A stretch of DNA of 63,820 nucleotides, counting the filler, from Hyphochytrium catenoides (Eukaryota; Protista; Hyphochytriomycota): assembly GCA_900088475.1 (NCBI GenBank). It is 5 parts of 5 records of this genome, joined end to end, with 100 filler letters (N's around TTAATTAATTAA, not from the genome) between each part and the next. Parts side by side here need not be neighbours in the genome. Positions count along the whole stretch, not along the records: positions 1 to 24,070 come from FLMG01004065.1; 4 more parts are not named here. One strand, written 5' to 3'. Shown in pieces: positions 1-63,820 of the stretch (positions are counted from its first letter, which is position 1; each line of letters opens with the position of its first letter). The translations under genes and the position numbers were made by a program. A model generated the notes under the pieces. It saw nothing but the letters and a program-made list of their open reading frames with translations. It was not told where the DNA came from and did no database searches.

Positions 1-2
1 AG

Positions 3-1600
3 AGAGAGAGAGAGAAAGAAAAGAGTAGAGCTAGCTACAGGCAGACAGAGGTCGCAGAGGAGAGAGAGAGAGAGAGAGGAGAGAGAGAGCAGGGAAGGGA
101 GAGAGAAGCTGGCAGAGAGAAGAGAAAGACCATAGAGAGAGACGAGAAGAGCGACACAGCAAAGAGGGCTCTTTCCCTCTCCGGCAACAGGAAGGAGAAG
201 TATCCTAAGACGCTCTCTTGCCTCTTGGAGGGTATCGCGATAGGGAGACTGGACTTAGCGGCGCTCAGAGGGGAAGAAAGAAAGGACCAAAGACGCGAAG
301 TGATGAGCTCGCTGGACAGGACCGCGGTCCGACAAATGATCGAGAAGCAGCGCCGAAGGCAGCAGAAAGCGCAGGAGGACGAGGAGGAGCAAGGAAGGAA
401 GACGAAAGAACTCATTCGAGGCGCCCTTCTAGCTGGATCTTTGGATGAGAAACACTACGGCGATCACTTAACAAGAGAAGGTCTGTCTGCGCCACTTCCT
501 CTTCTCTATGTCTCTCCCTTCTTGTTTACCTTTAATCTTTCCGCTCCATCTCAATTGTCTTTGAACTACTCTCTCCTATTTAACCTAGCGGAAGGCATTC
601 TTTGCTCTCTGAGGACTCCGGTGCCTCGTCTCCTTTCTGCTTCTCTCTCTCCCTGTCTCCTTCTCTCGGTATATCTCTCTCTTTGTGTTTCTCTCTCACT
701 CCCTCTCTCTGTGAATAGCTGTGGAACAGAAGACAGGGCGTCTCGTTTCCCTTCTCTCTTCCCTCCGTCTCCTGCAAGAGGAGTATGAGAAGAAGAGGAT
801 GGAAGGTATCACCGGGGCCACAGCACAGATCAGAGCGCAGAAGCTTGCCGAGACCAAAGGCTTCAAAGAGGAGAAGATGGCGCCAAAAGAAAGAGAGATT
901 GCGCTGCTGAGAGCAGAGATTAAGGTATAAGAGAGCCTGAACCTCTTCGAGGCTCACGGCTTTCTCTCTCTCTCTCTTCTTCTCTTTCTCGCTCACTCTC
1001 TCTACCCACTACCTGCCTTCTACTTTCTTTCTCGCTCTGTCTCTTTGTCTCTCTGAGAAATGCCTCATACCGTGCACCTCGTGACATCTCTTCCCCGTTA
1101 TAACTCTTCCTCTCTATCTGCCCCTTGTGCGGTTAGGCACTCTCGATCCTCCCCATGTCTAGACGTCCACCAGCCAAAGGTGCAGAGATACTTAGTAGAA
1201 AGATTGAAGAAGAGAGAGGCCGGGACTTTCTCTCCCTCTTGGACTGGGAGAGGGAGATCAAGGATCAAGTGCAAGGTCTTCCGTACGCCGCTGTGGTCAA
1301 GCTAGTGCAAGAGAGCAAGAAAGAGCTAAAGAGAGTGGAGAAAGGTAGCAATGGGCACATTAAACAGCTCCTGAAGGTCAGAGCCCCGCTTCTTTCTCTC
1401 TTATCTTCTCTCTTTCTTTGCCTCTCTCTACCTATTTTCGTTCTCTCTCTCACTCTCTTTCTCTCTCTCTTTTTCTCACTTTCCCCATCCCTCTCTTCCT
1501 CTCCATTTGCCTTTCCTTCATTACCTAGATCGGCCGACTCTGCACGAAAGTTAATGAGCTAGAGGATGCGATAGAGGCTGTGGAGTCTGCATATCATGTC
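3..1600 (+). CDS. Hypothetical coiled-coil protein, partial at both ends (window start; N gap at 1602)
   Basis: Four phase-consistent exons joined by GT-AG introns with CT-rich bodies: <225..480, 719..924, 1137..1376, 1529..1600. The product is E/K/R-rich and helical (..KHYGDHLTREAVEQKTGRL..LLRAEIK|ALSILPMS..KQLLK|IGRLCTKVNELEDAIEAVES). No family recognised. Confidence 0.55.
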
Positions 1601-1768
1601 TNNNNNNNNNNNNAAAAGAGAGAGAGATATCATGATAGATAGAGAGAGAAAAGAAAAAGAACAGAGAGAGAGAGAGAAAAAGAGAGGGTCGACTGGGGGT
1701 TGTGCGGAAGAGAGAACAAGAACATAACTCATAAGGGATCAAAAAGAGGCTGGCCCTACGTGGGGAAG

Positions 1769-3726
1769 ATGAGCAAGACTGCGCGGAGGAAAGAAGGGAG
1801 GCTGGCGCTATTCCAACGCTTCGCTTCTCCCTCGCTTGCTGACTGTTCTTTCTCACCTTCGCTGAAATTATCGCGCTATTTGGCACTCAACACTAGCGGC
1901 GGGACTCACTTCTCCTGCTATCTCATTTGTATCTCTCTTGCGGCGAGGAGAAGGTGCCCAAGGCATCAGGTGATAGGACACATTTCTCACTTTTGCCTCC
2001 AATGCAACCACTTCCCCCAGTCTTTATAGCAATCTCCATACCCGCCCCTTTCTTCTCTCTACTCTCACGTGCCGGTGCTTCTCCGTTAGGTCTCTAGATC
2101 CTCCTCCTTCTCTTCTACGTCGGTACTTCTCTCTTCCTCTCCATTGAGTTATCTCATCCTCATAACGCTTTAGAGAACCTGAGGTTATGGCTGGAGTCTG
2201 CCTCTCCAGCTGAGCGATTCGAAGCTTTGAAGCACGCTGCGCGGTGGGAGCTGCAGAACTTTCTTCTCTCTCTCGTAGCACCTGATTCTTTCTCCCCTAT
2301 CTCACTGTTATACCTCCCTCTCCTTGGCCTGCTTCTCAGTCGGGAGACTCTCTTCTTGAACGGACGTCCATAGTTCTTGGGCTTGCCATGATCTCCGTCT
2401 CTATTGAACTGCCGTTTCCATTCTGCTTACTCTCACCATATATCCTTAGACCTAATCTTTCTCATATTTCTTGGCTCCTCTTCAGCACGCTCTCTACAGC
2501 TAGACACCTGCATGATCCTAAGTTCCAGGGAGAGACGGAGGCAAGAAGGGCCAAGCTGGAGAGAGGAGAGCTTACAAGGTGACCCTTTAGCCTATCCCCG
2601 CACTGGTGACCTTCCTTGCCTTTCTTCTTCCTATTCGTAGAACCTTCATCGCTCTCCCATCTTTTCGACACCTTCTCATCCTTCGATATGGCCAACGGGA
2701 CCTGCTGTTTAGGCTCTCAGAGATGCTGGTTCAGGTTCTGGAGGAGCTGTTGGCTCTTCACCCAGCAGATCCCGGTTAGCAGTGCCTGCGACTTCGCCTC
2801 TTTCTTTCTTACTTTCTTAGGGATATGCCCCTGGTTCTCCCCTGCTCCGTCTCTCGGTTTGTCCTGTTGAAACGCCAGCACTCCTTTCTTATTTCCGTCA
2901 CTCGCTTTTCCTTTGTCCTGCCATTATCTTCTCGCGGCCCTAGCCATTCGCTTCTTATTCCTGCTGGTAGTCCCGCCACGATCCTGTACGAAGGAGATTA
3001 CTTCTTAGGTGCTTTCTCTCCTTTTTGTGTCAGTCCATTTCTCTCGGTCAGTCCACTCGGTGCTGGCATTCCTTGTTGCTCCTCTCAAGTCCTCCTTGAC
3101 CCTTCGCTTAATCGGCTTTCTCCCTCCCTCCCCGGTGTCTTCTCTCTCTTTCTTTCTCTCTCTGTCTCTTTCCCCTCACTTGTCTCTCTCTTTTTCGTCG
3201 TCTTTGTTCTGTGCGACCCATCTTTTGTTCCCAGTGATCCTCTATACACTATCCGACCTGTACATGGACAAGCTGGAGTATGACAAAGCTAGAGAGTTGC
3301 TCATTCAATTCAACGCTCTGTCCCCTCTCTCATCCTCTCTCTGGCATGAAGTGCAGCAGGCTGACTTCACCATTGTCTAGAAAGAGGGTATTACTATTGA
3401 AAGAGAAATGGAGAGAGAGGGAAAGCTTTTTTCAGCATCTCTTCCTGCTCCTTCGCAGGTACTTGCTAGGGAAGTACTTTGGGCGTCATAGAGCTATCCT
3501 GACGACGTGTGGGGCGGAGAGAGAGGAAATAACTGTCGTGGATTGTGCTGGATACTGCTCCCGCTTCTTTTGCCCTTCCCCTTCCTCTCTCTCACCCTCT
3601 CTTAGAGCTTTGTTGGAGGGACCCAGCTAGGCTCCTCAATTGAGACTCCAGGAGGTTGTACGGCTCATTGAAACCAATGCCGTTATTCGCTTCTTCTCGA
3701 GGATGATAGAGGCTCGCACTTTATAG
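1769..3726 (+). CDS. Multi-exon hypothetical protein with a TPR/helical-repeat-like segment; exon structure incomplete
   Basis: Phase-consistent exons at about 2486..2578, 2641..2774 and 3235..3345 give ..RGELTRTFIALPSFRHLLILRYGQRDLLFRLSEMLVQVLEELLALHPADPVILYTLSDLYMDKLEYDKARELL. Start and end are tentative. Confidence 0.35.
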
Positions 3727-3827
3727 ACTCACGTTGGAGACCAGTCCTGAGCCAATCATAAGGCCCTACAAGCTATACTAGCGCACGCCCAAATAAGGAG
3801 AACGAGGCAGTTGCCGGCATCAATCTA

Positions 3828-6800
3828 TCACTTCTCTTCTCTCTCCCTCTCTCGGCCCTGGATACTCTTCCAGACCCTGAACCACGGTCCATTTTTTGGG
3901 ATAAAGAAGTTGTTGACCTCCTTTAAGAAGCGCCGAGGAAAGGATACCGAGGGAGAGACACTCTGGATCTGTGCCAAGTAGGCACGGATCTTTTCCTTAT
4001 CTATAGGCAAAAGGGGGAGAGAGCAGTCGCTGGGTTCTCCTTTCCCATCGGTTCCATGGAGCGAAATGGGTGATAGACCTTCATCGAAGAATGCAAGAAG
4101 GAGAGCAAGAACGATGATAGCACTGACTTCATTTCCTGTCTCGCAAGTAACTACGCATCTCCCTCCTTTACCGCTGAGAAAGAGAGGAAAAGCACTCGCA
4201 ATGGCCTGCAGATATTAAGGGAGAAACAAGGTCGTTAGAGACGTAGCCTTCTCTTTCAGCGAAACAAAGAAGAGAGATCCAAGAAAGGAAAGAACGTTGC
4301 TGGGACCCATGTAGATATTCAACGCAAGGGAAGAAAGGCAAATGCCGAGAGAAGGGATATGAAGAGAAGCACTGTCACTACAATAATAGCAAAAGCATGA
4401 AGTTTTCGTTATCTTGTGGACAGCGTGAGGGAGATCTACCGATGAGAGAGAGGGGTAGAGAGAGAAGAGTACGAAAAATGGTGAACCCGCCTTGGGAAAG
4501 ACCTCGGTCTGCCATATAGTCTTGTTCTTCTCCTTCTTAGACGCAGTCAGCCCGCAGTAGATGTACCGTGTGTCTCCTTGCAGGAACGAGCAAGGTTGGG
4601 GAGAGCCATCCAGTAAGAGATCAACCTCCTCATCTCCCAGCATCAGCGGAAGTGAAAGGCTGGAGAAGGTGGCAGAGGCGAGAGCTGAGGAGGGGGCAAA
4701 GCCTATTCCAGTCTCTCTTATCCAGGTCACGCACTTCTCTCCTTCCATTAACTGACATTCGCCTGCTTTCTCTTTGAGTAACAGACTGTGGATAAGATCC
4801 GCTGCTCCTTCCGCCGAGAGAGAGCCATCCAAAAGCTCCTCCTCGTGCGACCAGAACAAAGAAGGAGAGAGACCCTGTGCCCAGGATTCCTCATCATCTG
4901 CTGCACCTTGGATGTAGGGCCAACTGCCGATGATACAGAGCACAACAGTGTAAGTAGACTGGGAGGCAAAGGGCAGAAATGAACAAGACGACGAGCGTCG
5001 TAGTGCCAAGGGTAGCAGGACCAGACCGGGGAGTAATGACGATAAGAAAAGCTTGTGAAGCGTCGGGAGAGAAAGAAGGCCTTTCCCTTAAACGGATGTG
5101 ATCAAGAAAGTGAAGGCATAGGACCAGCAAGAGCGCTAGAGAGACAGCAGAGGGAAACGCGAAGTGGGAGAGGAGAGGTGACCTGTACAAAGACTTGAGG
5201 GCTACATTAGAGATTAGCCTGCTCGCGGAGACACATATGATCGGTGTAAAAGCTCTTTGTGGAGTTTGCCATTGTGCTTGTTCTCCTTCCACACGTTCCG
5301 CGTCATCTGCTTCCATGCTCCTCATTGTTTCGTGAGTGAATTGGTCTTCTCCGTCTCCTTCGTCAAGGTGTATGCTTCCGTCCTCGGTCTCCCATAGAAT
5401 GTCGTCTGGGTGGTGCGATAAGACAAAGGAACTGCTGAAAATAGCATTCAAAACTGAAGAAGAGAACAAGCACGAGAAAGAGACAGACCAGGGGTGCGAG
5501 GCCAAAAGAGAGGAGAAAGGTGGAAATAAGCAAGAGAGGGAGAGAGAGAGAGACAGAGAGACCGACCAAATGACGAGGACAAAGGTGACGGTGCACCTTT
5601 TGAAGCTAAGAGAGACTGGCTTTGACAGTGTGGAAGGAAGTGAGGTGCGTGTTGGCGACCACGACCGGCGAGACATCCCTTCCGGGTAATTCCTTACCTC
5701 TACAGATCCAGACCGCTCGCAGAGGTTTGGTAAGGGCTTGTTTCAGATCTTGCAGAATTATCGCCCGAGCGGGCGTCGCTCTCTCTAGCAGGAGAGGAAT
5801 TCTGGCCTAACATGAAGTAGTAGAGGAGTAAGAACAAAAGGAAGGCGGTATCAAGAAGAGAAGCAAAGGCGCTAGGGAATACTGCAGAAAGATTGAGTGT
5901 GTTAGACCGCCAGATGATGTGCTTGTCGAGGATGAAGGCAACGAATAGTGAGCACATGAGAGAAAGACAACGGCAGTGACTGTCACATCATTAGGGGAAG
6001 GGGAAGCTTCACCGAGCATCACAGAAAGAGAAGCTCGTCAAGAAGAAGGAGAGTAGTACAGAGCCCTAGCCCCCCGTATCTCCCTTCGCTCCCTCCCTCC
6101 CTGCTTGCATTTCTGTCTATCTCACCTTAATCTGTGCTCTCTCAGACGAGCCAACCCATTCTGGAAGGTGAAGTGACGTATCCCAGGCGCCTCTCCCCTC
6201 TCCCTCAACATGTTCATCTCCCTCTTCTTCGTCATCTTTCCGTCTTTCTTCAGCTAGTAAGCTGTTCAGCACACAGCACCAGATCGGTATAGTCTTGCTC
6301 AAGGAATCGGGAAATTTCTATTGTGTAGGAGAAAATCGTCAATGTCATGGGAAGAGTAGCTGCAGCGTGGAGCAAAGAGGAGAAAAGCTGAGCTAGAGGC
6401 GAGAAATGGAGTTTGAGCCGTATAGAAAGAGCAACGTAGAAGCACCACAGAGCGAAAGAAACTACGGACAGGGAGGCGCGAGGACAGAGCAGAGGCAATA
6501 TTAAAAAGAGAGGCGGAAGCCAGAGAGAGAAAGAAGGGAGTGAGAGACAGAGAGAGAGAGAGAGAGATGTTTCCTCAAGGACCTTTCCTTGTCTGGTAGA
6601 GTCCACTATGATGCATCCAGCGTGAGTGGCGGCTGAGAGAGCCACGTGAAGATTGAGACGAGAGAGGGAAAAGTCCCATTGTCCTTGATGCCCATCATTG
6701 GACTGCAGGAGAGAACATAATGAGCACGGGTAAGGGCCGATAACTGAGCAATCTAGGGGACGCGGATGACTTAAGGCGCCCCAGTAGCATTGGCCTTTAC

Positions 6801-7719
6801 GCGCCGAACATCTCAACAGAAAGCCAAAAACATTGAGAGGAGATAGCGACAGTGATGAGGATGTAGACGGAAATCAGAGCAACTGCCAGGGGGAGAAGGC
6901 GCGAGGTTACCTTGAAGTAGCACTTCCCGTCAAACTGACGGGAGTACCATAGTCCTTGACGCAAATTGCCAAAGGCTGGATACCTACCGTCGCAGACCAG
7001 CAGAGGATGAGCGGGAGCGATGATCAGGACGGACGAAGGGCAAGAAGCCTGCAGAGAAGCTCAAGGAAGAAAGAACCAGGCACGCAAAACGGGGAACTGG
7101 AGAAGAGGCCGAGTCGAAAGGAGGGGAGAAGAAGAGATACATGGGCAGAGAAAAGAAGGGGTAAGTTAAGGCAAAGAGAGACAGCTCTGAGTCGACAGAG
7201 CGGCTTTAGAGAGATAGAGTCAATGAGCAAGGTTGCCTGACTTGAACAAACACTTCCGGACTTGGTCGACGTAGTCAGCATCCTCCTTTATGGACCTGTC
7301 AGCACGGTGATATATCGAACAACGGTTAAACCAGCAGCAAAGCGAGCAAGAGGAGAGTGCTACTTCAGACGAGAGACCAAGAGCGTGCACGAATTGGGGC
7401 TCCGGCGAAGTGTGAGGAGTCTTTGTGTATGTATGAATCTCTCTTAACAAAGGGACAACCTTTAAGAGAGACATGTGAAGGTTGGGAGGGAGAAGGCTAG
7501 GCGCCAACAGGGAGAGAGGTACCTGAGATAATTTCTGACATCTGCCCGCTCCGCTTGCTTCAGCTTCCTCCGCAGCTTGCCGATTCCGAGCTCAGAGGGT
7601 GGAAGGAAAGACGATGGCGACCAGGGAATTGCAGGCGAACCGTCATCACTGCCGTCTTCTCTCTCAGATGGGTCATGAGGCAGAGAGCCCGTAGAGAGGC
7701 TCTTCTCTTTCCTACTCAT
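3828..7719 (-). CDS. RIT1: tRNA A64-2'-O-ribosylphosphate transferase (initiator tRNA phosphoribosyltransferase), multi-exon
   Basis: Spliced Rit1 motifs in the expected order: FGNLRQGLWY, CYFK|SNDGHQGQWDFSLSRLNLHV, GCIIVDSTRQGK, SKTIPIWCCVLN, LHLPEWV, KPLRAVW, IICVSAS, YIQGAADDEESWAQGLSPSLFW, then the C-terminal DUSP-like region VVTCETGNEVS..IDKEKIR..LKEVNNFF. ATG at 7719, stop at 3828. Confidence 0.9.
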
Positions 7720-7879
7720 CTCGCTCTCGCTGGCTCTTGATGGGCTGCTGACATCGTTCGACCCTTAATCGCTCTAATGTCGAGCACGCATCTGCCTGCG
7801 GCTTTCGAAAGACATGATGAGTCGAAGGGATGCGAGAGGTACCAACCAGAACTTAGCGAGCAGTATCGGGGCAATCAGA

Positions 7880-8071
7880 GGGAGGCAGAGAGCGAGCCAG
7901 AGACAGTCAGAGATGGAAAGGAGAGAGAGAGAAAAGAGAGGAAGGGAGTGGGCGAGATGACAGAGACAAGAGAGAGAATCAAGGAGAGAGAGCGAGAGAA
8001 AAAGAGAGAGAGAGAGAGAAAGAGAAAGAGAGAGAGAGAGAGAGAGAGACACAGAAAGAGACAGAGACAGA

Positions 8072-8123
<52 letters not shown>

Positions 8124-8160
8124 GAAAGAGAGAGAAAGAGAGAGAAGGAGAAACAGGGAG
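7880..8160. repeat. (AG)n / purine-only microsatellite tract between divergent genes
   Basis: Near-pure A/G run on the + strand between the RIT1 start (7719, -) and the MFS gene start (8692, +). Confidence 0.9.
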
Positions 8161-8691
8161 GGGGTACAGTAGCTGGAAAGCTCTTCTGGACAATCAGAAG
8201 CCATCTCCTCTTGATGGTTGTGCCCCAGAGAGCCCCTAACGGCCATTCTCTGAAGGTTATCACTTCGAATCCTAGCTTGATTATCAGTAGGAAGGCCTCC
8301 GTCCCGCTTTCTTCAGAAAGAAGCAAAGAAGGCAGCGCCCAGAAACTGAAAAATGTTAGAGCTTTTCATCTTCAAGTCCTCTCAATCCGCAAAAGTTCTG
8401 CAGATCTTCATGACGTGGAAGCTATTCATGATTCCTAGGAGGCTGCCACACGCCGTGCTAGGAGCCTGTTGGCAACGAGGACCAGGAATCGACGACATTT
8501 CAGCTCTGGGTTGGCTCTCTTGTCTGCAGTTTTTTCTGTGAAGGGCACTAAGCGAGACCCTATCAAGTCAGTCAGCATCGGCGGAGTGCAGCGCTTCCAA
8601 GCTCCGATACAGCTCTGGAAGTTCGCTCTCGTGCCCTCAGGCCAGAGTCATGACGTAAGGGTTACAGCGCTTTCAAGCGTCTTAAATAGCC

Positions 8692-11600
8692 ATGATGGCT
8701 AGCGCACGAGGCACTGCTTCTCCCGTAAGCGATGAACGGCGAGAAGGGGGAACTTCATATAGAGGCACCCGCAGGGGTGACGAGCAGGAATTTGGCTCAA
8801 GAAGATGGCAATTGAACCAGTGCATCTTTTGCCTTGTTCTCGTGGCCGACTTCCTGCCTTCTGCCTTACTCCTAATATTAGCTCCAGCACTTGGAATCTT
8901 TCTCCCCGGTGACATTCAGTTAACGACACACTCTGGAGGTATGTGCAGTCTCTTTCCATCCTGTCACCTTCTTGACCCTTTGTGTACGGGCAACTCAGAG
9001 CTTGCTGCTTTGATCTCTCTTCAGCTTCTGCAGTAACGAACAGACACGCGCTCTTTTCCTCTCCGTCATTAGTTCTCTCTCGCCCTGTAGCTCGCTCTCT
9101 TTCGGACATTTCCCGCTAAACATGAAATGTCGCTGTTTGTCGTGCTACTAAATGGACAACTCGTCGCGCATTCGCGCTCTGCTGAACTCTGCAGGAGGGT
9201 CTTCGCCACCGTCCAAGCGGCCGAGAGATCCTGAGGATTTAACTTTAGGTCATGATTGGGCGGACTCTGTAGCCATCGCGGGCTTTATCTATTTCACAGA
9301 GCTTCTCGCCTCTGGCTGCACCTTCTCACTTTGGGATATCTTGGGCAACAGGTATTCGCACTCTTGGGTACCTTCATTGTCTTGGTCCGTAGCCTGTCCA
9401 TAGCCTTTCCTCTCTCCTCGAGGCATCGTCAAAAGGGTTTATCACTGTCTGTCCTACCTCGGTTTCTTCTTCGAAATCCGCCCTTTGCCCACAAGCTTCT
9501 TCAAGAGGCCTGGATAGAAAGCATTTCTTCACTACTCCTTTCCTTTCTCTTTGATTGCATTGCTTTTCCTCACCGCAGCGTTCATTCTCTGAAATTTTGC
9601 CTCCCGCCCCTCTTTCCTCAATCTCTCATTGCGAAGAATGGGGAGACGGCTAGTCCTACTATGTAGCCTCTCGTCCTCTCTCTGCAGTCTTTATTTCTTA
9701 GGGTTCTCCACAAGCAGTGGCTCAGTGGTCCTGAACCGGATAATCTTTGGACCATTGTCAGCAGTCCAGCCGATAATCCGGTCACTATGTGTAGAAGCAC
9801 AGTGGTCAGCATCTCTCTACTTTAGGGTCTGCTTCTTCCTTGATTCGCTCCTTCTTGTCCTTGTCCCCTACCATCAGTGACATAGTCACTCCACTCTACT
9901 CTACTTCTTCCTCCTTTTTAATCGCGGTTGCCGCCTTTCTGGTTTGACTAGCCATGCTGTTATATCTCACCTGTGTCCTGCTGAGCTCTTACTTTTCTTT
10001 TACTTGCGCGGCTTTCTATCCGCGCATTTATCCCTTCTTCTCCCGATCACTTTGTTTACGTTCTCCTGTTGATGGCTGACAAGTCCGCTTCTCTCTCTTC
10101 TCTTATATAGGGGCATCTATACCACGATAGTCAAAGTGGCGCTCTCCTCCTCCGTCCTGCTAGCAGCCTTCCTCTGCTGTATTGCCTATGGTTCCACTTC
10201 CAGAGACCAAAGATATGCTTCTCAATTTCTCTCTACTGTCTGCTTCTTCTCTTCCCTAGTTGTGGGAGCCATAATAGCTACTGCCTGGCTGGTCTTTCCT
10301 TCTTCATTAGCCTCCTCCGGCTATGCGGAGGTAATGGAAGAAGGAGGAGGAGATACCTTTAGTGGTCTGGCTCTTGATTTTCTAGAGGGAGATGGGCGAA
10401 GCAATGGAGCAAAAAGGGGTGTTCTCTCTCCCAGGCGGCAGCGGAAACAGAACGAAAGAAAGGGAACCCCAACTCTAGCCTCAATGTCCAGAGGACAAAG
10501 GGGATTTGGACCACGAGATCCAAACTTCTCTCCGCTCGCTCTTCCCCCGCAGCAGTTCCTCGAGGCAGAAGGCGGCAAGCTCCAGAATGCTGTCAGAAGA
10601 TGGAGAAACACTCTTCTCTGGAGAGAGATAAACAACGTAGGGAGTATCATCGACCGACCCTCTCCTCTCTTCTTTGAAATCAAGCAAGTGTTCCCTCATT
10701 ATTTCCACGGCAAGAGTGAGAGGCAAGAGCCTCTCTTGGTCCTAAAGTGCGGCAGAGTCGCTCTGTCATCCATCAAAAATGGGAAGATCGCCCCCAAGGA
10801 CTTCGAATACCACTTCGTTTTCCTCATGGAGTATGCCCTTAAAGTGTTCTCGCCGCCATCCCCTTCTCCCTCTCCTTTTCCGTCTCTGCCTCCTGCTTCT
10901 GAGGGTGAAGATAGGAGGGAAGACGATGGGGCGATAGAGCAGAAGTCAATGAAGCTCCTTGTTCTCATTGACATGGCTGGAGTTCGCCTTCAAGACATAA
11001 GCGCCGAGGTATCAGATTTAACTCCTCATGGCTCACTGTCTGTTCGTTCCTTCCTGCATCCGTATGTTGTTCTGGCCTTTTGCTTGTCTTGTCCTCGTCT
11101 TAAAGTCTCTGTCCTTTCCACTTCGTCTCTCTCTCACGGCCGCTATGTGAAAACATCTCTTGTAGGTGTTAGCATATCTCCAGACGGTAGTGAGCATGCT
11201 TCAGACCCATTACCCGGAGAGAGTGTCTCAGGTCTTCGTGGCCAATGTCCCGTTTTGGTTTGACATACTCTGGAAAGCACTCTCTCCCCACATAGAGAAA
11301 AGGACCCGCAAGAAGATTCTCCTCCTGAAGACAAGATCATTGTTGGAGGATACGCTGTCTCGGATATTCTCTCCGTCGCTACTTCCTATCGAGTACGGAG
11401 GGCTGTCAACGCTTGTCTTGGGCGAGAGTCTAGAAGAAGAGGATCTTACAGATTATGTCAAGGTGAAGCTGAAGGAGGTGTTCAAGGAAGAAGCAGGGCT
11501 GCTCCAGACGGCTCTGGAACCCCGGGCTTCTCCTCTGTCAGGACCTATCCTATCTTCTCTTTCTAGTGATGATGACGAGTTTTTCGATGCAGAAGAGGAG

Positions 11601-12815
11601 GAAGACATGATTATCCAGTCCATAGAAGATGGCCTGTCATCCCCTGAAGCGGATGTATCGGCCAGTTTCGTCAATAGCCCAAGAGTTAGAGAAGTAAAGA
11701 GAGACTGGAAAGCTCAAAGCGCTCCGTCCTCTTCCTCTCAACCACCAATAGATAGAATGGGAGACACTGGCAGTCCGCCCTCTCCACGACGAAGGAAAGG
11801 CTCGTCCCTACCTTCTGCGCCCGAGAGACAAAGCTCGAATGTGGAAGCAGAGACATATCTCACGCAGAGAGAAGAGGACCGCCCGTCCGCAGAGCAAGCA
11901 CTAGAGCACTTGCAAGAGGTAGACCTCACCGACAACTCCTCTCCCTCCCTTCGTTCCTCTTCTGCCACCAAGAAGAGGGAAGAAAAGGGAGCGCTCTCCT
12001 ATCATGTCGTCGGTTCTGCTGCGCATGTCGAAGAGTTTGGGAGAACGGGGGACTCTCCTTCTGTTGTTCTTTCTACGGAGGCGTCAGGGGCTTCTACGCC
12101 TTCGGAGGCCAGCTATGAACTACACTTCCGCTCTGCTTTTAGCGTCTCGCTCCTGGCGAGAGAGAGACGTCTGGCGGATATCGCCAAGCTCCACGCACTC
12201 TTTTTGTCCTGTGAGGTCTCTCTTCTCCTTCTCTTTCCTATCTGGGGCTGGGGAAGATACACACACGGAGATCTGTCATTTTCTCTCTTGGGAGTCTGTT
12301 CTGCTCTCCTCTCGGGGGCCGCGCTCCTCTTGGTCTGGGAACTGTCTATGTCCAGCGTCATTGTTAGCTGTGTCAGAGGGAATGGGATGATTCAGGTCTT
12401 TTGTGTGGCCAGCAAGTGCCAGGCGATCCTCTCACTCTTGCTCCCTCTGGGCTCATGCTTAGGAAACTCTTCCTTTGGGGTGGGAGCCAGCTGGGTTATT
12501 GCTCTTCTCTCTCTCATCTCTTTCTCGTTTGGAGGCATTGCGTTCGCTGCTATTACAGCGCTGGTTGATAGAGTAGTGCATCAGAGAGAGAGAAAGCACT
12601 TTCATCGACTCGTTGTCTCTCTCTCACTGCTCGCTGCTTCTCTCTCGGTGCTTCTTCTGCTCTCGGTGGTGAGCTTAGGCAGCGTTCGGCTTCTGTATCC
12701 GCTGGGGACCGTATTGGCCTACGGCGCGATCGTGGCCGGCCTTTATCTCTCAGTCCGCCTTGCAGAACAAATCTCCGTCACTGATCTCCTGCATACACAA
12801 AGAGGAAGCGTGTAG
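8692..12815 (+). CDS. MFS-fold (ZIFL/TCR-Tet-like) membrane protein with a CRAL-TRIO (Sec14) domain and an FFAT motif in the central cytoplasmic loop
   Basis: Exons 8692..8938, 9249..9351, 9637..~9780 (donor uncertain), 10111..11008, 11166..12815. The N-half has a degenerate MFS motif A (WDILGNR|MGRRLVLL..GFS..NRIIFG). CRAL-TRIO motifs: QFLEAEGG..RRWRNTLLWRE, LVLIDMAGV, QTHYPERVSQVFVANVPFWFDILWKALSPHIEKRTRKKI, LPIEYGG. Then DDDEFFDAEEE, and about six C-terminal hydrophobic helices starting LLFPIWGWGRYTHGDLSFS. Confidence 0.85.
11577..11597 (+). other. Encoded FFAT motif (EFFDAEE) with upstream acidic/serine tract; predicted VAP-binding site
   Basis: GAG TTT TTC GAT GCA GAA GAG = E-F-F-D-A-E-E, an exact match to the canonical EFFDAxE. 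It is preceded by SSLSSDDD in a low-complexity linker. Confidence 0.85.
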
Positions 12816-14137
12816 GGTAGAGCCAACCTCCTCTGCAGGCCCACATGGCTTGGAAATTGAAGGTGTTTTTTTGTTCGGGGCAAGGTGATAATGCTATTTA
12901 TAAGGGTAGGCTATGTGTGTCAGCCTGTCTATCAACGCAGAGTACTCTGCTCGGTGACTTGATGATCTATTTCTATCAGTTCCCTGGGTAAGCCCTTCCA
13001 GGCTTTTGCTCCTGCCATTATCTCGCTCAAAGTGGGGACAATGATTGCCTTGAGGCATCCCGGACTCTGACGGGGTGCGGTCCATGTGCCTATCCTACGC
13101 TACGCTCTAAACCCTAGATGGAATAGAATACGCGATCAGGATTGCTTTCATGGCCAACGGAAGCATCCCTGCGATAGCGTAATGGGTGCTCCTTGCATTT
13201 TCATGACAGATCAAGCTCAGTTCCGCCAATGCAACGAGGGCTCGTAGTGAAGTGCTGAGGAACTGTGGTGAGAGGTCAAAAGAGGTCCCCAATCTCCACA
13301 ACCTTTCATCAGCTCCCTCGCCATCCTCTCCACAGCACCAACGTTGCTGGGTTGTTGGGCAAGTGGTCCCACCATCAAATATTTATACATCCTTAGTCCT
13401 CATTATCATTCATCTTCTATAGCACGTCAGGCCGTAATAGTTCATACCGTACACTTGGTGGGGTCGTGGCCTTGCTCTATCAACTAATCTAACATCCTCT
13501 GCCCTTTGCGGCACCATCCGGCCGAAACATCTTTGACATCTCCGCGGTTGATCTGAGCTTCATCTTGTGCATCTGTCATCGCGGTCTGCGCGCTTCATTC
13601 ACTCTGTCTGGCGGCAACATGGACAACTTTGGCGCTTGAGACCGTATAATCGGTCTTCTTACACTTTCAGGCGAGTAGCCAAACTGTAATAGTACTAATA
13701 ACCACAATACAAGTTAACCCTTGCTAACGCGAAACAGTAAATTTCTTATGCCATGAGAGTGCTAAATTCGCTTTCGAAAGTTGGCCAACCCCATCATGAG
13801 ATTTTATAAAAAAGAAGTGGGAAATCAGTAAAAAGCTTCAAAAATCGATCTGCAGAGAAGCTCAAGAAATACGTTTTTCTGGAGAGCTCTGTGGCTTTGT
13901 ATCAACTTTACCCAGGCTAAACAGCAGTGGCTCGCCTCCCAAAGCAAATTGGATTAGTCGTTCCTCGTGCTTGTTTGTCCTCAGCGGTGTTAAGAGCTCT
14001 CCTGTCCACGCTTCTTACTCTGTTCTTGACCTCTACTAAAGGATCAAACTCAACAACCCAGAGACGTTCTACACGCCTCACGTGTGGCTCAGACAACTTT
14101 CCTTCAGGGCCAGTACTAGAGAAAGTGAACAACAAAC

Positions 14138-17100
14138 ATGAAGATTATAGAAAAGATCAACAAGAGTATAGAACAAGACCAGCCTTTCTATTCGTTTGAG
14201 TTCTTCCCGCCAAAGACCGAAGCCGGCGTGCAGAACCTCTTCCAGAGAATGGATCGTATGGCCGCTCTGGAGCCTCTCTTCTGTGACATCACTTGGGGAG
14301 CGGGCGGCAGCACCAGTAACTTGACGCTCCAGATAGCCAGCAACGCGCAGAAGTTTAGTGGGCTGGAGATGTTGATGCACTTGGTAACTTAACGTCTCTC
14401 TTCTCTCTTTCTCTCTCTCTCTCTCTCTCACTCACTCACTCACTCTTTCTCTCTCGCTTCCTCCTCTCTCTCTTTCCTTTTCGCGCCGTCTGTTCCTATC
14501 TCTCTTTATCTCTATCTGTTTCCCCCTCTTTCTCTGTCCTGACCTTTGGGCTCCTGCCATCATGTGGCCTTCTTTCCCACCTTTACCTATTTCCCCTCGA
14601 TCTCTGTGAGTTGTGGCCGTTCTGTAGTCTGGATGACTATGCGCGGCCTCTTCTCGTCCCAGAGGTGCCTTGCCCTCCTTCCCTTTGCAAACCTACCGTT
14701 GCGCTAGGTCCTCCTTTCCCCTGGGTTCTGAATATCTTCTGTTAGCTCTCTCCTTTGTTTTACACCTCCGGCCCCTCTTCGTCTGTCTCTTCTCTGTCTC
14801 ATCTACCCTTCTCTCTCTCTCTTAACAAACGCTACTCCTCTTTTCCTTCCCAACCCCACCTTTTCTCTCTTCTCTTTTCTCTCTGCCTGCCGTACAGACT
14901 TGTACGAATATGCCTGAGAGCAAGCTGAAGGAGGCACTGGACACTGCTAAGGCCGCCGATATCTCTAACATCCTAGCTCTTAGAGGCGATCCACCTAAAG
15001 GTGTCGGCAAGTGGGAGCAGGCAGCGGGAGGCTTTTCACATGCAATAGACCTTGTACGCTACATAAAGAGAGAGTATGGTGACTACTTCTGCATAGGTGT
15101 GGCGGGGCACCCTGAGAAACATGCTGAGGCTCCTACCATGGTAAGTAGGCTTAGGTTGAGCTCGTTGGCCCCTACGATTTCCATTCTGATGATGCAGCTC
15201 TCGCATGCTTTGTGTCTATACTGCGTTGGGCTATGGCCTCTGTGACTCTCAATGTCCCTTTACTTCTCATGATGCCACCGCAGCCTATCCAACGCTTACC
15301 TGTTTTCGCTCCTTTCAGGATGATGATATCCAGCACTTATTGGAGAAGGTAGAAGCAGGAGCAGACTTCATTATCTCCCAGCTGTTCTATGATCCTGAGG
15401 CATTCTTGGTCTGGGAGAGGAAATGCAGAGAAAGAGGCATCACCGTGCCCATCATCCCTGGTATCATGCCCATTCAGAACTACACCGGGTTTATCCGAAT
15501 GGTCAAGTTCGTTAAATGCCACGTGCCACAGGAGGTAAGATGGAGAAGATAGGGCCGAGAGACGATGGACTGAAAGATGGGCGTGAGACATCTTTAGAGT
15601 GCTGCTGTCCCTCCTCGTCCCATTTCTCGGCTCAGTCCTTATCTTTTTATCAGGTGACAGGTGTCCGAAGTTCAATCACCTTACGCCTTCTCCCCCTTAC
15701 CCTTCCCTTTTTCTACTTGTCTACCAGGTGTATGACGGACTGGAGCCTATAAAGGACAATGACGAGGCCGTCAAAGAGTTCGGGATCCAGTACGCCATCA
15801 GGATGTGCAGAAAACTGTTAGATGAGGGGAAGAGAGAGGGAAAAGAGGGAGTCAAAGGTGTACATTTCTATACTCTGAACCTAGAGAGAAGCGTGAGAAG
15901 AATTCTAGAGGGGCTACAGCTCTCACCAAAGGTAACTGGTCGTGGTGAGCTCTACCGTTTCCCGCTCGATACGTTGTTCTCTCCCTCTCCCTACTCGTGT
16001 TCTTGTCTCTTTCTCACTCTGCTGCACATCTCCGCTTACTCTCTCGCTACTCCACCTTAATCCCACCACTCTTTCTCTCTTGCCCTCTCCCGCTCCTCCT
16101 GTTGGCCCTTACTGTATTCCTGCACTTCTAACTGAATGAACGGGGCTCTCTTGCTATCCGCAGTCCAGTGTAAGAGAGTTGCCCTGGCGGCCTTCTACTC
16201 TTGCCAAGAGAGAAAAGGAGAACGTGCGACCCATCTTCTGGGCAAACAGACCTAAGAGCTATATGCGAAGAACAGACAGCTGGGATGAGTTTCCTAATGG
16301 TATGCCAGGAAATATAGGCCGAATTTGCTGGCGGAGACAGTGACAGAAGAGAGTGCGAGGGCCTGCTAGAGTGGCTCTTACCTTTAGGGACCGTATGGGA
16401 GGCTCTACACTACTACTTACCCTCTCCCTTGCGTTGGTCTATCTTCCTTCCATGTACCTGGGACTGAGCCCTTCCTGTCTGCCTCTTGTCTTCGATAGGC
16501 CGTTGGGGAGATAACCGTAGCCCTGCCTTTGGAGAGCTGACAGACTCACACTATGTCCACTTCAGTGCCGGTTCAGTAGAAGAGAGAAAGGTAAATTCAC
16601 ACTTTCTACAGCGAATGGCTTACAGCTGAGATGATCAAGGATATGGGCAGAGGAGAGACCAGAGGGCAGCCAGAAGCACATCAAAAGAAGTTGATAACAA
16701 TGTTCTGGTCACGAAGAGCGAGCCAGAGCAATCCGGCGGGGTTGTTCTATCTTCATTAGTAGTGGCGTGCCCAAGTCCTGCTATCTTTGTCTTGATTTGG
16801 TATAACTGTTTGCGTCCTCTTTAATGTCCGCTAGGCTATGTGGGGGGAGGCCCCAGTGACCCTTGATGATGTCTACGAAGTGTTTGCCTCATATGTGGCT
16901 GGTAAAGTGCCCCGTCTACCTTGGTGCGAGACGCAGCTGCAGCCTGAGACAGAGATCATAGCAGACAAGCTGCAGAAGCTGAATAGATCAGGGTAAGTGA
17001 TATTCGGCCGCCACCTCCCACTCTTTGTCTCGAGTTCCTAGCTGCTTTCCTTTTTGTCTTCAGGTCATCTGCTTCGCTTCTCGATTTCACTGGTCTCGCT

Positions 17101-18140
17101 CTCTGCCCTTCCTGATACATTATGTGCGCCGCATCCTGTTCTTTTCTTTTGCCCAGTCCAACGTTCTCCCTAGTCTAACTCCTAATCTTCTCCACAGTTT
17201 CCTTACAATTAACAGCCAACCGTCTGTTAACGCTGCACCCTCCGACCACGCGGCCTTCGGATGGGGTGGTCCTGGCGGCTACGTGTACCAGAAGGCTTAC
17301 GTCGAGTGCTTTGTCTCACCAGCAAATCTCAGGGTCCTGATGGATCAGCTAGAGAACCATCCTTCCATTAACTTCTGCGCTGTTGACCATGCAGGCCATA
17401 CATACTCCAACTATAATGGCAAGGTACGAAATCATCGACGCATGGAACGGCTGTGGCATAGGGAGATCTATCACGCTAGTAGCCTCCTTCCTTCGCTCCC
17501 TTGTCCCAGACTGTCCCTCCTCGCCTTCCTTTTTGCCCCTTCAGGGCCTATCGACAGCCCATTGCCCTCTGCGTCGTCAGGTACCATCTTTTGCTTTGCC
17601 TACGTGGCTTCACGGCCTCTAGTCTTTTGGTACTTCCGCGAGGATGCCCAGCCCCATCAGATTCGAAACCTGACAGTTTCCAATGGCTTGTATCCCCTTG
17701 ATTGCTCCTCTGAAGCGTGTGACGGCGGTTACCTGGGGCGTTTTCCCTAACAAGGAGATCCTGCAGCCTACTGTGATGGACATCGACTCCTTTCTCGCCT
17801 GGAAGGATGAAGCTTTCAACCTCTGGGTCACGCTGTGGGCGTCCGCATATGATGACGATAGCAAGGCAGCAGTAAGCGTTGCACTGACTGGCTTCCAGCC
17901 TTACCTTGCTGCCTCCTCCTGACCTCCTCTTTCCTTTACTATTGGATGAGAGGTAGCTCTGAAATCTGATCCCGTTCTGCTTCCTCTCTCTTCTGCGCAC
18001 GTTCTCTCTTCCAGGAGCTCATTCACTCCATCCACGACACCTTCTTTTTGGTGAGCATCGTGGATAACGACTTCATTCACGGAAATATTTGGAACGTGCT
18101 TGATGCGTGCGTTTCCGCGACAGCCAATGGTCACTCATAG
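14138..18140 (+). CDS. MTHFR: Methylenetetrahydrofolate reductase (eukaryotic type, catalytic plus C-terminal regulatory domain), 10 exons
   Basis: Exons 14138..14383, 14898..15140, 15319..15534, 15728..15931, 16164..16299, 16499..16590, 16835..16992, 17198..17423, 17716..17871, 18015..18140, all GT-AG and in phase. Motifs: [107 protein letters not shown]. Confidence 0.97.
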
Positions 18141-18526
18141 TGGCAAACGAGAAGATATGGCTTCGATTCAGCGTTTCGTCAAGAAGAGGCATCACATTAC
18201 TTAATTTCACGATGTAGATTGCGTACAAAACTCCACTCACTGTGAGAGAGAGAGATTGAACTCTGTCCTCCCATGTGTATCCACTGCCCCCTCTCTCTTT
18301 CTCTCTCTCTCTCTCTTTTCCTTTCCTGTTAGCTCTGGTGTCGTATTCTCTGCTGAGCTAAGAAAAGCCCTAAAGTGAATAACCATTCTTCACCGCAAAG
18401 AGGAACTATACGGGACAGGAGTGACCCCACATAGGAGAAGGAAAAAGCAAACGATAAAGAAGCCGTAGCGGCAATATCCCTAGAGAGAGGGGAGAGCTCT
18501 GGGAAAAAGTGATGGAATAGATTGCT

Positions 18527-20964
18527 TTAGACATCGTAGGACCAGCTATTTCTCTGTCTCCTGAAGTCACCGCGAGGCTGAGAGGCTTCTACTTTCTTCA
18601 TCCTTTGCTCTTGCTCTCTCTCTGCTAAAGTGCTCTGCTTCATCTGAAGGAACTCAACCTGCTTCTCTCTTTCTTCTCTCACCCGCTTATCCTGGATCTG
18701 CCGGTGCAAGGTGCCCTGCTGGGCCAGGAGCAGCTGAAAAGAGAATTTTATTAGCGAAAGAAGTATAGGAACAACTCCCCAGAAAGGTACCTGTTTTCGC
18801 ATGTGCTCTTCCTCCTTCTCTCTCCTGGCCAGAGCTTCCACCTGTCACGCGTAGAGAACAGAGCGAGAGAGAGGAGAAGAGAGAGGGAAGGGGCCAAGTG
18901 AGCCATAATGAAGATCGTGTGTCCATTGGAGAGGCTGGAGATAAGAAGAGAGAGACACAGAGAGATGATGATACGAAGGGCATGAAGGGAAGTCTCTGGC
19001 TTGATCTGGTGCTTCCCTGTGGTCAGCTGGCCATCTGTTGTTTACCTGTTGACGGATCTTCTCCGCTTCGTCTTTGTCCTCGACTCTCTCCTTCTTCTTC
19101 TCTTCTTGCTGACCTTGGAGTAGTTGCTGGTTTGAGTCCAAGACCTGGAAGAACACGGGTACGGTTCCGGAGACAGATAAGAGTAAGCAAGGCAGAGATC
19201 AAAGGACTGGCGCAACAGGGAGAAGCAGAAAGCTCAAGTCTCCATAGTGAGAGGGACCCATCACACATTCCAGAGAAAGAGACAGTTGCATGGGCTCAGG
19301 TGGCCGGCGCATCCTCATTGCACTCTATACATCTTGTCCGCTAATACTCTTTCCCCTCTTGACTCGACTCAACTCGTTAGCTCACTTTGTCCGATGGCTC
19401 CCCGGTCCTCTTCTGGTTGTGTTTCTAAGAGCCGGTCTCTTTGTATTTCTCTCACTCTCTCACACTACACCTCTGTGTCTGTCTGTCTGTCTCTCTCTCG
19501 CCCTTTCTCTTTCTCTCTCTCTTCCTCTCCCCTCCTTCTCTCTCTCTTTTTCTCTCCCTGCTTATTGTGTTACCCCTATCTTCTCTCAATCCTCTCTTCT
19601 TCTAGTGTCTCTTCTGCTATTTCTTCTTCGTAACAAGATTCCCAGAGGTGACTTCTCTCTTATTCTGCTTACCAGGTGTCGCAGCCGCTCTCTTGCTTCC
19701 ATTTCTCTCCTCTTTTCTTCCTCCTTTCTGCGCTGGTATTCCTCTTCGTACTGCTTCCTCATCTCCTCCGTAATGTGCTCATCTACTTTCTGCTTCTCCA
19801 TCTGCTTCCGAAGATACGCTTGGTACTCCGCTGCTTCTCTCTTCCTTTTCTCCTGATAGATGGGACACGAACATGAAATGACTGAAAAATAGGAAAGAAT
19901 AGAAGGCATGGGGATGAAGAGGAGATAGGAAAGGAGCAAGAAGGAGAAGATATCCCAGCCTGACAGATAGCGTCAAAGACAGAAAGAGAGAGAGACTAAT
20001 GCACTCAGAAGGTTGCACTCAGTTTCCTCTACCTTCTCCTCGAGTTCCTTTCTTTTGTCTGCCTCCTCGGCAGCCAGAGACGAGTTGAGGAGACAAAGTT
20101 CGAATTCTCCTTCTTTCTGTGCTTCCAAAGAGCGGCGAGATGCTCTGACAGTGTTAACCATCATCATCTCTCTTCTCCTTTCTCTCTCCTTCTCCTTCTC
20201 TCTTTCCTCCTCTTCCTTGCTCCATGTATTATACTGCTCCCATCGGCGCAGCTGATCTTCATCATCAACTGCCTGTTTCTCTTTCTCTGCTCTCTTTCTT
20301 AGCGCAGTTAGATGCACCTGACGCCCAGTCCAGCAAGAATAGATAGGAGAAAGAACGTCAGGAAACATAAAGAGAGATCTTTCCCGGACAATATGCAGAG
20401 AAAATGGGAGAAAGGGAATGGGAGCAGGAGGAAGAAAGTGAGAGAAGGAGGAAGCTGAAGAAGGATCATGCTCTTACCGCGATGCAAGAGCAAGAGAATC
20501 AAGAGAGAAAGAGAGAGAGAGAGAAAAGGGGAGCACGCAAAATACGCGCATTTAGAGAGGGGAGGGAGAGTCAGAGAGAAACGCACAGAGACAGACAGAC
20601 AAACTGGACAAAGACGGAGGAAAGAGAGGTGCGAGAGGAGGCAAACTCTGTAAGCAACAGACCTGCTGATCAATGACTTCCTTTACTTGCTTGGCCACTT
20701 GCTCCCTTTCTTCTTTTTCTTTTCTTTCTCTTTCACCTCTCTTCTCCACTGTCTGGAACTCCAGCTCTCCCATCTTCCTCTCAAAGTCCAGCTATCAGCG
20801 TGAGGGAGACAGAAAGAGTGTGTCGGCAAACGAGGAAAAAGAAGAAGCAGAAGCAAGATCTTGGGAAGACCTGAGGAACATTGACGAACCTGCCCAGCCA
20901 AAACGAAGGCTAAAGAAGCAGATAAAGCGGACCCAAAGAGGAACATGACACACAAAGGGTAGAC

Positions 20965-21001
<37 letters not shown>

Positions 21002-22771
21002 GGGAGGGACAGCATTGGCAGAGAAAGACAAGAGACAGAGAGAAGGAGAGAACAAGTAAATGAGAGACCCCACTGGCGGGACATAGCTGTAACACGTTAC
21101 CTCCGCTTTCCTTCTCCTTTCTTTCTCAGCGAGCTGCTCCGAGAGTTGTCCTAAAGCATTGCGAGCAATTCGCCGGGAATCGAGAGAGCGAACGCTATCG
21201 GACGACTCTCTACGAAGAGAGAGAACCGAAGAGAACGGAAGAGAGGGGGCATGGGATAGGAGGGAGAGGGTGTCATTTGAAAGGAAAAGGAGAGACAGCG
21301 AGAGGATGAAGAGTGACTATCGTGCTTCACGAAGGGACCGGGGGATGAAGGTAATGACATCGCACCTCTGCTGCTGGAAGAGTTTCTCTTCCACAAATCT
21401 TTTTCTCTCCGCTTCTCTCTTGGCTCGTAGCTCGTTGGCTCTGTCAATCATCCTACGGAAGGAGTACAGTCAGGAGCTATAGTTTCTCGGTATAGTTTCT
21501 TGCCCACAAAGAGAGAGAGAGACAGGCAGACAGACAGACAGACAGATTCATCTTTCTTCCTTTAATGATCCTTTGCAGGACGGGTTTTCCACATACTTCA
21601 TCTTCGCGTTCCAAATCGCGTATCCCCTCGCCCACTCTCTCCTCGGTCTTTACCGCTCTCTCTTTCTGCTACTTCTGCCCTGTGTTTCCTGTCTCTCTGT
21701 GTCCTCTTCTCTCTCCCTCTTTCTTCTCTCTCTAGGTTTCGTTCTATCTCTAACAACTAACAAGCTGGTTCCTTCTTTGTTATTCTACTTCTCAGATCCA
21801 GTCTCATACCTCTTCTTTCTCTCTTCCGCTGTCTCCACGTTTTGTTCCAATTGTTCCTTCCAAAGAGCCCAGTCATTGGCGTACAGCGCGGCTAATCTGA
21901 CGTGGGGAGATATGAGACAATGAAGACTGAGGAGCTGAAGAAGGTCTACGGAATAGAGAAATAGATAAGGACGAGAGGAAAGAGAGAAAGACCAGACGGA
22001 GAGAAGAGCGAGAAAGAGAGGGAGAGCGAGCAAGGCAACGAGAGGAAGAGAGAATGAGAGAGAGGAAGAGAAGCGGCGGCGACCGAGTGACCTATAATAG
22101 TGAAGGGATAATTGATGCGAGTATGAGTGAGAAAGAGGAAGAGAGTAGGGCCTAGCAAAGAGAGAAGAGAGACAACGTGAAAGAGAGAGATAGAGAGCCA
22201 GAACGGACAGTACCTTTGTCTTCTCTCATGGAGGAGGGCCATCTGCTGATTGTTCAGCTTCTTTCTCAGTCCCTCGATCTTCCTTCTTTGGAAGTCCTTC
22301 CCTGCTTTCTCTTCCCAGTTTGCCCTGTTTCCCATCTCTCTCATGTCATGGACTTTGGCAGCATAACTGGGACAACGACAGAGGAAAGAGAGTCGAAGAG
22401 AGAAGAGGAGAAGAGAGAGAAAAAGATGGTCAGACGGGACGTCGTGAGGATCTGACAAGGGCAAACCAGAAGAGATAGGACATGCTTCCGTTTGCCTGTA
22501 CATACTATGAAGTCCTTCTGCAGCTGGAGAAGGACGAGCACAGCAGAGAGAAAGAGAGACACAAGAGACACACACGGAGAGAGAGAGAGGGAGAGACAAA
22601 GAGAGGGAGCGCAGAATCCAGGCATTTTTATCTGGACGGACAACGGTACTGCCGATCGGATTGACGGAGATGAAGAGCTTACTTTGCAATCTGGTCTTCC
22701 TGCATCCTTCTCTTCTCAATGATCGCGCTCGCGCTGGCGCGACGGCCCTGGGAGGAGAACCCGAGAGCCAT
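18527..22771 (-). CDS. CFAP53: Cilia/flagella-associated protein 53-like (TPH/trichohyalin-type coiled coil), multi-exon
   Basis: ATG at 22771 (MALGFSSQGRRASASAIIEKRRMQEDQ). Spliced segments LLHERRQRLAALYANDWALWKEQL..ETAEERKKRMIDRANELRAKREAERKRFVEEKLFQQQRESSDSVRSLDSR follow the CFAP53/CCDC11 pattern. The C-terminus ends DFRRQRNSWSYDV*. Confidence 0.7.
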
Positions 22772-23219
22772 CTTGGCCTGTTCTTGGCTAAAAGATGCTC
22801 TCTCCTTCTTTCTCTTGTCTCTTCTCCTCCTCACTCTTTGCCCTGCTTGTCTCTATTTGTTAGTATCAAAGAGCTTCCTTCACTCCCTCTTCGGCAGAGC
22901 TTCTGCAGATTAGTTGGCGGAGCTCATCAAAACAATGCCTTGGCCCTGGGCTTAGAAACGCACCACGGAGAGGAAGGAAAAAGGAAGGAGAACGAAAAGC
23001 CTTGCCAGGTGTCGGTGCTGTTGCTGCTCCTTGGAATTGACAAGAAGAATAATACAAAGAACCTGACGCTGCATAGGTGCTTCTGCTTCATAGACCTGGA
23101 GAGACAGGAACGTCCTCTTCGGGAGAAGGGATTCCCAGACGAGGTGAGAAAGGCAATTGTGAGACAGGAGGAAGACAGAGAGTTGAGGAGTTGTTGGGGA
23201 GTTGTGAGGGAAAGTGAGA

Positions 23220-23326
23220 GGGGCCAAAGAGGAGAGAGAGAGAGAGAGAGCGAGAGAGAGCGAGAGAGCGAGCGAGAGAGCGAGAGCGAGAGAGAGAGAG
23301 AGCGAGAGAGAGAGAGCGAGAGAGAG

Positions 23327-23359
<33 letters not shown>

Positions 23360-23608
23360 ATACAGAGGAAAGAATGAGAGGAAGAGAATGAGGGAACTTC
23401 AAAAAGGCAGGGCAGTTTCACCTCCTTCAAGGGCCCACACCAGGGGGACTACCATCTTCTCTGCCCTGATAACCGATAAAATGGTCTCGTTGATAACTAG
23501 ATATACCGCTAACGGCTAGGATCTCGGCGGCATGGAGCTCAGGATCTGAAGAGGGAGCATCAGAAGCCAAACTGCAAGTGGAAGAAGAGACACAACCGCA
23601 GAGAATAC

Positions 23609-23676
<68 letters not shown>

Positions 23677-23750
23677 GAAAGAGAGAAAGAGAGAGAGGAA
23701 AAGAGAGAGAGAGAGAGAATAAGGGAAGGGAGGGAGAGAAAAGAGAAGAC
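23220..23750. repeat. (AG)n microsatellite tracts
   Basis: Long AG runs at about 23230-23358 and 23612-23748 on the + strand. Confidence 0.9.
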
Positions 23751-24070
23751 CATCGTGCAGCAAGAGTGAGAGAGAAATAACACTCAGAGGATAAGCAGGT
23801 GATGCGGTAAAAGAGACTGCGAGTGCCTCGATCTGCCGACTCCATTCTAGAGAGACGAGGCCAGACAACAGCTAAAGATCGCGAGAGATAGTTTCCAGAG
23901 GTAAATAATCCGAGGAGGCTGAAGCAACCGAACGGCGGAGAAGAGATTGAGTCATCCGGACATTCCATCGCCATCTCATTCTGACTTTTAAGGTAAGCGC
24001 AGCGCCGGGCGAGGGAGCAGGGAGAAGGAAGCGAGGACGATACCCGTATCCGCAACAAACGAGAAACAAA

Positions 24071-24170
24071 NNNNNNNNNNNNNNNNNNNNNNNNNNNNNN
24101 NNNNNNNNNNNNNNTTAATTAATTAANNNNNNNNNNNNNNNNNNNNNNNNNNNNNNNNNNNNNNNNNNNN
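24071..24170. other. Artificial contig-join linker (N44-TTAATTAATTAA-N44)
   Basis: Exactly 100 nt; the 12-mer places stop codons in all six frames; the same structure occurs four times. Confidence 0.97.
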
Positions 24171-27100
24171 AAGAGTCACCCTTTCGTGTTGCAGCTCTCG
24201 CGCAGTCAATCTCTGCATCCTTGGGTTGGCCTTGTCAATCTTGGGACTGTCGAGCCATCGAGGACGGCTTCAGAGCTTGTTAATAAGGGAGGGCCCGGTG
24301 ACTCTGGTTATTGGTACTGTTCACCTAGAGATCCTCCAGCTGTTGAAGAGTGGCGATGGCTTCAGACCTTGGTGTTAGGGCCAGTGCCAATGGCTCTGTG
24401 TTGGTTGTACTGCGGGCTGCCAAATGTTTGTGCTTTGTTTTGTTCTGCTTTGATTCCTCGATGGGAAAATGGAAAGTGAGGTCTGACTGTCGAGGCGGGG
24501 CCAAGTGAACAGGAGGCATGCTTTCAAAGTGCGACGTCTCCGCATCCTTTCCATTCGCTTGCAAAGGAGAGAAAGATGAGAGAGATCAAGAGAGATTAGG
24601 GGAAGATGGTTTGGAAAGACGGGAGACATAACAAGACTATAGAGTAAGAGACAGAGAGGTAGCGCACTAAAGGGTAGTGGTGAGCAGTATAGCTTGGGCC
24701 TTGCTGACTTCTGTGGAGATTTCTTCTTGCGTCGTAGTAAGGACCTTAAGCCTATAGGGCTCACCAAGCTGCTTAACAGATGCGGCGCTTCCTGAGAGAC
24801 AACAATAATGCTAGTTATAAGGGATGTGGAAAGGAAAAAAAGATGCCATTTCGTTGCCGAATTCCCTCATCTTCTCGCTCCGTTCATTGCCTTCCAACTC
24901 TCTCGCTTCTCCCAGTAGTACTACTTGGAATAACAGCAAGCAAGAGTGGCTTAGGTTTAGCTCCCGACGACGGTAAATCTATGCTTTCCCGGTAGCCCTT
25001 GATAACTAGGAAACGAATCCCACAGAGAGAGAGTCGGATACGCAAAGGGAGGTATGGAAGGAGTATCTTGGTCGCTAGGTAGCATGATGTAGAGCTGTCG
25101 GAACGGTAGTGATGGACGTAGTAGTAGCAGTATAAAGGATTGTCTGGCACGTAAGCGTACCGAGACGCTCTGATAGCTTGCTCTCAGGATGCTAGTAATG
25201 GGCGCAGGCAGATCAGTCGGTGCTGCAACGGCCATCGGTTGGAGATATATCTTCCTTGCCCTGCTGGGATCCAAGATGTTTATACCCTATGCGGATGAGA
25301 AGAGAGATAAGGACCTAATAATAACGGGAGATGACAGAGATGGAGCGAGAGAAGTCTCCTGCCTCACTGTTTTTCTTGTGAAACTAGAAGCCCATAATAA
25401 TAGCAGCAGTTAGTCCAGACCGAACAGAAAGAGCGACTATAAACGAGGGAGTGGTGAGAGAAGCGGAGAGTTAAAGGGATGGCACGAGAGAGAGAGAGAG
25501 AGGAGAAAGGGCGGCAGAGAACAAGGCCAGCGGAAGAGGAGGAGAGAGGATACAGGTCAGGGAGGAAAGTGGTGTGCGCAAAGAACAGACAAGATCTTGT
25601 CTGCCTTCGCCGTCCCTTCCTCCCTCCTCCCTCCCCTCCTTCTCCCTGCTCTCTTAGCCCCATCCCGCACTGGACTAACAACGACGACGAACAGGAACAG
25701 ATCCACAGTCCTGCAGTACTGTTTTACAGAACCGGCGCCGCACAGACTGTCGCCCGGAGTAGTAATACCGTCGTCTAGAGGTAGGTGTAGACCCTTGTGA
25801 ACTAGTAATAGTGCCCAATAGAGGGAAGGCTTTACCTACCCACCCCTCGCTCGTCTTAGACACCTTCGCCGGACCCACCCACCAGCCCTGGCGGCAAGGG
25901 GTGGGTGGGGTCTAGCTGCCATCATATCTCTTCCGTGGCCTGTCATGCACAATCTTCCACCCATCAGCAGTTAGCCTGACAGCAGTATTCTCAGCGACGG
26001 CGGCTGCGGAGGAGCGAGGAAGGGAAGAAGAAGAGGAAGCAAGATAGCCTATCGTCAAGAGATGAGAACCGGAGGAGGCGGCACGTGGAGGTGAGAGTGA
26101 CGCTTCGTCTCAAGCAACAACGTGCACTCACCAATCCTGGCCAACAAGGCCTGCACTTTATGGCTCAGTCATCTGCCGTAGGGTGATGATGAAGCTTCAT
26201 CTCTTCTCTAATACGGGATGCTCCTCTTCCTCTGTCAGCTACTTCATCTTCTTCTCCTCGTGGCCCGCTGCTGCTTACCGAGCACTGCCGCTGACCTGTT
26301 AGCAGTACTTCATCGTGAAAAGGTCAAAGTTGTGGAGGCGGCGTGATAGACGGATAAAGCTCTTCTGGGAGTTGTCACATCATCGTGCTTCGAGCACTAC
26401 CCTTCAAATGAGAAATAGCCTATCAGCTCGCCGAAATAGTACATCCTAAGGTCTAGTCATGATGACCACCCCCCTCTGGAAGAGAAAGCTACCAAGACAA
26501 GATTGTCACCAGATATTTTTGATTGTTGTGCCATCCTGTTGTTTATAAAAGTTAAGACGAAAGGTCGACTGTCTTAGAAGAAATGGAGCCGACGCATTAT
26601 CCACGTGGTCATGGCATGGGATGGCCTAACACGTTGAACAATCTTCACTACTTACTGACGTGACCTGAATCGGCGGCTTCTTCTTCACAGCATTGCGTCC
26701 CTTGGTCATCCGAAGAAATATCTTAAGTGATGAACATAATGAACTACAAGTTGCTGGAAGGATTTGATGTCCTAACCCGCCCTCAATATTGCAGCCAGCA
26801 TGGTGCCATGACCGGCATTAGCCGCTGACATGATGGAGGCTCGTTGTCCTTCTTCTACGGGGGACACAATTAGCCCCCATATATATGAAGACGTTTCCCC
26901 ATTCTGCGAGGATGCGACAGAATCCGTGCTAAACTTTAGCAGCCATTGACTGGTTGAGAAAGCATAGTTAGGGCATAGTTCCGTACGAATATTTGATGCT
27001 TTCATGAGCTAAAAGATGCCCATGTCATCAAAGTTTGCTTAATCGACTCCTGCTGCTGAATTCACTCCTGCAGAAGAAGACATCGCGGTAGATATAATAG

Positions 27101-27637
27101 AGCTGACTACCTAGCATGTAAAGGAGGTCGAGGTAAAGGCCTCGTCTAAACTGCATCCCTTTTTAAGGCCACAGTTTATGAGGCCCCTGGGGAGGCGTTT
27201 GTCTACTAAAAAAGAGAAGATTCAGATTGTGGAGTGTCCACTAACTTGTTAGTCGTTGCGCCCGGACGACGCTAATGTTGATATAATCGGACTAGGAGTC
27301 CTCCAGCGCAAAGCTAATGTCACAACCGTGGCTCTGTTCTTAGCTGCATCTCATCACGGTGAGCCCCAAGACCCTAATGAGCAGTCTTACAATTTGTTTC
27401 AACAAGTCGGTCATCAGAAGTTGTGGAGTCACACTATGGAAAGTGCCGCCCACTTGTCCGCGAAGCCGTCGTTGCAAGATCCAAGGGCCTAGGTAGGTGG
27501 TCCACCACTGACCTACCGCTGAAGTCCAGCAAACTACTGGTGCCCGTCATTTTCTCTCCGTTCTGTAGTATTCAAATTACCACTTCGGGCGATGATCTCT
27601 ATAATGCTATCAGTCACTGCCAAGCGATGCTTCTGAA

Positions 27638-29913
27638 CTACCTTGGGGTTGTGGCTTCCAAGTTCGCTGGCGAGGTGGAATAGGGTCTGCCGCATTCCCA
27701 TTCAAAAAGAGCACTAAGACAGGGGAGAATAGGTAGCCCTAGCTGCCCTTGGTTTGGCGGCTTGATTCCTCTGACTCTCATGAGCTGCAGTTTAAAGTAT
27801 ATCGCCGTTAAGGTAGAGTACACTTTGACCGCTATTCTTTTCGCTAAGACATGCTATTCCCCGAATCCTCTCGCGACCCTAGCATAGTAAAGTAGTTCAC
27901 ATTGACTTTTTCCGACAACAGTGTGTCTCACCTGCTGAATGTCCTTATACAGAAGGTGAATGCCCTGCTCAAACTTGTCTCGTTCCGTTCCCTTCCGGTA
28001 CAGCGGAAACTCCGTGCTCTGTCCTTGTATGTAGTCAATCACAACGGACCTGGAGCCATTGTACTGCAGCGGGTAGCGCAGGCTTATCTAGGTAGCCATA
28101 CGAGCTGCTTAGCTCTAGTTCCAACCATACATTACTGTACTGATCTCACCTGCAAATACTTGCTTAGAAGGAATGTGACATGGCAGACATAGCCCAGCGA
28201 TGTCGCAATCACATCATCGTCCCTGTACCCTGTAACGCAAGGCTATGAGCTGATAGCGCGGGCATAGCATCAGTCGTTGTGACCAACTTACAAATCAGTT
28301 CGCTGTCAGAAAGAGGAGCTCCAGCGATGGAGTAGACTCCCTTCTCTTTCTGTATAGGGTAAATGGACTTCAGCTCGTACAGAAGCATCAACTGCTGGGT
28401 CCTCGTCACTATTTGTGACCGCTCAATTTCCGCCCTGGGGTACATTGTACATGGTTAGCCGACGTCAAACCCAGCCCAGGAGAAGCAAGCCAGCCAGGAG
28501 GAGGTAGGCAGCACCTCTGATCATTTATCTTCCTTTCTGTCATGATAGGCTTCGTCTCTGTCTGGTTTTCCATATTCTGCAAAGTATCCTTAACTATATT
28601 CACTCTGGACAAAATTACTTCTTCTGTTGCGGCAGCCGCTTGCTCTAGCCAGAGACCCCATGAGAATACTTCGCGGGAGACAAAGGGAACAAACTGCTTA
28701 CCGCTCGCATAGAGGTTCTGATGCATCTCATACTCTTTTCGTAGCTCGGCAAGGGTTCGAATAGCTTCATTCTCTTCCGCTATCTACTCCACGAAAGATT
28801 GAGGCCCCAGCACCGTACACCACGCACGAGACTTACTCACCCGGCTCTGTTCAGCATCCTGATCCACCTGCCTTGCGATTTCTGACCAAAGGCGTGAATT
28901 CTCTTGCCGTATATTCTGTAAGGTAAGCTTCGATCCAGAATGAGACTTGGCACGTTTATGATTAGGAGAACGACACTAATTATTCTTACCTTGCGCTCGA
29001 CCAGCTCCTCCACTCTGGTCAGCGAGTCAATGAACTCGAAGCTTGTACATTGGTCTCGAAGAGGCGGTGGAATACTTTGCCGGGACGGGATTACTCCGTT
29101 GCCTCGAAGGTGAGTGTAAACGGTTGCGGTGGAGTACAGTCCATCAAGGAGTTCAAAGAAGATGGAGTTGCGTGGGGCCGTCGATATAGAAGTGAGGGGA
29201 ACCCCCATCGGCTGCAGCTTCTTCAGAAGCACATCAATTGATAGAAGATATCTCCCATTCTCCTCTGCAAAAATTGATTTAGAAGTGTCCGCTAGTTTTA
29301 CGATAGGGTCAGCACATACCGCCTGAATTGAGTCCTTGAAGGGGATAAATAGGAAGGTCAGTGAATGCGTGATTTATTGCCCCTCCCATCGTGGTCGATG
29401 GCTGAGCCTTGAGCATCTCAAATACTTTGGGATGCACCGCTTCTCTTTGTCGAAGAAGAATGTCAAGTCTAAAGCCTGCTCACGTCCGTTAGCGCGAGAT
29501 AAGTAAGGAGGGCATACAGAAATGCAGCATGGCATTGTCCTTACTTCGCGAGTCCTGGAAGTACTTTCTTCTGCTCTCGTGTAGTTCTATAGGAAGCCAG
29601 GTGGGGTTCACCGTCCCGAAAATGCCCTCACTTCTGTATACGACGACGCCTTCTACCACTGTGACAGCAGTACGCGGGGACCAATGTGAATCCCGTTCAA
29701 TGCAGCTCCAGTGATGCATCTAGGAACACATACCTATCTCATAACAGAGGCACTCATCAGGGTGAATCCTCTCAGGCAGCGATAGATTCCTTCCAACGAT
29801 GCTCTTGACGTGCCAGAGACGTCGCTACAGAAGGATGCCAATCAGAATGCTTCATTGTCTGGCAGTGCAATGACACGTACGTGGTCCGGGATCAAAAATT
29901 GCTGCCTCTTCAT
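27638..29913 (-). CDS. UVRAG: UV radiation resistance-associated protein / Vps38 (PI3K complex II subunit), multi-exon with short introns
   Basis: Spliced N-terminus MKRQQFLIPDH|RRLWHVKSIVGRNL..YRSEGIFGTVNPTW (C2-like), PRNSIFFELLDGLY, a coiled coil, ELKSIYPI, IATSLGYVCH..LLSKYLQ, GSRSVVIDY..FPLYRKGTERDKFEQGIHLLYKDIQQ|LMRVRG (BARA2-like). Stop at 27638. Confidence 0.85.
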
Positions 29914-30431
29914 CACCTCCAACAGCGGCTCACTCTTCGGCCCGCCTCTTCCTCCTTGTCCCTCAACCAAAGGCCGAAGCAGATTTCGCCCTCACTATGG
30001 AGCTAAAGTGCACTAGCCTTCGCATTGGGCCTCGAAGATGTTGGAACTTAAAACACGACGGACTGAAGCCACTTATACATTCCTCTTTTATGATCCAGCA
30101 AAAGTGCCGTTACGTTTGCCAGCAGAATGATTGCCCTTCGATCGCCACTTTCAGGCTCAACGTCCTCTCTCTGGAAGGTAGCTGAAGCGGGAGATAGCAG
30201 CGATGCACGACTGACATCTGTGGGCTTTATGAGCGCTAAAATCACGTCAGAATGCAAATGAGGTGAGGCCTCACAAGCGTACATTGTAGACAATACAATT
30301 GTTCTTGTTCTTGTCCACTTCATGAAAGAAACCTTGGAGGTTTGACGAATGCTTCACAAATACACAGAAAGACCAACCTTCATTTTTGTTTGCAACAAAT
30401 GCCTTCTGTTTCTTGAAAGTTATGCTCGACT

Positions 30432-31472
30432 TCAACTGTAAGCTCTGTCACAGATCTTCTGCTTCAATGCATTCTCAAACTCAACATCCCGCCACAAAGA
30501 CTCATTGCCATCTGTCGGCGGGGTTGCTGCCGATGTCAAAATCTTTGTTAAGGAACGCGATAGGGCCCCGGCAGAGTCCTCCACTTTCGTGTCCCGTTCC
30601 GATAGGGGTCGCGGTAGGAGTCGACGCTCTTGTATCCAAACGATATGGCTCTAGAGGATCATGAGATAGCGAGCTTTCAGATGGAACCGCCGTCTGGCGA
30701 AGCCAGCTAAGCTTACATTGGCTTTATCGAATGCTTCATGACAGGCTATAATTATGGCATCGTGGAGAATCAGATTACTCCAGATAGCTTCATAAGCAAG
30801 ACCTAGAGAAGAGAGCGAGCCCTCATGGTTAGTGCTGGGCTGCGATGTAATCTTGTCTTCCATTCTAATGAGCAGGATGAAGTCCAATTGAACATCTTCT
30901 ATGGGACTCAAGTTCTCATCTCGAGTGATAAAATCATAAGTAAAGCGTGGCTCAATGCCGTCAATGGCCATGGTAACTGTGGAGTCTGACGTAGAAGTGG
31001 CACTTGGCTTCTTTCTCTTTTTCGACTTCTTTCCATCGAGGAGAACTGACTTTCTGAAGGTTTTTCGCCTCCGGCCATTGACTTCGCCGAGGCGCCGCGG
31101 GAAGTTGAAGTTTGCCTGTTGTAAGGTTCCCATCACAGACTCTTGAAGACTGGGTACGGACATATAGTAGGGATTAGGGGTGTTGTTGGCCATTGGAAAG
31201 CCAACGGTTATGGGGAATTTTTGCTCTTCCTTTCCAATACCCTGTTCCAGATTCTTGTGACCAAGAACTCCATCTATGCATAGCTCCTTCAGTTGGAAGG
31301 TCCATACAATCTTCAATTCATAAGATGGCTCCTTTTGGAGATAGTTGCCAAAGAAAGCACGATCTCTCTTTCCTAGTCCGGGGCTAACTTGAACCACAGT
31401 CTCCGTGCGGACCAAATCCGACGTTGATGATTGTGTCACTGCAGATGACAACTTACTACTTTGAGTTCCCAT
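30432..31472 (-). CDS. Hypothetical protein with predicted N-myristoylation (MGTQSSK) and a basic cluster
   Basis: 273-aa ORF from ATG 31472; a GT donor after AFDKAN and an in-phase acceptor at about 30651 extend it to TGA at 30432. No family recognised. Confidence 0.5.
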
Positions 31473-31970
31473 CGGTGTCGACTCGCCGCTTAAATTGATA
31501 CTGACAATGTCATAATTAGAGCGAAAATTGAGAAGTGGTGCGGACGAACCTTCTCGCCCTTTTACCGTGATTGCGCAGTGTTCTAGCTCTAGCCTTATTA
31601 GAAATCAAGATCCAGCGTAATTCGCTCGGGATCTATTTAGCTCTTTCTCTTATTCTCCAGAATGATTCTCGAAGGCAGGACCAGCCGGTAATAAGATGAA
31701 TTTAGATTTTCCGGAGCTGAGTGATTTCATTCAAAAGGCGCCATTGAGACAAATCGGGCTGCGCAAATCCAGACAAGGCACAGGAAACCAAGGGTTCAGA
31801 CGTGATCAAAGTCAATCTTTCCCGTTCATTGAGATCCATAAACCTGCGACGATAGGCTAAACCTGACACGACAGTGCGATAATAGCATTGTCTGCCATAC
31901 TACAGAGTGTCGAACTTGCACCAGGTAGTGCTCGCTGTACCTTATTACGAAGGCCAGCCGGCAAACAAAG

Positions 31971-33171
31971 ATGCAGCTACGGACAGAAGAAGGACCTACT
32001 GCGGTTGGAGAAGATTGCGCGGCAGAAAGAAAGACGACTAAGGCTGTGATTGGTAGTGCTGATCTTAATCGGGACTACTCTGCCTTCCGAAAGTACTTGT
32101 TATGCTTGTAAGTGGTACTCTTGCTCTTTAGTAAATGGCCTTAGGACGTTCTGAAGACCAGATATCACGATATGTACCTCAGTATAGAGCGCACTAGTGA
32201 CATGGAGAAGAGCCTTGCTCAGTCCATGGCAGAGGCGTACGCGGCTAAATCTGATAGCAGATCCAAAGACCTAGCCTTCAGAGATGAGATAGATAGGCTT
32301 GAGGACCTGAGGCGCAACGAGGAAGCCGAATATCAAGCCAGAATAGCAGAGTATGAGAGAAAGCTCTGTGAATACAGCTGGCAAGTGCAACAAGCGGAGC
32401 ACAACCAAAGTCTTATTGAGGAGAAGTTAGCCGTACGGACCAACATCATTGAGCAACTGACACGTGAGAAGTTGACCTTGGAGGCTAAGGCAAGCATTCC
32501 TTCCAGACAGGAGAGAACTAGGAAGTCAGATGGAAATGTAGCCTGGGTTGCTATCAGCCAACACCCTGATTACAACCAGCTTCTTGCCAAGCACCAAGCG
32601 CTGCAGCAGTCTTGCCACGAGAACAGGCTGCAAATTCAGCACTTGGAGAACAAAGCCGAGGAGTTGGGCAAGGAAGTCTCACGACTTCTTCTGAAAGTAA
32701 GAACTTGCACCCTCACTCGTACCTGAGAGCAGCCGCATGATGATATAACTGCCACTATGCCACTTTGAACAGCAACCGCCTCTCAGATCTAAGGAATCAA
32801 GGTTGAACAGGACACGTGAAGTACCAGGGCAGGAGGAGAATCTATCATCAGGTGATAGAGCCAGCACTGAGGGAATGCAGCTGAAGAAGAGTGAGGAACA
32901 GAGCTTTAGGAGGTTACAAGAGCTGGAGACAGCAATCTCGGGCCTTCGTTTAGAGCTTGCAACGACGAAGGAGCAGGCAACTCAGTACCTATCAGCTCTG
33001 GAGCTTGTAAAGAAAGAGAAGTTAGAAGTGGAAGGAAGTTATCTCGCAGCACAATCCTTGGCTGCTAAGCTACAGAAAGTCGTAGAGGAGCAAAACCGAA
33101 CTCTGCAGCTAGGAGAAACGGTGACTGCTACCTGCAGCAGAACCGAAGTCGGATGTCCTCCTACTGATTAA
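31971..33171 (+). CDS. Hypothetical long coiled-coil protein (5' end uncertain, possibly ATG 31662)
   Basis: ORFs 32172..32726 and 32803..33171 are heptad-like and E/Q/K/L-rich, with GT-AG junctions. The stop at 33171 faces the ProRS stop. Confidence 0.55.
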
Positions 33172-33175
33172 AGCC

Positions 33176-34903
33176 CTAGCACTTTATTAGCTGCTTTAGC
33201 TCCTCTGCGCTCACAAAGCTCCGAGAACCCGCGGCACGGTCGTGGAGTTCATACTTGCCATCGCTCAGAAATTTCTTTCCGACTATGATAATGTACGGGT
33301 AGCCCAGCAGCTCAGCCTCTGTCATTTTGGTTCCGAACGACTCTAAGTATCTATCGTCCAGCAAGACATCTGTACCCTGCGGGCGAAGGCAGCCACTCAA
33401 GTCTCTCGCCAGTTCTTGCGCATGCGCCACCGCTGGATCATCCGTCTTCTGCTTCTTACCTCCAACCGTCAAGATGCAGGCACGATAAGGAGCCACTGCC
33501 ACTGGCCAAATGATCCCTTTGGCATCATGAGAGCTCTCAACAATCCCAGATAGGATGCGGGAGATGCCCAGACCATAGCATCCCATCTCAATGTCCCGCT
33601 TCACTTGGTCTTTTCCGACAAATTGTGCTCCCATAGGTTTTGAGTATGTAGTGCCGAGGTAGAAGACGTGGCCAACCTCAATGCCGCGGAGCGCAGATAG
33701 CGACCCAGTGCCACAAGTGCAGGGATCACCTTCTTCGGCTGTTTTGAAGTCTCCTCTGTGGACGGTGAGCTCTGCTTCTCCATGTGATAGGCGCATCCCA
33801 GCAAGAGCTTCGTCTAGAAAGACTATCGTGCTATGGAACTCCTTTCTATCTATTGCCCCTACCGCGATCTCTTTGAGGTGGCTTATATCAATGTGCGCCT
33901 TCAGCTTGACAGGATTGGCGGTGCGGCCATCTGGCACAGCCACGATCACTAAGGAAGTGCCCTGGCTCGGCTCCTCATACTCAAAGACCTCAACTTTTAC
34001 TCCCCACTTCGCAGCTTCGATGCCTTTTGCAATAGCTACTAGCTCGACCATGGGCAGGTCTGCCACGGAAGGCTCTGACGATGAGGAGATGGACGGTGCC
34101 AGCTCTGCATTGGCAGCATATCCGCAGGATGAGCATGTAAGGAGAGTGTCTTCGCCGACCTTCGAAAGAATGTGAAACTCGTGCGAAAGCTTTCCTCCTA
34201 TCTGTCCTGTGTCCGCTTCTACCTCCTTGAAGGGAACGCCTAATCTACTAAAGATGCGATGGTACGCTGCTTGCACTTCCTTATAGGTCTCTTGAGCTTC
34301 CTCTACAGTCGCATCGAAGGTGTATAAGTCCTTCATGATAAACTCTCTGGCGCGCTGAAGGCCGAAGCGAGGACGGATCTCGTCTCTGTACTTTGGGCCG
34401 ATCTGATAGAGACGAACCGGCAGCTGTTTATAAGAGGTAACAGTGCTAGCCACGAGTGAAGTAAACAGCTCCTCATGCGTTGGGCCCAAGCAGTAATCCT
34501 CCCCTCTGCGATCTTTCAGCCTAAAGAGCTCCGCTCCTGCCTTGTCCCAGCGACCAGAAAGCTCCCAGTCTTGCTTAGAGATCAGTGAAGGCATTTTGAG
34601 CTTTGTGCAATTCATACGTGCAAGCTCCTCGTCCACAATCGACTCCACGCGCTCCAGAACGCGCATAGCCAAAGGCAGTAGCATGTATGTGCCATTTGCT
34701 GCCTTGCGAATGTATCCGCCACGGACAAGGAGTCCGTAGCTTGGAATGGCTGCTTCATGTGGCGCCTCTCGCTTCGTAGGGATGAACTGGGTAGATCTAA
34801 ATGTGTAGGTCCTCGACAAAGACGGCGAGCGGCACCGCAGCAACCCTCCGCTGGCAGCGAGGCACCTCCTGAAGGCCAGAGGCCTCAAGCTGCAGAAGCT
34901 CAT
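33176..34903 (-). CDS. PARS2: Prolyl-tRNA synthetase, bacterial-type, mitochondrial (PARS2-like), intronless
   Basis: Motifs LLVRGGYIR, WELSGRW, LGPTHEE, SYKQLPVRLYQIGPKYRDEIRPRFGLQRAREFIMKDLYTFD, ADTGQIGGKLSHEFH, RGIEVGHVFYLGTTYS, MGCYGLGISR, GIIWPVAVAPY, VLLDDR. An R/S-rich acid-free presequence begins at ATG 34903 (MSFCSLRPLAFRR); an upstream in-frame ATG exists at 34990. Confidence 0.96.
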   Translation of the reverse strand: MSFCSLRPLAFRRCLAASGGLLRCRSPSLSRTYTFRSTQFIPTKREAPHEAAIPSYGLLVRGGYIRKAANGTYMLLPLAMRVLERVESIVDEELARMNCTKLKMPSLISKQDWELSGRWDKAGAELFRLKDRRGEDYCLGPTHEELFTSLVASTVTSYKQLPVRLYQIGPKYRDEIRPRFGLQRAREFIMKDLYTFDATVEEAQETYKEVQAAYHRIFSRLGVPFKEVEADTGQIGGKLSHEFHILSKVGEDTLLTCSSCGYAANAELAPSISSSSEPSVADLPMVELVAIAKGIEAAKWGVKVEVFEYEEPSQGTSLVIVAVPDGRTANPVKLKAHIDISHLKEIAVGAIDRKEFHSTIVFLDEALAGMRLSHGEAELTVHRGDFKTAEEGDPCTCGTGSLSALRGIEVGHVFYLGTTYSKPMGAQFVGKDQVKRDIEMGCYGLGISRILSGIVESSHDAKGIIWPVAVAPYRACILTVGGKKQKTDDPAVAHAQELARDLSGCLRPQGTDVLLDDRYLESFGTKMTEAELLGYPYIIIVGKKFLSDGKYELHDRAAGSRSFVSAEELKQLIKC

Positions 34904-34907
34904 CTTA

Positions 34908-36295
34908 TCAAAGTGCCATCCACAAGGCCGACAGTAAACCCGTGACTTGTGAGGACCAGGACAGTAGATGGTCGGGGGTGCTGCAGGCATCAATAGTAAC
35001 CTTCACTCCAAAGCAGTTTGCGCTTATAGGCATTTCATGCCTCCTCTCCTCCAGATCAACCTCACCCCAAGCTTCTGATGTGTAGTCGGTAACGCCTATC
35101 CTCGCCTCCAATGGAATGACTTGAGACTCTTCACGTTCCTTTACATCAGGCTGCTATCCGGTGAGCACGGTAAGCAGCTAAGGAAGGTGCTGATGAGGGC
35201 GTGAACTGATGAGCTAAAATGAAGAAGGTCCTGTCGTGGATGCGAAAACGCAATGGCTGCCACATCTTCATCAGCATCTTGCCTTCGAGAGCCTTGGTGA
35301 CGAGGGCCGGAGCTGCCACATGTCACTTAGGACTGCACCAAGCGTTCTGTCTTGCATTTCTTGCCCCAGTAGCCGAGAGCACAGTATTGTGACCGAACCA
35401 TAGAAGGAGTGGGATAGACGCTGCTTGGGCCGGTCAATGTCGGCTCTGCCCAACCGCTGGTTGAAGGCTAAGCGTTCAAAGAGTGGCTTGAAGTCAGCCA
35501 TCTGGTGCTTTTCAGTAGCAGAGTGTTTTCCTTCCTGCGGGAGACTGAGGGAACGAAGAGCCATTCTTATGGCGAGTACACCCTTGTGACAAGCTTCACT
35601 GATCAAAGTATAGGGTTCTTTTTCCTGGGGACCGCGTACTCTTCAGCAAGTAAACAATGCGTACAGTTTAGGCTTCAAGTGAACTAGCGCTTGATAGGAC
35701 GCTATCGTTCCTTACTCCCTCGTCCTCCCAATCCGGTATGGTCTCCTCATTCCTGCACGAACCCTATTCCGCACCTATCATAAGTCCATTCTTTGGACGC
35801 TGCCGTCAGTAATTTCTACTAGTCCTCCCGGAGCTGGTCCGTTCATATCGGGCGCTGATACACCTAATGTGAGACCTTGTTACGTTCATCTCCGGCCAGT
35901 ACGTCTTGCTAGCAATAATCTGACGTACCTTTGAGCTGGTAGGTTAGCAAACCACATAACCTAAGTTTGATGCAACATTTCAAGCAGGGAGATTGCCCTT
36001 ATAATATAAGAATGAATAGGAAACTTGCCAACCTCTATCTGCCCCCCTGTCAGTCTCCGGAAGCCTGAGCCAGAATCCATCATCGTAGAGCTAGATTTTA
36101 GGAGGTTGCTACGAAGCCATAATAGCGTTTCTCTTGATCCCCCAGCCCTCTACTTTCAGGCACTTACGGTCTCGGGCTTCGAGAGACAAGGCTTAGGCTT
36201 TCGCGTCCCTTAGAGGCGATGATGGTCGTTGGCCGAGCTGCTGTGGCAGATATCCTGCCCACATCTTCGAGGCCTGTCGCTGTCCGCGCCAACAT
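34908..36295 (-). CDS. Putative multi-exon hypothetical gene ending 4 nt upstream of the ProRS start
   Basis: Protein-like terminal exon QPDVKEREESQVIPLEARIGVTDY..CFGVKVTIDACSTPDHLLSWSSQVTGLLSALWMAL* (about 35153..34908), ORF 35271..35606 and several GT-AG pairs upstream. The complete exon path was not resolved. Confidence 0.35.
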
Positions 36296-36434
36296 ACTTA
36301 AAACTGCTTCTGCCGCTGAGTATGCTATAATGCGTTGCCATCATCCCGCTCTTTATCTTAGCGCACTCGAAGGCTTCTTTAGCTCAGCAGCACGGGCACT
36401 TTCACAACCTCCCAAGCCTAATAATGCACGAAAC

Positions 36435-36906
36435 CTAGCTTGGGGAGGGGAAAGAGCTGCGCTTGGTACGATTGTGACAGTCCCGGAATGCGGCCCACTC
36501 CTGCAGGATAAACAGCGCGGGCATCATGTCACAAGCTCAACGATAATACTGAGTAACAAGCTCAAAGCCAGCTATAGTTAGCGACACTCTACCTTGCGAC
36601 AAGCTGACACCAGGCCTCCGTGGTTCTTCATACATTCTGCATCTCAGTGATAAGAACTATAAACTCAGGATGTTCTTGGATAAATAGCAACTTACCATCA
36701 ACTGCTTCGTAGGTTTCTGCACATCCTGACCATTCGACTAGGTCTGCATGCACCTCTGGCTTGTCGGGTTTGCAGTCCGTACATACTACCTCCTCCTGCT
36801 CTTGTTTCTTGCCGCTATCGGGAACACTGGTAGCAGGGATCTCGGCCATACCAGGTGAGGAAGTGACATGATTGTTCTCTGTTCTCCTAGACTGCGCGGT
36901 ACCCAT
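36435..36906 (-). CDS. Small twin-CX9C (CHCH) mitochondrial intermembrane-space protein, COA4/CMC-like
   Basis: Exons 36906..36696, 36636..36593 and 36500..36435 splice to MGTAQS..VVCTDCKPDK..SGCAETYEAVDECMKNHGGLVSACRKEWAAFRDCHNRTKRSSFPSPS*, with two exact CX9C motifs. The motifs are not visible in the unspliced ORF track. Confidence 0.8.
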
Positions 36907-39559
36907 TATCATCTGATCTCTTGTGACCAACACTAAGCTCGCCTCTTGGACACCTCTAGATAACCAAGCACATTGCGCGATATCGTAGGGCTGTGTCCTC
37001 TGCCAGATGATAGCTCTGGGGGAGGCTAGATCACTAAAGCGAAGGATCTTCCGCAGGGTGACTGTACGATCAGCCCAGGTGTCATCCCATAGAGCTTCGA
37101 CTTCCCCTTGCCAAGCTGGGCTAGAGCATGAGCGCGAACAATGCCTCTTCTTACTGGCTTTCCTTCAGGTCTGTGGATGGTTCTGACTTTTCTGATGGCA
37201 AACATCCCACATGAAAGTCTTTAGGCCTAGGAGTGATATTTAGAATATGACGTAATATATATTCGACAGGATCATCATTTCGTGATTTCATTTAAGATAA
37301 ATGATGTTTTTGAAGGTACGAGGTGTTACAGATTCTCCTCTGACAAGCGGACGATGCAAGCATCACTGTCGCTGCGTGTCAGCGGACCAGAGGACCATCT
37401 GCAGACGTCTGAAGAGGAACATGGAGCCGCCCTTATGCGGATGAAGCATGAGAAGCAGTAGATTTTGGGTCCGCTAGGACCACGTTTGCAGGGAAGGAAG
37501 GACTATCATTGGAGCTAGGATGGGTTAACTAAGTCACGACTAAATGTCGGGAATTTCTCACCCTGACGACGCCTCCATCTGGGCGGTGCCCTACCAAATT
37601 GTCTACGCCACAGCGAAGTATGGCAATGCTGTCGACCTGGGTGGCTCAGGGCGAAAGCAGGTTAAAAGTGACGTTGGCAATAGATCTAGCGGCTGGGTCT
37701 GCAAGCAGTAAGGCCCGACATTCTTATTTGCGAATGTGGTCGTAGATTGACACAACTTCAACGTATGTCGCAGGAGTGACGGCTTTCCGCAGGAAGTGGT
37801 AGTGGTATTTCCTCAGAGAGTCTGCGTGACAGACATTCACCTCGTGTCTCACGAAGTCTGGGTCCCAAGCGCAGGTAGCAGTCTGGGCTCTAAACCCACA
37901 AAACGCTTTCCCGCTGCTTAGAGTCTGCGGCAGGCTGCTCATCACTCAGCACAGCTATTTGACCTTCTTCCTCCCCCAATCTACTAACGGGCNNNNNNNN
38001 NNNNNNNNNNNNNNNNNNNNNNNNNNNNNNNNNNNNNNNNNNNNNNNNNNNNCGGCCGCGTGGCCACCGTCTGTATAGTCGACGTCTACTTCTCCACTTC
38101 TGACAATGCTCTTAGAGGTGGCCTGGGTTCCTATGTCTTCCAACCTCTAAGGTACGACTGGAAGTAGCCCTCTTAAGGCTTCAGGCGACCCGCATCCAGC
38201 TTGTCAGCTCCTTCTTCCATTCGGTCTTCTACTCCCGGACCTGCCGCTCATTCTCCCTAGCCAATACTCCGTAGGCCATTGTCTTCGGCGTTTTTGACCT
38301 GGACATTACTCATTGCGAACCACTTCCGTTGAACTCTGTCTTGGTCTAGACAAGGTGCTCCAGTTTCTCCTGCTCTTTACAATCTAAGCCTTCTCTTTTT
38401 CAGAAGAGTGCATTTTTCTATGCACGACACTACCGCTTCCGTCCGAGAAGTTAAGGTTGTCCATACTCGGGTCATAGCGGACGCTATGAAGCTGCGGGTC
38501 CACGGCTGCCTTAGAAGTCAAAGGAATGCTCAGAATATCGTAAGACAAAAGGAGAGGAGACGAGGACCAGTTGGCATTAGCTCGACTGCTCACCGCTCTG
38601 CACAAGTCCCTCTTGCTCCCAAAACCTTCCTAGAGCGGCAACTCCCTGCTGCTCTGGCTCTGCTGCTTATCGTGGTGTTCGTCTAATACCGATGCAATGA
38701 CTTCTCTGACCCCATTCATTCTACCTCTCCTCGAGTGCTTTCTTACAATTCTCCATCGCACTCTAGGTAGCTCTCTGCTTCTTTTCTCTTTCACCGTCGT
38801 GCACTAACTCTCTCCATTCAACATATTAGGCATGTCTGACGTCCCTGGAGGTGTTTGGCTCCTTTGACCTCTCTTTTGACCAGTGGCCTACAGACTTAAT
38901 CAAAACTGCTAGACATGATGATACAAGACCCGACCTTACGGAGCTCCGCATCCTACCACCCATCAGCCCCGTAAGTCAAACGAGGCAGAACAAGGACGTT
39001 ACTTTCAGACACCACAGTCTTTTCTGGTTCTCAACCTCCTTGCGGCTAAAACCCGTCCTCAGGGAGATTCCGTTTTGTCTTCGCCCTCTCTTCCTTCGTA
39101 TGGATTCTTATTGCTTTAACATCGAAGTGATTTCTACCGCGTGTTGCAGCCACATCAGAAGGGAAGTCCAGGTGTTGGAGGAAGAGAGAGCCCAGACCGT
39201 AAAGGAGAAGGGAGAGCGGAGGTTCCTCTGCCGATTGTACGGCGCGAGGTACCTCTAGATATGCGAAGTGTACGTGTTAGAAGCAGATAGCACTGAAAGG
39301 GAAAGAGGAGGATCTTCCACCGTTAAGCCTCCAAGTTTTCACTTCTTTCCTCTTCCTCACTCCTTCGTTCGTGCTTCAACCGATCGTTACTTTCGTGGGT
39401 GCTCTAGTCGGCTCAAGTTCAAACCCTATCTTTCCATCTAGATCTTCCCTCTCCTCCTCTCCATCTCCTCCTTACCTAATACCTTGAAGGCTGTTCTTCT
39501 GATTGAGAAGCATTAGAGTCTGCTCAGCGCATTGATAAATTTCGGGTCTTTCTCTCGGC

Positions 39560-63820: not shown

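Follow-up and report, generated by a model that had tools for sequence, protein, structure and literature searches.

STARD3 (MLN64) is a late-endosomal cholesterol transfer protein whose FFAT motif binds VAP or MOSPD2 on the endoplasmic reticulum (ER) (PMC6030701; PMC7610837). Like the protein proposed here, STARD3 is a single polypeptide in which a multi-pass non-ER anchor is combined with an FFAT motif and a lipid-transfer domain in the cytosol; however, it has a four-helix MENTAL anchor, a START lipid domain and a non-canonical FFAT, and its domains lie in series rather than in the loop of a transporter. MOSPD2 is the only human membrane-anchored CRAL-TRIO protein listed, and acts at ER contacts via FFAT-MSP binding (PMC9692390; PMC8996327). 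MOSPD2 is the receptor side, with an MSP domain and one C-terminal transmembrane (TM) helix in the ER, whereas the protein described below would be the ligand side, with an FFAT on a 12-TM body. To our knowledge, contact-site lipid-transfer proteins have simple anchors or peripheral targeting domains. In the protein described here, a lipid-transfer domain and a candidate ER-docking motif both lie within the central loop of a fold typical of transporters.

The gene lies in the window, which is the whole stretch of Hyphochytrium catenoides DNA that was analysed (63,820 nucleotides, filler included). An earlier note on this DNA had stated that no characterised protein with MFS, Sec14 and FFAT parts was known; we likewise found none in the literature, and all database homologues were without a protein name.

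Gene structure and the homologue P0151

Translation of the spliced model gave a predicted single frame of 1038 aa from five exons on the plus strand, all borders being GT-AG. The start codon is at 8692, with an in-frame stop shortly upstream, and the stop codon is at 12813-12815. The predicted order is six TM helices, a Sec14/CRAL-TRIO domain, an S/E/P-rich linker with SSDDD-EFFDAEE, and six TM helices. The closest full-length homologue was P0151 from a marine metagenome, an intron-less ORF on two contigs with the same domain order and about 22% identity. In blastp of the spliced model, P0151 matched at 4e-31 over TM2-TM6 plus Sec14 and at 5e-8 over TM7-12. This architecture is conserved in a second organism.

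Exon 1 (8692-8938; donor AG/GTATGT) encodes aa 1-44, an Arg-rich stretch that forms the cytosolic N-terminus, followed by TM1 (aa 45-71, 8824-8904), whose sequence LVLVADFLPSALLLILAPAL resembles TM1 of P0151 as judged by eye. By reading, an in-frame alternative splice (donor 8909, exon 2 beginning at 9249) would leave the TM1-TM2 loop 28 aa shorter. Exon 2 (9195-9351; acceptor ctgcag/G, donor AG/GTATTC, phases consistent) encodes this loop, TM2 (9260-9340) and the beginning of motif A, and matches residues 51-84 of P0151. A split Arg codon (AG/A) at the exon 2/3 joint brings the frame back. Exon 3 (9637-9801) encodes the remainder of motif A (G-N-R-M-G-R-R), TM3, and TM4 with an Arg...Gly motif; the P0151 alignment is continuous through both of its junctions, and an alternative donor at 9804 would add one Trp. 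Exon 4 (10111-11008), which aligns to P0151 and Arabidopsis AtSFH5, is one unbroken ORF linking membrane helices with the lipid-binding domain: it contains TM5, TM6, a loop of ~80 aa, a remnant of the Sec14 N-lobe (10547-10657) and the first half of CRAL-TRIO. Exon 5 (11166-12815) is one ORF holding the CRAL-TRIO C-lobe (11166-11408, last residues ...LPIEYGG), the linker with the FFAT, and the C-terminal half (12180-12815), where TM7-TM12, assigned by hydropathy, are followed by a short tail and the stop.

A search for sequencing runs turned up no RNA run, a point in favour of a gene-model artefact in which two or three adjacent genes (a soluble Sec14 gene and fragments of an MFS) were misjoined; the reads over the locus were genomic, covered the introns and contained no splice joints. 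However, exons 4 and 5 each carry TM helices and part of the Sec14 domain in one ORF, and both are required for the Sec14 fold. P0151 is a single intron-less ORF of equal order, the transcriptome ORF P0102, labelled 'type:complete', has TM, Sec14 and TM parts, and a lone MFS half on either side would be non-functional. Because exons 4 and 5 bridge the parts and P0151 has no introns, the architecture does not depend on splicing alone. Misjoining is close to refuted, and the earlier view that both MFS halves, the Sec14 domain and the FFAT belong to a single gene was upheld.

Strain SNPs called from the genomic runs comprised 11 synonymous vs 5 non-synonymous changes in exons, at a density of 0.51% in exons vs 1.19% in introns. 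Exon 4 had zero SNPs among strains, and all six in the C-terminal half (TM7-TM12) were synonymous. These findings show purifying selection on the reading frame.

The membrane halves and the Sec14/CRAL-TRIO domain

Hydropathy alone gave 11 peaks; hydropathy together with the P0151 alignment assigned 6 + 6 TM helices. Standard MFS topology and the loop charges, which favour an N-in orientation, would place the central loop on the cytosolic side, in agreement with the earlier expectation. Pfam search of the exon pieces gave MFS_1 at E 0.19 only, which is not significant. The MFS identity of the window protein is based on its homology to P0151, which has precomputed Pfam MFS_1 and CRAL_TRIO matches and an MFS fold. 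P0002, nearly identical to P0151, matched MFS_1 at 1.6e-15, which passes the cutoff, and CRAL_TRIO at 4.8e-20.

The AF2 model of P0151 with the family MSA had a pLDDT of 76 (36 in a single-sequence run) and ran from six helices through a Sec14 fold (pLDDT >90) and a disordered linker holding the FFAT to six more helices. Its best Foldseek match was ZIFL1 (E 1.3e-9, TM score by hit 0.64, query residues 13-717), with further matches to ZIF1, At3g43790 and YCR023C and, in the PDB, to NorA and GLUTs. ZIFL1, ZIF1, YCR023C, NorA and the GLUTs aligned over query residues ~13-725. ZIF1, ZIFL1 and At3g43790 of plants and YCR023C of yeast, which are DHA1-like MFS proteins, were the best structural matches to both halves (E 1.3e-9 to 5e-7, TM score by hit 0.50-0.64). 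Their 12 TM helices, with motif A following TM2, match the layout assigned to the window protein; however, their central loop contains neither Sec14 nor FFAT, identity is only 13-14%, and the motif-A Asp is Asn in the window protein. The MFS fold of both halves was established on the P0151 model, to which the window protein is related by sequence. The top matches of the N-half family profile were all MFS chains (VMAT2 at 9.8e-5, GlcP and GLUT1). The C-half family profile had no match among PDB sequences, and a feature search of the atlas with the C-half of the window protein returned generic multi-TM matches only. On this modelling, the membrane body is best explained as a complete 12-helix MFS fold of the ZIF1/ZIFL1/YCR023C type.

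The motif A string DILGNRMGRR crosses the exon 2/3 junction (9335-9351 and 9637-9649). Compared with the consensus G-x-L-a-D-r-x-G-R-[KR] between TM2 and TM3, the window protein has D-I-L-G-N-R-M-G-R-R, with Asn for Asp and the Gly and Arg-Arg kept; the Asn agrees with the earlier note. The accompanying suggestion of a transport-dead anchor was not supported: its basis is this one Asp-to-Asn change, P0151 retains the Asp (S-D-L-Y-G-R-K-R), and the TM4 Arg...Gly motif is present in the window protein and most family members.

The same features bear on a tentative alternative, that the protein is a working ZIF-like drug/metabolite:H+ MFS transporter. The loop Sec14 domain would then be a lipid sensor gating or regulating transport, much as SPX or STAS domains do in other carriers, and the FFAT would merely position or regulate the protein, with no movement of lipid between organelles. 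The full 12-TM fold matching ZIF1/ZIFL1, NorA and GLUTs, the intact motif A of P0151, the TM4 motif (Lys for Arg in three members) and the exclusively synonymous C-half SNPs are consistent with a transporter, and many Sec14 domains sense or present lipid instead of carrying it in bulk. However, the motif-A Asp is replaced in the window protein, motif A is lost in a second clade of the family (clade B, below), and a canonical FFAT beside a lipid-transfer fold is a signature of contact-site lipid-transfer proteins (PMC7610837). We consider this alternative unlikely and give it some weight.

The evidence for the Sec14 domain came from both exons that encode it. Pfam CRAL_TRIO (PF00650) matched exon 5 at 1.2e-15 over profile positions 80-153 of 153, i.e. 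the C-lobe, and the PDB sequence matches of this lobe were SEC14L2, Sfh1 and Sec14p (2e-7 to 2e-5). The N-lobe and first strands, in exon 4, aligned without gaps to P0151 across the splice junction (within the 4e-31 match) and weakly to AtSFH5, giving a domain span of 10547-11408 that encloses a 157-nt intron. CRAL_TRIO_N (PF03765) had no match up to E 10 in the Pfam search; of this lobe the last ~40 residues were recognisable (FLEAEGG...WRNTLLWRE, aligned to the lobe end in AtSFH5). Of the complete CRAL-TRIO_N plus CRAL-TRIO unit described earlier at about 10540-11420, which this span matches, the CRAL-TRIO part was recovered and the N-terminal part reduced to this remnant. Similarly, of the predicted MFS_1 halves flanking PF00650 and PF03765, PF00650 was detected, whereas MFS_1 was not significant on the window pieces and PF03765 was absent.

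Yeast Sec14p and Sfh1 and Arabidopsis AtSFH5 resemble the window domain in C-lobe sequence, and the middle of the P0151 model matches Sec14, Sfh1 and AtSFH5 by structure. They differ in being soluble or peripheral; the window domain carries an insert of 35 aa (low-complexity, Pro/Ser/acidic, 10850-10954, in the first half of CRAL-TRIO), a reduced N-terminal helical lobe, and, in the AtSFH5 alignment, Glu-Gly in place of the Arg-Lys of the N-lobe 'ARKF'. An E-x-x-T-x-x-K string of the window protein aligns with D-P-V-T-V-S-K of Sfh1. The positions presumed to correspond to the PC-binding Ser/Thr residues of the Sec14 barcode appear hydrophobic in the window protein.

The FFAT motif and the proposed mechanism

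The FFAT segment SLSSDDD-EFFDAEE-EEDM (11556-11609), read from the sequence, contains SSDDD-EFFDAEE at aa 622-633 and the core EFFDAEE at aa 627-633 (11577-11597). The FFAT consensus is E-F-F-D-A-x-E with an acidic flank (PMC7610837). The core fits all six specified positions of E1-F2-F3-D4-A5-x6-E7; it is preceded by L-S-S-D-D-D, with more Ser upstream, and followed by four further acidic residues. In X1 and X2, the deep sequencing runs, the site had no variant. The surrounding linker of 241 aa (aa 585-825, 11451-12173) is hydrophilic and rich in S, E, A, P and D, and is probably disordered; the equivalent P0151 segment (465-516) has pLDDT <50. Apart from the FFAT, the linker was unalignable.

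At the position that aligns with the core, the P0151 sequence reads DFFDCAE. The pattern [DE]FFD[AC].E arose by chance at 6e-5 per shuffled window loop (200,000 shuffles) and at 1.5e-5 for the P0151 loop, a joint chance of ~1e-9. Strict FFAT was found in 0 of 164 other proteins checked, mostly Sec14-domain proteins. The earlier note had proposed checking stramenopiles for conservation of the FFAT: the motif recurs at the corresponding site of the closest homologue and is absent from the 19 related proteins of clade B. P0002, from a sister metagenome sample, differs internally from P0151 solely at the second FFAT position, where F is replaced by S, and may be a real allele without a working motif.

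That the FFAT-like string has no function and stems from the low complexity of an acidic linker that contains Phe, the protein being just a membrane-anchored Sec14, would be in keeping with its presence in only 2 of ~21 family members, with the P0002 substitution and with the unalignable remainder of the linker. We regard this as quite improbable, in view of the exact fit at all six positions with an acidic flank, its recurrence at the corresponding site of P0151, which is ~22% identical, and the joint shuffle chance.

By analogy with STARD3, we favour, at a probability of about 0.5, a non-ER membrane protein that docks on VAP of the ER and displays a lipid-transfer domain where the membranes meet; VAP docking, lipid handling and the non-ER location are what we infer. 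The MFS body would sit in a non-ER membrane, with its cytosolic TM6-TM7 loop enlarged by the Sec14/CRAL-TRIO domain and then by the disordered linker with a canonical FFAT. VAP, resident in the ER, would offer its MSP domain as the docking site for the FFAT; the window itself holds no VAP gene of the organism. The contact so made would put the Sec14 domain between two membranes, where it could extract, exchange or present lipid, following the logic of STARD3 with different folds.

The location could also be reversed. In an ER-resident protein, FFAT and VAP would interact in cis, in one membrane, with the Sec14 domain extending to another organelle or to lipid droplets, a polarity opposite to that of the earlier note. 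ZIF1 and ZIFL1 are plant tonoplast or plasma membrane proteins and YCR023C is a yeast vacuolar protein; these structural relatives are not known as proteins of the ER, which argues against this version. No targeting information was present in the sequence, and the ER-anchored CRAL-TRIO of human MOSPD2 can tether lipid droplets (PMC8996327; PMC9692390), both of which are compatible with it. We judge ER residence improbable.

An extension of the favoured contact-site reading would make the MFS body an active carrier of lipid or lysolipid, as MFSD2A, Spns1/2 and LplT are. It would move lipid through its own bilayer and hand it directly to the loop Sec14 domain and on to the ER over the VAP-FFAT tether, mechanically coupling transbilayer with inter-organelle transport; we hold this to be a long shot. 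If VAP and lipid binding are true, tethering by the FFAT-VAP code would be at work in protists of stramenopile type, which are distant from animals and fungi. The protein would also be a natural case for possible coupling of carrier conformational change to lipid hand-off, and would provide a working hypothesis for ~20 unnamed stramenopile proteins from oomycete-like, brown-algal, diatom and picoeukaryote sources.

Related proteins in stramenopiles

One-polypeptide MFS plus CRAL-TRIO proteins are already in public stramenopile protein sets, without names, and are not unique to the H. catenoides genome. Clade B comprises 19 stramenopile proteins, among them P0045, P0017, P0019 (Phaeothamnion), P0026 (Ectocarpus) and P0102 (MMETSP). 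Like the window protein, they consist of a TM half, CRAL-TRIO, a long linker and a TM half, with alignable halves, and share the TM4 Arg...Gly and TM7 'P.W...GG.G.S' motifs; unlike it, they have neither FFAT nor motif A. Their linker contains an invariant A-x-L-G-x-x-N-x-[YF]-x-[YF]-D-x5-W-[VT], which had no match in Pfam. Should VAP and lipid binding hold, one clade of the family would have the FFAT and the other a different, putative conserved docking motif. PDB profile matches of the clade-B linker were to designed Kelch repeats; they summed weak 'YD....W' matches and were taken to be artefactual.

Exhaustive HMMER with exon 5 as query gave no database match below 1e-30 that would represent the window protein itself. 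Word-based searches for closer orthologues with the family alignment, P0151 or the P0151 Sec14 region added clade-B members or nothing, and metagenome scans with exon 5 and P0151 found no relatives. MAFFT three-row and six-row alignments with window fragments placed exon 5 wrongly and were not used as queries. In the tree, the two FFAT proteins joined on long branches with 88/87 support; whether a single fusion event gave rise to both clades is not settled by it. CT/GA-rich repeats had raised the thought of a coccidian source. All homologues bearing an organism name were from stramenopiles, and the top AlphaFold DB accessions resemble entries of oomycetes and other stramenopiles.

Gene model and evidence for a single gene

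On the plus strand of the window, five open stretches between 8692 and 12815, separated by GT..AG introns, gave one frame of 3117 nt (1038 codons). The predicted exons extend over 8692-8938, 9195-9351, 9637-9801, 10111-11008 and 11166-12815 (all +), each with canonical GT..AG borders. An in-frame stop sits shortly upstream of the ATG at 8692, and the frame ends 18 residues past the final hydrophobic helix. Two junctions have alternatives: an exon 3 donor at 9804 (+3 bases) would add one Trp, and an in-frame intron 1 with its donor at 8909 and exon 2 starting from 9249 would shorten the TM1-TM2 loop by 28 residues. The architecture is unaffected by either. The alternative intron 1 (8909-9248) has a weaker donor, G/GTGACA, and the acceptor ...ctttag/G; the 28 residues dropped are hydrophilic (DIQLTTHSGGGSSPPSKRPRDPEDLTLG), and the remaining loop would be near the short loop of P0151, a marine metagenome protein.

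Exon 4 is a single ORF carrying TM5, TM6 and the N-half of the Sec14 domain, and exon 5 is a single ORF carrying the Sec14 C-half, the FFAT motif and TM7-12; the Sec14 fold requires both exons. The spliced protein aligned with P0151 across all junctions and without junction gaps (4e-31 for TM2-TM6 plus Sec14; 5e-8 for TM7-12). The three sequencing runs that cover the locus are all genomic, and their contigs read through the introns, with no joints. Given the two ORFs, the Sec14 fold that they share and the gap-free alignment, the predicted one-gene architecture is hard to break, and its origin as a gene-fusion artefact is nearly excluded. Among the runs, 16 SNPs were found in the 3117 nt of exons (11 synonymous, 5 non-synonymous) and 12 in the 1007 nt of introns; exon 4 had none, and the six that fall within the C-terminal membrane half were all synonymous. 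This variation fits the gene model and shows that the frame is under purifying selection.

At 9327-9462 and 12305-12356, contigs of the two deep genomic runs occurred as two variants of near-equal depth with 4-5 site differences, as expected of either a heterozygous diploid or a culture of two strains. Both neighbouring genes are intron-split. One (4215-6816, -) encodes a Rit1-like initiator-tRNA phosphoribosyl-transferase, with Pfam Rit1_C matches to two exon ORFs (4.8e-16; 6.2e-12); the other (about 15600-17750, +) encodes a methylenetetrahydrofolate reductase (MTHFR 1.2e-13, MTHFR_C 5.4e-17). Long (CT)n/(GA)n-like tracts at 7774-8326, 22900-24058 and elsewhere appear in ORF lists as SLSLSL or ERERER. 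Introns and intergenic DNA carry a pyrimidine excess on whichever strand is sense for the gene, and this composition skew reverses when the gene points the other way.

Membrane halves and the inserted Sec14 domain

Hydropathy alone revealed 11 peaks in the window protein; combined with the P0151 alignment, it placed one set of six helices ahead of residue 253 and a second set of six beyond residue 828. A family N-half profile, window pieces included, had only MFS chains as top PDB matches (VMAT2, 9.8e-5; GlcP, GLUT1 and VAChT), and the C-half profile matched no PDB sequence. The protein-language-model neighbours of P0151 were MFS clusters only. An AlphaFold2 model of P0151 built from a 49-row family alignment (mean pLDDT 76) comprised six helices (15-208), a Sec14 fold with pLDDT above 90 (256-462), a low-confidence segment with the FFAT motif inside (465-516) and six further helices (521-724). 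In Foldseek searches of Swiss-Prot models, Arabidopsis ZIFL1 ranked first (E 1.3e-9, TM by hit 0.64, query 13-717, both halves), followed by At3g43790, ZIF1 and yeast YCR023C, and the middle matched Sec14 and SFH proteins. Against the PDB, the membrane part matched NorA (TM by target 0.64-0.69) and GLUT1/3/4, and the middle matched AtSFH5, Sec14p and Sfh1. The profile, language-model, AlphaFold2 and Foldseek results thus identify the family, as modelled, as ZIF-like MFS proteins whose TM6-TM7 loop has taken up a Sec14 domain; for the window protein this fold evidence is a proxy, taken from a homologue that is about 22% identical.

Pfam CRAL_TRIO matched the start of exon 5 (1.2e-15, profile positions 80-153), a stretch also matched by the PDB sequences of SEC14L2, Sfh1 and Sec14p. 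The first half of the domain lies at the end of exon 4; this half alone aligned weakly to AtSFH5 (E 0.08). The earlier note had described a complete CRAL_TRIO_N; this was not confirmed, because CRAL_TRIO_N had no match in the window protein. The CRAL-TRIO domain (aa ~336-585) contains a 35-residue Pro/Ser/acidic insert. At positions that bear on the Sec14 barcodes, E-K-R-T-R-K-K aligns to D-P-V-T-V-S-K of Sfh1, so that Glu, Thr and Lys are kept, and the Arg-Lys of the N-lobe "ARKF" is replaced by Glu-Gly.

In MFS proteins the TM6-TM7 loop and both termini are cytosolic. Arg/Lys counts in the window protein were 8 in the N-tail, 3 in the TM2-3 loop and 4 in the TM10-11 loop, and 0-3 in the opposite loops; the cytosolic placement of the central loop proposed earlier is consistent with both. 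Motif A between TM2 and TM3 reads D-I-L-G-N-R-M-G-R-R, with the reported Asn for the conserved Asp. P0151 keeps the Asp, clade B (related TM/CRAL-TRIO/TM proteins, stramenopile where the source is named) has lost motif A, and most family members retain the TM4 Arg...Gly motif, with Lys in three. Taken together, the Asn here, the Asp in P0151 and the TM4 motif make a transport-dead anchor possible, not established. The same residues bear on a rival explanation, a working transporter regulated by its Sec14 domain.

FFAT motif and a possible contact-site role

The linker after the Sec14 domain (241 residues, rich in Ser, Glu, Ala, Pro and Asp) holds S-L-S-S-D-D-D-E-F-F-D-A-E-E-E-E-D, with its core at 11577-11597 and F628 as FFAT position 2. 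The FFAT consensus is E-F-F-D-A-x-E with an acidic flank (PMC7610837); the core has all specified positions, plus the flank. P0151 carries S-S-D-S-D-S-D-F-F-D-C-A-E directly past its Sec14 domain, in the same alignment columns. With 200,000 shuffles per loop, the chance of [DE]FFD[AC].E was 6e-5 for the window protein and 1.5e-5 for P0151. The two FFAT proteins grouped in a maximum-likelihood tree (support 88/87); since both are on long branches, this grouping is suggestive only. A strict FFAT was found in none of the 164 other fetched proteins (mostly Sec14-domain). Of the 19 members of clade B, none had an FFAT.

A rival reading, that the motif is non-functional, has to be weighed against these shuffles and the aligned site, and with its lack in clade B. 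P0002, a near-identical copy of P0151 from a sister metagenome sample, differs internally at one of 715 residues, a Phe-to-Ser change at FFAT position 2 (TTC>TCC, a single T>C; contigs L003:1641-1771 vs L001/L002:6350-6480), which reflects either an error or a true allele whose motif is disabled. Both deep genomic runs of Hyphochytrium catenoides have the FFAT unchanged. In a 3x contig, a one-base deletion in the T5 run looks like a homopolymer error.

The architecture and the canonical FFAT, present in a distant homologue too, are shown, and topology and charges are consistent with a cytosolic loop. In the preferred explanation, which follows STARD3, the MFS body would lie in a non-ER membrane, the FFAT would dock onto ER VAP to form a membrane contact, and the Sec14 domain would act on both membranes there, with the ~190-residue linker from FFAT to TM7 giving reach. 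The structural relatives ZIF1/ZIFL1 and YCR023C reside in the vacuole, tonoplast or plasma membrane, locations that would suit this contact-site reading; a rival is an ER-resident protein that binds VAP in cis, for which the same motif would serve.

Every module is already known, as is the tether-plus-transfer logic; their embedding in the central loop of a transporter is so far uncharacterised. No description of an MFS plus CRAL-TRIO protein turned up in full-text literature searches, and all database relatives are named "hypothetical" or "unnamed", in line with the earlier claim that no protein of this architecture is characterised. Among human TM proteins, a survey of membrane-anchored lipid readers lists a CRAL-TRIO domain for MOSPD2 alone (PMC9692390).

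Relatives and a second loop motif

An exhaustive HMMER search of exon 5 against 1.84 billion cluster representatives revealed nothing below 1e-30; the window protein and close orthologues are absent there. In about 12 of the best 150 matches, hydrophobic halves flank a central CRAL-TRIO domain, and a profile search added further members of this layout. Relatives with a named source are stramenopiles (Ectocarpus, Phaeothamnion, the diatom Proboscia and MMETSP transcriptomes); one, P0102, is a transcriptome ORF ("type:complete") with the same domain order. P0151 and P0002, from Ocean Sampling Day metagenomes, are the nearest relatives with the full architecture, encoded by an intron-less single ORF of 2.2 kb on a eukaryotic contig that is compact. 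Precomputed Pfam annotation gives them MFS_1 and CRAL_TRIO, and a separate scan of P0002 scored these at 1.6e-15 and 4.8e-20. Foldseek of the P0151 model against AlphaFold DB clusters matched A0A484DT98 (1234 aa; model residues 15-731, E 1.4e-26), and this modelled similarity shows that UniProt already contains unnamed proteins of the same predicted layout. A further UniProt homologue is A0A2D4CIN3.

The top-scoring exon 5 match, P0001/P0154 of Proboscia alata (1288 aa), has a tandem pair of CRAL-TRIO domains and lacks flanking membrane halves; in front of each domain stands a near-identical segment, EEKLP.RFLAA.KGNV.QGWIRYNATK.WREKEG. The clade B linker has an invariant motif, A-x-L-G-x-x-N-x-[YF]-x-[YF]-D-x5-W-[VT]-[LMI], after which E-[RK]-x-[LIV]-[VI]-R-A-I-[QE]-A-A-H frequently comes next (alignment A6: P0045, P0017, P0019, P0026, P0035, P0038, P0050, P0145, P0004, P0064 and P0069). 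It had no match in Pfam, and its Kelch-repeat PDB matches were rejected as artefacts. The motif may resemble a stretch conserved close to the C-terminal end of fungal Sec16. Possibly it serves as another kind of docking motif in the same place of the loop.
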